Both the position numbers and the translations under genes were made by a program. A DNA stretch of 64,000 bases from a virus (lineage: Duplodnaviria; Caudoviricetes). Location of the stretch: IMG/VR virus record IMGVR_UViG_3300037808_002146; one strand, 5' to 3'. The notes beneath the pieces were generated by a model. It was not told the DNA's origin and did not search any database. It worked only from the letters and a program-made list of their open reading frames with translations. This document shows, one piece after another, positions 1-64,000 of the stretch (its first letter is position 1; each line of letters opens with the position of its first letter).

Positions 1-3000
1 AGACATAGATCCTTTCCATTTTTGTATTACATCACCAAACATCGTTAATGCAGACATAGTTTTTTCTACGATCACTACTTTTTTAGTGATTGCGTTCAAG
101 TCTCCATCAATTTTAATTCCTGTGATAGCTTTGACAACAACTTCGAGATTTTCAGTTATGACTCCTATGACTCCCTTAATGCCGCACATCATCTGTGCAA
201 CTCTCTCCTTCATATCTTTGTCTTTTTTATACCAAGCTGTTTCTCCAGTGGGGATCATCTTCATTGCTGCCCCTAGGCCAGTTGCAAACTTAGCGACAGA
301 TTCTACCGCTAAGCTAACAATTTTCATTTTTGGTTCTGCTGTCTTTGGGTCTCCAACATGCTTTTCTAGATCTAAAACCGATTTCACTATTACCGGTAGA
401 TCTGTTTTGATAGCTAATAATATTTTTGTCACGCCGCCGATTACGGCATCCATAGTTTTTTGTGGTCCAGGACCAAACATGCCACCGCCTAATTCGCTAA
501 CTACTTTCAATGGAGAAAACAAAGCAGAAGCCAGTTGAGCAACCGCGGCGATGATTTGAGCCACAATTCTAGCCTTTGCGTTATTATCTTTTCCACCGGG
601 CATTGCTTTGGCCATTTTAGATATTTCTTTTATTACGATAGTTAGCGATACCCCGACTGCTAGTACAAACTTGCTCATGGCATTGATCATAGTATCCATT
701 TTTCCGCCAGTCAACATTTTAGATACACGAGCTAGTTTTCCAACCTTTATACCCATTTCTCCAAGTTGTTGCATTGCAGCAACTGCGGCGCCTACTATTT
801 CTATTTGCAGTTTGACATGACTGGCATTTTTAATTTTCATTTCAGATATTGCTTTTATCATCTTTATTATCGAAGGAGTAGTATCAATAAAGAATTCAGC
901 AGCAGTCTTAACACCTTTCGTGAATGAACTGCCAAAAATAGCAGACATGATCCCAAAGCTTTTTGCAACTCTTTTCAACTTTATGATAGAATCGATTATT
1001 TTGTCTAGTGCAAAAAGGCCAAAGCTAACAACTTCTTTATTCTTATGCATAAGTTTGAATGCTGGCATCGCACTTTCAATGGCACTGGCAAATATTAATA
1101 TTGCACCTTCAAAAAACGCAGCGCCGGCTTTTAAACCAATAGCAGCAACGATAAAACCTAAACCGCCTAGAGCCATAAGCCCACCCGAAACAAATAGTGC
1201 ACCTGTAGCTAAAACCGCGATTCCTACGCCAGCAAGAGTTGATGCGAATTTTTTCCAGTTAATATCTTCGGCTTTGGTTTGAACTATGTCGATCGCTTTA
1301 GCATACTCTAAAATGCCAACTCTAAAGAGAGCGGCTGCTCCAACCAAGCCAGCTGCAGCCGCGACCATTCCAAAACCGGCTAACGCAAACACCACACCAG
1401 CACCCAAGAGTGCAACGGTGGCTGCGATTGCTATTCCGACGCCAGCAAGAGTTGATGCGAATTTAATCCACTTTATCTTTTCTGTCCACTCGCTGATTTT
1501 ATCAATTGCAATAGAATAAGCCATAACTCCGACAGTAAAGAGAACAGCAGCTGCGACGAGTCCGATTCCAGCTGGGATCATGAGGGGAAGCAACTCTGAT
1601 AAAGTGAATCCGATTGCGACGAGCTTAACTGTTGAAAGTATTGCTGCTCCAACCACTAGGAATGTTTTAGCTATTCCTCCCCATGTTACTTTTTCGAGCA
1701 TTGTAGCAGCTAACGCGACTGCTGCTGAGAATGCTACGACCGCAAAAGCGAATAATGTTACTAACGCGAGGAGAACGACAGTAGCTTTACCAATGGCCGG
1801 CCAGGGTATTGCGGCAAAGGATGCAATGAATGCAGCGAATCCACCGGCGGCTGGTGCTGCACCGCCGGCTGCAGCGCCGGCTTTAGCGGTGGCAGCGGAA
1901 GCTAGAACCCACTTCGTCATCCCAGCAGCTAGTATCTTTAAAAGTCCACCGCCTGCAGCGAAAGCTAAACCTTTAATCATTGCTAGTACGAACATCGGCG
2001 CTATAACCCATTTTGCAATAAACATAGCGATTGGCTTCCAGTTTTTGCTTAGATAGCCTTTGACTGCATCGAATGCCGAGATGAGAACAGGCTGGACCTT
2101 CTTCCAGAGCCACTTGCCTACAACCTTGAGAGTAACAAGCAGGAACTCTCCAAGGCGCATGAAAGCACTACCAATCTGACCCATCGCTTTTCCTTTTCCT
2201 CCAACGAAGCCAGATATCTTATCAACAAACTCTTGGAGTATGTCTTCGGGATTTCCCGTACCTGTTATTAAAAAGTCAGCGAATTTTTTTACTGTTTCTT
2301 CAATATCCTTGAAGAAAGCCTTGAATTTTTTAGGGTTAAACAAATCCTGCAACCCTTCAAACATCTTGGTAGATTTCATGAGTTTCATGAAAACTTTTCC
2401 AATGTCTTGACCGAATTGAAAAACAGTTTTTAAGAACGATCTTATAGTTTCCATTAGTGCGCGCATGTCTTTGTCTTTAGACATCGCTCTCATAAAGCCT
2501 TTACCGAATGCATCGCCAATACCCGAGAAACTCTGGCCAGCTTCTGCGATTTTCTCTATAGCTTTAGCCAGTTTCAGCATGACTTCTTCTTGGGAAAGTT
2601 GATTCTCTTCTGCGTCTCCAGCTGCATCGGCAAAATCTTCGTATGCGACTCCTTGATTTTCAGCTGCAAAAGCATTCTGTAATGCTGACTCTGAAAGTCC
2701 TGTTTGAGCCATCATGAGTTTCTTTTCTTGGCGGGTCATTGTCTCTATAGACTTGCCGGCAGCATGAAAAGCATTTCGCATCATATCAATTCGTTCGGCT
2801 GGATTTTCTGCATTCATCATCTTCATGGTATCAAGTTGAATGCCAAATGCTTGATTCAACTGAGAGACGCTATCGGCTGCACCTTCGAAGTCATCAAATT
2901 TATCAACAACGCCCTTGAGATCTTTCATGTCCATGCCAAGTTTTCTGGCGTATGCAGAAGCAGCTCCCATTTGAGTAGTACTCATATTACCAAAAGAAAC

Positions 3001-3930
3001 GAAGTCGCCCTTCATGTCAGCAATATCTTTGCCGATATCTTTAGAACTTAAGTCAAACTTTTTTGCCATCTGGAGAGACATGCTGCCAACTTCAGTCATC
3101 ATGTCGGTTTGCGACTTTCCGGAAAGGGCAGCATCTTTCATTAGCTTGCCCATTTGCTCGCCAGACAAACCAAGACCTTTGGAGAACATAACTGCTTTTT
3201 CTGCGCTCTTACCAAATTCGTCGCCAAGAAGATTTATTGCTGGGCCTAGCCCTTTTGCAATATCGGATACAGCACCCATCATCTTCGCCATGCCATCTGG
3301 GCCATATCCGAAGACTCTAGATGCGGATAAACCAGTGCCAGCTAAATTGCCAGCAGAAGAGCTCATATCTTTAAAGCCAGCAATTACATTTTTCGCAGGG
3401 CCTTCAGCAAAAGAGCCGAATTCTTTACGCACGTCTTCATAGGCTTGTCTAAGTGCTGTTCCAGCTTGGGCAGCATTATTAGCCATACCGACAAGACCAC
3501 TGAATAATTTAAATGGAATTGCGATTATTGCAGAGCCAATGCTGAATAGACCGCCAACAAAACTTTTGAGTAGTCCGCCAACGCCCTTAAGGGAAATTCC
3601 CATATCTTTAAAGCCAGAAACTAGCCCTAAAACCCCACCCGCTCCAGCTGCGGTTCCTGTAGACATTTTTGAAAAGAAACCGTCTGCAGATTTTGATTGT
3701 TTATCTTGAGATTTTCTTGCTTTATCCTGTTCGGCTGCTAATTTTCCTTGGCCGAGGATTGCTTTTTCTTGCTTTTTAGCATTTTCGTCGGCAGCGTCAT
3801 TCATTTCGCCGGCGCATCGAGATTGTTCTCCACACGCACCGCTTAGTTTGCTTTGAAGCCTTACTTGCTCTTGAAGCAACTTGTTTAGTTGAGCTTGTAA
3901 CTCAACTTGTTTCCCTAGATCTTGCGACAC
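1..3930 (-). CDS. Tape measure protein (3' end outside the window; at least 1310 aa)
   Basis: Missing from the ORF track, consistent with no stop inside the window. GTG at 3930 follows CGGAGGCGGC (RBS) and reads VSQDLGKQVELQAQLNKLLQEQ. The segments I translated (both ends and about 850-2060) are open in this frame. Ala/Gly-rich helical sequence with a long hydrophobic tract, located downstream of tube and chaperone genes. Confidence 0.85.
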   Translation of the reverse strand, partial: MSQDLGKQVELQAQLNKLLQEQVRLQSKLSGACGEQSRCAGEMNDAADENAKKQEKAILGQGKLAAEQDKARKSQDKQSKSADGFFSKMSTGTAAGAGGVLGLVSGFKDMGISLKGVGGLLKSFVGGLFSIGSAIIAIPFKLFSGLVGMANNAAQAGTALRQAYEDVRKEFGSFAEGPAKNVIAGFKDMSSSAGNLAGTGLSASRVFGYGPDGMAKMMGAVSDIAKGLGPAINLLGDEFGKSAEKAVMFSKGLGLSGEQMGKLMKDAALSGKSQTDMMTEVGSMSLQMAKKFDLSSKDIGKDIADMKGDFVSFGNMSTTQMGAASAYARKLGMDMKDLKGVVDKFDDFEGAADSVSQLNQAFGIQLDTMKMMNAENPAERIDMMRNAFHAAGKSIETMTRQEKKLMMAQTGLSESALQNAFAAENQGVAYEDFADAAGDAEENQLSQEEVMLKLAKAIEKIAEAGQSFSGIGDAFGKGFMRAMSKDKDMRALMETIRSFLKTVFQFGQDIGKVFMKLMKSTKMFEGLQDLFNPKKFKAFFKDIEETVKKFADFLITGTGNPEDILQEFVDKISGFVGGKGKAMGQIGSAFMRLGEFLLVTLKVVGKWLWKKVQPVLISAFDAVKGYLSKNWKPIAMFIAKWVIAPMFVLAMIKGLAFAAGGGLLKILAAGMTKWVLASAATAKAGAAAGGAAPAAGGFAAFIASFAAIPWPAIGKATVVLLALVTLFAFAVVAFSAAVALAATMLEKVTWGGIAKTFLVVGAAILSTVKLVAIGFTLSELLPLMIPAGIGLVAAAVLFTVGVMAYSIAIDKISEWTEKIKWIKFASTLAGVGIAIAATVALLGAGVVFALAGFGMVAAAAGLVGAAALFRVGILEYAKAIDIVQTKAEDINWKKFASTLAGVGIAVLATGALFVSGGLMALGGLGFIVAAIGLKAGAAFFEGAILIFASAIESAMPAFKLMHKNKEVVSFGLFALDKIIDSIIKLKRVAKSFGIMSAIFGSSFTKGVKTAAEFFIDTTPSIIKMIKAISEMKIKNASHVKLQIEIVGAAVAAMQQLGEMGIKVGKLARVSKMLTGGKMDTMINAMSKFVLAVGVSLTIVIKEISKMAKAMPGGKDNNAKARIVAQIIAAVAQLASALFSPLKVVSELGGGMFGPGPQKTMDAVIGGVTKILLAIKTDLPVIVKSVLDLEKHVGDPKTAEPKMKIVSLAVESVAKFATGLGAAMKMIPTGETAWYKKDKDMKERVAQMMCGIKGVIGVITENLEVVVKAITGIKIDGDLNAITKKVVIVEKTMSALTMFGDVIQKWKGSMS
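1226..1464. repeat. Internal direct repeat in the tape measure gene (26 bp identical, 213-bp period)
   Basis: ACGCCAGCAAGAGTTGATGCGAATTT at 1226-1251 and 1439-1464, both within KFASTLAGVGIA. Confidence 0.85.
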
Positions 3931-3945
3931 GCCGCCTCCGAAAAA

Positions 3946-3994
3946 AATTAACTGTTACAGTTAATTATTAAGTACAGGAAAATGCTATAAATAT
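3946..3994 (-). promoter_or_regulatory. Putative promoter region of the tape measure gene with a 21-bp palindrome
   Basis: ATA-N-TTA motifs at 3962-3968 and 3988-3994; AATTAACTGT-T-ACAGTTAATT inverted repeat at 3946-3966. Confidence 0.45.
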
Positions 3995-3999
3995 ATAGA

Positions 4000-4257
4000 T
4001 TAAAAAGGCCAGGCCAATCCGGTTGTATCAAGAAATTTTTTAGAAGCTAATTTTTTTTCAATCAAAATACTCTTCACTTCGTCTAAGCTGATAGACTCTG
4101 AGCATAGTGCTTCATATAATTTTTTTGAACTAGAAAGGGCACTAGCAGTGGCGTTTGCAACTTCTCTATCGCCGTTAATCTTAAATTCTAAACCTTCTCC
4201 TATGACGTACTTAGCGCAGTCCGAAAAAAAGTATTTCCATTGTATTTCTTTTAGCAT
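4000..4257 (-). CDS. Hypothetical protein (85 aa) between chaperone pair and tape measure
   Basis: ORF track; fills the gap on the coding strand; no recognisable motif. Confidence 0.65.
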   Translation of the reverse strand: MLKEIQWKYFFSDCAKYVIGEGLEFKINGDREVANATASALSSSKKLYEALCSESISLDEVKSILIEKKLASKKFLDTTGLAWPF

Positions 4258-4265
4258 ATTATTAA

Positions 4266-4538
4266 CTATGTAAATCTTCTCAATTTTGCAGGAACTTGTG
4301 CACGATTTCTGCCTAATAGTGCCCTTGTTTGTGGATCGTTTTGATGAGCTGCCCTTGTTTGGGCTCCTTCACCGCCATTCCTCTTGTTTGTTTCGACTAT
4401 TTCTTTATTTATTCTCTCTAAAAACCAAAGTCGTTGCCAAACAGGTAGTAAGTAGGCTTCCCTATAGGAAAACCCCATATAGTATATTAAAAGAAATATT
4501 TGGTTTAAAAAGACCTCTTTATAATCAGGCGTCAGGCC
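4266..4538 (-). CDS. gp51-like tail/baseplate-hub assembly chaperone C-terminal module, probably expressed as a frameshift extension of the upstream ORF
   Basis: The track ORF 4266..4478 extends upstream without a stop to 4538 (GLTPDYKEVFLNQIFLLIYY-MGFSYREAYLLPVWQRLWFLERI). The pattern resembles T4 gp51-like and GT-type chaperone tails. No clear RBS precedes the ATG at 4478. Confidence 0.7.
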   Translation of the reverse strand, partial: GLTPDYKEVFLNQIFLLIYYMGFSYREAYLLPVWQRLWFLERINKEIVETNKRNGGEGAQTRAAHQNDPQTRALLGRNRAQVPAKLRRFT

Positions 4539-5376
4539 AAAAAAACGAAGCTCCCAGAGGGAGCTTTACCTCCGAGGTTTCGGTGCAATGAATACACTCT
4601 AACCAACCAGATAAATCAATACCGGGCTCATTTTTATCTAAATGCCTTCTTAGAGCTAAAGAATCTCTAGCTGGCATATTCCTAACAAACATATTAATCT
4701 TAGAACGATCAGATATTCCATTAACAGAAACAATAGAATACTCAAGTCTTTGAGTTACCATGTTATCCCCGGAAATACCTCTCTTTTTTCTACGTTCGGA
4801 AATTGTCATAATTTCCTTTTCATCTTCGCCAGTTAGAAATTTAAATTTAATAGGAAGACCTGTTGACGGTAATTTGAATTCAAAAACGTTAGCTCCAATT
4901 GAGATAGGATTAAGATCTAAGGTGCTAATAGGCATTTCGGTTAAATCAAATGCTTGCTTAGATCTTTCGCCGCATGCAGGACAATCTACTTCGACGTTAT
5001 ATTCCGGTCCATAACCTGTTACTCTTAACGCTGTCATAATTGCATTTCGATCTCCGGATAAAAGTTTATCTGGATCTATAGATTTGTCTACTAAGCAAGA
5101 CCTTAAAAGAGAAGTAATAACTGTACCTTTTTTAATCAACGCTCGAGATGTTAAGATATCTTCGTCTTTAGCTGTCATGGCTGTAATTTCGACTGTTTCT
5201 ACTCCGTATACAGAGCTATCTACGTCATAGATTACGCCTTTGGATGGAAGTGGAACAGCTTCGATTGGAACATCAAAGCCAAAGTCCTCCCTCATTACGC
5301 TTTTCGTAGGTATTCCAGCGGTACTAGCATCGCCGAATAATTCTCTTCTCGCTTCTTTATTATCACTATTACTCAT
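4525..5376 (-). CDS. T4 gp26-like baseplate hub / tail assembly chaperone
   Basis: LPSKGVIY, MTAKDEDILTS, DRNAIMTALRVTGYG, two CxxC motifs (CPAC, CIHC) and the terminal SFFWP; lies between tube and tape measure. Confidence 0.75.
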   Translation of the reverse strand: MSNSDNKEARRELFGDASTAGIPTKSVMREDFGFDVPIEAVPLPSKGVIYDVDSSVYGVETVEITAMTAKDEDILTSRALIKKGTVITSLLRSCLVDKSIDPDKLLSGDRNAIMTALRVTGYGPEYNVEVDCPACGERSKQAFDLTEMPISTLDLNPISIGANVFEFKLPSTGLPIKFKFLTGEDEKEIMTISERRKKRGISGDNMVTQRLEYSIVSVNGISDRSKINMFVRNMPARDSLALRRHLDKNEPGIDLSGWLECIHCTETSEVKLPLGASFFWPDA

Positions 5377-5447
5377 TTAAAAAACTTCTCCCCTGTTCTA
5401 GATTTAGAAAATTTATAAATTTTATAGTTTATAAACGCGGGAGTAAA

Positions 5448-5485
5448 ATAAAAAAAGCCAAAAGAAAATCCCTCCTGGCTTTTTT
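5448..5485 (-). terminator. Intrinsic terminator after the tail tube gene
   Basis: Minus strand AGCCAGGAG-GGATTTT-CTTTTGGCT (stem with G-U pairs) followed by a T tract. Confidence 0.7.
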
Positions 5486-5520
5486 AAATAGAATTAAAAG
5501 AAAATTTCTAAAATTCTAGT

Positions 5521-6009
5521 TTAGTACTGGAGTACGCAGTTATCAAAACGGATAGTCATTGATATTTCAGCTGGATCTTCCGAGCCATAATCTAAATCAC
5601 CAAAACCGGCAGATGTTAAGAAACAACCCTTCATATCCCAAAGCTCTACAACAGTACCTACAGCATCTAAAAGCTTTAATTGGCAATCTCGTTTGTAGAA
5701 ATCAGCATATCCGCCGCGGCCAGATACTGATTCGAAATGAGTACGTACCCATTCCATAACTTGCTGCGCTCCAGACGGAGCGATTGGGTCGTGTAAAGTG
5801 ACACTCAAAGCATCAAATTTAGTTTTTCCAGCAATATACCGGGTTGAATTCATGAATGGGATTTCAACTTCTGCAGTGTTAATAGTTGGTCTTGCTGCTG
5901 TTTTAATAAGATATGCATCGATACCCTCAATCGCAAAGACCCATCTAAACTTTCGTTTTGGTTCAAATTTGTTTGGTAACATGCTTGAGACGTTTAATGT
6001 TTCGGCCAT
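5521..6009 (-). CDS. gp19: Tail tube protein (T4 gp19-like)
   Basis: FEPKRKFRW, YIAGKTKFDALSVTLHDP, QQVMEW, FGDLDY and IRFDNCVL motifs; 162 aa directly after the sheath. Confidence 0.9.
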   Translation of the reverse strand: MAETLNVSSMLPNKFEPKRKFRWVFAIEGIDAYLIKTAARPTINTAEVEIPFMNSTRYIAGKTKFDALSVTLHDPIAPSGAQQVMEWVRTHFESVSGRGGYADFYKRDCQLKLLDAVGTVVELWDMKGCFLTSAGFGDLDYGSEDPAEISMTIRFDNCVLQY

Positions 6010-6045
6010 GGTTTTCTCCTAATCTCCTTTTAAATATACTCTATA

Positions 6046-9000
6046 TTAGATTTCTGCACCAGCATTTGTGATAACAAAGTCAAGTGAAATAAATTCAACA
6101 GAACGGGTAGGTTGCAAGAATATCTTACCACGCAATGTGTTGTTCTCTACGTCCGTCTGTGTAGTTGTTGTTGCGTCAATCTTCACTAAGAATCTATCGA
6201 CACCCTGCTGTTGCTGAATCTGTCTTAAAATTGGATTCACCTGAGCAGAAAACCTCGCGAGGGTAGATTCCCTGTTTGGTTCAAAAATGAAGCTGTTTGC
6301 TACTTTTCTAACTCTTCTACGTAACTCAATAAGTAATCTACGAACATTAACTCTGTCCAGAGAACTTTGAGTTCTAAGTAATGTTTTTTGACCAAAAACT
6401 ACTACCCCTTCTGTATGTGGGAATGAAGTAAGCGGGTTAATATCAACATCATATAGAGAATCCAAATTATCTCTGTTTAACTTAACTTGTGTTTCAGTTA
6501 CATTGACCATTGCGCCTCTTGTAAAACCAGCTGGAGCAAACCAAGGATGTGCCAGTTGATCGTTAAGAGCGAAAGCCCCCAACACAGGAACCGAAGGCGG
6601 CACTTGGATGTTTTGCCCTGTTGATGGATCATTTAAGATAACATCTGGAAAATATGTAGCTGCGAAGCTTGTATCTAGAACTCGGTTGTTAAAACGAGTA
6701 ACTGTATTTGATACGCTAACTTTCTGTGCTGAACCTGTTACTACTGTATTTTCTGAATCATATACAATTGCATCCATGATATACATCGCATCAAATCTAG
6801 ATTCTACAGCGTCTATAGCTTTATCAGTTATTAGAGTTTGTCTAATTCCAGGAATTGCGAGTAATTGGATATCAACATCAGATCTCTCAGTTAAGACATC
6901 AATTGCTTTCATGTAAGTTGCTGCTGTAGCTCCGGCTTTACCACCTTGATTAGCTACATCAACAACTTCTCTCATAACCGCAACATCTGACAAAGCTGCC
7001 TTTTCTTTATCGAAAACTTCAGTACCATCAAAACCGCCAGCAACAAAAACATTGAACTTGAGATACCTTCTAACTGAACCTAAATCTAAGTCGGTAGTGG
7101 TGTTTAAGAACCTCGTCTTACTAGAAGCGGTGTTTCCATCAGCATCTAATATACTACTGTCTAGAACGCCTGTTCTCCTATACTCAGCTGCGGCCCATTG
7201 TGCGGAGTCTGGAACATCTGCTGCGGTTGTTACAACTTGAATATTTTCAAGGGTAAATTTATTATTATTGTAAGTATCTGCCGCAGAAGATCCTGTCCGG
7301 TGAGATATCAAAGACAAACTAGCTTGATCAAAATCCGGGAAGTACTTAGTCCAAGTGTTAGCGGAAGCTAAAGGTTGGCTATTTTTATTTGGTTCGTGAT
7401 AAAGATCATCAACTTCAAATTGGATACCCCAGTTTAACGAAGAAGCTACCCTCTTCTTTGGAACTTCTCCTACCGCTAAGTTTCTTCTAAGCGGTAATGG
7501 AGGTGCAACTATTTTTTCGTGTGCTAGTCCTGCTGCGTCTACAATCGTTGAGTCAACTGCAGCGAAAGTTACCGAGTTGTCTATATTAAGTTTTTGTGGT
7601 CCGCGGAACCCAAATGGAAGTGCGGAAGCATCCATTTTGCCATTTTCTACAGAATCGGCCATTTCCACTCTAATATATTTAGAGTTGTTTTCAAATCTGC
7701 CCGAAAGCGAAAGTTTTTGGCTACCAGCTCGTTTATCAAAATCATAAAATAATCTTTGATCACCTATGATTCGAGCAATATACCTCTCCGAGTTAGGGTT
7801 CAAGCTTAGCGAAGGAAACTTCTCTAAAACAACCTGTTCTCTATCGTTATCACTAAATCGTCTCACCATCAAATCGAAAGAACCATATCTGTTCTTATCC
7901 GATTGCGATCTTTTCAAGTTTTCAATAGAAACCTTATAGACCTCATTTCCTTGTGCGCCGTCGTCTAAAGAGTGAACCCTAAATAGCGGTTCATTATTTC
8001 CACCAAACTTTTGTGAAATCAAAGTTGGTGAAACAGCAGCTCTAAATCTATCGGAAAAGTTTTCCGTATTCGGCTTTGTAGCTGTACCTGCATTTCTGTT
8101 ACCGCTCGATGGTAGCAACATTGCAATATCATTTCCACTTTTGCCAGTAGAAGTTAGATATGGGTTCGTTGTGTTCATCGGAGATGCATATGTGCTAAAT
8201 ACGTCGTAATGAGCATATAAATAGTGACCTGATTCCTGAATGGCTGTTGGGTCTGTATTAAAAATATTTGCTATGTAATTTGAAGCTTGCGGATCAAAAG
8301 AAGCGGTGACTGCGTTAGGATGCGAAGTTGTGCTCTTGTGACCGTTAAGAATCATTACAAATTCTTGCTTGCCGTTTGTTAAGTCAACTTTACCAAGAGG
8401 TGATCCACCGTTCTCGATTCCAGAGATTGTTGGGTTATCTTCGAAAGGTGCAGTTGATCCAGCCAATTGTATAACAGTATTTGCGCCACCCTCAAAGTGA
8501 GAATCAACTGTAGCTTCTGCGGCCGTCATGGTTGTTTGTATTTCGGTATCGCCGGCAGATCCGCCTACAACTTGAGATAAGGTAACCATAGAACCAGAGG
8601 CGTGTGCAAATATTTTGCCAGCATGGCCGGTGGCTGCGTTAACAGCTCTTGCGAAATCAGTCGCCGCAACTGAGGCCCCGCCAACATCGCCTCTCTTAAA
8701 GTCCAAGCCATCTTCGTTGCCATTATTAACAGCGACGTAAGTTCGAGGAGTAGCTCCATCTGTTATTATAATATTATGTGCAGCAGTAACTGCTCCCAAG
8801 AAATTAATCTTTGCTTTAGCATTTGGTTTAGTTCCAATTTGTCCAACTGGAACGTTATTGCTAATTGCCGCCCGAGAAGCAACAAGCGATGGAACAACTC
8901 CAGAAGGATACATCATTACACCGCGTAAGACGTTTGCGTATCTTATGCCAGTTGCTGAATCCGCTAAACCCGATCCTGCTTCAGTAAAGATGTTTTCACC

Positions 9001-10314
9001 TTTACCGCTAGTAAAAGTTGCAGGGACTGTTGAATTTGCAATGGTAGCTGTTATTGCTCTATTGCCAGAACGCCCAGGTTGATCCTGAGTGATGGTGAAA
9101 TCTCCAACAGCGTCGTTATTATCGGTATGTGCTACCGAAAGTTTGCCATTGTGACCTGAGGCTCCTTCAATAGCAGTTTTTAGTGCTGCATATGTAGCAT
9201 CAGCGTCATCACCTGATATTGTCACCGAAACATTTCCTGCTGTGATGGTGGTGTCGGTGTCAAACTCGTATGTCTTGGAAGTGCCATCAGTAGAAACCAA
9301 AGTGATAGTGTCAGCATCAGATGGTTGACCAGTATAACTGATCTTTGCCGTTGCTGAAGACGTTGCGACTTCTTTCATTAGAACACTAAGGAAGTGCGTT
9401 CGACCCTCTCCGCCATGGCCGTCTTCGCCATTTCGAAATGCGTTAACTGTAGCTGCTGTGGTTATCACGCCACCATTAACTGTTACTGCAGGTGGCAAAG
9501 CTGCTCCAGCCGCGCCATTAACAATTTGGGTATTTCCAGCTCGACCACCGTCACGTTGCGTTAAAGTCATCGCTTGAGCAGAATTAGCAGCTGCTCCAGG
9601 CAGTCCTGAAATTACGATCGAGCCGTTGTGACCATTTTCGGATTCAATAGCTGCCTTGAGTTGTACTAGAAAAGAGTGGGCAGTAACTGCGGTAGGATCG
9701 GTGGACATACCTACTTTTATTAATCCGCCATCGAGGTCGCCAGTATTACCTACAGCTGCTGCGACTACTTTATACGTCTTAGATACGCCCAGGCCGTCTG
9801 TAATGGTTATTGTATCATTTGCCGTGATAGTGTGGTTAGTCGCATCGCCAACAGCAACACCTATTGCGGCAGTAGCTTGAATCGCTCCACGTTCTGCGCC
9901 AGTATATATATTGGATCCAACGGTTCCCGTATTCGGGTTAACCTGTTCTTCACCAACGATAAATCCGGCATTCTTGACAGAACCAGCTGGAATCGTCTTA
10001 CCTTTTGAGTTAGTACCTGCTGCTTGAAGGCGAGCTTTGCCGTCTCCGACTCCAAGAACCTTAAGATAGAGACCCGCTCTTGCGTTTGATAGCCACTCCC
10101 TTAAAGCCATAGGGCCAAATTTATCTGGGCCGACTCCTCCAAATTCAGCTACAAACTCTGAAAGGTTTGCAAAAACTAGGGGAACAAAGGCACGACCCTT
10201 AATGGATGTACCAATAACGCCAGCTGGCGTTCCAACCGGGCCGACTCTGGATCGACCCGATAGGTCTATTTCCCGAGTGCTTACTCCTGGACTTTTAAAT
10301 GTCAGTTCTGCCAT
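6046..10314 (-). CDS. gp18: Tail sheath protein, paralogue 2 (1422 aa, three inserted repeat modules)
   Basis: N-terminal FKSPGVSTREIDL; C-terminal WFAPAGFTRG, INPLTSFP, FGQKTL, RVNVRRLL, FEPN and PTRSVEFISLDFVIT are contractile sheath hallmarks. Confidence 0.93.
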   Translation of the reverse strand: MAELTFKSPGVSTREIDLSGRSRVGPVGTPAGVIGTSIKGRAFVPLVFANLSEFVAEFGGVGPDKFGPMALREWLSNARAGLYLKVLGVGDGKARLQAAGTNSKGKTIPAGSVKNAGFIVGEEQVNPNTGTVGSNIYTGAERGAIQATAAIGVAVGDATNHTITANDTITITDGLGVSKTYKVVAAAVGNTGDLDGGLIKVGMSTDPTAVTAHSFLVQLKAAIESENGHNGSIVISGLPGAAANSAQAMTLTQRDGGRAGNTQIVNGAAGAALPPAVTVNGGVITTAATVNAFRNGEDGHGGEGRTHFLSVLMKEVATSSATAKISYTGQPSDADTITLVSTDGTSKTYEFDTDTTITAGNVSVTISGDDADATYAALKTAIEGASGHNGKLSVAHTDNNDAVGDFTITQDQPGRSGNRAITATIANSTVPATFTSGKGENIFTEAGSGLADSATGIRYANVLRGVMMYPSGVVPSLVASRAAISNNVPVGQIGTKPNAKAKINFLGAVTAAHNIIITDGATPRTYVAVNNGNEDGLDFKRGDVGGASVAATDFARAVNAATGHAGKIFAHASGSMVTLSQVVGGSAGDTEIQTTMTAAEATVDSHFEGGANTVIQLAGSTAPFEDNPTISGIENGGSPLGKVDLTNGKQEFVMILNGHKSTTSHPNAVTASFDPQASNYIANIFNTDPTAIQESGHYLYAHYDVFSTYASPMNTTNPYLTSTGKSGNDIAMLLPSSGNRNAGTATKPNTENFSDRFRAAVSPTLISQKFGGNNEPLFRVHSLDDGAQGNEVYKVSIENLKRSQSDKNRYGSFDLMVRRFSDNDREQVVLEKFPSLSLNPNSERYIARIIGDQRLFYDFDKRAGSQKLSLSGRFENNSKYIRVEMADSVENGKMDASALPFGFRGPQKLNIDNSVTFAAVDSTIVDAAGLAHEKIVAPPLPLRRNLAVGEVPKKRVASSLNWGIQFEVDDLYHEPNKNSQPLASANTWTKYFPDFDQASLSLISHRTGSSAADTYNNNKFTLENIQVVTTAADVPDSAQWAAAEYRRTGVLDSSILDADGNTASSKTRFLNTTTDLDLGSVRRYLKFNVFVAGGFDGTEVFDKEKAALSDVAVMREVVDVANQGGKAGATAATYMKAIDVLTERSDVDIQLLAIPGIRQTLITDKAIDAVESRFDAMYIMDAIVYDSENTVVTGSAQKVSVSNTVTRFNNRVLDTSFAATYFPDVILNDPSTGQNIQVPPSVPVLGAFALNDQLAHPWFAPAGFTRGAMVNVTETQVKLNRDNLDSLYDVDINPLTSFPHTEGVVVFGQKTLLRTQSSLDRVNVRRLLIELRRRVRKVANSFIFEPNRESTLARFSAQVNPILRQIQQQQGVDRFLVKIDATTTTQTDVENNTLRGKIFLQPTRSVEFISLDFVITNAGAEI

Positions 10315-10338
10315 TTGTTAACTTCTCCTGTTATATTC

Positions 10339-13300
10339 TTATTCAAAAGAAACTCCACTATTCGTTATCACAAAATCAACTGCGATAAACTCGATCGCGC
10401 GTGTCGGAACAACGACTATGCGACCGTTTAATTTATTACCCTCGACATCCTCGGGGCTATTATTTGTATCATCCATAATGACTCGAAAACTATCAATACC
10501 TGCTTGTGCCTGAACAGTCGCTAATAACGGGGTTACTAAATTGATAAATCGAGCTCGAGTTTCTGCATTGTTTGGCTCAAATAATAATCGTTGAGCTATT
10601 CCTGTAATTAATCTCTTAATTTCTAAGAGCAATCTTCTTACATTAACTCTATCTAAGGCTGATTGAGCCATTTGAAGAGTTTTTTGACCGAAGATGACGA
10701 ATCCACCATTCGGAAAATTAGCGATCGGATTAATTCTAGCATCATAAAGTTCGTCGCGATCGCCAGCTGTTAGTCTGATATCGACGCTGCTTACATTGTC
10801 TAAGGCGCCACGATTAAAACCAGCTGGAGCAAACCACGGAAAAGATACCGAGTCGCTGAAGGCTAGTGCTTTAATTGCTGCGGTTGATGCCGGCAATTTA
10901 ACTTGCGTTGAGTTAACACTATCAGCTAAAACAATATCTGGAAAATAAGTTGCTGTATAATTGTTATCAATCACTCTAGATGAAAGTTGCTCTGAAGTTT
11001 CTCTAACATCTGGAACTGATTTTTCTAGTTTGGAAAATTCCGTTCTATCTTCAGTACCAAACAGTCTAGTTCCGTCTTGCGAATATCCTGGGATATCCAT
11101 AAGATAAAGTGCGAGAGAATATTCTCTAACTTTTTCGCTAGCAAAATCTGTAACGAAAGAATCCCTAATGCCTGGAATCGATAGAATGTTGTGTCTTACA
11201 GACATTGGATCAGTCATGATAGAAACAGCTTGTCGATAAGAAACTACTGTGCTATTTTTTTGACCAACCCCTGGTTTACCAGAGTTTAATCCCGTTTGAG
11301 AAGTAAAAGCCGAATTAAATTCGCTAGAAGCTTTTCCAAAAAAGTTGGTTGGAGCATCAGTGCTTGTACTTCGGTCGTTCATCAATGAAATATCTTTGTC
11401 TAGTGAATTCAAACCATCAAACCCACCAAAGAGTGGAAGGGTGAATTTGTTATAAACTGTAAATCTATTAAATTTGACCGAAGAGCTTGCAAGAAGCGTA
11501 GCCATTGTAACTCGGCTGCCATAAGCACCATCAGCTATTGAATAGTTTGTATTATCTAACTCTTGATTTCTCATATAGACTGCTTCAAGCATATGTTCTT
11601 TAGCAGAACCAGTAACATATTCTGCAATGTTCGTTTGAACGTTTGAACCAATTTTGTTTAAAGCAACTCTTGCAAGAGTGAATTTATTAGAGTTAAAAGA
11701 ATCGACTGCTGAACCTGTTAAGAGAGCCCCAGTTTTTGCTAAGCCTTGAAATTTAGTATAACCAGTAATTAACTCATTAAACATTTCACCGGCATTAGGA
11801 TTTCTAGCTGCATCATTTATAGATCCAGTCCTAGGGAGTCTTTCAGATTTCATTCCCCAATATAATTTTGAATCGACTTTTTCGGTTAATGCCGGATTGC
11901 CAGATGGATCACTTGCCGCCACGGCCGATGCGATAGGCATAGCGCCACGCGTAACTTTATACCTCATAGGTAAAGGAGGAAAGATTGGAGAATTTAAGCT
12001 AGGACTCTCGCGGTCATCAAAATCTATAAGAGTCATCGTATGAATTCTATTCGCATCCGTCAACGATGCGTCAGTCGCAGCATGCTTTAAAGATCCTACA
12101 GTCGCAGCATCACCAACAGGTATAATTCGCCCTAAGGGGGCGCCGCCTGCGGTGAGGGTCTCTAGCGTTGAATCTGTTAAGGAATCAGTTGTCTTAAGTA
12201 CCGGAATTCCTCTAAACCCGAATGGCAAAGAAGAAGATGGGCATTCTCCCCGTCCGTGCTTGTCGCTCATGACTACTCTTATGTGTAAAGAGCGATTAGG
12301 ATATTTTCCGGAAATTATTAATCTTCTCTCTTCTTCCAAATCGGCATCGAAGTTAAAAACAGCTTTATAGTCGCCAATAACTCTTGCAACAAAATTTTCT
12401 GAATTTGGATCTAAAGAGCAGCCAGGATACGACTCTACAATTTCTGGATCTGTATCTAGATCCCTAAGTTTTCTTACTTGGACTTCAAAAGTTCCATAAG
12501 GTTGTTTTGGATCAAGGCTAGCTTTAATATTAGCAATACTAACCTTTACGTCCATATTTCCACTCGAGCCATCGCTTAGCGACTCAAAATGCATTAGATC
12601 AAATTCTTGTGAACCAAAAGGCTGGCTAATGATAGCAGGGGTTTTTGCTGTTCTATATCTAGAATCTAGTCGACCCAAAACAGACCACGCTTTTCTATCA
12701 GCTGCGGATGATAAGGCAGAATCTGTAATTTCTTTCTTAGACGGGGTTGATACGAAAACTTTAGTAGCCGATGCTAACTCGTCTTCTACAGGCAAATCTA
12801 AGTAAAGTAAATGTTTTTCTTTTTCAAATTTATGAGGATCAGTATTTAAAACTTTGCTTATATAAGAAGGGTGTTCTGGATCTAAGCTTGCTTTAGTGTT
12901 CTTAAGGACTGTTCCTGAGGCATCTACAATTTGTAACCTAAATTCTGAAGTTGTTATTGCTGCCTGAGCGTCTGTTTTAATCACTCCAGCCGCAACCGTG
13001 TACGTCGCAGTTGTAGCCATAGCTACTAAACGGTGTCCGCTGCTAGTATAAACAACACCTCTCAAGAGTTGGGTAGTTGCTGCACCAGTAATGCTATCGT
13101 TATCGACAAAAATTGGGTATGATTCTCGACACTCTTGAGATTTTGTAGCTTCATTAATATCATGAGTAGCAGTGATTAAGTTAACGCCACCAGAGAGTAG
13201 CATCGCAGCTGTTGCGCCAGATGTGTCTGTCCCGTTAGCAGCTGTAATGTTAGCTCTGTTTGCTGAAGCCTCGACTCCCTGAATGCGAAAGCCTGCGCCT

Positions 13301-13620
13301 TTAACTGTTTCAGTTGTTCTCGTAGTATCGCGATCTGCTCCGGTTTCGTTAGCTCCAGCTCCAAGAACCCTCATAAATGTTAGCGCTCTTTTGCTTTTCA
13401 AAAATTCGAATACAGAATATACAGCTGGAAAGTCTGGATCTAGACCACCAAATCTGTTTACGAAATCAGTGAAATCACCGACAGTTACTGGAACGAATGC
13501 GGGACCCTTAGCGGACGTACCGACTACACCTGCAGGTACTCCTGAAACTGTTTGACGCCGTGCCGCAAGGTCAATTTCCCTCTCAAAAAACCCGGGGGAT
13601 CTGAATGTTTGCTCTGCCAT
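10339..13620 (-). CDS. gp18: Tail sheath protein, paralogue 1 (1093 aa)
   Basis: FRSPGFFEREIDL; WFAPAGFNRG, INPIANFP, FGQKTLQ, RVNVRRLL, FEPN and PTRAIEFIAVDFVIT. Confidence 0.93.
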   Translation of the reverse strand: MAEQTFRSPGFFEREIDLAARRQTVSGVPAGVVGTSAKGPAFVPVTVGDFTDFVNRFGGLDPDFPAVYSVFEFLKSKRALTFMRVLGAGANETGADRDTTRTTETVKGAGFRIQGVEASANRANITAANGTDTSGATAAMLLSGGVNLITATHDINEATKSQECRESYPIFVDNDSITGAATTQLLRGVVYTSSGHRLVAMATTATYTVAAGVIKTDAQAAITTSEFRLQIVDASGTVLKNTKASLDPEHPSYISKVLNTDPHKFEKEKHLLYLDLPVEDELASATKVFVSTPSKKEITDSALSSAADRKAWSVLGRLDSRYRTAKTPAIISQPFGSQEFDLMHFESLSDGSSGNMDVKVSIANIKASLDPKQPYGTFEVQVRKLRDLDTDPEIVESYPGCSLDPNSENFVARVIGDYKAVFNFDADLEEERRLIISGKYPNRSLHIRVVMSDKHGRGECPSSSLPFGFRGIPVLKTTDSLTDSTLETLTAGGAPLGRIIPVGDAATVGSLKHAATDASLTDANRIHTMTLIDFDDRESPSLNSPIFPPLPMRYKVTRGAMPIASAVAASDPSGNPALTEKVDSKLYWGMKSERLPRTGSINDAARNPNAGEMFNELITGYTKFQGLAKTGALLTGSAVDSFNSNKFTLARVALNKIGSNVQTNIAEYVTGSAKEHMLEAVYMRNQELDNTNYSIADGAYGSRVTMATLLASSSVKFNRFTVYNKFTLPLFGGFDGLNSLDKDISLMNDRSTSTDAPTNFFGKASSEFNSAFTSQTGLNSGKPGVGQKNSTVVSYRQAVSIMTDPMSVRHNILSIPGIRDSFVTDFASEKVREYSLALYLMDIPGYSQDGTRLFGTEDRTEFSKLEKSVPDVRETSEQLSSRVIDNNYTATYFPDIVLADSVNSTQVKLPASTAAIKALAFSDSVSFPWFAPAGFNRGALDNVSSVDIRLTAGDRDELYDARINPIANFPNGGFVIFGQKTLQMAQSALDRVNVRRLLLEIKRLITGIAQRLLFEPNNAETRARFINLVTPLLATVQAQAGIDSFRVIMDDTNNSPEDVEGNKLNGRIVVVPTRAIEFIAVDFVITNSGVSFE

Positions 13621-13703
13621 GTTATGGATTCTCCTGTGATTTACTATGTAACCACCATATAACTATTTTATAAAAACTCTAGTTTCTCGTGGTTTGTCAT
13701 ATT

Positions 13704-14984
13704 TTATTTCTTAATTAAGTAGTCGAGTGTTGTAACGAACCCTTTTGCCCTAAAAACTGTTTCACCTGCTTTTACATTTTGTTCCGTTATTCTCACTTCT
13801 ACCACTGTTCTTTCCCCTGTTACGGGATCTACTCTTACAATTTGTTCTACGGTTCCCATTGAGCCTATATTATTATTTAATGTCGTAGTACCCAAAGAAT
13901 CCAAATTATCGCTAATTTCTTCGCTGGAATTAACTTTATTATCCTGACCTGCTATGCTCTGTCTTACTGGCATTCCAAGCTCATGGGACATATCAGCAAG
14001 AATATGATCATCTAAGCCAGCAGAATCTACAGTCTCGGTAGAATTTGCTTTAGGTACTCCGTTTTTCATCGAATGCATAGTAAAACTAATATGCGGCGAT
14101 GAAACGTACCTCCTAATCGGAGATGGTTGCCCTATACTCCTGGGAGCTACCAAGAAAGCTTGAACTTTCATATTAATGCTACATTTTACCAATCTTTCTT
14201 CTTCTGTAAAGTCATCGAAGTTTACGTCAGGGTTTAATGCGTTTTCTACAAAACCGGTAAAAAAATATCCTTTATTTGTATCTAATCTAAAAGAGGGTAC
14301 GTTATTATTAGTATAACCACCCATTAAGATCGTTAACATGTTATTCATTTGTTGGGTATATTGACACCAAAAAGTTATTTCGTAGTTAGCCATGTAGTGC
14401 TTAACTGGAGGGATTTCAAAAACTTCATAAATATTGTAGTTTACGTCGTTAACAATTTGAGGATTTGAAATCGATGGACTAGAAGCAGATTGCTTGGATA
14501 GTTTAATACCAGCTTCTGATTTCCCATCTTCTGTCTCTATATCCTGAGGGCGCGCTAGTTCATCGCTGTTTAACAGACCTTGCTTATTTACAAAACTTTG
14601 AAAAGCAGCATCTTCAGGAGCAAGTTTCTTTTTTATAACAAGGGGAATATTTTCACCAATGCCCGCATTTTGTTCTACGCCAGTTCTCATAATAGATATT
14701 AAAGGAAGTATCAAAGCAGACGAAGAATCACGCAATGGTTTTTTTCTTGATAAAAGTGCGAACCTTTCCCCAGTCGCGAATATGACTGGAACTTTTATAG
14801 GTTTTTTGTTGCTTTTAACAGTAAAGTTCAAACTTTTTTCAAATAAGTTAAAAACTGATCGATCCACATCTTCTATCGTACATGAGGGTATGTCAGCACC
14901 AGATACTTGCTCGCCGTCTTGATAACCTAAATCGGCTTTTCCGCCGGCACCTTTTTTAGCTGTATATCTAGTTGTCATAGTCAT
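13704..14984 (-). CDS. Tail completion / sheath stabiliser protein (T4 gp15-like), C-terminally extended
   Basis: IKVPVIFATGERF and LILPLISIMRTG resemble the gp15 family; located between neck and sheath genes. Confidence 0.6.
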   Translation of the reverse strand: MTMTTRYTAKKGAGGKADLGYQDGEQVSGADIPSCTIEDVDRSVFNLFEKSLNFTVKSNKKPIKVPVIFATGERFALLSRKKPLRDSSSALILPLISIMRTGVEQNAGIGENIPLVIKKKLAPEDAAFQSFVNKQGLLNSDELARPQDIETEDGKSEAGIKLSKQSASSPSISNPQIVNDVNYNIYEVFEIPPVKHYMANYEITFWCQYTQQMNNMLTILMGGYTNNNVPSFRLDTNKGYFFTGFVENALNPDVNFDDFTEEERLVKCSINMKVQAFLVAPRSIGQPSPIRRYVSSPHISFTMHSMKNGVPKANSTETVDSAGLDDHILADMSHELGMPVRQSIAGQDNKVNSSEEISDNLDSLGTTTLNNNIGSMGTVEQIVRVDPVTGERTVVEVRITEQNVKAGETVFRAKGFVTTLDYLIKK

Positions 14985-15642
14985 CTCCGTAGAAAGAAGA
15001 GCCTATTTTAGAATCATCGCCTTTTTCTGAAACTTCCACAACATTTTTTTCTACTTTCTCTACTTTGCCTTGTTTTTCTAAAGCACGAAGATCTCCAGTT
15101 TCACCTGCATTATTGACTGTGTTACCTCTTTGTTGAACAAACGTTTTTTGAATTGCGCCTGATTCCAGGTTTCCTTCGTCGGTTGGACCGTGTGGTTTAA
15201 AATCTATTTGTCCTTGACGGGCTTGCTTACATGCTAATTTGAGTCCTGTTTTGTACTCGACTTGGCCAAAAATCAAAGAAGTAAATATAGAGCTAGTTAT
15301 TTCAAAAAAAGTATCGCCATAGCTAATGTAATCTCCCTCTCTTGCTTCTAAATTTCTGTCTAATAAATCCCTATAATGGATATAGACTTGGATTGTTTTA
15401 AAAGTTTCAGAACCAAATTTATTAGTTCTCACCGCAGAAGGATCCCAGTCAACCCTGGCTTCAATCTCTACAGGGGGATCGAAAACTTTAGTCACAGCCT
15501 CTTCATAGACTTCATGAACATCAGTTAAATCCGATCTAATTCTATAATAAAAAATCTTTTGGCCGATGATATCTTTATTGATTTCTTTCGTTAAGTCAGA
15601 AATAAAATCAATTTCCCTCGGAGTTATAAAAAGCCTTGCCAC
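14968..15642 (-). CDS. Neck / head completion protein (T4 gp14-like)
   Basis: EINKDIIGQKIFYY, VYEEAVTKVFDPPVEI, KFG, REGDYI and FFEI pattern; follows the gp13-like gene. Confidence 0.65.
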   Translation of the reverse strand: MARLFITPREIDFISDLTKEINKDIIGQKIFYYRIRSDLTDVHEVYEEAVTKVFDPPVEIEARVDWDPSAVRTNKFGSETFKTIQVYIHYRDLLDRNLEAREGDYISYGDTFFEITSSIFTSLIFGQVEYKTGLKLACKQARQGQIDFKPHGPTDEGNLESGAIQKTFVQQRGNTVNNAGETGDLRALEKQGKVEKVEKNVVEVSEKGDDSKIGSSFYGDDYDN

Positions 15643-15646
15643 TACA

Positions 15647-16819
15647 CTATCCCATCACAATTGCTTTGCCCATCGGGACTGGAACTGACTTTAAAACTGT
15701 CTTTATTGCTTCTGCGGATTCTGCCTCCGCTTTTAGTAAATTACCATACGATAGAGTATCTAAAAGCTCAATCATTTTGTCTCGTAGGTTTGTTTGATCT
15801 TCTCGGCCTTGAGATATTAAATCGCTGCCATTGAGTTGCAAATCTCCATCAGGTATTGGAACACTGGAAAATTTTGATCTCACTAAACCTAGAAGTTCTT
15901 TGGAAAGGCCTAGGCCGTATTGTCTTACCCATTGTTTTCCAATTTCATTAATTTTAGAATACCTCAAATTACCAAAGGGTATATTAGATAGATTAGAAAC
16001 TCCGTATATCGTTCCGTCCTCTAAATGCGGATTTAAGGGATCAGGATTAAACATAACTTTAATGTAGAGTTTTTTGCTATTAGAAACATCAGTTGGTATT
16101 GGAAATATTCTTAGTTTACCACCGACGAGTTGATATGATGTGTTAGAGCGCCTAACACGATTACTAATATCCATTTGGCCAGCACGTAAGATATCTTCGA
16201 ATACTGGCAAAACATAGAAAACTGTCTCTGGAGTAAATGACTCAAAGCTAAACTCGTTGTTTAGATAGTTGATTGCTGATGTTGTATCGAAGAATCTATA
16301 AGCAGCTTGAGGAGAAAAGTGCATTACTTCCATAATCTTCATTCGTGTTCTTGGAGAATTTAAACTACTACTGACTATTAGATTACCAGCTGTATCTTTT
16401 AACTCTTCATAAATATCATAGTCTTGGCGGCCTTGTTTTAAATCTATAGAGCCGGAAATCATTTGGTATGATCCACCAACGCCAGCTTCACCGGCGTAGG
16501 GTTCAGCTGCACGCAAAGCAAACTCTAGGTTTTGTCTTGGATGTAGCTCTTCTGCCCCAGAAAGTGAACCGGTAGGGATGCCTAATAAATTGGTCAATTG
16601 AGACTTTCCGTGTGCCTCTAGAACAATTCTGCCATACTCTAAGAATGACTCTTCAAAGCATGCCCATATTTGTTTTTTTGTTAGTTCGACGCTAAGGATA
16701 TCGTCACCCAACTTTCTTTTAACAAAAGTCACCATTGAATCCGCTTCGCGAATAAAATCTTGATCTTCGTCAAAGAATCCGAAGGGCGTTGGTCTGAATG
16801 TATTAGAAAATGAAGACAT
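15647..16819 (-). CDS. Neck / head-tail adaptor protein (T4 gp13-like)
   Basis: KRKLGDDILSVELTKKQI, WVRQYGLGLSKELLG and RSKFSSVPIPDGDLQLNGSDL match gp13-family motifs. Confidence 0.75.
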   Translation of the reverse strand: MSSFSNTFRPTPFGFFDEDQDFIREADSMVTFVKRKLGDDILSVELTKKQIWACFEESFLEYGRIVLEAHGKSQLTNLLGIPTGSLSGAEELHPRQNLEFALRAAEPYAGEAGVGGSYQMISGSIDLKQGRQDYDIYEELKDTAGNLIVSSSLNSPRTRMKIMEVMHFSPQAAYRFFDTTSAINYLNNEFSFESFTPETVFYVLPVFEDILRAGQMDISNRVRRSNTSYQLVGGKLRIFPIPTDVSNSKKLYIKVMFNPDPLNPHLEDGTIYGVSNLSNIPFGNLRYSKINEIGKQWVRQYGLGLSKELLGLVRSKFSSVPIPDGDLQLNGSDLISQGREDQTNLRDKMIELLDTLSYGNLLKAEAESAEAIKTVLKSVPVPMGKAIVMG

Positions 16820-16860
16820 ATCTCACTCCTAATCTAAATATGGAGAGGGAGTGAGAATAT
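16817..16860 (-). promoter_or_regulatory. RBS-sequestering hairpin with a promoter-like ATATTTA motif in its loop, upstream of the gp13-like gene
   Basis: Perfect 9-bp inverted repeat at 16821-16829 / 16848-16856 pairing with the GGAG RBS; ATATTTA at 16835-16841 lies in the loop. Confidence 0.55.
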
Positions 16861-16916
16861 CTCGAAGATGTGAAGAAACTAGAAATGAAATCTAGAATCT
16901 TACCTTTGATTAGCTA

Positions 16917-17465
16917 TTAAACAGCGATTGGAGCACGGCCAACATAAGTAACTGTCACTAAGACTTCAGGTGATCCTGTCATAGTAGATAGATCAGATTG
17001 AGAGGCAATAGAAATGAAAGTCTCTTCGGTGTCCGCTGGCTGATATGGACCTGATCCAACAATTGTGTCATGTAATCCGACACCAGCTGCTGAAAGGTCT
17101 AAGTCTCTATCAGTTCCAAGCACGTTAGTAGCTGTTGCAACACCTGCACCAGCAATTTCGGTACCTTGGACGGATAAGTCAAAAGCACGTGATGCACTGT
17201 GTACATGTACAGCGACCAACCCAGCTCCATCGCCGAGGTTTGTTGCTATTGCTGTAGTTGTACAAGCAAGGGAGAGGATAACAGATCCTGCAGGCAATTT
17301 ATATGCAGCAAGACCGGCAACATCTCCAGCGTCCCCAGTTGAAACACTAATTTTTTCTTGATGAACTCGGTAAGCTGTTACATCAGCATCTAAGTCTGAA
17401 ACTGCAAATCCGCGGCCAGTTGATTGTACTAGCCCTTTATCTCTTGACGATATAATTTTTGGCAT
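16917..17465 (-). CDS. Putative capsid decoration / minor virion protein
   Basis: Beta-rich 182 aa protein with LPAGSVIL motif, strong AAAGGAG RBS, between capsid and neck genes. The function is inferred. Confidence 0.5.
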   Translation of the reverse strand: MPKIISSRDKGLVQSTGRGFAVSDLDADVTAYRVHQEKISVSTGDAGDVAGLAAYKLPAGSVILSLACTTTAIATNLGDGAGLVAVHVHSASRAFDLSVQGTEIAGAGVATATNVLGTDRDLDLSAAGVGLHDTIVGSGPYQPADTEETFISIASQSDLSTMTGSPEVLVTVTYVGRAPIAV

Positions 17466-17537
17466 GATCTTTCTCCTTTTTTGTCTGCAAGATTCCGCAT
17501 CGCTGGCAGGGTCAGCTGATCAAATATGATGCGGGCC
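17466..17537 (-). ncRNA. Candidate cis-regulatory structured leader RNA (H-type pseudoknot-capable)
   Basis: GC-rich island in AT-rich DNA. P1 is CCGCATC/GATGCGG; loop CTGCCAG can pair with downstream CTTGCAG; followed by ACAAAAAAGGAG and the start codon. No family assigned. Confidence 0.45.
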
Positions 17538-17565
17538 TACTAATAATTATATAGAAAGAATGGAT

Positions 17566-17886
17566 TTACAAAAATAATTTGTTATTTATTGAAGTATCAA
17601 GATACAAAGCAAGCTTTTTGTTTTTCATATATGCTGCGTATGCGCTTAGCCTCTTCATAACTTCATCTTCGCCGGTGGAGGGAGATAACTTTAATGTTGC
17701 AATTTCAGATTTAAGATTTGCAATTTCTTCTCTCAAAGCTACAACTGAATTTGCAATTTGCTTTAAATCATCTTGGGTTACTTGCGCTGGTTTATTTGCT
17801 TCAGTTGCCTTGTTTACTTCAGTTGTCTTAATAGGTTTAGAAGCTTTAGTAGCAGTTAGAGTATTTGTCTTTCGAGTATTGGCCAT
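17566..17886 (-). CDS. Hypothetical coiled-coil protein (106 aa)
   Basis: ORF track; AAGGAGG RBS; heptad segment LKQIANSVVALREEIANLKSEIATL. Confidence 0.75.
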   Translation of the reverse strand: MANTRKTNTLTATKASKPIKTTEVNKATEANKPAQVTQDDLKQIANSVVALREEIANLKSEIATLKLSPSTGEDEVMKRLSAYAAYMKNKKLALYLDTSINNKLFL

Positions 17887-17928
17887 ATTGGACCTCCTTT
17901 TAAGGATAACATAATAACTGGAACTTAA

Positions 17929-19494
17929 CTAGTCGTTTAATAAACCAGCCAATTTGTTCCATCTTGCTAAAAGTAGATTGTCGCTAGTTTTCTTAGAACG
18001 AGCAGATTCTCCTTTTATCGTCTTTTTCTCTGTCGGGTTGGTTCCGCCGCCGAATAAATCTTTTGCCCAAGGTACTTGTCCATGCTTTGATGCACCACGA
18101 ATCTTTGGTGGTTTGATGTTTTGAAGATAATCGGATAACTTATCTTTTGTCACACCAGTAAAGCCCATCTTTTCAAGAGCAGAAATAACTTTGCCTTTTT
18201 CTTCATCGGATAAATCGGAAGGTAAACCTCCACCAACTTTCTCTACAGCATCAGAGTCTAATTTCGCTTGCTTAGCAGCATATTTTTCCATGCCTTTAAG
18301 AGATCTAGCTCCTGTTTGCGGACCGGAGGCTTCATCACCACAGCCTTCTATGTCAAGATGACCAGTACCTGAACCTAATGGCTCACATATCGCGTTGCCA
18401 ATTGGTCGCCCATTTATTTTTACGCCAGCTGGATCGAATGGTTCTGGGGGATAGTATAAATGTATTTGATCAAAGCCCGCATTTTCCATTGCTTCTAACG
18501 CGGCACCCTTTTTTGTAATTTTGCCCGATTTATCAAGCTCTGGACCAGCGGCGAAAATACGATCAACTTCCGATTGCGCTACTCGCCGGCCGCCGGTAGA
18601 TGCTCTATGCAGATTTGCAACACGAGTTCTCTCAGCTGGCTGATGAATGTATACACCAATAATTTTAAGACCTGCGAAATCCTCATCACCTTTAAGATTA
18701 CCCAACGCTGCGATGCGACCAGTGTCTGCCGTGGATTCGCCGGCTTGATCAGCTAGATAAACAGTCGCATATGGTGTTCCGGGTATTTCTTCGGTACCGC
18801 CCATTAAGGACTTAAGCTCTTTTTTAACGTCTTTCATATATCTGCCTGCAGCAGCAGCTCGAATGCCAAGCGTTGGTGATCCGTCATTTGGTCCCATCAT
18901 CGAATTGGTCTTACTGTCCAAACTATCGATAGCTTTTGAAAAACCTCTTGCTTGAGTAAAGTACGCAGAGGTATTTGGGAAATTTGCGAACTCTTTAGCT
19001 CCTCCACTATTTTTAATTTTTTCAAAAGCTGATTTGCTGAGAATTGAGCTTAATTCAAATTTCTTACCCTTTTCATTTACATGAAAGTAATCCTTGATAA
19101 TAGAATCAAAATCCTCTCCACCCTCTACACGCGAAAGAATTTCTTCAAAAATTGCTGGGGCTAATTCCTTACCAGTGATTGCTACCATTGCGGCATCTTC
19201 TTCTTGGAATTGTTTTTGGCCATCGTCACCAAGTTGATCTAAATAATCTTCAAAATTTTGTTCTGAATTTGCACCAATAAAGTCTCCAATAGCTTTCTTT
19301 GCAGCACCTTTGCCGGCAGCGGGAGGACCATAAAGAACCACAAGCGTAATAGGTTTCGCTCCTGCGTCTTGAACCTGCTGAATCAAGGCCGCTTCAGCTT
19401 CTTTTAAGATACTTCTTAATTTTTCTTTTCGTGGCGTTTTTGATTTCTTATCTTTATCTATACTGATATTGTAGAGTTCTCTCAACGTTTTCAT
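17929..19494 (-). CDS. P-loop kinase / NTPase (zeta-toxin-like), probable internal head protein
   Basis: Walker A VVLYGPPAAGKG; RASTGGRRVAQSEVDRIF resembles the GGHxV lid of zeta-like kinases; C-terminal RWNKLAGL. Start moved from 19521 to the ATG at 19494 (MKTLRE), which follows an AGGAG RBS. Confidence 0.65.
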   Translation of the reverse strand: MKTLRELYNISIDKDKKSKTPRKEKLRSILKEAEAALIQQVQDAGAKPITLVVLYGPPAAGKGAAKKAIGDFIGANSEQNFEDYLDQLGDDGQKQFQEEDAAMVAITGKELAPAIFEEILSRVEGGEDFDSIIKDYFHVNEKGKKFELSSILSKSAFEKIKNSGGAKEFANFPNTSAYFTQARGFSKAIDSLDSKTNSMMGPNDGSPTLGIRAAAAGRYMKDVKKELKSLMGGTEEIPGTPYATVYLADQAGESTADTGRIAALGNLKGDEDFAGLKIIGVYIHQPAERTRVANLHRASTGGRRVAQSEVDRIFAAGPELDKSGKITKKGAALEAMENAGFDQIHLYYPPEPFDPAGVKINGRPIGNAICEPLGSGTGHLDIEGCGDEASGPQTGARSLKGMEKYAAKQAKLDSDAVEKVGGGLPSDLSDEEKGKVISALEKMGFTGVTKDKLSDYLQNIKPPKIRGASKHGQVPWAKDLFGGGTNPTEKKTIKGESARSKKTSDNLLLARWNKLAGLLND

Positions 19495-19553
19495 AGGGTA
19501 GTTCTCCTGCTTTGGAAACATTCAATAATAAATATCACTATCGTGAGTAAAAG

Positions 19554-19585
19554 TAAAAAAAAAAGGGTGGCCAAAAGGCCACCCT
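19554..19585 (-). terminator. Intrinsic terminator after the major capsid gene
   Basis: AGGGTGGCC-TTTT-GGCCACCCT, a perfect 9-bp stem, followed by a long T run on the minus strand. Confidence 0.9.
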
Positions 19586-19610
19586 CTTATTATAGAGTCA
19601 TTCTACTCTA

Positions 19611-21497
19611 CTAGATAATGTTCATGTCCAAGCATGTAACAGTACCATAAAAGTCGGAACGAACCATCTTCTTACCATAGCGAGTCATAACACCCTTACG
19701 TGGGGTGAAATCCTCTGGTGCGAAGATTGTTGGTGTAACAATCAAAGGTACATATGGGGCATAAACATAACCAGTCTCTAAGTAGCTACTACCCTTGAAA
19801 CCAACAAGGATCTTGTGGCGTGGGAAGTACGGGTCTTTGTAAACCGTGAAACGGCTTGAAAGAGTACCAACCTTTTCGGCTCCAAGAACCATTGGGCTAG
19901 CAACTTGACCATCGCTATCGAGTGAGAGAGCTGGCTTGTAAAGAACGCTTGCTTCCATAACGGTAGCAACTTCAGGGCTAACAACAATAAAGTTACCAGC
20001 ACCACGGAGTGTCTTTCTGTGAATCTCATTTGAAACATCAATGATAGTCTCGACGAGAGTCTCATACCACTCGCGAACAGTACCAGTAAAAGCTGGTCCC
20101 GGGCGAAGTGAAGATGCTCTTGAAATTGCTGCGCCTGTACGCTTGTTAACAAAGTTACCTGGTGAACGTGACCAGAAAAAGTTAGCAGCGCCAGCCTGAT
20201 TAAGAAGATCGCCAAGAATTTCACGATCAATCTCGAGTGCAACCTGCTCAGAAAGAATCTGAGTAAGTTCAACTTCAGCATCAAGGCTGTGATATGCATT
20301 CAAATCCTGTGCAAGTTCTGGTGACCACTTAGCGCGGAGCTTACGTGTCTGAGCCACAACCGATACTGACTCAATCTTGATGTCAATCTCTGGAATATCA
20401 CTATCGGAGCCAACTGGAAAGCCTGACTCAAAAGCTGGTGAAACAATAGTTGATAAATCGTCTTCGTTAGTACCAGCAGCCTGGACGTATTCAACAGCAA
20501 GGTGCTGATCAGCTAAATCGCCTAAGTCGGCCGCGACAATAGTACCCGAGCCCTGTGCAACTATCATAAGGATGTGGGAGTAATCGGAAGCACTCGCAAA
20601 ATCAGGAGTAAGCTCAGTAGCATCCCATGATTTAACAAGTCTGTTCAAACGACGAACGTTGAGGCAACCTTCACCAGCCTGAACAGCTGTCCCTGGATCG
20701 ACTAAAGGTGTGTTTTGAAGGGCTGTAGCTTCAAAAACAGTGACTTCACGAAGTAAGCTGACGTCAATGTCTGGAAAACACTCCTTTGGAATAGCCATGA
20801 GTGTAAAACCAGTACCACCTTCAATCAAAGACTCAATCTGTGGATCATGGCTGTAAAATGCCGCGTGAGCAGTCGTCAACTTCAAGTTTGCAGCTGTTTC
20901 GCCGTCAGTTGCTGCAAGACCAGGCTTGAAGACATTACCGATAGCAAGAGTATTCAAAGTTGCGTTAGAGGCTGTGCCAACATTCTTTTTACGAGCTCGT
21001 GAATAACCAGAACCAGCAAGGTCATACTGACCACCAACTGCTGAGGCTGCGCCATTCTTGCCAGGGTTAACTGGCTGGCCGTAAATTGAATTTTGGTCAC
21101 CATCATAAGCATTTTGCACCTTTGAGCCATTACCACCAAGGGTTGTACCATAAGTATAATCGAGGTAGAAGAGCAGTCCTGATGGAAGACTCATTGGCTG
21201 AATTGAAACTAGCTCATTAGCAATTAATGAACCGAATACGCGACGAACGATTGGAAATGCAATGTTCGTAAAACCACGAATGTCAGAGCTAGCTGGTGTA
21301 CCACCACCAAGGCTTGACGACTCGCGAAGGGCTTGACCTGCTTGGTTCTCCAAGAGGGTAGCCATGTTTTCGCGGTGGACACCTTCCATGCCGCGAAGGA
21401 GGCCAGTACGACCCCACTTTTCTAACAGTCGACGATTACCCTGGCCAACATTACGTGCCTTGATACCTTCCGTCAACGTATCTAATGAAAAACTCAT
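19611..21497 (-). CDS. gp23: Major capsid protein (T4 gp23-like, HK97 fold)
   Basis: PIVRRVF, VSIQPMSLPSGLLFYLDY, AQTRKLRAKWSPELAQDL, AYHSLDAEVELT, EIDREI, YVYAPYVPL and PRKGVMTRY. Confidence 0.96.
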   Translation of the reverse strand: MSFSLDTLTEGIKARNVGQGNRRLLEKWGRTGLLRGMEGVHRENMATLLENQAGQALRESSSLGGGTPASSDIRGFTNIAFPIVRRVFGSLIANELVSIQPMSLPSGLLFYLDYTYGTTLGGNGSKVQNAYDGDQNSIYGQPVNPGKNGAASAVGGQYDLAGSGYSRARKKNVGTASNATLNTLAIGNVFKPGLAATDGETAANLKLTTAHAAFYSHDPQIESLIEGGTGFTLMAIPKECFPDIDVSLLREVTVFEATALQNTPLVDPGTAVQAGEGCLNVRRLNRLVKSWDATELTPDFASASDYSHILMIVAQGSGTIVAADLGDLADQHLAVEYVQAAGTNEDDLSTIVSPAFESGFPVGSDSDIPEIDIKIESVSVVAQTRKLRAKWSPELAQDLNAYHSLDAEVELTQILSEQVALEIDREILGDLLNQAGAANFFWSRSPGNFVNKRTGAAISRASSLRPGPAFTGTVREWYETLVETIIDVSNEIHRKTLRGAGNFIVVSPEVATVMEASVLYKPALSLDSDGQVASPMVLGAEKVGTLSSRFTVYKDPYFPRHKILVGFKGSSYLETGYVYAPYVPLIVTPTIFAPEDFTPRKGVMTRYGKKMVRSDFYGTVTCLDMNII

Positions 21498-21527
21498 TTT
21501 ATTTTTCTCCTTTTATTAAATAAATTG

Positions 21528-23099
21528 TTATCTCTTGATGCCAGCTAACGTTGCCCATCTTGATGCTACTGCGTCCTCATTTGGTGCGGCTGAGCCGCGA
21601 CGAGTTGGCTTACTAGCAGATGACAACAATCTTCGACGATCGGTTGACTCGTTAATAGTATTTTTCTTAACGAGAGATTTAGCAAGTCCCTGATATAGGA
21701 ACTTAGCTTCACGAATGGTCTTGGCATTATCAAGAGCCTCGACAATAGCACGCTGCTGCTTCTGCGTCACATTACGATTCTGCATCAGTTTATTCACATA
21801 TAAAAGCTTGGCGTTAAATAAGTTCATTTCTGTAAGTTGCTTTTGCAACTTCTTGTTTTCTGTTTGTAATTTTGCAACCTGTCGCTGTGAGCGACGAGCT
21901 GAAAAACGTCGTCGGCGTGACTCAACGGTTGGAGCAGACGCTGGGACTGTTCCAAGTTCGTCGGCAAGAGCGTTAATAAGATCATCTTCGTCTACGTCGA
22001 CAAACATATCACCCTCTTCTTCGCCACCACCAAACTGATCAGCCATATCAGATGCTTCGCCTTCGCGCAATTTTCTAAGACGCTTGATTTCACGGCGAAG
22101 AATATTTTCGTCAATTTCGTAAACTTCGTCTACGTCACCTTCGTCAGCATCTTCATCGTCACCTTCATGCATCTCATCATATTCGCCAAGATCGATTTCA
22201 TCTTCTTCAGCTTCTTCGTCTCCGCCTTCTCCACCACCGACTTCAACGTCGAGGCCGAGGGCCGATCCTAAGTCTTCAAGAGCAGAAGATGCTGCATCGA
22301 CATCGACATCAGCGGCGTCAGCTTCAGCTTCAACCTCATCGTCTTCTTCGCGCATTTCTTCCATTTCTTCCATTTCTTCCATTTCGTCCATTCCTTCATC
22401 GCTCATCTCATCAATTTCGAAAAGTCGGCGAAAGATGGCACTGCTTCTTCTAGTCATTTTCTTAATCTCCTTTATCATGTCTTTATAAGAAGTAGTTAAT
22501 TCGTTGTTGTTTGCTCCCTCTTTGAGGAGCAGCCTCTTAATCAACAAAGCCTCAGAAAGCAATTCCTGATATGCTTTTTTTATCAGTGTCCGTTGCGTTT
22601 CCACTAGCTTATTGAACTGGAGGCCTTGAAGCATTGCATCCATCCTTTTCGCCCGGCGTCTTAAGGAATTACAGTTTTCCGAAAGATTTACTTTGCCTGA
22701 CAGTGTGGTTGAACGAGTGTTTTTGCTTAAAATGCGGTTCCGACCGCGACCTTCAGCAACGGAAATATTAACGTCTCCCTGTGCATTTACCACCACAGAC
22801 GTATTTTCGTATTCCGTCTCGTTTTCGGGTGCAGGGGGTTCCAATAGTTCTTCGGGGAGGGGAGATTCTAAATCAACAGAAATTTCCTCTTCCTCAGGTG
22901 AGTCATCCATCATGGCGATATCGACGCCAGTTAACTCATCGTCAACTAGATCATCTTGTTCTCCTATGATTTGCGCTTCTATCAAAGCCTTGATTCTTGG
23001 CGTAACCGCGTCAATAATTCGGTTCTTAGCATTTTGCTCTGCCATTTCTCTAAGTTGCTTTGCTTCCGCGATTGCTTGTTCGTATAGATTACTTGTCAT
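21528..23099 (-). CDS. Prohead scaffolding/core protein (T4 gp22-like)
   Basis: Directly upstream of the MCP; acidic coiled coil, EEM tandem repeats, LTEMNLFNAKLLY and C-terminal RWATLAGI. Confidence 0.75.
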   Translation of the reverse strand: MTSNLYEQAIAEAKQLREMAEQNAKNRIIDAVTPRIKALIEAQIIGEQDDLVDDELTGVDIAMMDDSPEEEEISVDLESPLPEELLEPPAPENETEYENTSVVVNAQGDVNISVAEGRGRNRILSKNTRSTTLSGKVNLSENCNSLRRRAKRMDAMLQGLQFNKLVETQRTLIKKAYQELLSEALLIKRLLLKEGANNNELTTSYKDMIKEIKKMTRRSSAIFRRLFEIDEMSDEGMDEMEEMEEMEEMREEDDEVEAEADAADVDVDAASSALEDLGSALGLDVEVGGGEGGDEEAEEDEIDLGEYDEMHEGDDEDADEGDVDEVYEIDENILRREIKRLRKLREGEASDMADQFGGGEEEGDMFVDVDEDDLINALADELGTVPASAPTVESRRRRFSARRSQRQVAKLQTENKKLQKQLTEMNLFNAKLLYVNKLMQNRNVTQKQQRAIVEALDNAKTIREAKFLYQGLAKSLVKKNTINESTDRRRLLSSASKPTRRGSAAPNEDAVASRWATLAGIKR

Positions 23100-23188
23100 A
23101 ACACCACCTAATGATCTACTAAACGGTAAATATCGATTAGAAAGTTAAATTTACCATTTCTCAATTATTTTACTTAAAAAAAATGAAA

Positions 23189-23734
23189 TTATTCATCTTC
23201 TAACATTTTTCTAATTACCATCCTAACACGCTTTAAAGGTAGTTCCTCATCTTCCAATTCTATATCAGAAAAGTGAATATCTCTATCAGCTCCTAAGGAA
23301 ACGTGCGGATGGCTATATCCTATCGTACTACCGGTCTGCTGTAAACTGCCAGGTGAAATCGCTTTAGGAGAGCCAACTCCACCACCTACTTGAATTCTTT
23401 TTTTATATATTCCAGGCATAGGAGAAATGCTAGTACCGACAGCTTCTCCTAACTTCGTATTCCCAGCAGCATAATAAAAGGGATCAGTCCCCTTCATAGC
23501 TAAATAATCACTGGCTAAATATCCGCCAATGACTTTCCTTAACTTATCTTGCATTTCTATCGGGATATCAGCTATATCTTCGTCTTTGTACTCATCATCT
23601 TCCTTATACGGAAAAGAATTAACAGCTTGACGATCTTTATGAAATCTAGGTTTTAGTTGGCCATAACCGAGTCCCGCCCGATCATCCGGGCGGGAACCAT
23701 GGGCTAAATTGCCAAGGGAGGCAGGTTGGGTCAT
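23189..23734 (-). CDS. Hypothetical head-region protein (181 aa)
   Basis: ORF track; Gly/Pro-rich; ends VRMVIRKMLEDE. Confidence 0.7.
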   Translation of the reverse strand: MTQPASLGNLAHGSRPDDRAGLGYGQLKPRFHKDRQAVNSFPYKEDDEYKDEDIADIPIEMQDKLRKVIGGYLASDYLAMKGTDPFYYAAGNTKLGEAVGTSISPMPGIYKKRIQVGGGVGSPKAISPGSLQQTGSTIGYSHPHVSLGADRDIHFSDIELEDEELPLKRVRMVIRKMLEDE

Positions 23735-23737
23735 CGA

Positions 23738-24214
23738 TTAGTTGCCGATGCCTATACCAAACTTATAATCTCCAAGGGTATGTCGGGCAGATCTTTCGGA
23801 AGTACCTTTTGGATTCTCTAAAGCACCAACACCAACGCCTGGCGTCGATGATGGAGTTTGACCAAAACCGGCTGGCGGGTCTGCTTGATCGCTTGGATCC
23901 ATAGAGCCCTCTCCCGGGGAAACTGGGTTTGGAACATACGGACTGGCTGGCAATCCACCACCTCCAGTTTTTACTTCTTCCATGTTTGGCGCATCTGAAT
24001 AATCTCTATTCAATGTACCGAATGTGTGTCCTTCATCGTTAACGACTCCGTCTAAAGCTAGTTCTTGGTACATAGCTCTAACACCAGCGTCGGTTAGTTC
24101 GAAAGTTGGGGTTCCTGGAAATGTTGTTCGAAGAGATTGATCATCTCTTGCGCCAAGCGAGCGGGAACTAGGGGCCCCCTTGATTTCAACAACACTTTGA
24201 GTGTGAGTAGGCAT
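23738..24214 (-). CDS. Hypothetical Pro/Gly-rich head-region protein (158 aa)
   Basis: ORF track; AAGGAG RBS. Confidence 0.75.
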   Translation of the reverse strand: MPTHTQSVVEIKGAPSSRSLGARDDQSLRTTFPGTPTFELTDAGVRAMYQELALDGVVNDEGHTFGTLNRDYSDAPNMEEVKTGGGGLPASPYVPNPVSPGEGSMDPSDQADPPAGFGQTPSSTPGVGVGALENPKGTSERSARHTLGDYKFGIGIGN

Positions 24215-24223
24215 ATTTTCTCC

Positions 24224-24502
24224 TTATTTAGAAAGTTTTTTCAACAGAACTTTTTTACTCTCTATAATTCTCTTTAACTTTCTTCGTACTTTAGTTTCCT
24301 GAATCTTTAAGACCTTGAGGTGATCTAAATCTTTCTCAAGAGCAGAAGCTAAATCCTTAGCTTCAACCTCTTCAGCATCGACTTTTTCGGCATCGACCTT
24401 ACCTTGCTCTAAAGTTTCGGAAATAGAATTTCTTTCTTCTCGAATCATTCTTCGAAGAACTCTAGGAGTTAACTTAATTGACTTTTTCATAACTTGCTCC
24501 AA
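24224..24502 (-). CDS. Hypothetical prohead core-like protein (92 aa)
   Basis: ORF track; LRRMIREE amphipathic helix; coiled coil. Confidence 0.7.
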   Translation of the reverse strand: MEQVMKKSIKLTPRVLRRMIREERNSISETLEQGKVDAEKVDAEEVEAKDLASALEKDLDHLKVLKIQETKVRRKLKRIIESKKVLLKKLSK

Positions 24503-24518
24503 AAAACAGTTTATATTA

Positions 24519-24929
24519 TTATTTATGTTGCCCGGGGAGTTTCTTTTCAGAAAATGCTAAAGTTGCCCAATTGTTTGCCGCTTCTCCGAAAAGTTCTGTC
24601 GGTTCTGATCGGTCAACATTTCTCGAGACACTATCACTAGCAACCACCCGGGGGTTTCTCTCGGCTGAGGTTTGTTCTTGCAAAGTAGTTTTAGCAGTGT
24701 CAGCGAATATTGATTGCATCAAAGGATCATCCGTCATATTTTTTATAGTTTCCGGAATAACGTCTTCTTTGATGATCCTTTTTTTGTTTGCTCTAGGAAC
24801 TGCTTTTCTAGGCTTTGCTTTTTTAGATTCTTCAATTTGGTTACTAGCACCAACTAAACCTTCGCTTAAAATTTCTACCAAGCATTCTTTAACTAAGCTT
24901 TTTAATATAGTTCTACTTACTTTAGCCAT
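24519..24929 (-). CDS. Hypothetical prohead core-like protein (136 aa)
   Basis: LKSLVKECLVEILSEG and C-terminal NWATLAF; start overlaps the upstream stop (TAATG). Confidence 0.75.
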   Translation of the reverse strand: MAKVSRTILKSLVKECLVEILSEGLVGASNQIEESKKAKPRKAVPRANKKRIIKEDVIPETIKNMTDDPLMQSIFADTAKTTLQEQTSAERNPRVVASDSVSRNVDRSEPTELFGEAANNWATLAFSEKKLPGQHK

Positions 24930-25300
24930 TACGCACCTACTATCCCAGCTAAACCAGTAATATCTGGAAAATCTGCAGCACTTATGTTAGTGAGGCCAGC
25001 TAAAATATTGACTTCTTTACCACCGGCATGGGTAACCCAAATAGACTTCACCTTCAGCTCTAACCGGGGTGATATTGTTGCAGGCGGTATTTTAATGTAT
25101 TGGCTATTACCATTTCCGGTAGCAGAGAACGCAATTTGTACCACAGTGTCAGACGGGTTAGAGATAACAATGTAACGAGTAACATAGGGAAAGTCTACTT
25201 TGGTGTTACTAGCAGCTACTAACTCTTGCAACCAAGGAATAGAACTAGACTGATACTCGGCAACATGACCGTGATGTGGTTTTGCAGTATCTAAAGGCAT
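24929..25300 (-). CDS. Hypothetical protein (head region)
   Basis: Track ORF 24929..25315; the likely start is the ATG at 25300, coupled to the protease stop (TAATG) behind GGGAGG. Confidence 0.7.
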   Translation of the reverse strand: MPLDTAKPHHGHVAEYQSSSIPWLQELVAASNTKVDFPYVTRYIVISNPSDTVVQIAFSATGNGNSQYIKIPPATISPRLELKVKSIWVTHAGGKEVNILAGLTNISAADFPDITGLAGIVGA

Positions 25301-25908
25301 TATTCTTCCTCCCATGATAAAATATCGTTAAAAACTCTATCTACCCTATCAGACTTGTTAAAAAAAGTATTCAATTCAGCCTCGCTTATTTCCTTACCTT
25401 CATTCATCATAAAAGCACCAGGGGTGGATGGTTCTGAGACAAAATCCCAACATATTAATTGAAAGTCATCTTGAACTACCTGGTGATCACCTGTTCTCTT
25501 TGTGGAGCCAACCCCACGAGAGGAAATACCTAAAGTTACGTTAGATTCAACTAAGCTTTGAAGTATTTTGCCTGCTGGGGTATCGAGCAACTCGACACTG
25601 CCATAACAAACATCTCCATCCATATAAGCTTCGCGGACAATATGAGATACATTTTTTAACTCAACAACGCTACTATCTGGATGATCGCATTCTCCTAAAG
25701 CTCTATTTTCTTGAATGAATTTTTGATAATTTCTGACTTCTCTTTCTAAGATTGGTTTAGGATACACTCGACCATTTTGGTTTAAAGTTCCAGACTTTTG
25801 TAATACACCTTTTAGAATAACTTTACCGTTATTCTCTAATCTTGATTCGTTTACCATCTCAGGCGAATACTCAAACTGTGACCAATTCGTAAGTAGTTTT
25901 TTGCTCAT
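25300..25908 (-). CDS. gp21: Prohead core protease (T4 gp21-like)
   Basis: NQNGRVYP, ALGECDHP, VSHIV, LGISSRGVGS and DFVSEPSTPGAF. Confidence 0.93.
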   Translation of the reverse strand: MSKKLLTNWSQFEYSPEMVNESRLENNGKVILKGVLQKSGTLNQNGRVYPKPILEREVRNYQKFIQENRALGECDHPDSSVVELKNVSHIVREAYMDGDVCYGSVELLDTPAGKILQSLVESNVTLGISSRGVGSTKRTGDHQVVQDDFQLICWDFVSEPSTPGAFMMNEGKEISEAELNTFFNKSDRVDRVFNDILSWEEE

Positions 25909-25909
25909 T

Positions 25910-26743
25910 TTATCCCCTTAACTCGCTACTAAGTTTCATAATTGTTAAATACCTTGAAACAACTCCGTCATCAATATTTTTTGTTGGTAAATTTTCAATT
26001 TTTTCGGTAACTAAAGAAATTTTAGATTTAACTATATCGCTATCGCATGTTAGGGCGTATTCTTTTAGTTCCTGTAAGCATGCGCTTTTCCTATTTTGAA
26101 AAACACTAGAGATGTTTCCCTCTTTTCCAATTGAAAATACATAGTCTTGTAAAAGGCTAGCTTGCTCAGGCAAAAGCTCATTAGTAAAAGACTCATTGAA
26201 TTTCTTAGTCATAATGCTAACTGTTAAATTATCTACATCCTGAGTTTTTAACTCTTTTAAATTTTGAAATTTCTTCTCTTGTAAGAGCCAACCATGGAGT
26301 TTAGACTCGTATACCGCTTGGGTATCTATATCTGGCTCGTCGTTTCTCCAACTCTCTAACAAGCGCTGTATAGTGGCCAAAGACTTATAGCTTAAGACCC
26401 TTTGGGAGTAAAACTTAGGATCATTAAAGGCGTAGTTTATTTCGTGTATTAGAGATGATTTCTCTTTGTACAGTTTTTCTGAATTAAACTTTTTTGCCTC
26501 CGTTTTTGCTTCTCCAATTATTCTTGTTGCCAAACTTTCAGAAGGTATCGTAGTGCTATATAGAGCATTAAACAAGCGGTACTCCCTATATAATTCTGTT
26601 CCTGGCTTGAAGTATTTGTTGGTTATTTTTAAAACTTTAGTTGCTTTATTTTGATCATTCTCTACTAGCGCAGTAGAGGCGTATTTTACTAATTGTTCAA
26701 AAATTATACCAACATTTCTTTTTTTGTTGTGAGTCTTTGGCAT
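25910..26743 (-). CDS. Hypothetical protein between portal and protease
   Basis: Track ORF 25910..26779; the likely start is the ATG at 26743 (MPKTHNKKRN) behind GAAGGAG. Confidence 0.75.
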   Translation of the reverse strand: MPKTHNKKRNVGIIFEQLVKYASTALVENDQNKATKVLKITNKYFKPGTELYREYRLFNALYSTTIPSESLATRIIGEAKTEAKKFNSEKLYKEKSSLIHEINYAFNDPKFYSQRVLSYKSLATIQRLLESWRNDEPDIDTQAVYESKLHGWLLQEKKFQNLKELKTQDVDNLTVSIMTKKFNESFTNELLPEQASLLQDYVFSIGKEGNISSVFQNRKSACLQELKEYALTCDSDIVKSKISLVTEKIENLPTKNIDDGVVSRYLTIMKLSSELRG

Positions 26744-26762
26744 TATATCTCCTTCGTCAAAT

Positions 26763-28709
26763 TTAACTCGAACCCTCATCTAAGTCGGGTTCAGTTGAGT
26801 CGCTTAACTCATTTAAAACTATTTTTTTATTACTAAGTAGTCCAGATTTATCGATATTTCTTAAAATGTTTAAGATATCGGATGACATCACTGGGCCAGT
26901 CGTGGTTTTTGTATCTAATTCTCTTTCAAAAGCTTCGAAAGAATTTAGCTGTTTCCTATTGTAGGGTTGCCGCATAGAATCTTGAGGTCGCTTATTCATC
27001 GTCATATCACCAAAATTTGGCATATGAGCCGAAGCTGCTGTTTTTTTATTTTTAGCTGGTTTCATCTCTTGACCCCAGACATTTTTCATCTTTGCTTGAG
27101 CTTTTAACGGAGCGTCTTCGTCATCCATCGATAGAATTAAATCGTCGTCTTCGTCGTCGTCAGCTTCTTTAAATGTAGAAACGCCTGAATCAGATAATTG
27201 AATTGGAGTGTCAGTCATTAGATTATCAGGATTATTTAGATCTACATCAAAAAGACCACCCCCTTCATCATCATCACCGCCACTATCATCAGAGTCACCT
27301 CCACCAGCTTCGCCACCTGAAGACTCTAATTCCGCGTCGTCATCTTTATCTTTCTTTAGACCCTCGAGTACGCCTTCAATTTGATCGTCAGTTAAACCTA
27401 ATACGTTTTTTCTAACCCACGTTTTATCAAGCATACCTTCTGGAACTTTACCAGCAATATCAAAACGAGTACTAATTAATTCCAACTTTTGGAGTTGTGC
27501 AACTGAAGATGGGTTGGAAAGCCTTAGTTCAAAATCTAAAAGCTCTTCTCCATCATATCCATGAGAGTATAAATGAACCATAGCTAGTTTGTTCAACTCA
27601 GAAATAACGGTTTTTTGTATTCTTTGAACCGATCTAGAAAACCGAATATCCTCTTGAGCCAATGTTGCCTTAGAACCAATGTCTTCGTCGTAGCCCAAAT
27701 ATGCTTTTGGTATTTTCAATGCTGCAAATAGTTTCTTTTGAATATACTCTACGTCTTCTATCGCTGTTGCATTTTGACCGCCCGCAAGTGTATCAATCCT
27801 TGTGCCACTATCACCACCTCTAACTGGTATATAATAGTCTTCGTCAACAGCCATCGGATTATATCTTAGATCTGATTGGCCTGATTGGCTGCTTGTTACT
27901 ACGCTCTTCTTCAGGGCGCTTTTTGCTTGTTCGACGTAATTTGATACATCTTCCGGGGGAACATTACCAACATCAATATAGAAAACTCTTCTTTCAGGCG
28001 CTCGAATAATTCTATAAACTAACATAGCATCTTCTATTAAAATTAGCTGGCGCCATATTCTTCTAGCTGACTCTAAAACAGACGTTCCATAAGGTAAAAA
28101 TGCATCATTCGCTAGTAGTCTGAAGTGTGAAACCTGCCAATTTTCCAATATAGCATTGCCTTGAGTTATCCAACGAAACCTAACAGCTGCTGGATTGTCG
28201 GGATCAAACCCTTCTTCTCGTTCAATCTCAGTTATCGGTATTGGATATGCATTAATGACGCCATATTCTGGATGCACATCGTTGAATAGAAAGAAGTCGC
28301 CATACTTGACTAAATTTCTAACCCACATCACAAGATTAAATTCAACGTTTATCGTATCATGAAATAGCGTACTAAGCAATTCTTGTTTTTGAGAATCGTC
28401 AGAATAGATGTGCAAACAGCGGCCATGTTCGTCGGACGATACAGTCTCTTCGGAATAGATATCTAGCGCTGAAGCTAACTCGGGCGTTGCTTCCATTTCG
28501 CTAAAATCGCTGTATCGAGCCATTCTATCAAAAGAACCATAAGCGCTTAAAGTACTATTATATATATCGCTGTGAGCCCTCTTAAAAAGATCAGCTGCAG
28601 TTGATTTAGAGCCGCCTGTTTTAGCGGTTTTAATCTTCCTCTTGACTACCGGACCGGTCCTAAATAGTCTAGTTAACTTTTGAAATAAATTTTTTTCTTT
28701 TTCTGCCAT
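26763..28709 (-). CDS. gp20: Portal protein (T4 gp20-like) with acidic C-terminal extension
   Basis: YGDFFL, YGTSVLESARRIWRQLILIEDAMLVYRIIRAPERRVFYIDVG, EDYYIPVRG, IDTLAGG and LFAALKIPK. Confidence 0.95.
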   Translation of the reverse strand: MAEKEKNLFQKLTRLFRTGPVVKRKIKTAKTGGSKSTAADLFKRAHSDIYNSTLSAYGSFDRMARYSDFSEMEATPELASALDIYSEETVSSDEHGRCLHIYSDDSQKQELLSTLFHDTINVEFNLVMWVRNLVKYGDFFLFNDVHPEYGVINAYPIPITEIEREEGFDPDNPAAVRFRWITQGNAILENWQVSHFRLLANDAFLPYGTSVLESARRIWRQLILIEDAMLVYRIIRAPERRVFYIDVGNVPPEDVSNYVEQAKSALKKSVVTSSQSGQSDLRYNPMAVDEDYYIPVRGGDSGTRIDTLAGGQNATAIEDVEYIQKKLFAALKIPKAYLGYDEDIGSKATLAQEDIRFSRSVQRIQKTVISELNKLAMVHLYSHGYDGEELLDFELRLSNPSSVAQLQKLELISTRFDIAGKVPEGMLDKTWVRKNVLGLTDDQIEGVLEGLKKDKDDDAELESSGGEAGGGDSDDSGGDDDEGGGLFDVDLNNPDNLMTDTPIQLSDSGVSTFKEADDDEDDDLILSMDDEDAPLKAQAKMKNVWGQEMKPAKNKKTAASAHMPNFGDMTMNKRPQDSMRQPYNRKQLNSFEAFERELDTKTTTGPVMSSDILNILRNIDKSGLLSNKKIVLNELSDSTEPDLDEGSS

Positions 28710-28756
28710 ATTTTTGCTCTATGCTATAATATTAGAATCATAGCTTTCTTTAAAAT

Positions 28757-30358
28757 TTAAATTAGCCACTTAAATTCAGTATCGAAACTTCCCGATAGAA
28801 ATCTAGATACTGAATCATATGGTATAGCGCGTCGGGTGTTCAAGACATTTTTTAAATATTCATTGCCGAAAGAAGAACCTACTGATCCTGCAAAAGAATT
28901 AGATTTCGAACCAAAACCCGATAGCATTGCTTTATTGATGTTAGCTGAGCTTTTTGAATGAAAGTTAGAAGTATCGTATAGCCAAATTCCAATAGCTAAA
29001 GATATTACTAAGTCGTCATGCTTGCTCCTCATAGCCTGAGGTTTGTTGCCTTTCCAAACAAAAGTTTTAGTTTCTTCATAGAATCTAGACGAATATATTC
29101 TTATTTGCTTGTTTCTTAAAACTTCTTCTAATTTTGTTAAGATTTTAGATCTAGAAGGTCCTTGAGTAGAGAAACCTGCTTTAGATATTGGACCGTCTCC
29201 ATAAAGAGCTGATATCCTATCTTTCTCTTTTTCAAAATATATTTCTTGGCACTTTAATTCTTTTAGCTTCATTAAAACAGCATATCCGTATGTATTGCTT
29301 TCCGGACAAATAGTTGCTTTATTATATCTTTTACTAGCTTCCATTAAAACAATAGCGAATTGGTCAGGGGGAGTTTTACCTCTAAATTCACAAACCACTT
29401 CAGATTCATTCGTATCTATTACATGAAATGTAGAAAAATCTGCACCATCTCCACGAGCAACATCAGCACTTATTACGTAACGATTTCCTGGCGTAACGTA
29501 CTTCCAAACCCAGACGTTGTTACTTGGTCCCCATCTTTCGACGGGACTTTTGATAGACATCATCAAAGACTCGATGTCTTGTCGGGTTATAAAAGTTTCG
29601 CCGGAAGACTGGAAATCACATAATAACTCTTGCGCAATTTGACGCTTAGTCATATTTTTTGTCTCTTTGTCGAACCAAGCGTCGTCGCGTTCAGGATGTA
29701 CTTCCCAGGGAAGCTTTATTGCATTAAAGTCATTATCGCCAGTTTCTGCTTGGGTATAAATATCATAGTACTGTCCACCCACACCATTCGGAGTTGATAA
29801 TACTATAGCTCTACCACCAGTAGAGAGGGTAGGATATAAGCCCATCCACAGTTCATCAAAATTCCTAACAAAGGCAGCCTCGTCAACTATTAACAATGAT
29901 AATGCCTCTGATCGACCTGCATCATCTGATGTTGGAATAGCTTTCACAATAGATCCGTTAGAAAATTCTAACGACTGCTTATTATTAGACACAATCTCAG
30001 GCATTAGCAACCACGGGGGTAATGAACGAATCGCAAACTTTACTTTTCTAATAAAGTTTTGAGCAACTGCCAATTTTGTAGCAATTACTAGAACATTTTT
30101 ATCTTTATAGAAAATCGTTAGCCAAACAGCATAAGCAGCCACTAGCGTTGATAGGCCGAGCTGCCGGCTTTTTACAATTACGTTAAACCTATGCTCGTTA
30201 AAGTCATCAACACAATCATCTTGAAAATCATATGTATTAAAAGGTAAAGTTCCCCTAGTTGCATGCTGTATTTTTACGTACTTATTGAAAAAATAAACCG
30301 GATCTTTTCCGCATTTAATAATTTCTTTTACTTGTCGCTGTTTGGTTGATGGAGGCAT
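28757..30358 (-). CDS. terL: Terminase large subunit (T4 gp17-like)
   Basis: KSRQLGLST (Walker A), LLIVDEAAF (Walker B), STPNG, QELLCDF, SADVARGDGADFS and HDDLV nuclease motifs. Confidence 0.95.
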   Translation of the reverse strand: MPPSTKQRQVKEIIKCGKDPVYFFNKYVKIQHATRGTLPFNTYDFQDDCVDDFNEHRFNVIVKSRQLGLSTLVAAYAVWLTIFYKDKNVLVIATKLAVAQNFIRKVKFAIRSLPPWLLMPEIVSNNKQSLEFSNGSIVKAIPTSDDAGRSEALSLLIVDEAAFVRNFDELWMGLYPTLSTGGRAIVLSTPNGVGGQYYDIYTQAETGDNDFNAIKLPWEVHPERDDAWFDKETKNMTKRQIAQELLCDFQSSGETFITRQDIESLMMSIKSPVERWGPSNNVWVWKYVTPGNRYVISADVARGDGADFSTFHVIDTNESEVVCEFRGKTPPDQFAIVLMEASKRYNKATICPESNTYGYAVLMKLKELKCQEIYFEKEKDRISALYGDGPISKAGFSTQGPSRSKILTKLEEVLRNKQIRIYSSRFYEETKTFVWKGNKPQAMRSKHDDLVISLAIGIWLYDTSNFHSKSSANINKAMLSGFGSKSNSFAGSVGSSFGNEYLKNVLNTRRAIPYDSVSRFLSGSFDTEFKWLI

Positions 30359-30364
30359 CTACTT

Positions 30365-30733
30365 CTATTCAACCTTTAATTGGACGTTTACTCTGTAGTA
30401 TGCGAGCTTCCTAGGTGCATAAGGCGAGGTGCTTATTAGCTCAACCGAATCATCTCGAGATTCTTCTTTCACATTAATAGACCTTTCCGCTTTTTCCCTA
30501 AATTCTTCTTTCATCTTTTTAAGCGCATCAGCTATCACTTTAACTGATTCTTTCTCGTATTCAGCTTTTTGTTTTTCCATAGATTCTTCACTAGCAAACT
30601 GGATAATTGCCAAATATTTCAAAGTTAAACTATCACCATGAAGACTAGACGTTACTTTCATCGTATCGCTAGAATAGCCAAAAGTATGATTAAATACTTG
30701 GCCTAAAACACTCACTTCTTTTGAACTCAACAT
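30365..30733 (-). CDS. Hypothetical protein (122 aa)
   Basis: ORF track; GGAGG RBS. Confidence 0.75.
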   Translation of the reverse strand: MLSSKEVSVLGQVFNHTFGYSSDTMKVTSSLHGDSLTLKYLAIIQFASEESMEKQKAEYEKESVKVIADALKKMKEEFREKAERSINVKEESRDDSVELISTSPYAPRKLAYYRVNVQLKVE

Positions 30734-30745
30734 TTCTTCTTCCTC

Positions 30746-31012
30746 CTAAAAGAACTTGTACATTGGCTTAAACTCTATTTTATTGTTTAGAAGCCATTTT
30801 TCTATCTCTTTTTTGCTTGGGTTCCATTTTTTGCCTTTTATGTTCCTGTTTGGCTCTAAAAATAAAACAAAGCAATTTCCACATCCACCATCATGGTAAG
30901 CGTGCAACGTATCTTCCAAAGTTTGTAAAGTTGCACCGCATATTTCACAAAAAGATGGAGTGCACTTATCTCTTTCGTCTATATAAATATCAATTAAATT
31001 ATTCATGAACAA
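30746..31012 (-). CDS. Small putative zinc-binding protein
   Basis: CEIC and CGNC cysteine pairs; overlaps the end of the nuclease-ATPase gene. Confidence 0.6.
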   Translation of the reverse strand: MFMNNLIDIYIDERDKCTPSFCEICGATLQTLEDTLHAYHDGGCGNCFVLFLEPNRNIKGKKWNPSKKEIEKWLLNNKIEFKPMYKFF

Positions 31013-34000
31013 CTAAAGAATTTTTTCCTTTGCTTCTAATATCTAAAACGTTATCGACAACGTCTTTGATAGCATCTATATGCGATATTACAAATATGTG
31101 TCTAAACCACCTCTTGAGTGAAACTAGCAACCTATTGCAAGTTTCAATGTTACCCTCGTCTAAAGTACCAAAACCTTCATCGATTATAAGCAAATCAGAC
31201 TTTGGTAAATTAGAAACATTGATTAAAGCAACGCGGATAGCTAGAGATGATAACATTTTCTCCATCCCCGAAGCACATTCGATCACTCTCTTAGAATCTC
31301 CATAGTTGATAAAAACGTCTAATGCGTTTGTCGAGTCATCCGCTTCTATTTCTATTGTAAATTCAACAACGCCATGCAAAATCTTTTCTATTTCAGAGTT
31401 TATCAGTGGAAGCTGGACACTCATTATTCTTAAAGGTATCCCTTTCTTATCTACTGATTGCAAAAAAGCGTTGTAAGCATTCCATTGCTTTTTTAAATTT
31501 GCAAATTTTTCTTTTTCTTCTTCAGAATCTGAAAGTTGTTGTTGAAATAGACCGATTTTTTCGCTTAGTCGCAATTTTTCAGCATCTAGAAAATTAGATC
31601 TTTCGCTCAAGGTTTTTAGTGTCTTCTTTAACCTAGATACTTCTTTAGCCTCCGAAGCAGCAGTTGCATTTAATTTCATTTTAGAGAGTTTATTTTTCTC
31701 TTCTAGCAGGTTTTGTGATATGTTAGAATCTTCTACTTCTAACTCTGTGAGTGATACTAATATATTACCTCTTTCAAGCTTTAAATCAGAGCCACTTTTT
31801 AAAATGTCTTCGTATTTTTTAATCTTATCATTGAGAGACTCACCCAATATTTTCTTTAGGTTACGTTTTACTGCTGAACAATTTTCGGAAATCTCTTTGA
31901 CTTTCTCTTCTTGAGATGGAATCTTTTTCTTCGAAAGATGAGAGTCTTTTATAAACTTGCATGTCGGAAAAGAGTCTCCGCATGGAACTACTTTTAAAGT
32001 ACTAGCACTTTTTCTTTGTGATTTTAAGAGAGTCTTCTCTTTTTCAAGCAAGTGTTCTATATTTTGTAAGCTTCCCTCTATCTCTTTTTGTTGATTAAGT
32101 TTTTCTTTTAACTCTTGAATAGGAAATTGTTCTTTGATAGCAGAAATTTTTTGAAGTTTGTTTTCAATCTCAATTATTTCGTCAGATATGTCTATTATTT
32201 TAGACTTCATGAGATTGCTTCTTGATTTCAACTTTACTATCAATTTATCTTGATCTTCTATCTCTTCTTCGGTAAAAGCTTCAGAGTTTTCGTGAGTAGC
32301 TAACATCAATTTCATGCTATCAGTTTCTTCTCTAACTTTTCTACATTGCTCTTCAGTTTCGTCTCTATCGCTAGTAATAGACTCTAGTTCTAGTCTTTTA
32401 TTTCTAATTATTGACGCCCAGTCTCTGTCCGGAGCACTCTTCATTGAACCTTTTAATTCGGAAAATTCATTTTTTGCAATATTGAGCATATTGTCGAAAA
32501 TACCAAGATCTAGAAACTTAGTGAGTATAGATTTTCTTATAGTTGCTCCATTTTTGATAAAATTATTCATAGAGCCTTGGCTTGCTAGAGACGTTAAAAG
32601 AAAATCGTCAGAAGTTCCAACTAAGTTTTTTAAATCTTTCTCAGTTTCTCTTCGTTGTTCTCCGCTTAAATCCTCTACTTTGTTTCCTTCACTATCTGTT
32701 TTCCACAAATTCAAAGATGTAGATGCTGAGGTCTTTCCAGCTCGGCTGGTATGCTTCGCTGATTGTCTTTCTACTTTATAGGGTTTTCCGTTTACGGATA
32801 TATCTAACTCAATATTACAAAATCCTTTTCTAGAATTGATAATATGAATATTCTTAATAGCTCCTCTATCTGTTGAATTAAATAGACTATACATAATAGT
32901 CCCTGGGATAGAAGATTTCCCTGTTCTGTTTTTACCAAAAATGCCGGTAATACCATTCATTTTTTCGAAATTAATAATATTTCCATTGCCGTACCCAAAT
33001 GTATTATTAAATTTAAGCTTTTTCAAAGACCATTTAAGATTTTTTCGATACTCTCCTCTAGCAGCTTCAGAAGCAACTCTTTTAGTTAATCCTTCAAGCA
33101 TTTCTCTCTCTTCATTTGAGAGAGGAAAGGTTTTTGTATAGTTACTCATAAGCTTTACGTGAGTAGCTGGGTTTAGGAGATCTTCTTTATCTAAAGTTGT
33201 ATCTCCAATGTTGATTTTATCGTCTTTTGTATCTTCGACGTCCCACTTAAAAACAACTTCTGTTGCTTTATACGTTTCTTTCAACCCATTAGAAAGCTGT
33301 TTTATTTCACTTTGCGGGATTATCGTATTTGATCTAATTCTAAAGCGGCCGTGTTCCATTGATTCGCTTATGTTCTTTAAAGTATCTTCTACGTTTCCCT
33401 CCCAGGGTATTGTATAGAAGGAAAACCTATTTTTAACTGGATAAAACTTGACTTTGAAATCTTCTTTGCTTTCTATATCCCAGACTAAAAAACCTTTTTC
33501 TACATCTTCGCCATAATTTTGTTGGATAGTTGATCCGCAATAAGCGATTCTATTTTCCTCGTCTAAAAATTGACTTTTGTGAATATCTCCAAGGAATGTA
33601 AAATCAAACTCTTTAAAGAAATCTACATTAATTTGATTCGGCTCGTCTATCTCCCAGTCGCTGTCTACCTTTGAGCCTTGAACTGGACCGTGGAAAAGGG
33701 CAATATTGGTCGTATTAGGCACCGGCTTAACTCTTGACCAGGATTCTTCATCGAAACAAGAAAATACGCACCAGCTCACATCATGTGACTCTAACGTATA
33801 AGAATCAGAATCTTTGTAGAGAAAAATTCTATCGTCTCCTATAGCTTGTATGATTGGAGTGATTGCATCTTGGCGATCTTTGTTTAAGATCAAGCCATCA
33901 TGGTTGCCAAGTATTACGTGGACTGGTGCAATGTCGGCTAAACCTTTAAACCACCAAACTAATACATCAATTAATTCGGGTGATATTCCCTGAGTCTTTG

Positions 34001-34148
34001 AGTGAACAATATCACCACCGATGAATATTGCATCTAAATTCATTTTAGATATTTTTTTAAAAATATTGCTGAATACTTCTCTGTATTCTTCGTGTCTAGA
34101 TAAACCCCTAAAGTGAATATCAGCAAAATGTGCGCACTTAAAACCCAT
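30999..34148 (-). CDS. Fused SbcD/Mre11-type nuclease plus SbcC/Rad50-type SMC ATPase (T4 gp47-gp46-like)
   Basis: Phosphoesterase motifs ADIH, GGDIVH, GNHD, FHG and LGDIH; then Walker A GKNRTGKSS, coiled coil with central CGDSFPTC, signature ASGME and Walker B/D-loop IIDEGFGTLD, all in one frame. Confidence 0.92.
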   Translation of the reverse strand: MGFKCAHFADIHFRGLSRHEEYREVFSNIFKKISKMNLDAIFIGGDIVHSKTQGISPELIDVLVWWFKGLADIAPVHVILGNHDGLILNKDRQDAITPIIQAIGDDRIFLYKDSDSYTLESHDVSWCVFSCFDEESWSRVKPVPNTTNIALFHGPVQGSKVDSDWEIDEPNQINVDFFKEFDFTFLGDIHKSQFLDEENRIAYCGSTIQQNYGEDVEKGFLVWDIESKEDFKVKFYPVKNRFSFYTIPWEGNVEDTLKNISESMEHGRFRIRSNTIIPQSEIKQLSNGLKETYKATEVVFKWDVEDTKDDKINIGDTTLDKEDLLNPATHVKLMSNYTKTFPLSNEEREMLEGLTKRVASEAARGEYRKNLKWSLKKLKFNNTFGYGNGNIINFEKMNGITGIFGKNRTGKSSIPGTIMYSLFNSTDRGAIKNIHIINSRKGFCNIELDISVNGKPYKVERQSAKHTSRAGKTSASTSLNLWKTDSEGNKVEDLSGEQRRETEKDLKNLVGTSDDFLLTSLASQGSMNNFIKNGATIRKSILTKFLDLGIFDNMLNIAKNEFSELKGSMKSAPDRDWASIIRNKRLELESITSDRDETEEQCRKVREETDSMKLMLATHENSEAFTEEEIEDQDKLIVKLKSRSNLMKSKIIDISDEIIEIENKLQKISAIKEQFPIQELKEKLNQQKEIEGSLQNIEHLLEKEKTLLKSQRKSASTLKVVPCGDSFPTCKFIKDSHLSKKKIPSQEEKVKEISENCSAVKRNLKKILGESLNDKIKKYEDILKSGSDLKLERGNILVSLTELEVEDSNISQNLLEEKNKLSKMKLNATAASEAKEVSRLKKTLKTLSERSNFLDAEKLRLSEKIGLFQQQLSDSEEEKEKFANLKKQWNAYNAFLQSVDKKGIPLRIMSVQLPLINSEIEKILHGVVEFTIEIEADDSTNALDVFINYGDSKRVIECASGMEKMLSSLAIRVALINVSNLPKSDLLIIDEGFGTLDEGNIETCNRLLVSLKRWFRHIFVISHIDAIKDVVDNVLDIRSKGKNSLVVHE

Positions 34149-34157
34149 TAATAATCC

Positions 34158-35123
34158 TTAAACTAACGACCCTGATTTTATCGAAGATATTAAACTCAAA
34201 AGTCGATCGTCGTTGCCAAACGGTTTGGCATCTTGAAATCGCTTATAAAAATCTTTTTTTGACATAGCCCCTACATCTTCATAGTTTGAACAATCTAAAA
34301 TTCTTACGCTTATACCATATGAAGTAAGCAAACGAGCAATATTATAAGATTTGTTTAGAACATCCGGATCCAAAGCTAAACAAATCGGTGTACCGTTTCT
34401 TACTATCTTACTAAACAATATCTGATCTTCCTTCAAAGTACAGCCAAGTAGACAAGTAGCGTTTTCATTAGCTTTAATGAGATCAAATGGACCTTCGACG
34501 AGAGTCAGCTCGGAATTCCAGTCTATATTGATTTCGTTGAAGATGATATTTTTCTTTGGTACTCTAGAATTGATGTATTTCATCTTAGAGTCACTCCCAA
34601 CAGTTCTAGCTACATAATAATTTAGTTCTCCATCACAGTCAAAAGATGGTATTATTATCCGCCGCCTCAAACGTCCTGTTAAAGTAGCTCCAATCTTAAA
34701 AAACCAAAAATCTTTTTCGCATATCTCTCTTGATTTAGCGTATTTAATAGTAGCTTTGATGTCTGGATCTATATGATTATTAGATTTTGCTAGTAGGACA
34801 AAGTTTTTAGGTAACTCTAAATAGTACTCTTTTTCTTCTACTAGCTCTTTTGAACGCGAAAAATCCTTAAATACCGACGACACTTCCGAAATTAAAGCTC
34901 TACGGAATTTCGAAATTATCTTTTTAACGCCAACGCCAGATTCTCCGCAAACCCAGCAGTGATACTGCTGAGTGTCTAATTGCACTATTAATTTTAACTT
35001 ACTAGAGTTGTAAGATTTGCACTTCTTATTAGGACAAAGTACCTCAGCATTTTCGTTATCAGACGTTAAGTTAGCTTTCTTAAAAGCTTTTCTTAGGAAA
35101 CTTAGTTTTTGAGTCTTAGACAA
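34158..35123 (-). CDS. DNA primase (zinc-binding domain plus TOPRIM)
   Basis: CPNKKC...HCWVCG zinc ribbon; RIIIPSFD, YYVAR, KYIN, LVEGPFD and ALDPD. Confidence 0.85.
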   Translation of the reverse strand: MSKTQKLSFLRKAFKKANLTSDNENAEVLCPNKKCKSYNSSKLKLIVQLDTQQYHCWVCGESGVGVKKIISKFRRALISEVSSVFKDFSRSKELVEEKEYYLELPKNFVLLAKSNNHIDPDIKATIKYAKSREICEKDFWFFKIGATLTGRLRRRIIIPSFDCDGELNYYVARTVGSDSKMKYINSRVPKKNIIFNEINIDWNSELTLVEGPFDLIKANENATCLLGCTLKEDQILFSKIVRNGTPICLALDPDVLNKSYNIARLLTSYGISVRILDCSNYEDVGAMSKKDFYKRFQDAKPFGNDDRLLSLISSIKSGSLV

Positions 35124-35665
35124 TTTTCTTCCTGTATTACAGCGCTTTGGGCAATTACATAAGCATCTGCCATATCATAACACTCTTTTACAAGAACTAC
35201 ACTTCCTTTTCTAGGACCTCCCTTTAATATTTTGGTTGGCCATACCAGAGAGGGATCTCTCTCTTTAACGAAATCTAATATTTGTTCTTTGGTATTTTTA
35301 TCGGATTTTCTATTAATCTTTATCCCAACAAGTTTTCTTGCAGCGTTTACGTTCATAAACTTAGGGGTAATTCCAAAGACTTCAGAAGAAATATACGTAC
35401 AAACGCCGTTGAATCTAGCTAAAGAAACTATAGTCTTCGCGCTAGATAAGCCCGGGCGGAATGCTTGAAGGTTTTCTTCTATTGCTATTTCATTAACATT
35501 GTATTGTGACTTTATAGTCAACAAATTGTTTTTAAATTTTTCTGCTTTAGAGAAAAGCGTTTTCTCTTTTGATAAATCTAGAAAGCTTATAAGCTTTACT
35601 TTTTTGTTTTTTTCAACTATGCACAAACCGATAGCTGAAGTTGATATATCTAAACCAAGAAACAT
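35102..35665 (-). CDS. RuvC-like Holliday junction resolvase
   Basis: LGLDISTS, IAIEEN and DMADAYVIA acidic catalytic motifs of the RNase H fold. Confidence 0.8.
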   Translation of the reverse strand: MFLGLDISTSAIGLCIVEKNKKVKLISFLDLSKEKTLFSKAEKFKNNLLTIKSQYNVNEIAIEENLQAFRPGLSSAKTIVSLARFNGVCTYISSEVFGITPKFMNVNAARKLVGIKINRKSDKNTKEQILDFVKERDPSLVWPTKILKGGPRKGSVVLVKECYDMADAYVIAQSAVIQEENCLRLKN

Positions 35666-35680
35666 ATAATATTATAAGAG

Positions 35681-38600
35681 TCAAAAGTCGAGTTTAAACT
35701 TAAAAACGTATCTATCTTCATCTTTTCTAACTATTGGCCTCGATAAATTCACTTTGCCAATTACATTTAAGTTTTCATCATGAAGAAACATGTTGGTGAT
35801 TAAATTACATCCTGTCTCTCTATCAGAAGGTAGATCGGATGGCGACAGCTTTTTATATGTCGGGTTAGTTGATATCCTTGCTTCATCTGCTGAAATTGGT
35901 ACTCTCATCTCTAGCACGTGAAGATTTCGATCTCCCTTGAACTTAGTACTGAACTGATTTACCCCAAATTGTGGAATCGTTGGGTTTGTTAAACATGCTA
36001 AACCTTCTTCATATAAAATTATTCCCGCTTGAGCCCATGTTGGGTGGCTACCAGAAGCGTCGCATCGATATAGCATACCGGTGCCGTTATCTTTAAACGT
36101 CAAGTTTATTTTACCAGCAGAGCCTGTCACCAACGGATCGCTAATAGAGAAAGATTCTCGTTTGATAGCATCACCATAAAAAATATTAGATATGTCTAGA
36201 AACATAATCTCGTTAGAGTCTGGATCTCTAGTTCGATTCAAGACTGTCAAGCCAATTTTGCTTTGTTGCCCATAGACTTCTGAATGTGCTATTTCGCTGA
36301 TATTGCCGGCGTATTCTCCAGACACAGATCTAGCAACAGTGATTTTTGGAAAAAGTCGGCTGACCAAAGAGCCTGGATTTCCATTATCATCGCTAAACGA
36401 AGAAAAATCATTATACTGCTGGCCCATATCTACCATATTACGAAGATTTATCATCCCAGCATATTCTTCTTTTCTATCATTAACGAAAAAATCAACTGAG
36501 CTTTGTTTTGTCAAGGTTGCAACTCTAGAATCTAGATTTCTAAACTTAGGTTTGAAGTTTCCTAAATCACTTGGTAATATAGACAAATTTCTCTTTCGAT
36601 TTTCAGGCTTTAAAACTATAGCTTCAGTGGCGGGCATAAAATCAAAATCATCAGCAGAGAAATTTGACCATGTGCCTGTTGGAGCTGTAGCTGATAGGTT
36701 GTAACACAAAGCTTGATTACCAGTAACTAGATCATGACTAAAGTTTTCCAAATTTATTAGTCGACCGCCTTGGCCAAACGACAAGTCAGTATTAAAAGGA
36801 GTATGGCTACTAGAGTAGTGGGTTTGAGTTACTGTTGACATCATTTGTCTAACTGAGCTAGAAGGTATAAAATAAGGAGGTAAGTAAAACAGCAAGTCCT
36901 TATCCCCAAAATCATAGTAGCCATTTTTAGCAGTAGCTTTAATTTCAGTGTTATTTCTATACTTTGAGAAAATTCTCACTTCTTGTAACTCTGCGTTAAG
37001 CGGGAAGTCTAAAGTATGTGAAACACCTTCACCAGCCGAGATATCGCCAAGTAAACTCTCTACTCCAAACCTGTTAGCTGATCCTGAGTCAAACAAAAAG
37101 CTAGTTTTAGAAGCTGTTGAATTCGAGTTACCATAAATAGGGTTTTGGCTGCTTATTTGAAACATATCAGATAAAAAGTTACCTAAGCTGCCAGATGCTC
37201 TTTGCGCAGGGGAAATTTGAATAGAGCTCGATGGGATAATATCTATCCGGTGATCTGCAATGCTTAAAACTACCTTATTTCCCGATGTTGAAGTAGACAA
37301 ACCAGCTAGTTGCGGATTTTCAGAATTTTCACCGCCGGCAAAGGCGGAGGGAACTGTTGCTGAAGCTGCAGCAGATATTGTGTTTGCAATATTTTTATTG
37401 CCAGCTGTCCCTTTTACGTTTTGAGTCAATACTAACCTGCCAGATGAAGCATTCGCGACTATAGCTCCATTATGTCCAGAGGCATGATTGATAGCTAAAG
37501 CTAAATTGGAAGCTGCAATCGTTGCTGAATTTGCATCGCTGATATTAACTCCACCCACAAAATTTGAAAAACCGGTGATGGCCGCGTCTGTAACCATAGC
37601 TGTAGCTGCCACTACCTTATCTCCCGAAGCGCCTCCAAAATCTTGAACGAAGATCAACTGTTGATTTCCAGTGACCCCGGCTGAGTCGGGATTTGTTACT
37701 GTGTTTGGCGTAATTGAAATTAATCCAGCGTTAGATCTTGCCAAAACTACATTTCTAATAGTATTCGCTAAAACCGATTTATTAGCAGCGCCTTGAATAC
37801 CGATCAAAATGTTACCGGCAGAAGATGGGTTGGCATGGGTGGTAGTTCCATTGTTAGTCGCATGATTAAATGCTACTGCTGAATCAAATTGAAACACTGC
37901 CGTTCTTGCGCCATCAGGGTGGTTATCTATTAAAGAAAACGTTTTGTCGTCTAAGCCCGAAATTGAATCTGCTATAGGATCAGCAGCGTTATTTGGTATT
38001 GCTAAGGTTGATTTAGAAGCAGTAAGCCCACTTTTGAAATTGGGTGGTACAGAAGTGTTGAAATTCTCCGAAGTGTACGCTTTAGAGTTATTTCCAGAGT
38101 CTATCAAAGTAATCGTATTCCCTTTCGGTATCGCTTTAGTAAAGTCGATAATTGCAGTAGCTGCAGCTCCATGGGCTAGCGTATTATTTACCAAAGCTCC
38201 CGTAAAAGCCGCCCTAGTTCTAGAGATTAAATTAGAAACGCTTGTATTTGCATGAATATTACTTGATATGTTATTTACCCTAACGGTATCTGCCGGTAAC
38301 GAAGCTAGCGAAGATGTTACAAAAAATATGTCTCTAGTAACCTTAGCATCTGTGCTATTATTGGTGGTAGTCACCGTGAGTTTTCCAGTAGCTTTTGTGC
38401 TATCAAATGCTGGAGAAAACAAAGAACCTGTCAAAAGTGTTACGACATCGTCATCGTCAACTGCAGTGGTGCCAGACACTGTAGCTTGATTACTACATCT
38501 ATATCTGTTACCAACTAATAAAGCTGATGGGATATTGTTCAAATCGGTAAATTTTTCTTTCCCAAAAGATAATGTAGTATTCGGTATTGTTATATTACCC

Positions 38601-39574
38601 GCATGCTGGCCATCTATATAAAAACTTCCTGTATAATTGTTTTGTTTTGGGCCACCCCATCTAATTGCACAATAGCTCCAACGGTCTTTTTGCAAAAAGT
38701 TGTCAGCAGAGACGTAGGTTAGCTCTGGTTCATTACTGCCCGAAGATGAGTTACTAGGTAGGGTGATTAAATTCAAGGGCCTAGTCGTATAGTCTCCTAA
38801 CTGCAGCGCTAATCGAAATGACTTTGGTCGGCCAAATTCATCGACGTGTGATCCTGAGTGTAACGAAACAGTGTAACAATTAGGCATATTTAAGATTGTG
38901 CCAGGTTGATAATGATCATTGCTTGTGTCAGTTGTGTATCGCGGATTGATATAGAATTCAAAACTAAATGAAGCCGACGGGAAATACCTAGCTGGTTTAT
39001 ACCTAGTGACTCCATCAACATCGATGCTGCTAGTTGTTGGAACTGGATAAATAAAAGCAGAATCGCTTGGAACGTTAGACGGAAAAGCTGCCGAAGATGT
39101 AAAGAAGTTTAAACTATGGTAATTAGAAAAACCAAAAGACAAAGGTCTTTCATATTCTCCTTGGTAAAATGGCAATAAGTTCTTAACGAAAACAGATTTC
39201 CTCATAGTATTTGCATTAAGACGGTGAGGCATATCAAATCTGTAGACTATTAATTTCTTGTCATTATCCAGTGAGCCAGCTAGTTGTCCTATAGATGTTA
39301 TGTAGTTGTTAACAAAACCAGATATATCTTTTTTGTTTTTTCTACTATCTTTTCTAATGATATCGCCAGAATCGTCCAACGTAAGTAAAGACTTTACATC
39401 AAACATATATTCTTCTAACTCGGGAGTTATTTCCTTAAGCGTGTTGCTTCTTTCAGCAAATAAGAAAACATCTCCAGTTATCCCGGAAATAGAAGAAGAA
39501 ATAAAGTGCTGGTTTGGATGAACTTTTACCGAGCTGACTCTTATGTCTTCAGGTAGAATAGGGATGAGCGCCAT
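35681..39574 (-). CDS. Baseplate/tail structural protein with a LamG-like domain interrupted by nested repeat modules
   Basis: FSFEFYINP, WSYCAIRW, FYIDG and LQEVRIFS (LamG/concanavalin-like); GHNG-type module; C-terminal NLSRPIVRK...FKLDF shared with the adjacent gene. Confidence 0.6.
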   Translation of the reverse strand: MALIPILPEDIRVSSVKVHPNQHFISSSISGITGDVFLFAERSNTLKEITPELEEYMFDVKSLLTLDDSGDIIRKDSRKNKKDISGFVNNYITSIGQLAGSLDNDKKLIVYRFDMPHRLNANTMRKSVFVKNLLPFYQGEYERPLSFGFSNYHSLNFFTSSAAFPSNVPSDSAFIYPVPTTSSIDVDGVTRYKPARYFPSASFSFEFYINPRYTTDTSNDHYQPGTILNMPNCYTVSLHSGSHVDEFGRPKSFRLALQLGDYTTRPLNLITLPSNSSSGSNEPELTYVSADNFLQKDRWSYCAIRWGGPKQNNYTGSFYIDGQHAGNITIPNTTLSFGKEKFTDLNNIPSALLVGNRYRCSNQATVSGTTAVDDDDVVTLLTGSLFSPAFDSTKATGKLTVTTTNNSTDAKVTRDIFFVTSSLASLPADTVRVNNISSNIHANTSVSNLISRTRAAFTGALVNNTLAHGAAATAIIDFTKAIPKGNTITLIDSGNNSKAYTSENFNTSVPPNFKSGLTASKSTLAIPNNAADPIADSISGLDDKTFSLIDNHPDGARTAVFQFDSAVAFNHATNNGTTTHANPSSAGNILIGIQGAANKSVLANTIRNVVLARSNAGLISITPNTVTNPDSAGVTGNQQLIFVQDFGGASGDKVVAATAMVTDAAITGFSNFVGGVNISDANSATIAASNLALAINHASGHNGAIVANASSGRLVLTQNVKGTAGNKNIANTISAAASATVPSAFAGGENSENPQLAGLSTSTSGNKVVLSIADHRIDIIPSSSIQISPAQRASGSLGNFLSDMFQISSQNPIYGNSNSTASKTSFLFDSGSANRFGVESLLGDISAGEGVSHTLDFPLNAELQEVRIFSKYRNNTEIKATAKNGYYDFGDKDLLFYLPPYFIPSSSVRQMMSTVTQTHYSSSHTPFNTDLSFGQGGRLINLENFSHDLVTGNQALCYNLSATAPTGTWSNFSADDFDFMPATEAIVLKPENRKRNLSILPSDLGNFKPKFRNLDSRVATLTKQSSVDFFVNDRKEEYAGMINLRNMVDMGQQYNDFSSFSDDNGNPGSLVSRLFPKITVARSVSGEYAGNISEIAHSEVYGQQSKIGLTVLNRTRDPDSNEIMFLDISNIFYGDAIKRESFSISDPLVTGSAGKINLTFKDNGTGMLYRCDASGSHPTWAQAGIILYEEGLACLTNPTIPQFGVNQFSTKFKGDRNLHVLEMRVPISADEARISTNPTYKKLSPSDLPSDRETGCNLITNMFLHDENLNVIGKVNLSRPIVRKDEDRYVFKFKLDF

Positions 39575-39586
39575 TTTATCCCCTTA

Positions 39587-40978
39587 TCAGAAGTCTAACC
39601 TTACTCTAATCGTTAAATCTTTTTCGTCATTCTTTTCTATTGGTCTAGATACCTTAGCGACTGCGAGTAAGTCATCATAATCGCCATACAACCCAACTGT
39701 TGTAATATAAGAAAACGGCTTATTCAAACTATTAACTGAGCTATCAGTAACCAAAATCTCTCCAGTATCACTAACATAAGATGGGTTAGAGGAATAATTA
39801 AATTCATCAGGTTGTGCTCTGACAAAGTAAATAGTAGAATTAATTTCTGTCTTGTTTTGAAAAGTAATAGCTGTGCCGGCATCGCTTCCAAACCTAGTTA
39901 CACAAACATGATTTACTATGTCATTAATAGAACCCGACGTGAAAAAGTAGGGAAATACGTGACCGGCTTTTTGAAGCCCTAAGGTAGATACTTCTGCAGA
40001 TGTTGGAATAGTTGCGTCCCCAGGACCAAGTTTACCGAAAGTTAGTATAGGAGTAGCATCTGCAGTTTGAAGAGGCGGCCCAAAGAGTGCTTTGCCGGCA
40101 GGAATTCGACCGGTGGGGCTAAATACACTAGCAGCAGATCCAGAAGATACAGTTGCAGTCATTGCGTCGATCATCCCATGACCAATATCAGATTTAGAGA
40201 AAACTTTTTCAATGTCTAAAATGACTGTCCCATGATCATAAAAGATTAAACCAACAACTTCGCTAGTTTTAGATGCCCTCACTATATTGCCAACCGGACC
40301 ACCAACAGAAGTTGGCTGATTCGTGGAAGAACCAAAGTCCGTATATATTCGTTCTGTAGTTCCCATTGTTTGAAATAGATTATCAGTAAAAGCTGATGCT
40401 GTTCCTGAGGCATTTGCTATGTTGTAGTTCAACCTCATAGCAAAAGTTTCTCTCTTTATTCCGTCTCTTACAAAAAGGCGGTGGAAACTAATAAACAAAG
40501 CTGAGTTTATTTTGCCAGTAGCATTTGCGTCTCTAGAATAAGGAGCTGCAAAGAAATCTTCTGGATGTCCCAAAAGAGTAGCCGCAAACTGCTTATAGAT
40601 ATCTTGCTTTTCCCTCATCATTAAAGAGGTATGCTTATATCGCCTTTTGCCTGCGGTATCCTCTGTGATGAAAGCACCGGCAGAGGTATTAGCTGAACCA
40701 GCGGCCGAAACTGGAGTTTTTGCTTCTGCAGAATCGTGATAAAAACCAAACGTCATATCAAAAAGACTGTTTGCTGTTTGCAGACTGAAATCTTGATCAA
40801 AGACTGTTTGGTATAAAGAAGACGTTACGCCAGGACCAAAACTAGAAGTTACAAAAACTTCATAACTTTTCCTAGAGTTAGAACCTGAAACATCTTCTCT
40901 TACGATATCTACCAGCTGGTTTAATACTGATTTAGTATTCTTGATATCGTTGCTTAATAAAGATTTGAAAACTGCCAC
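39587..40978 (-). CDS. Baseplate/tail structural protein, paralogue of the neighbouring 1297 aa protein
   Basis: GLIFYDHG, DEFNYSSNPSY and YITTVGLY...LLAVAKVSRPIEK...RVRLDF. Confidence 0.6.
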   Translation of the reverse strand: MAVFKSLLSNDIKNTKSVLNQLVDIVREDVSGSNSRKSYEVFVTSSFGPGVTSSLYQTVFDQDFSLQTANSLFDMTFGFYHDSAEAKTPVSAAGSANTSAGAFITEDTAGKRRYKHTSLMMREKQDIYKQFAATLLGHPEDFFAAPYSRDANATGKINSALFISFHRLFVRDGIKRETFAMRLNYNIANASGTASAFTDNLFQTMGTTERIYTDFGSSTNQPTSVGGPVGNIVRASKTSEVVGLIFYDHGTVILDIEKVFSKSDIGHGMIDAMTATVSSGSAASVFSPTGRIPAGKALFGPPLQTADATPILTFGKLGPGDATIPTSAEVSTLGLQKAGHVFPYFFTSGSINDIVNHVCVTRFGSDAGTAITFQNKTEINSTIYFVRAQPDEFNYSSNPSYVSDTGEILVTDSSVNSLNKPFSYITTVGLYGDYDDLLAVAKVSRPIEKNDEKDLTIRVRLDF

Positions 40979-41018
40979 TTAAATTATCTCCTAACTTACG
41001 ACTTACACAAAAATAAAA

Positions 41019-41777
41019 TCAAGTAGCGTCATTGCTATATTTTAATGGTAAAGTGATCTGGTGTTGAATGCCTGTCAATAAACCAGTTACAACTGCTACT
41101 GTTGTAATAATTCCAGATGAATCTCCAAAAGTATTAAAGACTGTTTGATTTAAAGTTTGTTTCACTTTAAATGTTAGGCTCAAGCTTGGCGAATTTTTAA
41201 CGCCGCCGGCGGACGCTGCCACTCTGTATGTTGCCATTTGATCTCTTTCGGAGATATAAGAAGCCGGTAAAACACCAGCACCGGAGGAAACTTCTAGAAA
41301 TCTGCTTGAAGCTTTAACCATGAATACGGATTCTTGCATATCAATAGGTATAGCACCATCTTGCTGAACCCTGTTTCCTGTCCCAATTCTTTGGGAAAGA
41401 TTAACTGTAGCTGGGGTTTGGCCAACTCTCGTTAGAGCGTTAGATGTACTTATATTAGTCGAAGAAGAGTTATCAGCTATTGTGTTTACTAAACTAGGAA
41501 TAAAAGTTTCAACTTGAGACGACATACTGATTAATTTATATTTAAGCCCTAAGTTAGAGCTAGTTTGAGCCTCGAATATTGGAGTGTTTTTCTCTATCTT
41601 CTCTCTGCCAACTGTTAACCCAAATTTCTTAATTATAGAATAATCAATCTCATCATCGCCTAAAGCGAATTTTACAATTGAAAAAGAACCATCGTTTTGA
41701 GACAGCCTCTTTCTACCCAAATCAGTTAGAACAGCATCTACTATAATATTGTTCGTGCTGTGATCTAAGAATCCCAT
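41019..41777 (-). CDS. Putative baseplate / fibre-attachment protein
   Basis: N-terminal DAVLTDLGRKRLSQ...IVKFALGDDEIDY resembles tail-fibre N-terminal (P2 gpH-like) motifs; AGGAG RBS. Confidence 0.55.
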   Translation of the reverse strand: MGFLDHSTNNIIVDAVLTDLGRKRLSQNDGSFSIVKFALGDDEIDYSIIKKFGLTVGREKIEKNTPIFEAQTSSNLGLKYKLISMSSQVETFIPSLVNTIADNSSSTNISTSNALTRVGQTPATVNLSQRIGTGNRVQQDGAIPIDMQESVFMVKASSRFLEVSSGAGVLPASYISERDQMATYRVAASAGGVKNSPSLSLTFKVKQTLNQTVFNTFGDSSGIITTVAVVTGLLTGIQHQITLPLKYSNDAT

Positions 41778-41867
41778 ATCTTTCTCCTGATTTATACTTT
41801 TTAAATATACTTAGCAGCAAAAAAAAGTAAAATTTATTATGGCAAGCCACAAGGCCAAAAAAATCTA

Positions 41868-44216
41868 TTAATTTATTAAATTTCTCTTTGGCATTCCAAT
41901 TAAGCTTGCAATGTTTCTTAAAGTCTCTTCGTCATTTTCCATGACTAACTTATCATCAATTTGATATTTTAAAATAATATCATTTGCCCTATCGGGGTTA
42001 ATTATTTGCAAAAAATAGCTATTTGCCTCATTTCCGCCAAATTCAGCATCTATTCCGTTAACAATATTTTTGCTACGTTCACCAATTTTAACAGATTTAT
42101 AATCTGGTCTAAATCTCAAAACTGCTCTTTTATAATTAGATGCTCTAGCAACATCTTGAAATGCTTTTGTCTTTACGAAGTAATTTGGAAAAACTAAAGG
42201 AGCTCCAGGCGGAGATATTTGCTGAATTTTTAATTCATAAAGTTTACTATCTAGTCTGACTTTTATTTGGGAACTATAGTTCGACATTTGACCATGAGCA
42301 TCTATTGCGCAAACTGCATAAATGTACTCTGTATCTGGTTTGAAAGACTTATCTTTATACATAGTCTTACAATCGCTTGAGGATAGTCTTGTTATTTTAT
42401 TGCGCGTAGATGAATTGCTAGCATTGGCCGAGCTGCTAAAACGTTCATCGCTAGCGTGTCCAAATATTCTAGGTTTTATCTCTCTAGCGCTTTGATTTTC
42501 GTCAGTGATAGAGTAGTTAAAATCGTAAACTTTCAACAATTGAAAAGGTTCATAGATCGACTTTCTTCTAAATACTGCGAAGTATGTTACATCCCGTTGC
42601 TTATTTACTGGAAAAGCCCAATGTAGCGCCAAGCACCCATCTTCTCCAGTATAGTATTCATGGAATGCCCAAACATCTCTAGGATATGGCGGAGGTAACA
42701 CTTCCCTAGTTTCAACAGTCAGGAGCGTAGAATACGGGGAGTTCAAAAAATACTTAAAAGTAATTGCTTTTCTATTTTCACCTTCGTCAATAGGGACTGT
42801 TAAGTGAAACGAATAAACTGCCCTCACTGTATAATCATACTCTTTGTCATAGTTTACGGCTGCGTCTAAGTAACTAGTGACAACGCTGTCTCTACTGCAG
42901 GGAATAAAAATTAAAGGAAATTTTTCGGAATCGAAAGGCACTTCGTCTTCTTCCGGAGTTTCTGTCTCAACGCCGTCGATGGTTGTTGTTTTCTCTGTTT
43001 CTACTTTTTGGGTTTTTTCAATAACGAACCCGACTATCTTAAAGGTTAGATCATCGTCACCGGCAAACCTGTTTAATTCCTCTATTTCGTATGCTTTAGC
43101 ATTTTTGAAAATTGATTCCAAAGGACCAGACGTTAATCCAGTATTTTCAAAAACGTCATCAAAAGTAATGCTTTGAGATTCACGTTCTGGTCTATATCCA
43201 GCCTTTGTCAAAACTTCTTGCCAATATCTTACGTTTCTCATTCTAGTTTGCATATTCAAAAGTAGACCTGAGGATTTTGAAGACGCTCTTGATAAACTCC
43301 AAGCATAATCTGAATTTAAAACGATAGTGGTATCTTCTGGTATCACTTTATCGTGGATTGGCAAATTTAAGTCTTCCAATAAAGCGCTATCAACAACCTG
43401 GACTATCCCGGGGCTTTCGCTAGGATTTCCATTAGTGTTTTTAAAATTTTGATCCGCTGAATTTAAGTTTTGATTACTCATCATAGGCGCGTTGCCGCCG
43501 GAAGTAGCAGATTGGTTTGCGAAATTTTTATATTTTTTGTTAGGCTGAACTATAGAATCGTATAGAAACTGAAGTCTTGGTTGAAAAAAAGTAGAGTCTA
43601 CTTCTTCCGCAAACCAATTATTGGTTGATTTTCCATCTTCTCCAAAACTAAACATATCTAGATATTCGTTAGTTATTCCAACGTACTGTCGCTGTTGAAG
43701 CTCAAAACTCTCTCTAGTAAGGGGGCTAAAACGATGGCTATTCCCGAGGTTAGTTTGACCCACTCCGCCTAAGTAAGCAAAGGCATCTATATCACTTTGT
43801 GAAGCTATAGAATTTGAGTTTTCGAAACCTGGTGGCGGCTTCCAACATAATCTTATATATGAGGGGATTCTTTCATTCACTGTTCTATTAAAGTTATCAA
43901 AAGTCTCTGGATCTATTATTGTTTTTCCAGTAATATCTCTTATTGCGGAGTCTACGTCTACTCGCGGGTGGGTGAGGTTTCGATCTTTACCTGCAGGGAA
44001 AAAGTGGGGATTATTAAAACTGTACCTAGTTCTCTCTTCAAGCGTATAGAAATTATAGACATAAATATTTTCAAAATTCAAACTAGAAACTGACGGGTCT
44101 TCATCTTTTGCAAACGGAGATCTCCATTGAGGAGGCTTTGAAACCGCGATGACAACTGCTTTAGACAGTTTAGATTTCGAACCATCTGAATAGTTTAAAT
44201 TTTCTAAATTACTCAT
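41868..44216 (-). CDS. Large hypothetical virion protein with an FN3-like C-terminal domain
   Basis: PPPYPRDV...LHW...VFRR...YKD...EYIYAVCAIDAHGQMSNYS resembles fibronectin type III; start coupled to the upstream stop (TAATG). Confidence 0.6.
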   Translation of the reverse strand: MSNLENLNYSDGSKSKLSKAVVIAVSKPPQWRSPFAKDEDPSVSSLNFENIYVYNFYTLEERTRYSFNNPHFFPAGKDRNLTHPRVDVDSAIRDITGKTIIDPETFDNFNRTVNERIPSYIRLCWKPPPGFENSNSIASQSDIDAFAYLGGVGQTNLGNSHRFSPLTRESFELQQRQYVGITNEYLDMFSFGEDGKSTNNWFAEEVDSTFFQPRLQFLYDSIVQPNKKYKNFANQSATSGGNAPMMSNQNLNSADQNFKNTNGNPSESPGIVQVVDSALLEDLNLPIHDKVIPEDTTIVLNSDYAWSLSRASSKSSGLLLNMQTRMRNVRYWQEVLTKAGYRPERESQSITFDDVFENTGLTSGPLESIFKNAKAYEIEELNRFAGDDDLTFKIVGFVIEKTQKVETEKTTTIDGVETETPEEDEVPFDSEKFPLIFIPCSRDSVVTSYLDAAVNYDKEYDYTVRAVYSFHLTVPIDEGENRKAITFKYFLNSPYSTLLTVETREVLPPPYPRDVWAFHEYYTGEDGCLALHWAFPVNKQRDVTYFAVFRRKSIYEPFQLLKVYDFNYSITDENQSAREIKPRIFGHASDERFSSSANASNSSTRNKITRLSSSDCKTMYKDKSFKPDTEYIYAVCAIDAHGQMSNYSSQIKVRLDSKLYELKIQQISPPGAPLVFPNYFVKTKAFQDVARASNYKRAVLRFRPDYKSVKIGERSKNIVNGIDAEFGGNEANSYFLQIINPDRANDIILKYQIDDKLVMENDEETLRNIASLIGMPKRNLIN

Positions 44217-47200
44217 TACTCTTCTCCTTTACGACATATTGAAGCTCTCAAAGTTAGCGGGTAAAGAGCGCTTGTAGTAACCTTACCCTCATTGTCTTCA
44301 GTAGTATCCAAATACGGGAGGGAAGCGAGCAATTGCTTAAAGTAATCACCGGTGAGTGTGATAGTCCCGTTGTTGTTGCGAACATAATTTTCTCGTTCTA
44401 GCGTAGATAAATCTATGCTTTCACCAGAGAGCTCTGTTCTTATTTCCTGACTTATTTCAAAGTTGCTTAACTTATATGGTATACCAACTATTCTATCAAA
44501 CATAAACCCATTCCTAAATTCTTTCATTATATTAGAAGAATATTCATTTACTGCAGTTAATATCTCCGCGGCTGCTAAGCTGGTCTCCGTGATTGGTTTT
44601 GAAAACTTGTAAGGAAAAAACTTTGGGAAATCTCCATCCACATCGCTAACTACATCTGGGCTGAATAGCCCAAAACCAGATTCACCTGCAATCAGTGATG
44701 ATCGACCAAAACCGTCTTGGTGAATAATGGTACTAGACTGATCTATTGTCGTTTTTCTCTCGAAGAAATACTTTAATATATGACCAACACTAGAGAGGTT
44801 TTTTGATTCTTGGGCAACTTTAATTTGATCAAATAAAATCTTAGTATATTCATTTAAATACTCTTGATAGTTTCTCTCTTCAGGGAGCAAACCTTCTCCG
44901 CTACTAGAATCTAGAGAGTAATCTGAAATTGGTGGTGTTGTACCCCTTCTTGGAATCATGAAAGAAAAGAAGTCTAACCCTAAGACTTTGCTAGCGTAAG
45001 CTTTTAAAAATATATCCATTTTATTATATTTATCTTCTTGATCATTGCCTCCGAAACTAGGGCCTGCTCCTCTCGCGGTTTGGCCGTGTTTCACCGGTGA
45101 GATTAATCCATCCGTTAAGAGATTCTTTACCGTTGGCGAAATCATATGATTTTTGGAAAGGTAATCGTAATCGGACATGAGGGCATTCCCGTGAAGTGAC
45201 GGTGAATATATCCTCCATGGTTTTTGCCTAGAAAAATAGATAGGTTCTATATACTCAAATTTCAACCAGGGGCGAAAGAAATCAAAAAGTTCAAGTTTGA
45301 CTTGGAAATTCTCTAGCTTGTCAGTGTCTAGGGAGTCAGCACGGTCATTATATGTCTCTAATGGAGCGTCTAGAATCTTTTGTAATTCTCCGCTTTCTAT
45401 GCCTATGAAGCAAACTCGGGTAAAGTTAGAGTCTAAAGCAGCAGCTCCATAGACTTCAGGATCTGCGAACCCTCGTTCATAAACTTTCCATTTTTGAATT
45501 GGATGGGTTTGCTGAACTGCGAGTTGTCCCCTTATTTGATGCGGGGTTTGAATATCATATGGGGATAATTTAAAAGGAACTTGAATAGTCATGTCATTAG
45601 ATATTCTTAATCCCCTGCCCTTATGGTTAGCACTAAAAGTTTGATAGTCAAAACCAGAAGTCAGAGTGCCGTATTGTTCTTTATAGAGCCGGTAAATGCA
45701 ATCTAAGCTCGAGATAGTATCTGGAGTTACACCTAAGAAACCATTATTAGTAATAAATTCTTTTATTTCCCTAGATATGTTCGCTGAAGATGCTTTACCA
45801 ACGATAGAAGTTGAATTCGAATCGCGGAAACTACTATACGGACTGTAAACAGGCGGCTGCTTATTGGAGGCTAGGTCGCTGACCCCCGAGGGGGTACTTA
45901 AAAATTTATCAATGTTTTTGGTCATCGCAGTCATAGTTGCGGGGAACGCCTTAGCACATGTATCGGCATATTTTTCTTGTAAAGATACAAAATCTAAATA
46001 CTGGTTTTCTAAATGATAAATATCCATCACGGGTTCTTGCGTGAAATTACTTCCGGGATTGCTAAAATCATCAGAATGTCCCTTTATGTATCCCCAATTA
46101 ATATCAGCAAGGATGTCATACTCATCTCTGACTGTAGTAGTTTGAAAACTCATATCTAACTCTAGCGATGGGTATTGAATTCTCCAATCGTAAAAATAGG
46201 GAATATTGTGGGGTATTGTCCTTAACCATGCCTTTTGATTAGAATCCATATCTTCATCATGGAGGGTGATATATCTTTCAATAGAATATCTAACAGAGTT
46301 TAAAAAGCCAAGGGCTGCGGGGATTTCCGCAACCGCCATTTGCTCGCAGATTTCTCTAAAATGCAGGGACAAATCGGGTAATGTTATACCAAGAAAGTTT
46401 TCAGTAGTTATTGGCGTTGTTGGGTGTCTCCATGCCGAATCAGAATGAGATGCGACTGGGACATTTGTTAAAGCGTCGTGTAAGTGTTTTCCCCAATCAA
46501 AAGACGGAAGAAATGGAAGTTGTTCATTTGCAAAATAACCTTCAAAAGACAATTCAGATGTATCACGAATAATAGGACCTAGGTATTTAGGATCTAAGCG
46601 ATTGAATTTATATTGTAAACCAGTTACTACATCAGGCCTTAGAAAAATATATGCTAGTGCATCTGTATGCACGCCCAATAATGTATCTATAGGCCGAGCG
46701 GAGGGATGTTCGTGTTGATGAGATTCAATTCTCTCAGTGCTATAGTGGGTATAAGTCGAGCCACCATCATTTGATGCTAGATATACTTCTATTTTTATTT
46801 TTTCATCGCTCTTTATGGTTTTGTGCTTATTGGCGTGGAAAAACTCAGGTATAATAGGGATGCCTAGCGCTGTGTCTTGAATGATTCGATCGTCGGGGTT
46901 ATCGGGTATATATGAATAAGTCGTTCCAGATTTGAGTGATCCTAAGATAGCTTTTTGAGGTGAATTAGGCCATGATGATCGATCAGCATTTATTGGGGAA
47001 CTATCAGAAATACGATGATCCATGTTGGCACGATAATACGCTCCAGCGCTTGTCGATGTTTGGGCTCTATAAAAGTAATAATTTGACCATTCGTGAGGAT
47101 GACCAGCCGTTCGGTCTCTTGGGCTAGCCCAATCTTCTAGCCAATCTTGAATATCTTGCGAATAACCACGGCCAGAACCCTTATTCCAAACATAGGCTCC

Positions 47201-50200
47201 AGCGAGGTCAGAGATATCTTCTGGTCGAATTCCAGATCTAATTGAGTGTAAGTCAACTGGGGCGTTCGTTGTTGTCCCGGGACTATATACACGATAATCA
47301 TGATTACTCATGCTGCTATATTCAGACATAACTTTGCACAATACATCAAACTGCCAATTCCATGCTAGCTTTGCAGGGTGGTGAGAAGCATCTGTTTGCG
47401 GGACAGGAATTGGGCCGTGGATAGAATTCCGCATATGATTGCCCAAATCATTTAACTCAACTGTAGTAGTGTTGTCTCGATAGCCTGAATATGGACGCAG
47501 ACGGATTATCCCGGGATTTTCTGCTTTAGTTGGAACAGTGTTACCCTTGAAAAAAGTAGCTATTATACTAATCAAATCATTGTAGGAGCCATTTGTTGAA
47601 CCTAGCCCAGACTTGTCGGCAGGTATGACTCCGTTAATTTGTCCAGTATTTACATCTGTGTGCGCGGCTTTATACGCTTTCATAAATTGGTAAGAAGTCT
47701 TGCATACCGTGATCTCTAGAGTAACTTTCTTAATCTTTGCTTCTCGCGGGGGGTGCAAGGTATGAAGCACAAAAGCTGGGTTACTTTTGGACGCCTCGTG
47801 GAGAGCATCTATGGCCTCGTCAGTGGACGATGAATGATTTCGTTTATGTTGGCTGATTAGCTTATTGACCGCAGGAAATCTTTTAACTAATTTGCTATAT
47901 ATTTTCGGAGGTGTTGTTCCTAATCGCTGTTCATAAAACTTATTCAAATTTTCAAACCCAGTATCGGTAGAAATCAATAAATCTTTTTTTATTTTTTCTC
48001 TTTCTGGTCCATCAGGAAACTGATTTAAATTAGTGAGTTGGTGATCTTCCATTTCCACCCTAAAATTAGAGTCAAAATATTTATCATCAAAGCGAGTATT
48101 GTTATGTTGATTTATTCCTAAATTGTATACAAACCCAAAGCAAGAACGAGGTAATATCTCCAGAGATTTAAAAGGCGACCGCGGTCTCTGCGAGTTTTGT
48201 GCCTGCAAGCTAGATTGAGTTTCTTGGGCGTAATGTTTAATCCGACCGCGGTCGTCCTCCTTCGGTATAAGCGAGTCATAGTGAGATAAAGTTTCGGTAG
48301 ATATAATTTTAAGCGAGTGAATCTCACCTGTCGATGAAGATTTTTCTCTTAAACCAACGTAGCGTGCAACTGCAGCTTTACCGGTCGATGTACTTGGGTG
48401 TTGTCCGGACAGCAAGTCGACATCACCGGAGACGTGGTTTTCTTGAAATTTAGTCGCAAATCTAGAAAAATCAGAATCTATTGATAGATGAGGCAAAAAC
48501 CCTAGCTTCATAGCCTTAGCTAGAATGGTGAAGTCGGGGGCGCGACCATCCACAGTTTTTCTAGAAAATTTTAGTTTAAATTGTGGTTCTCTTGAAACCT
48601 CCATATCAGCTTTACTAAAGAAAACCGCAGCCCGGGCAGCTAAATCGCTTAAATCTTCAGTCAACTCTCTTTTTCTTTGCTGAGATTCTTCAAGAGTAGT
48701 AGCACCAAATGTTGTGTAATCTGCATGTGGAGAACCACCACTACCCTTACCACCAGAGTTAGGTGGAAGGTATTGATTTATAGTTGCAAATACTTCTCTG
48801 CTCGCAGCATTGAAACCATTAAGGTACGAAGCGTCTAATGGGCCGAGAAGATCAGGCGATTCCGTATAGACTCCGTCTTGCCACATGTCTTCTCTGTAAA
48901 CTGATTTGCTGAATTCAAACTTCATTTCAACATTGGGGAGAGAAGAAATTAAACTATCTGCAATTGTGCAATACTCCCAAACAACTTCAAATATTTCTTT
49001 TTGTGTCATATGGAGATGGCCAGAATCTAAAAGTCCGAGATAATTCAAAATTCCTATTTCATTTTTTTGAAACGAAGATTTAAATTGCTGTTCGAACATA
49101 TTTTCGCTAGAATCATCGGGAAAGCCATAAAATAATATTGCGCATATATTTTCTGCCAAAGATATTAAAATATTATCCCTTCTATCAAAATTTAATACTT
49201 TATCTCTGATTCCTTTTAGCGCTGAATCTTTAAAACTATTTGCTACAGGGTTTTCATCTGTCTCCATTAACATGCTAGCAAAACCGTTTGTAGTACGATT
49301 GTAGCCAGCTGCAATGCCTGTAATCCCGATTACTTCCCCAAATCGCGTTTCGAAAATTGGATCGCCTTGAGCATTATACCTTATTTGAGATTGCCTAGCC
49401 GATTTTCTGCCATATTCATGAAGCCTAGAATCATCATCGTCAAACAAAATTTCAGCTTGATTATTTTCAGCTCCGTTAGTCAAAAAGTCTCCGATAACCA
49501 AAGACCATTTATCTCTAGTGGCTGCTGGATTACTTTGCAAGAAAGATTTCACCGCAGCAGCGCGCTGGTGATTTGAATTTGATGAAGCTCCAGCTGCAGT
49601 AAGACGGCTAGCTACATCATTCAAAATTTCCCTATATTGATTTCGAGCTGAATCTATCAATCCGGGTAACGTGTTTACTCTTCGCTGCTGATCTTTTATG
49701 TTATCAAAAATTCCGTGTGTTGGACCGTCTCCCGAGTTAAAACACTCAGATTTCATATCCTCAACTAAGAAGCTGTTAACCCTTGATTTTGTTTCAAGAT
49801 CTATAGACGAAAAAGTATCGTTATCTCTCAGCGTAACCTGGGCTGCATCAAAAAAATCTCTAATATTAGGGAAACGCCCGGTGATTTCATCTTGCAAGTT
49901 CTCTTTAAACTGGCTATAAAGAGCGTCTGCGATTCTAGGAAATTTTTCCGTGTTAACACGATCTGGATTATCGGCATCAAACTGCATAAAATAGGGAGTT
50001 CTCATACTATTTCCTGATGTATCATAATCGGAAATTTGTAATAATATGCACCAGAATATGAATTCTTTCCGTTTGGCCGGAGAAACATACTGGACAAAAG
50101 TTGAATTAAGGAGACAAGATAATTCCTTAGAAACGCTATTTTCAGAGCCGCCTGTAAATTTGTTGAATATTTTTCCAGTTATTTCGTCAGTATTTGGATT

Positions 50201-52141
50201 TATAACGTTGTTTGCGACTAAATCACCAGAGTATTCGCCAGTCAAATCAAACTCGGCCGTGCTAGCAAAAGTCCCCGAATTCGAAATTTTTATCTCGTAG
50301 GTAGCGAGTGAGGCGATGTCGGTGTGATCAATAACTGAAACTTTCTCAAGTGCGGCGTTAGTAATAAATTGTCCAACGAGGCCGTGCGTTAGGTGAGCTA
50401 CAACGTTTCTATGATCAAGCAACAGTAAAGCATTTTTAGCATTGTAGTTAGATTCGCTGTTTATAGGACAAAGTTGCAGCTTTAAACTACTCATGAAGTT
50501 TTTTAATTGGTCCGGACCATAATCAAACGTGAATTTATTCATCCTTGTAAGATCATCCACGGGGAATGCGGCGTTGGGGTTAGAAATTCTAAAATCAACC
50601 AAATTTAAAAGAGTAGACTTCTTAAAGTCCATGGAGTCTTTCAAAGATAAAAAGTGAATTACTTTTTCGTCTTTTTTTATAAGGTGATCAGAAGTTAGAT
50701 AAGGCGATATTACGATAGAGTTTCTTTCATCTATCCTCAGTTTTCGACTCATTAGTTTTTCGATGTCGTCTTGGCTTGATTGATCTTGAAGATCAATAAC
50801 TGACTTGCCTTCTTCGCTTTTTAAGCCTTTTAAATAAACTCGTTTTTGTGGATTGTTTTTTAAAAAATAAGAATTTAAAAACATCCTTCTAATTTTGTGT
50901 GCCTTAACGTACACATTACTGCCGTGGTAGATTTTAATTTCTTGAATATCACCTCGATATACATCAAAACTGCCGAGACGTTGGGCGTTGATGGCGGTGG
51001 TGTCGTCGTAGAGATCATCATCCGAGCGATATGAAAACTTTTCGTCTTTTAAAAAAGTGCCAATGTGTCTAGAAGACTCTATTACTGATTTTATATATCC
51101 CTGCTCTGTTTGAGGGAAATCTAAAGCAAAGTGGGTGAAGTCGCGTTGTTGCGACGCGAATGATTTGTAAGAAAAGCCCTTAGCGATTCCAAAATTTTTG
51201 TAGAATTCATTTTTAGCGCTGAATTCATCATTAAATTGTTTGAGGAGATCATCATCGCCCATCGGGCCGACGTTTTCTGCTAAGGAATCCCCCTTGTCAT
51301 GTATGTTATTATAGGAAAGGTTGAGCGCGCCTTTTTCATGGAAAGGAGTGTGAGAAAAAACTGACTTAAGAAAATGTTCAGCTAAATAAATGTTTGCGTA
51401 ACCCTGCTTCAAATTTGAGACAACAATCGAATTCTCTAAACTTTTATATGATTGGCGTGTTGTGTCGTATATCATTCCCGGTCCAGGACCGGCTATTGAA
51501 ATTGTCATTTGGTCGGGATTTATAAGACGGTGCATTGCAGAGATTGCGTCGGGGGTGGAAGTGGCGATTGAGCCGGCGTGCTCAGGGCCAATTGCCATAT
51601 CGGCAAATAAGCAACCAGCAACCCATTCCCTCCACTCGCGTGCGTTTTCATTCCTGCACCAGATTCTCGCAGCACCGGATGACCGGTTTCTAGACTCTTC
51701 ATCCGGGACAGCGTCGGGGTCTAAGCTCATGTTTAGGGTTGCGTAATCAAAGTCTGCAAGAATGTGCACTGGTTTTCTAATATTTTGAAGTTTAAGAAAA
51801 TTAGATCCTTGATCCCCTTTTAGAAAATCAATCAAATTTGAATCTTCATAATTAGGGTTCCTATCAGAACCAGCAATCGAGTTGTTATGTGGGGCATCTA
51901 ATAACGTAGTTCTGACTTCATCTCCAGACAAAATTGTACCAATGAAATTGCCTAGTGGAATGTTACTTAGTATTGCTGCTTCAATCGGGGCAAAAGTAAA
52001 CTCCGTTATGTTTTGTGGGAAGCGGGTAAATGACCTAAAAGCGCTGGAGAATATACTAGAGCTTCGAGTTGATGCAGCTGCAGCTGTCAATGCGGAACTA
52101 GCATTTCCAGATAAGCTAGATAAACCTCTTATGATAGCCAT
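44216..52141 (-). CDS. Giant hypothetical protein (2641 aa), probably virion/baseplate-associated
   Basis: Uninterrupted 7.9 kb ORF; GGAGG RBS; tightly packed against both neighbours; no motif recognised. Confidence 0.8.
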   Translation of the reverse strand: MAIIRGLSSLSGNASSALTAAAASTRSSSIFSSAFRSFTRFPQNITEFTFAPIEAAILSNIPLGNFIGTILSGDEVRTTLLDAPHNNSIAGSDRNPNYEDSNLIDFLKGDQGSNFLKLQNIRKPVHILADFDYATLNMSLDPDAVPDEESRNRSSGAARIWCRNENAREWREWVAGCLFADMAIGPEHAGSIATSTPDAISAMHRLINPDQMTISIAGPGPGMIYDTTRQSYKSLENSIVVSNLKQGYANIYLAEHFLKSVFSHTPFHEKGALNLSYNNIHDKGDSLAENVGPMGDDDLLKQFNDEFSAKNEFYKNFGIAKGFSYKSFASQQRDFTHFALDFPQTEQGYIKSVIESSRHIGTFLKDEKFSYRSDDDLYDDTTAINAQRLGSFDVYRGDIQEIKIYHGSNVYVKAHKIRRMFLNSYFLKNNPQKRVYLKGLKSEEGKSVIDLQDQSSQDDIEKLMSRKLRIDERNSIVISPYLTSDHLIKKDEKVIHFLSLKDSMDFKKSTLLNLVDFRISNPNAAFPVDDLTRMNKFTFDYGPDQLKNFMSSLKLQLCPINSESNYNAKNALLLLDHRNVVAHLTHGLVGQFITNAALEKVSVIDHTDIASLATYEIKISNSGTFASTAEFDLTGEYSGDLVANNVINPNTDEITGKIFNKFTGGSENSVSKELSCLLNSTFVQYVSPAKRKEFIFWCILLQISDYDTSGNSMRTPYFMQFDADNPDRVNTEKFPRIADALYSQFKENLQDEITGRFPNIRDFFDAAQVTLRDNDTFSSIDLETKSRVNSFLVEDMKSECFNSGDGPTHGIFDNIKDQQRRVNTLPGLIDSARNQYREILNDVASRLTAAGASSNSNHQRAAAVKSFLQSNPAATRDKWSLVIGDFLTNGAENNQAEILFDDDDSRLHEYGRKSARQSQIRYNAQGDPIFETRFGEVIGITGIAAGYNRTTNGFASMLMETDENPVANSFKDSALKGIRDKVLNFDRRDNILISLAENICAILFYGFPDDSSENMFEQQFKSSFQKNEIGILNYLGLLDSGHLHMTQKEIFEVVWEYCTIADSLISSLPNVEMKFEFSKSVYREDMWQDGVYTESPDLLGPLDASYLNGFNAASREVFATINQYLPPNSGGKGSGGSPHADYTTFGATTLEESQQRKRELTEDLSDLAARAAVFFSKADMEVSREPQFKLKFSRKTVDGRAPDFTILAKAMKLGFLPHLSIDSDFSRFATKFQENHVSGDVDLLSGQHPSTSTGKAAVARYVGLREKSSSTGEIHSLKIISTETLSHYDSLIPKEDDRGRIKHYAQETQSSLQAQNSQRPRSPFKSLEILPRSCFGFVYNLGINQHNNTRFDDKYFDSNFRVEMEDHQLTNLNQFPDGPEREKIKKDLLISTDTGFENLNKFYEQRLGTTPPKIYSKLVKRFPAVNKLISQHKRNHSSSTDEAIDALHEASKSNPAFVLHTLHPPREAKIKKVTLEITVCKTSYQFMKAYKAAHTDVNTGQINGVIPADKSGLGSTNGSYNDLISIIATFFKGNTVPTKAENPGIIRLRPYSGYRDNTTTVELNDLGNHMRNSIHGPIPVPQTDASHHPAKLAWNWQFDVLCKVMSEYSSMSNHDYRVYSPGTTTNAPVDLHSIRSGIRPEDISDLAGAYVWNKGSGRGYSQDIQDWLEDWASPRDRTAGHPHEWSNYYFYRAQTSTSAGAYYRANMDHRISDSSPINADRSSWPNSPQKAILGSLKSGTTYSYIPDNPDDRIIQDTALGIPIIPEFFHANKHKTIKSDEKIKIEVYLASNDGGSTYTHYSTERIESHQHEHPSARPIDTLLGVHTDALAYIFLRPDVVTGLQYKFNRLDPKYLGPIIRDTSELSFEGYFANEQLPFLPSFDWGKHLHDALTNVPVASHSDSAWRHPTTPITTENFLGITLPDLSLHFREICEQMAVAEIPAALGFLNSVRYSIERYITLHDEDMDSNQKAWLRTIPHNIPYFYDWRIQYPSLELDMSFQTTTVRDEYDILADINWGYIKGHSDDFSNPGSNFTQEPVMDIYHLENQYLDFVSLQEKYADTCAKAFPATMTAMTKNIDKFLSTPSGVSDLASNKQPPVYSPYSSFRDSNSTSIVGKASSANISREIKEFITNNGFLGVTPDTISSLDCIYRLYKEQYGTLTSGFDYQTFSANHKGRGLRISNDMTIQVPFKLSPYDIQTPHQIRGQLAVQQTHPIQKWKVYERGFADPEVYGAAALDSNFTRVCFIGIESGELQKILDAPLETYNDRADSLDTDKLENFQVKLELFDFFRPWLKFEYIEPIYFSRQKPWRIYSPSLHGNALMSDYDYLSKNHMISPTVKNLLTDGLISPVKHGQTARGAGPSFGGNDQEDKYNKMDIFLKAYASKVLGLDFFSFMIPRRGTTPPISDYSLDSSSGEGLLPEERNYQEYLNEYTKILFDQIKVAQESKNLSSVGHILKYFFERKTTIDQSSTIIHQDGFGRSSLIAGESGFGLFSPDVVSDVDGDFPKFFPYKFSKPITETSLAAAEILTAVNEYSSNIMKEFRNGFMFDRIVGIPYKLSNFEISQEIRTELSGESIDLSTLERENYVRNNNGTITLTGDYFKQLLASLPYLDTTEDNEGKVTTSALYPLTLRASICRKGEE

Positions 52142-54853
52142 TTAATTAACCTCCTGGATATTTTTTTTGATATCTTTAATAACAACAGTAGTTGCTCCTA
52201 ACATACTATCTACTTTATAATCGGAATATACTGTATATACTTTGAACTTAACTTTTGAAGTTACCCCTAGAAAAGAAAAAGTTCTAATTTTATATTCATG
52301 GGAAAAATTAACGAAAGGATGACTAGTTACCGGGATTTCTAATCCATTTACCTCAGCGGTCACCACAAAAAAGTCAACATGCTTATTATCGCGCATGGGA
52401 TGTACGACTTCTGGATTACATTTCCAAGAAACAATACACTCACCATCGTCTGGATAATATAGACTTTCTAAATTTGTTATCTTTGTTTTGTTGAGAAGGG
52501 TATCTCCAGGATTTTTGCCTACCTCAAATATGCCGCCATTACATGTGACATTATTGAAGGCATCATTCGAATTAAACTTGGAATTCTTTTTGTATTCAGT
52601 TCGTCCCGTTTTTGGATTTAAAACGGCAACTGGTAAAGTCCCGGTAGAAATAGTAAAACTATTAAAATATGCTGCAGTTCTTCTAAGAAATATTTCTCTA
52701 GTTTTTTTGTTTTGAATTTTTTCAAGACCACTGTCTACGATATCTAGCGGATTAGATATCATTAAGTTGTAGCTTACAATTTGGCCGGTATGCGAGAAAT
52801 TTTCTATAGGTACTTTGAATTCTAATTTTTCTCGATTTTCTTCTAAGTTTAGAAATACTCTTTTGCCAAAATTGCCAGTAGATTTATAATAGTACTCTAC
52901 TTGGAGTTGTAATATATCACCTATGTTTTTTAAATTTTCGCCTATCTTCTCTGCAAACAATTCTTCATAAAATTTAGCAGCCTCAGCATTAGTCCCTTGT
53001 TTAGAGGAAAATGCTCGCTTTAAACCATCCTGTATTTTTGCTGCAATGTTTTCTAATGATGTTTCAAGCGATACAGAGGCGTAAGCTCTATCTAATACAC
53101 CATTATACCTTAGTTTGTAACCTTTCTTACACCTTGGCAAGGTTCTGTGAATTATAGATAATGGTTCTTCTATAGGCGTACCATCTATGTGGGCTAGATA
53201 TATTTTATACTTGTATTTAGAATCGGCGACAGGATCTGTATGCTCTATTTCTGGAACTTCAGAATTAAATACTGGAATCCTAAAGTTGGATCCAGTGCCT
53301 ATTGGTTCACATACTACTTTATGAATTTTAACCTCTGGTGTCAATCCGATTATTTTTATAATATTCGTTGGGAAATTTTCTAAACCATTTCTAGAAATAG
53401 TAGTAACGTAAGTCTTTATATTACTCAGTTGTTGTTTAAAAACCGTTCTATTATAATGCCCCAAGATCTTGCATGGCTTTACAGTCGAATTTACCTTAAT
53501 CTCGCCTGTCCTTTTATTAGTTATGATATCCCTTTTGAGTATATTATCGCCAATAGCTGGCAAATCTATTGTTGTCATAAGATTTATTGCATTGGCTGCT
53601 TTTAAATCGTAAAACTTAAAGCCTGAATTGATATTTTTATCATAGCTTACTACCCTGGTACTCGAGTAAACTCCAATATCCGAATTGTCGAATTGATTTT
53701 TTTCTATTGCGATATCATTGACTAAACAATCATCATCATTTCTATATTGCTGTGGCATGGAAATTGGATAGTTTCCTAAATCGTCGACTCGAGAAACTTT
53801 AGAGATATTTTTTTGATTTCTAAACGTATTGTTTGCTTTAACTGTTTCAATAACTTCGCCAATAGAGTCTTTTCGGGTTAAGGCAATTGTAATATTCTCG
53901 ATGACGTTTATATCAAAACCAAAGTAAACAAAACTAGCAGTAATTTTTTTCAAATTACTAAAACTGTTGACCAGGGAAACATCGCTTTCGTATGGCTTCA
54001 GATGTCCATTGTCATCTATCAAGCTCATCGCTTCTATCTCAGCGTCTCTTATAAATTCGGCAAACATCTCAATCTCTTCTTGAGATAATTTTGATATTTC
54101 ACTTCGGCCGTCATTAGATTTTATAAAATTTGCTTTTAAAAAAGATTGCATTGGGTCTTTTTTTTGAGCGATTAAATGATGACAAGCTTTTTGAAAATTA
54201 GAGTAATTTGAATCATTTTCATGCCTATTTTTTGAAACTATACTTGTTATTTTCTTGTAGTCACTAGAGAGTGGTACGTTTTGGACAACTTTATTTCCGT
54301 TCGCTTTTTCTATATCTTCGTAATAAGAATTGCTATATAAGTATGCAACATCATCGACTATATTGATTTCCGGAAATTTAGAAGATATTTTGGGAATTCT
54401 TACTTTAGATTTCGGATTTATACTATCTTTAGTGCTGAAGGCTGCTTTGAAAAAAGCATCTCTATTTTTACCTCCGTCTAAGTTTCCGCTTAATACATCA
54501 GTGTCTTCGGCATGTTTAATTACGCCAGAAATGTAACTCACTACTTCCTGTTCTCTGGAATTTAGTCTTTCGTATAAATTTATTGATTTTATGCTTTTTT
54601 TGTTATCGCCACCTCCAGCGAAAATCTCTAAAGTATCATATCCAAATGGCAAAGCAAAAACATTGTAGTATATAGTAAACTTTACTTCGACATCCTTTTG
54701 ATTTGTTTTGCGATTTTCTTTTTCGCTGAGTATTCTAAAAAAATCGTCTTTTAAAACAATCATAGGACTATTAAAGATGCTCGGGAAGTTTGGAAGATCT
54801 CTAGGGCGACGAGGTTTAAGCCGAAACTTTTTTCTCATATATGGCAAAATCAT
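52142..54853 (-). CDS. Large hypothetical protein (903 aa)
   Basis: ORF track; abuts both neighbours; beta-sandwich-like C-terminus. Confidence 0.75.
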   Translation of the reverse strand: MILPYMRKKFRLKPRRPRDLPNFPSIFNSPMIVLKDDFFRILSEKENRKTNQKDVEVKFTIYYNVFALPFGYDTLEIFAGGGDNKKSIKSINLYERLNSREQEVVSYISGVIKHAEDTDVLSGNLDGGKNRDAFFKAAFSTKDSINPKSKVRIPKISSKFPEINIVDDVAYLYSNSYYEDIEKANGNKVVQNVPLSSDYKKITSIVSKNRHENDSNYSNFQKACHHLIAQKKDPMQSFLKANFIKSNDGRSEISKLSQEEIEMFAEFIRDAEIEAMSLIDDNGHLKPYESDVSLVNSFSNLKKITASFVYFGFDINVIENITIALTRKDSIGEVIETVKANNTFRNQKNISKVSRVDDLGNYPISMPQQYRNDDDCLVNDIAIEKNQFDNSDIGVYSSTRVVSYDKNINSGFKFYDLKAANAINLMTTIDLPAIGDNILKRDIITNKRTGEIKVNSTVKPCKILGHYNRTVFKQQLSNIKTYVTTISRNGLENFPTNIIKIIGLTPEVKIHKVVCEPIGTGSNFRIPVFNSEVPEIEHTDPVADSKYKYKIYLAHIDGTPIEEPLSIIHRTLPRCKKGYKLRYNGVLDRAYASVSLETSLENIAAKIQDGLKRAFSSKQGTNAEAAKFYEELFAEKIGENLKNIGDILQLQVEYYYKSTGNFGKRVFLNLEENREKLEFKVPIENFSHTGQIVSYNLMISNPLDIVDSGLEKIQNKKTREIFLRRTAAYFNSFTISTGTLPVAVLNPKTGRTEYKKNSKFNSNDAFNNVTCNGGIFEVGKNPGDTLLNKTKITNLESLYYPDDGECIVSWKCNPEVVHPMRDNKHVDFFVVTAEVNGLEIPVTSHPFVNFSHEYKIRTFSFLGVTSKVKFKVYTVYSDYKVDSMLGATTVVIKDIKKNIQEVN

Positions 54854-54854
54854 T

Positions 54855-57800
54855 TTAATCTCCCTCTATCAAACATTCTAGAGTAAATATAGGGAAAAAG
54901 TAAATTTTTGCCCCAGGAGTAGCGTCGCTAGCGTCATCGATGATTTTGCCAAAAGCGAAGACATGACTTAGATTATTCTCTTTTTCACCAAAATTAGAGT
55001 TTAGCGGATCGTGCCTTATTTTACCACCAAATATTTGCTCTCTACTCGAGTTTCCGGTGATCTCCACGGAAGTTTCGTATGCGTAATTTAAGTTTATGCT
55101 AGTATTAATGACGCCCAAATCCAATATTGCCAACTTTTCAAAAGTTACTTTTCCGTCTTCTTTAGCAACCTCAAACATTTGAATAAAAGAAGCGTTAGAT
55201 TCGCTGGTTGCTGTAAATTCAATTATTTCGCTAAAGCCATCTAATTGCCATTCTATATCGTTGGTCAATACGGAATTCGTGTCTCTAGTCAAATAATTAA
55301 TTAAACCAGCGTTGGAGTCATGCAAAGTTTCATCGGAACCTCCGATTCCTAGATTCCCCACCATACTTTCGATAGTTCTTTTGGGAATCAAAGATTTATA
55401 CCAACTCTCCATTAAAGACGTATACCTTTCTAACGACGCAGCTGCATTGATTCGTGTTTCTTGAAGGAGCCCTTCGTTTATTTTCTCTACGTTTTGTTCA
55501 GTATTACGTGATCTTCTTCGAAGGAAGTCTGTCCAAGCCATTACATCTTCAAGAGTATCTGGTTCCCCATCATGATTAAACGAAAAATAATCAGCAGCTA
55601 TCGGGGGTAAGAAAAAATAGTTTGGTAATCGAGAACTCGAGTGAGTAAGCTCGTCACCGTCTAATTCATTGTCCATGATCTCATTGAGATGATAAACAGT
55701 AGCTGCTTTTTTCAAAAAATCGCCAGATGCAGGGCCTCTAGTTGAGCTAATTTGCACTGCCTCAGCAGATATATAATTATGAGGGCTTTGGCCATAAACA
55801 GCCTCTACTAAGGGAAAACCTTCAACTCGAGTTTTAAAAAACCCAGTTTGTCCTAAAGGAATTTGGCTTTTTTCAGCATTATCTATGTTGTCTACCTTAT
55901 ACCTGCTAGCTTCCAAGAGGGAGCTAGGATCACCAGAATTCGTTTCTAAATCTAGATGCTGAAGTAGATTTAATTGTCTATAAGCTCTTAAGCTACCTGA
56001 CATTGCTGACTTAGCCCTGTTGGCCGCAGTAGATACTGTCGATCTGCTTACACCTCTTTCGAGTTGCTGTTCTTTTACATAGGAATCGGAGAGAGCCGCG
56101 AAATATAAACACGCTTCGTCTCTGATTGGGTTATAATTTATCCATTCACGGAGAGATTCTCTAGAATCAATTCTAGAACCACTTAACACTACAAACTCAT
56201 TTTTACCCTCCGGGGGGCTATTATACCTAACATAATGGTCTATAATTAAGTTTACTTCATCGCTCCCATTGTCTGTAGTATTTCTCCCTGTCACATTGAA
56301 TATATCGTTATCAGCAAAATTTGAAAACGTGTCATATTCTGTATTGAGAAGTTCGTTACCAAAAGCCGGAACAAGAAACCTAGGACGAGCGTAATTGCTT
56401 AATGGACTTGATGGAGATGGGAGTATAAAGTATTGGCACTCTTGAATATAACCTAACATTCTCCTAGATTCATTGGGTTGGGAATTAAGGGACGATAAAC
56501 TAACTCCTAAAACTAAATCAGTCATATTGTTAATTCTATTGTTTCCAGTTATATTTAACCTGACTGATTTTCTCTTATCACCATCAACGACAGCATGCAA
56601 AAATGAAGTAGTGTCAACTGCTCCGAGTTTACTCCCATAAACAACAGATATTCTATGCCATTTTTCCGGATCGATCTCGTTTGTTACTTCATGAGTAGTT
56701 ATTCCATCGTCTATAGAGTTATACACTAAAACCCTCAAGACTGGGCCGACTGTTATAACTTCTAACCTCTTTTTTCCACCTTGGAAAAACTGCATAATTG
56801 TTTGAGTTGGTACAGAGCCAGAAAAAGCTTCTTCTTTTAAGTTAAACCAAACTGAAACTTGATTTATGTACTTATCTAATATATCAATTACATTGCTATT
56901 TCCCCAATCAGTATCCCACCTCTCAGAGTTATAATGCTTCTCTTTTAAGTTGACTCTTATAAAGCTATTAGCTTTTGTTTTGTAAGATTTGTTTAAATCA
57001 GAAATTCTAGGCAGCGCAAATTCTTCAAAAATAGGAGTTGGGTCTATTACATTCTTGCTTGAAGCAGAGTCGTACGTCATATAGGCGGCGTTTGTTGCTA
57101 AAGGGCTGCTTGAAGATAAATTTTGCGCTATATTAGCACTTAAAAAATGTATACTATCAATATCAGCAATTTGCAAAGCTAAATCAGAATTATTTTCATT
57201 CTCAGCATCAGAATCATCCGCCGCAGCCTGATCTGCTCTTAGAGAAAAAGACGGAGAATAGATAACGCTTAAGTTAGGAGTATTACCAGTCGCAACTGCA
57301 GTTTGAACCGTGAATGCAATTCTTTTACCATTAGCTGCCTTAAAACCAACTGTATCTCCCACGCTAGCGTTAAAGTCTATATTACTATTAAAAGTTATAG
57401 TAGTTGTACTAGAAGTAAGAGCTCCACCTGTTAGCCCATTTGTAGAAACAACTGTTCTGCTGGTTCCTGTAGTTCTTTCAAAATTTAAAAAAGATGGATT
57501 ATTGAATTCGCTTAATTGATTTGCTGATTCATCAAATATCCACCAGCCCCTAAACCCGTTCGTTTTGTTATTATAAAAAAGTTCTTGTGATTTGCTCCCG
57601 CTTATGTGAAAAGAGCTTCTTAAATCATAATCGATTATTTTTTTATCAATGCCACTTCCGGTAACTACTTGAATTTGCCGGCCGTCGGGCGGTACTAGTA
57701 ACTCTCTGCCAAACATAGCAGATTCTGTCATAGGGCCATCATCGTCATCACCTTCGGCGAGAAAAGACGGTTGGGCTTCTGGATTTCTTAGTTCCATCAT

Positions 57801-58037
57801 ATTGATGATACTTGGGTTTTCTGTAACTATTTTATCTTGCGGACGAGACATAGCTTCAAAAAACAAAGCTCCATCTTTCGAGTCAATAACACCAAGTTCT
57901 TTTTGGTCGTAACCAGTTAAACTGTCTGAAAATGATATGAAACGAGTGCGGATCTCTCCGCTAGCGAGTTGGCGACGCCCTTCTTTAGTCAGAAAAGTAT
58001 CGAAGAATCGTGTTTTTGGATCTAAAATTGCAGCCAT
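54855..58037 (-). CDS. Baseplate-region structural protein with a central LamG-like domain
   Basis: N-terminal DTFLTKEGRRQLASG (like the 252 aa protein); VSVWFN, KWHRISVVY, VVDG and LGYIQE LamG-like motifs. Confidence 0.6.
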   Translation of the reverse strand: MAAILDPKTRFFDTFLTKEGRRQLASGEIRTRFISFSDSLTGYDQKELGVIDSKDGALFFEAMSRPQDKIVTENPSIINMMELRNPEAQPSFLAEGDDDDGPMTESAMFGRELLVPPDGRQIQVVTGSGIDKKIIDYDLRSSFHISGSKSQELFYNNKTNGFRGWWIFDESANQLSEFNNPSFLNFERTTGTSRTVVSTNGLTGGALTSSTTTITFNSNIDFNASVGDTVGFKAANGKRIAFTVQTAVATGNTPNLSVIYSPSFSLRADQAAADDSDAENENNSDLALQIADIDSIHFLSANIAQNLSSSSPLATNAAYMTYDSASSKNVIDPTPIFEEFALPRISDLNKSYKTKANSFIRVNLKEKHYNSERWDTDWGNSNVIDILDKYINQVSVWFNLKEEAFSGSVPTQTIMQFFQGGKKRLEVITVGPVLRVLVYNSIDDGITTHEVTNEIDPEKWHRISVVYGSKLGAVDTTSFLHAVVDGDKRKSVRLNITGNNRINNMTDLVLGVSLSSLNSQPNESRRMLGYIQECQYFILPSPSSPLSNYARPRFLVPAFGNELLNTEYDTFSNFADNDIFNVTGRNTTDNGSDEVNLIIDHYVRYNSPPEGKNEFVVLSGSRIDSRESLREWINYNPIRDEACLYFAALSDSYVKEQQLERGVSRSTVSTAANRAKSAMSGSLRAYRQLNLLQHLDLETNSGDPSSLLEASRYKVDNIDNAEKSQIPLGQTGFFKTRVEGFPLVEAVYGQSPHNYISAEAVQISSTRGPASGDFLKKAATVYHLNEIMDNELDGDELTHSSSRLPNYFFLPPIAADYFSFNHDGEPDTLEDVMAWTDFLRRRSRNTEQNVEKINEGLLQETRINAAASLERYTSLMESWYKSLIPKRTIESMVGNLGIGGSDETLHDSNAGLINYLTRDTNSVLTNDIEWQLDGFSEIIEFTATSESNASFIQMFEVAKEDGKVTFEKLAILDLGVINTSINLNYAYETSVEITGNSSREQIFGGKIRHDPLNSNFGEKENNLSHVFAFGKIIDDASDATPGAKIYFFPIFTLECLIEGD

Positions 58038-58102
58038 ACACTTAATTATACCCCTTCAGAATTCTATAAGCATAATTGATGATAGTATATTTTAAAATTT
58101 TA

Positions 58103-58558
58103 TCAATTTTCTTCATTTCTAATTGATTTTAACTTTTCGGGTCGTTCACCAATTCTTCTAACTTGCTGCGATTTATTATTTTCGTTGTCAAAATTAAAAT
58201 CGTTTTCGTTGTGTTGGGATACTTCGTTTTCAGTCTTGATAATTTCTTCTATTTCGATAAATTTGGTATAGTAATCCTTCAAGGAATTTACCCTACTTTT
58301 TTGTTCTCGTCGAGAAATATTTACTTCGTTAATAGCAGCATCGAGTATGCTTGCTGAACTTCTGAGGAGAGAAATAGTATTAGTTAGAAGAACCTGAGTA
58401 TCTGTTATTTGAGCTATTTCATTCATTTTTTCCTGCATCTTAGAAGTATATATAAGCGAAACTCTCTTTCCATTGATGTCAGATGCTAGCATTTCATCAT
58501 TTTTTTTCATTTCTTCTTTAAGCTGATTTTCTAGTGTTACCTTAAATCTTGAATCCAT
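58103..58558 (-). CDS. Hypothetical coiled-coil protein (151 aa)
   Basis: ORF track; GGGGA RBS-like sequence upstream. Confidence 0.7.
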   Translation of the reverse strand: MDSRFKVTLENQLKEEMKKNDEMLASDINGKRVSLIYTSKMQEKMNEIAQITDTQVLLTNTISLLRSSASILDAAINEVNISRREQKSRVNSLKDYYTKFIEIEEIIKTENEVSQHNENDFNFDNENNKSQQVRRIGERPEKLKSIRNEEN

Positions 58559-58614
58559 ATCTCAATCCCCCAAACATGCTTGATCATTTTAAAGCTTTTT
58601 TTCTTCCAGTTAAT

Positions 58615-58643
58615 AAAAAAAAAGGGAGGCCGAAGCCTCCCCT
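58615..58643 (-). terminator. Intrinsic terminator after the 1187 aa fibre-like gene
   Basis: GGGAGGC-TTCG-GCCTCCC (UUCG tetraloop) followed by a T run on the minus strand. Confidence 0.9.
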
Positions 58644-58679
58644 TAAAATTATGACTCATCCTAAGTCAAAGATTTTTAA

Positions 58680-61600
58680 TTATGCGTAAACAATTACCTG
58701 GATTACATCGTCTGCAACAAGATCACCCGAAGATGTCCATGTTAGCTGACGGTCGGTGCTTGTTAAGTTAACGTCTGTATTTGATGCGCCAGAAGCACCA
58801 AGAAGTTGAAGTTGACCATTTAAGTAAACAAGCGTTTTTGCAATTGTGCCGCTACTACCACCAAAGTCTGTAGCTGATGATCCCGAAGGACTATGATCAC
58901 CACCAACCATAGTAAAACTCTGGCTGGAGTTCGAAATATCGCTCGAAGTCAACGTATGACGATAAATAGTCGGAGCAAGCGTTGCCCAAGTAGCTTTTGA
59001 ACCGTTCCACTGAAGGAAAAATCCGGAAGTAGCTGTTGAATCGCCAATTTGCGTAACGTGACCAGAACTATTACCCTTTAGAAGAGTAGTCGTTCCAAAC
59101 GTGGTACCGATACCGAGTTCAAAGTCGTCTTCAGAATCATCAAGACCCAATCGGACATCCATTGCATTACCATCAAACACGAGCATTGTATCTTCAGCAC
59201 CAGCATCACCAATGACGAGTTTTGGATTAGTACCAGCGATAACAACACCAGCGGCTGGCTGATGAATTCTCAACTGATCAGTTCCATCTTCATCATATTC
59301 AATCTTGGCATCATCACCTGAACCGAAGAATAGCGCCAAATCGTCAACGATATGAAGACCCGTTGCCTTTACAGCAACCGAATCAACACCACCAGCTTCA
59401 AACGTAATTACGTCATCAGCGGAAGCGCGGATTGAAGTATCATCATCGGCATCTAGGTCAATGCGGCCAGTTCCACCCATACTGATGCTACCCTGACCGT
59501 TAAGGTCAATAGCATCAACATATAGGTTTGCCCAAGCGACAGCTGATGCTGCTGCTGTTATTGAACCACCAGCTTTAGCATCGGAAGGTGTTCCAGAGAA
59601 CGTGCTTGCAGTACTTACATCATTTCTTGGATCACCAACAAAGCCCCAAGGGGTGCTTGAGGAAGGTCCCACTACAGATACGAATACTGCAGATCCACCG
59701 CTTAAGGTAAATGATACGGTTTGACCGGCAGATACTGAAACTCCTGATAGTGCACCAGACCCAGAAAACCCAGAGCTAGTATAAGAACTTATACTTGATA
59801 CTGAGCCTATAGACGTAGAGTGACCACTAACATTAGGCATTGCGCAAATCGACATTGACGACCCAATGGAATAGTCAGACGTGACGACAAAGTAGAACGA
59901 ACTGCTGCTGCCGTTAAGCGATAAGATAGTTCCTGCGGATATAGTACTACCACTGTACGAATTTGAAATAGTCAGTGTACCATTATAGGTACTAGAAAAA
60001 GAACTAAGACTGACCGATGAACCTATAGCTGTAGCTAAGCCAGAAGGAGCTGAGCCGGCTGAAGGAGCTGACAAACTCGATCCGAAAAGAACTGCATGAT
60101 TGCCGGAAGCACTCATGGTAATCGACTGTGATGAAGTAAGGCCACTCGTAGATAAGGTCTGAGACCCGGCGCTATGCGAAGCATCAGATGCTGGAGATCC
60201 TAAGGAATCGTCGCTATCTGAACCTGGTAAAACATTGTTGCCAGCTGGATCAAGGATGATATCTCCTAGAGCTGCCAACTCAACGCTTGTAGTACCTGCC
60301 ATGGTAAATCTAGCAGATTCTGTGCCACCATCACTTAAGATAATGTCAGCGCCATCAGCATCAAGCGTAATGTCACCTTCGGAATCTAATGAAAGCGCAC
60401 CTGCAGCAATAGTTATTGTACCACCGTTGTTTGCACTAATGCCGTCAGCGTCATCACCAAATTTCAAGCCAACGTTCACTGGAATGTTGATGTTGGTTGT
60501 AGCTGTCAAGTCAATATCAGCGCCAGAAGCTAACGTTAAGTCAGTCCCGTTGCTAGTAATGTGCTCGCCTGAGCCAGCTGAACCAAATTCAAGCTTTTGA
60601 GAAGTGCCGTCGATAACAACATCTCCGCCTGCATCAAGAATGATATCCGAAGAGCCGCCAGCAACAACTTCAACAGCTGCATTACCAGTTACAGTAAAGA
60701 CAGACCCATTCATTGCGACATGGTTGTTAGCACTATCAAATTCAACTTTGCTTAATAGCAAGTCATCATAAGAAGATACTGAACCAAACGAAGATGAAGT
60801 TGGGCCGGTTACTGAAACTCCTAATTGATAACGGGTACCGTTATAAAACAAGCCAGACTGTGCTGCAGTGTCTGCGCCACGAGTAAAGAGGATACCTCTA
60901 TCACCGGTTAAGCTATAGCCACCGTCAGAACCAGAAACGCCAAGAGCGATAATTGAATCTTGGATCGACATATTTGCAGTATCAATTGTTGTAGTCGTGC
61001 CGTTTACATCTAAATTACCAGCGATAGTAACGTTAGAATCAAATGTAGCAGCTTCATCAACATTAAGTGTACCCTGAACGGTAGTCATTACACCTGACTT
61101 CGAAAGAGCGAGTGAAGTCCCAGCGGATGAACCAATAGAGATAGCGGCAGAAGCATCAATAGCAACAGCACCACCGTCGGCGTCGATGTCGAATGAGGCT
61201 GCTCCCATCGTTGCAGCTCCAACAGCATCCAGAACCAATGTTCCAGCAGAGTCTAACTCGATTGCTAACGCGTTGACGTCAACTTTCGTTGATTCATCAG
61301 CGCCTATAGTAATGGTCTTTGCTACAGCCTCAGTACCAAGATTAACCGCATCAGTACCGTCAGAGTCCAAGGTCAGACCACCAGCACCATCTATCACTAG
61401 TGCACCTGCAGATGTCGACCAAGTGGCCGCGGCCGCAGATGTTAATGTAAGAGCACCAGCAGAAGTACTGAAGTTTGAAGCAGCATCTGAATCAATTGAA
61501 ACGCCAGTTGCATCTAAAGTATATGCACCCTGAACATCAACGTCCATAATACCAGCGTCAACATTCAGAATAGAACCAGCATCTTGGTTTGCGCTAATCA

Positions 61601-62243
61601 CAATTGCATCACCCGCTACGTGAGCAGAAGTTAATGAAATGTGCGAAGCTGCACCACTAGTGTCAACAGTAACAGCACCAGAAGCATCTAGGTCGAAAGC
61701 AGCTGAATCAACATCGAAAGCGACGTCAGCAGCAGTACCGATACTGATGCTAGTAGCTGAATCAAGAGTTAATGCGCCCGATGCGTCAAGATCGAAAGTG
61801 GAAGAGTTAAAATCAACAGCAACATTAGCTGCTGTACCAATGTTGATACCACCAGCACCGTCAAGTGATAGTGTACTATCTGCGTCAACATCTAGGGCTA
61901 AGCCCTTTACGGTGATGTTTGCGTTAGAAGCAGAAACTGTCAGGGCTGCCTGCGAAATTAAGTTATTAGCGTGGACTTGTCCCCACTCTTTTGTGGTAGA
62001 TCCAAGGTTTGCTCCAGCATCAGAAACAGGCGTAATCGTTTGGCTAAATTCGCCCGCTGGGTTTTCGGAAAATGTAGCATCGCCGTGGATTCTTTTGATA
62101 GCGGATGCCATGTGACTCAAAACCGTGCTTAAATCACCAGCGCCAATATCAGCGCCAGCAGCTAGAGTGGTAGCATCATTGATCTGGCCAGATGAAGTAC
62201 CGAGAGATCCGGTTAATTGAGATAGTCTTATTTGTGTAGCCAT
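58680..62243 (-). CDS. Tail-fibre / adhesin-like repeat protein (1187 aa)
   Basis: Ala/Gly/Ser/Asp-rich short beta repeats (LDASGALTLDS, IGTAADVAFDVDS); two P..D...LGS...W motifs; C-terminal VYLNGQL domain; AAAGGAG RBS and own terminator. Confidence 0.65.
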   Translation of the reverse strand: MATQIRLSQLTGSLGTSSGQINDATTLAAGADIGAGDLSTVLSHMASAIKRIHGDATFSENPAGEFSQTITPVSDAGANLGSTTKEWGQVHANNLISQAALTVSASNANITVKGLALDVDADSTLSLDGAGGINIGTAANVAVDFNSSTFDLDASGALTLDSATSISIGTAADVAFDVDSAAFDLDASGAVTVDTSGAASHISLTSAHVAGDAIVISANQDAGSILNVDAGIMDVDVQGAYTLDATGVSIDSDAASNFSTSAGALTLTSAAAATWSTSAGALVIDGAGGLTLDSDGTDAVNLGTEAVAKTITIGADESTKVDVNALAIELDSAGTLVLDAVGAATMGAASFDIDADGGAVAIDASAAISIGSSAGTSLALSKSGVMTTVQGTLNVDEAATFDSNVTIAGNLDVNGTTTTIDTANMSIQDSIIALGVSGSDGGYSLTGDRGILFTRGADTAAQSGLFYNGTRYQLGVSVTGPTSSSFGSVSSYDDLLLSKVEFDSANNHVAMNGSVFTVTGNAAVEVVAGGSSDIILDAGGDVVIDGTSQKLEFGSAGSGEHITSNGTDLTLASGADIDLTATTNINIPVNVGLKFGDDADGISANNGGTITIAAGALSLDSEGDITLDADGADIILSDGGTESARFTMAGTTSVELAALGDIILDPAGNNVLPGSDSDDSLGSPASDASHSAGSQTLSTSGLTSSQSITMSASGNHAVLFGSSLSAPSAGSAPSGLATAIGSSVSLSSFSSTYNGTLTISNSYSGSTISAGTILSLNGSSSSFYFVVTSDYSIGSSMSICAMPNVSGHSTSIGSVSSISSYTSSGFSGSGALSGVSVSAGQTVSFTLSGGSAVFVSVVGPSSSTPWGFVGDPRNDVSTASTFSGTPSDAKAGGSITAAASAVAWANLYVDAIDLNGQGSISMGGTGRIDLDADDDTSIRASADDVITFEAGGVDSVAVKATGLHIVDDLALFFGSGDDAKIEYDEDGTDQLRIHQPAAGVVIAGTNPKLVIGDAGAEDTMLVFDGNAMDVRLGLDDSEDDFELGIGTTFGTTTLLKGNSSGHVTQIGDSTATSGFFLQWNGSKATWATLAPTIYRHTLTSSDISNSSQSFTMVGGDHSPSGSSATDFGGSSGTIAKTLVYLNGQLQLLGASGASNTDVNLTSTDRQLTWTSSGDLVADDVIQVIVYA

Positions 62244-62423
62244 TATTTTCTCCTTTAGAATTTTTAAGGCCAGCTAGGAAATTCATACTATATTGCCTAG
62301 CTTTTGACTAAAGTAAAGTGACTCTAATGAAATGTAATGAAATTAAAAGAAAAACAGAAGGAAAGGAACTTTTATAAATATAACGAAAAAAACTTTTTAA
62401 CCAACAAAAATAAACTAATTAAA

Positions 62424-62636
62424 CTAGTACATCAACTTTTTTAAATTTTTCAAATGAGTATCAAAAACGCAGTATTGTGATGAAATGTACTCAACAGCAA
62501 ACGATTGTGCTTCGCCTTTGGGATTTTCGAAATCAAACTTAAATCTACCGCTAGCTTCTCTCGTCGCAGATAAAAGCTTTAGGCCCTTTAGCATTAAATA
62601 AGCGGCTATTGCAATATCTGATGTTGTATAATTCAT
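62424..62636 (-). CDS. Small hypothetical protein (DUF5659-like)
   Basis: YTTSDIAIAAYL...G...FKFDF...LKNLKKL pattern; GAGG upstream. Confidence 0.55.
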   Translation of the reverse strand: MNYTTSDIAIAAYLMLKGLKLLSATREASGRFKFDFENPKGEAQSFAVEYISSQYCVFDTHLKNLKKLMY

Positions 62637-62673
62637 ATTTAGTTAAACCCTACCTCTATTCTAAGAATAAGTA

Positions 62674-63999
62674 TTACATTACGCTTATTATTACATTGTC
62701 GTCGGCCAAAAGATCGAAAGTAAAAACGACGTTATTAGTTGGTTGTATAATATAATCATTGTTAGAGCCACTAGTAAGTAAAACTCCGTTAACAAAAACA
62801 TCTATTCTTTCCGGGTTATAGCCAACATTTAAAAAATTATAACCTGAAGCTAGCGGACTTCCAGTAGACAGCGCAGAAGATATTGGAAGCATAATTTTTT
62901 TTCTTTTTATATCTAGATCAATAAAGCCAGCGGAGCCGGTTGTTAAAGTTAAAAATTCAGAGGTTCTCAAAACTCTCTCATTAGATAGAATATCATGAGC
63001 TTCGAAAGTTAAAAATGGTGCGTCTGCGGGCGCACCACCTCCAGATATAACTACATCCAATAAATCATCGTCTTGCACTGCAAAGGAAAACTTTAAAGAG
63101 CTAGGACCAGTTAGGTAGTAATCAGCTTGGGAGCTGGAAACTTCGCTAGCCGATCCTGAGTGTAGAAGCATACCATTTAAAAAAACATCTATAGATTTAG
63201 GATCGTAATCTACAGTTGATAAGTCACTACTAGAAACTGATACGTCCGTCATCCTATTGGCTGGACTCAACTCATATATGTCTTTATCCCTACCATTTCC
63301 GCTGCCCGTACCTCCGGAACTTCCAACTAACGTTTTTAATTGAGTTAGCGTAATTTTTTTCGGATTGTTGCTATCGCTAGCGTCAGAGATAGCAATAGAA
63401 TCTCCTAAATTTCCAGAGTTAGAATCCGCTGATAGGTTGTTTATATCTAAATTCAATGTTGCAGAACCTGAGTTAGCTCCGCCACCCATACCGGTGCCCG
63501 CTACAACAGCTGTAATGTCTCCGCTACCACCTCCAGAAGATTCACTTAAATAATCTCCTACGTATAGGAAACATTCAACATACGTTGGATTTTGGGAATG
63601 ATTCCCGGTACCAGGTGGGTCTTGTTGGAAAAATATACCATTAAAATAATCTAAATTCCAATCGCGAGCATCGGCTACAGGAATGACTGTACCTGAGCCG
63701 AATGTGCCATAATAAGGCTTAGCTTCGTAGCTTGGCGAAAACGAAGTTGGTATTAATTGTAAAGAACCAGAAGTTATGTTGATTGATTGGTTATTTAAAT
63801 AGGGATAAGTACCTTTTTTAGAGTTACTCGAAGAACTTTCATAGTCAGAAGGGAGTTTAATTTCAAATGCGTGACGGCCTGATGCAGTGTCTGTACCATT
63901 TATAAATGTAACTGGCAATCTCAAGAACTCAACGTTACCAGTTTTTGTGTATGGGCTCGAGCTAACCGGAGATGAGGTAATATCACTCGCAAATATAGT
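62674..63999 (-). CDS. Virion structural protein, 5' end outside the window
   Basis: The frame stays open from the track start (63924) to the window edge (TIFASDITSSPVSSSPYTKTGNVEFLRLPV); two C-terminal copies of a DVF(L/V)NG.LL.SG...DY domain. Confidence 0.75.
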   Translation of the reverse strand, partial: TIFASDITSSPVSSSPYTKTGNVEFLRLPVTFINGTDTASGRHAFEIKLPSDYESSSSNSKKGTYPYLNNQSINITSGSLQLIPTSFSPSYEAKPYYGTFGSGTVIPVADARDWNLDYFNGIFFQQDPPGTGNHSQNPTYVECFLYVGDYLSESSGGGSGDITAVVAGTGMGGGANSGSATLNLDINNLSADSNSGNLGDSIAISDASDSNNPKKITLTQLKTLVGSSGGTGSGNGRDKDIYELSPANRMTDVSVSSSDLSTVDYDPKSIDVFLNGMLLHSGSASEVSSSQADYYLTGPSSLKFSFAVQDDDLLDVVISGGGAPADAPFLTFEAHDILSNERVLRTSEFLTLTTGSAGFIDLDIKRKKIMLPISSALSTGSPLASGYNFLNVGYNPERIDVFVNGVLLTSGSNNDYIIQPTNNVVFTFDLLADDNVIISVM

Positions 64000-64000
64000 T

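Follow-up and report, generated by a model that had tools for sequence, protein, structure and literature searches.

A covarying double-pseudoknot leader RNA ahead of a putative capsid decoration operon in uncultured marine T4-like phages

The window analysed here, a stretch of 64,000 nucleotides from the IMG/VR virus record IMGVR_UViG_3300037808_002146, carries on its minus strand a GC-rich segment directly in front of the gene for a 182-aa protein. A preliminary description, which quoted the minus-strand sequence of positions 17466-17550 exactly, had regarded the segment as a leader RNA with pseudoknot potential and had suggested that it might be a riboswitch-like or autoregulatory element. 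The locus thus raises the question of whether the segment is a genuine structured RNA, how it folds and what it might do to the gene behind it. We addressed the question by analysing the gene context, by collecting related leaders and testing their pairing, and by comparing the resulting fold with known RNA elements.

Gene context of the leader

The minus strand of the window holds the structural module of a distant T4-like myovirus, in which a gp23-type capsid gene, a 530-aa gene, a 106-aa gene, the leader, the 182-aa gene and the gp13-like and gp15-like neck genes follow one another in this order. The closest cultured relatives of the capsid protein, at 35-44% identity, belong to Flavobacterium phage immuto and Microcystis phage Mel-JY01. 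Contigs related to the window are marine, and the related IMG/VR records measure 133-188 kb with a completeness rating of 52-67%. One of the five records (G002, 188 kb, the record of locus L009) is classed as a provirus by IMG/VR and the other four as linear; its flanks, if bacterial, could hint at the host. The features that frame the leader are the following:

19611-21497, minus strand: gp23-type major capsid gene (Pfam Gp23, E = 2.5e-77)
17566-17886, minus strand: upstream 106-aa ORF, with a Lys/Thr-rich N-terminus and a coiled coil
17544-17553, minus strand: promoter-like -10 motif TATATAATTA, recognised from its sequence
16917-17465, minus strand: gene of 182 aa presumed to be controlled, with an N-terminal arm MPK..KGLVQ.G.G and a jelly-roll beta-sandwich

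As had been noted in the preliminary description, the leader abuts both the Shine-Dalgarno sequence GGAG (17473-17476) and the ATG of the 182-aa ORF (17465-17463). An AF2 model of the 182-aa protein (pLDDT 78) left the first 25 residues, which are the conserved ones, disordered and folded the remainder into a jelly-roll beta-sandwich. The best PDB matches, with TM scores of 0.43-0.61, were the Pam1 cyanophage capsid chain H, the trimeric cement protein of Helicobacter phage KHP40 and the capsid chain J of Ralstonia phage GP4, followed by jelly-roll coat proteins of small viruses, all the matches being weak to moderate. Searches against BFVD returned uncharacterised phage jelly rolls and collagen-repeat fibre heads, and no Pfam or PHROG family was assigned to the protein. 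Judging from the model, the product is probably a capsid cement/decoration or fibre-head protein, in line with the decoration gene proposed earlier, a label that is itself unproven.

In all the phages that carry it, the element heads a short operon located just upstream of the gp13-like neck gene. The operon consists of one to three tandem genes of 111-311 aa whose products start with MP(K/Q/N/S/L/V).....KGLVQ..G.G and then diverge fully, and a small Lys/Ala/Thr-rich protein is encoded before, first in or after these MPK genes, depending on the phage. In the MPK arrays (L010:8890-9225 region, L094, L111, L076) the proteins have a conserved arm of some 17 residues in common at the N-terminus, and often a W-x-V/C motif at the C-terminus, the middle portions being unrelated; the arrays are a hypervariable capsid-surface cassette in the interval between capsid and neck genes. 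Later paralogues in an array start after 10-30 nt and have no element of their own. The leader is nearly invariant, whereas the proteins behind it, with lengths of 111 to 192 aa, diverge past their first 17 or so residues. The major capsid gene of the same phage has no such leader.

The genes upstream of the element vary as well. Proteins resembling the 106-aa ORF of the window in composition are placed after the element or after the MPK genes in other phages; no homology was detected between the window's 106-aa ORF and the small Lys-rich proteins found behind the element elsewhere. In subfamilies B and C and in L091 (L034, L042, L046, L091), the gene upstream of the element encodes 253-271 aa, starts with MIISP(T/S)KGF(V/A)FFKP(M/L)K(T/V)AGSS(V/I)E and stands in the place of the kinase-like and small basic genes of the window. 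In D-type phages (L089, L093, L094, L097, L102, L111, L115, L116) a well-conserved protein of 77-109 aa, beginning MQLSPEQVQS(I/V)N(I/V)LLSAVQVAQRRGAFSLQDA, is always encoded directly upstream of the element; before it stands the gene of an Arg-rich protein (about 75 aa). Elsewhere in the window, late genes (41778-41850 and 6010-6045, minus strand) carry plain and short leaders in which GTATATTTAAAA recurs near the Shine-Dalgarno sequence, and the ATG at 41777 is preceded by the same GGAGAAAGAU context.

The promoter-like motif described earlier directly before the leader is -10-like, and its distance from the leader is conserved. Across three otherwise different upstream contexts the spacing is fixed as ATAATTA-N5-AGGCCC or TATATA-N5-AGGCCC, the variants TATAATTA, CATAATTA or TAATATATA being followed by five bases and then by AGGCCC. 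A consensus scan at the site detected neither a sigma-70 promoter with a -35 element nor a terminator-like hairpin with a T-run, and a -10 motif of this kind resembles, by analogy, a T4 late promoter. By the same analogy transcription probably begins near 17538, at the A of AGGCCC, five bases after the motif and 27 nt downstream of the end of the 106-aa ORF. A T run followed by GTAA (TTTTTGTAA) is also conserved upstream of the -10-like motif (17560-17575 in the window, and in L008, L009, L089 and L093), lying about 14 nt before it in the window's subfamily and directly abutting it in the D-type.

A contig from a seawater metatranscriptome spans 17245-17525 with zero mismatches and joins the leader to the coding sequence, and an RNA-library contig of a relative, from a second study, does likewise; both might stem from DNA carry-over. 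The two contigs end at 17525 and 17524, and the upstream ORF is covered by none of the RNA-library contigs. These ends were considered as a transcript 5' end and rejected, since they coincide with the first variable columns upstream of an invariant block, where assembly graphs branch.

Copies of the leader and its covarying helices

The untranslated leader comprises about 75 bases and four helices backed by compensatory changes, namely the stems P1 and P2 and the pseudoknot helices PK-a and PK-b. Its parts in the window are listed from 5' to 3':

17535-17539, minus strand: 5' single-stranded UAGGC, with AGGC invariant in all copies (alignments A1 and A3)
17528-17534, minus strand: P1 5' strand CCGCAUC, paired with 17495-17501
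17517-17527, minus strand: J1/2 bulge AUAUUUGAUCA, in which UGAUC (17518-17522) is the PK-b 5' strand
17502-17516, minus strand: P2 hairpin, made of GCUG (17513-17516), the 7-nt loop ACCCUGC (17506-17512) and CAGC (17502-17505)
17506-17509, minus strand: PK-a 5' strand CUGC within the P2 loop, paired with GCAG
17495-17501, minus strand: P1 3' strand GAUGCGG, identified by covariation
17489-17494, minus strand: linker AAUCUU, nearly invariant (AAUCAU in the other subfamily)
17485-17488, minus strand: PK-a 3' strand GCAG, six bases 3' of P1, paired with the loop CUGC
17470-17484, minus strand: linker ACAAAAAAGGAGAAA, with a conserved ACAA, a variable A-rich stretch and the Shine-Dalgarno GGAG at 17473-17476
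17465-17469, minus strand: PK-b 3' strand GAUCA, position 17465 being the A of the start codon

Folding of the window leader alone returned a minimum free energy of -24.4 kcal/mol (z = -1.68), with 11 of 200 shuffled sequences equally good, which is not better than chance. As the single-sequence fold is unremarkable, the case for structure is a comparative one.

Related leaders were collected from viral and metagenome contigs by pattern scans and covariance models. Fifteen metagenome homologues of the 182-aa protein were found, and the contig of the one with 82% identity (L001) carries the same leader, with an identical loop and the stem CCGCAUC/GAUGCGG changed to CCACACC/GGUGUGG. A protein-pattern scan of viral contigs derived from the single 182-aa protein gave no match. 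Scanning viral contigs, and in one case metagenome contigs, with sequence patterns provided 17 distinct leader copies (alignment A1), and the covariance model R1 built from these detected divergent copies, some of them before the preceding gene. Scanning with the tail of the divergent copies produced 25 further loci, all genuine, and two later scans contributed one more variant (two loci); the scan AGGCCC-N14-18-CAGCTGACCC returned mostly chance matches among the matches listed. Overall, about 57 copies, 36 of them distinct, were recovered from viral and marine metagenome contigs.

The element occurs once in the 64-kb window and once or twice in each of the five viral records (133-188 kb). In L007 two copies (6860-6933 and 7599-7672) lie 740 nt apart, each before a different MPK..KGLVQ paralogue, and the upstream copy, the most divergent found, shows compensatory changes in P2, PK-a and PK-b. 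The 19-base degenerate core pattern had no match in the cellular genomes of 185,579 prokaryote species (one genome each), and neither the leader nor the 182-aa protein had a DNA or protein match among 50,697 records of cultured phages.

Pairing was evaluated on the 34 distinct rows of alignment A3, in which the window coordinate equals 17540 minus the alignment column and P1 corresponds to columns 6-12 with 39-45, P2 to 24-27 with 35-38 and PK-a to 31-34 with 52-55. Standard pairs occupied 99.8% of the cells of these three helices, as compared with 24-44% when the partners were slid by one to three columns. Both sides had changed in 10 of the 15 pairs, and none of 500 shuffles matched any of the five measures used. 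The perfect 7-bp P1 seen in the window by the preliminary description is thus present in homologues as well and covaries, with both sides changed in four of its seven pairs and 99.6% of cells paired. In P2 three of the four pairs had changed on both sides and all cells were paired, the variants including GUCG/CGAC, CUUG/CGAG and ACCG/CGGU. GCUG/CAGC, previously described as an alternative helix, is therefore the constitutive, covarying P2.

The PK-a strands occur as CUGC:GCAG, CCGC:GCGG, CCCA:UGGG and, found later, CCAC:GUGG. An alignment artefact can be dismissed, since the PK-a columns lie outside the structure of the covariance model; the covariation of PK-a consists of four sequence versions and that of PK-b of three, hence of few independent lineages. 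The loop-to-tail pseudoknot had been drawn earlier with seven positions, of which the four CUGC:GCAG pairs are upheld; the CAG:CUU part makes use of the P2 3' strand and is not conserved. The palindrome TCAGCTGA noted in the loop fared no better, being lost in relatives (TCAGTCGA). A second hairpin predicted by RNAalifold, AUCUU/AAGAU, was discarded as a competitor of PK-b that is, moreover, disrupted by an A opposite A in the second L007 copy and missing from the AAUCAU subfamily. Both strands of a possible P1 extension, UAGG/CUUG, are invariant and provide evidence neither way.

While the stems drift, about 11 unpaired bases are invariant, namely AGGC at the 5' end, CA before P2, the A that opens the loop, AAUC.U following P1 and ACAA following PK-a. 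Moreover, 33 cells hold G.U pairs that would read as A.C mismatches on the opposite strand; being strand-specific, they indicate that selection acts on the sense RNA.

These data bear on the idea that the segment has no RNA function and is purely a DNA-level recombination linker, a conserved promoter-leader cassette for swapping decoration genes in the manner of the PeSL cassettes of T4-type phages. Sequence identity does fall sharply on either side of the leader, the tandem copies in L007 stand before different paralogues, and the number and kind of downstream genes differ between phages, all of which would suit such a linker. However, the compensatory changes with strand-specific G.U intermediates reveal selection on RNA pairing, the element is single-copy instead of dispersed, and it has no terminator-like tail. 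Recombination cannot be the sole explanation because covariation occurs at the RNA level, and we regard this idea as the least credible of those considered; a role as homology arm in cassette swapping may nevertheless coexist with an RNA function.

Pairing at the start codon and a proposed translational gate

The second pseudoknot, PK-b, was absent from the preliminary description. Here the 3' end of the bulge pairs with the bases immediately before or inside the start codon. Every copy was parsed for PK-b by fixed offsets from AGGCCC and GGAAUC, and all 34 distinct copies retained the five core pairs (UGAUC:GAUCA, AUAAC:GUUAU or UAAUC:GAUUA). When the partners were permuted between sequences, 70 +/- 5% were paired, with a maximum of 85%. 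The complete versions are UGAUC:GAUCA, in which the last A is that of AUG, UUGAUC:GAUCAA, UAUAAC:GUUAUA, CAUAAC:GUUAUG, in which the whole AUG is paired, UAUAAUC:GAUUAUG and UAUGAUC:GAUCAUG. The pairing moves together with the start codon, whose exact position varies (GAUCAug, GUUAUG, GUUAUAug, GAUUAUG), and in most copies A, AU or the whole AUG lies inside PK-b. In subfamilies B and C the helix stops 3-5 nt short of AUG and instead takes in the final G of the Shine-Dalgarno sequence.

The subfamilies also differ in the linker that holds the Shine-Dalgarno sequence. In the window's subfamily the linker is A-rich and unpaired. The linker of the larger, D-type subfamily exceeds it by 12-18 nt and can fold into a weak hairpin that takes up the Shine-Dalgarno sequence itself (GGAGGAA or GUGAGGAA), with UUUAUCC or UUUAUCAC as the respective partner. 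In the D-type copies L087-L111, with tail AAUCAUGCGG, the spacer has A in place of U and the element thereby gains an internal AUG, which opens the mini-ORF MRTSLS-stop in some copies and is in frame with the main ORF in others (MRTSLSEKEEVMP...). This internal AUG has no clear Shine-Dalgarno sequence upstream and is probably incidental.

On the basis of the comparative sequence data, we propose that, in an uncultured marine T4-like myovirus, the segment serves as 5' untranslated leader to the late-transcribed decoration operon and acts in cis to gate translation initiation, a reading to which we assign a probability of roughly 60%. The transcript would begin at about 17538 after the T4-late-like motif and fold into a compact, four-helix nested double pseudoknot. 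The two pseudoknots would close off the A-rich linker with the Shine-Dalgarno sequence, PK-b taking up the start codon, and in the larger subfamily the weak extra hairpin would also pair the Shine-Dalgarno sequence. In this closed state the fold would hold back 30S binding and thereby govern the level or the timing at which the operon's first gene is translated. The operon would encode one to three jelly-roll virion proteins, hypervariable in sequence, and in some cases a small Lys-rich protein.

The gate would presumably be worked by a factor common to these phages or their hosts. We favour a shared factor over autoregulation because some 11 unpaired bases never vary and the leader stands before proteins that are unrelated to each other. 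Control by the encoded protein, as previously suggested, is accordingly unlikely, the proteins behind the invariant leader being hypervariable and of two unrelated kinds. Within the gating reading, a phage or host protein is the foremost candidate for operating the gate, at a little under even odds; action with no factor at all, the knot serving as 5' stabiliser and context insulator, is appreciably less probable, and a small molecule less probable again. PK-b consists of 5-7 AU-rich pairs, and as a bare duplex amounts to -2 to -6 kcal/mol. A ribosome may be able to open so weak a helix unaided, and the effect may be small, kinetic or constitutive. Furthermore, one would hardly expect repression of a structural gene that is required at high copy number.

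According to another explanation, the leader is a constitutive stabiliser and insulator at the 5' end. The knot would shield a heavily used late mRNA from 5'-end-dependent RNases and would present the Shine-Dalgarno sequence in an open A-rich loop to whichever cassette follows, with no trans-acting factor. The fold begins about 4 nt from the predicted 5' end, the Shine-Dalgarno sequence is unpaired in the window's subfamily, and PK-b is weak enough to be melted by the ribosome; a self-contained leader would also be useful where the downstream genes are swapped and hypervariable. Nevertheless, 11 invariant unpaired bases and two pseudoknots exceed what a protective hairpin needs, the larger subfamily pairs both the Shine-Dalgarno sequence and the AUG, against efficient initiation, and no comparable leader precedes the major capsid gene of the same phage. 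We consider this explanation a minority one, rather unlikely, and retain the translational gate as the preferred reading.

Comparison with known RNA elements

Rfam searches of 1.2 kb around the locus, and of the 116-nt leader alone with the laxest filters, returned nothing relevant at E <= 10, including the SAM-II/V, HDV and drz models. The expectation that the leader belongs to no known family is borne out by these searches, and that its homologues should have conserved, covarying stems by the alignments described above. The motif is very likely new, since neither Rfam nor the cultured phages and cellular genomes searched contained a counterpart. More than 10,000 candidate structured RNAs have been catalogued from IMG/VR, and the motif may already stand unnamed among them (PMC10690425).

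Small pseudoknot riboswitches such as SAM-II, SAM-V and preQ1-II resemble the element in that a short leader places its 3' tail, by or including the ribosome-binding site, in a pseudoknot with a hairpin loop, and in that junction bases are conserved and stems covary. The element differs from them in the second pseudoknot formed from an internal bulge, in its restriction to phage virion genes and in the absence of cellular copies. A phage-specific riboswitch, in which a small molecule would stabilise the double pseudoknot and shut or open translation of the decoration operon, would agree with the size of the element, with its conserved junction bases among drifting stems, with the ribosome-binding site in a pseudoknot as in SAM-II and preQ1-II, and with the lack of an Rfam family. 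It is improbable in view of the 185,579 prokaryote species without a copy and of the controlled genes, which are virion structural genes with no metabolic link. The particular likeness to SAM-II/SAM-V put forward earlier was not confirmed: the U-rich loop start and the A tract, on which it was based, are the variable features, changing in length and sequence, and no association with methionine, SAM or sulfur metabolism genes was observed, since the genes behind the element always encode jelly-roll virion proteins or small Lys-rich proteins and lie beside the neck gene.

An architectural parallel is provided by HDV-like ribozymes. The strands of the element follow one another as P1 5', PK-b 5', P2 hairpin, P1 3', six-base spacer, PK-a 3', Shine-Dalgarno linker and PK-b 3' at the AUG, which is the same nested double-pseudoknot order as P1, P2, P3, P1', P1.1', optional P4 and P2' in HDV-like ribozymes. 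That topology forms two side-by-side stacks (PMC13635239). A 7-bp P1, a 7-nt P3 loop, a dispensable P4 and presence in tailed phages are likewise shared; minimal forms lacking P4 occur in phages (PMC10879173), as do 'theta' forms (PMC10879173, PMC13635239). A cytosine at J4/2 is required for catalysis in HDV-like ribozymes (PMC10879173), whereas the corresponding position of the element has none, GAAA, GGAA or AGGA preceding the PK-b 3' strand in 34 of 34 copies. In addition, all 34 copies open P1 with a C-G pair instead of the cleavage-site G.U; the counterpart of the two-pair P1.1 has 4 bp, involves the 3' half of the loop and follows a conserved 6-nt spacer after P1; and the P2 3' strand corresponds to the start-codon region and the P4 position to the Shine-Dalgarno sequence. 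On sequence grounds, the element shares the HDV-like topology but is not a member of the family.

Two further explanations derive from this parallel. The first is a divergent HDV-like self-cleaving ribozyme, which would trim the first bases to leave a 5'-OH mRNA or would excise the operon from read-through transcripts. The identical strand order, the 7-bp P1 and 7-nt P3 loop, the loop-to-tail helix at P1.1, the optional P4 and the described phage forms without P4 (PMC10879173, PMC13635239) speak in its favour; given the invariant C-G pair, the missing cytosine, the differently built P1.1 counterpart and the absence of any HDV or drz model match even at E <= 10, we judge it very improbable. The second, a speculative and rather unlikely proposal, is that phages have re-used the HDV-type nested double-pseudoknot fold, either as a translational gate operated by a ligand or protein, with P2 at the start codon and the P4 position at the Shine-Dalgarno sequence, or as a ribozyme whose active site would be new and which would remove the triphosphate end of a late mRNA. 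If true, either re-use would represent a new functional RNA class timing the synthesis of capsid surface proteins.

At the DNA level, the PeSL cassettes of T4-type phages consist of a sigma-70-like early promoter and a terminator stem-loop, with many copies spread through hyperplastic regions (PMC2839356, PMC4122927). They resemble the element as a short conserved block of promoter and stem-loop before variable T4-like ORFs and as a plausible point of genetic exchange. In contrast, the element has a -10-only, late-like motif and no U-tail, occurs in one or two copies at a fixed place between head and neck genes, and has pseudoknots reaching the start codon.

The finding is of interest in several respects. 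All four helices, two of which form pseudoknots, are strongly supported by the sequence comparison. The start codon is tied into the fold, and the leader is far better conserved than the proteins behind it; an HDV-like architecture without the catalytic residues bears on the origin and re-use of such folds. The analysis also delivers a defined 75-nt RNA that can be probed for ligands, proteins and cleavage, a marker by which a large clade of uncultured marine T4-like phages can be recognised, and a handle on the hypervariable capsid-surface gene cassette of that clade.

Precedents for the translational gate that we favour are found among phage operators. Textbook phage operators act on replication genes, the Mu Com-mom hairpin is another phage translational operator with a structured element at or before the start codon, and to our knowledge hardly any structured RNA is known to control the late, structural genes of DNA phages. 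Similarly to the element, the T4 gene 32 leader pseudoknot and the T4 RegA and gp43 operators place a structured element at or before a phage start codon, where a protein sets translation (PMC3014915). The gene 32 leader in particular has a 5' pseudoknot followed by an unstructured A-rich run to the ribosome-binding site. Searches for regA (PF01818) gave no match in the five partial viral records, nor in the control genomes. The element differs from these operators in preceding a jelly-roll virion gene instead of a gene for a single-stranded-DNA-binding or replication protein, and in folding as a double pseudoknot. An RNA leader that occludes the initiation region is thus of a known kind; its architecture and its target, a late capsid-surface operon, are unusual.
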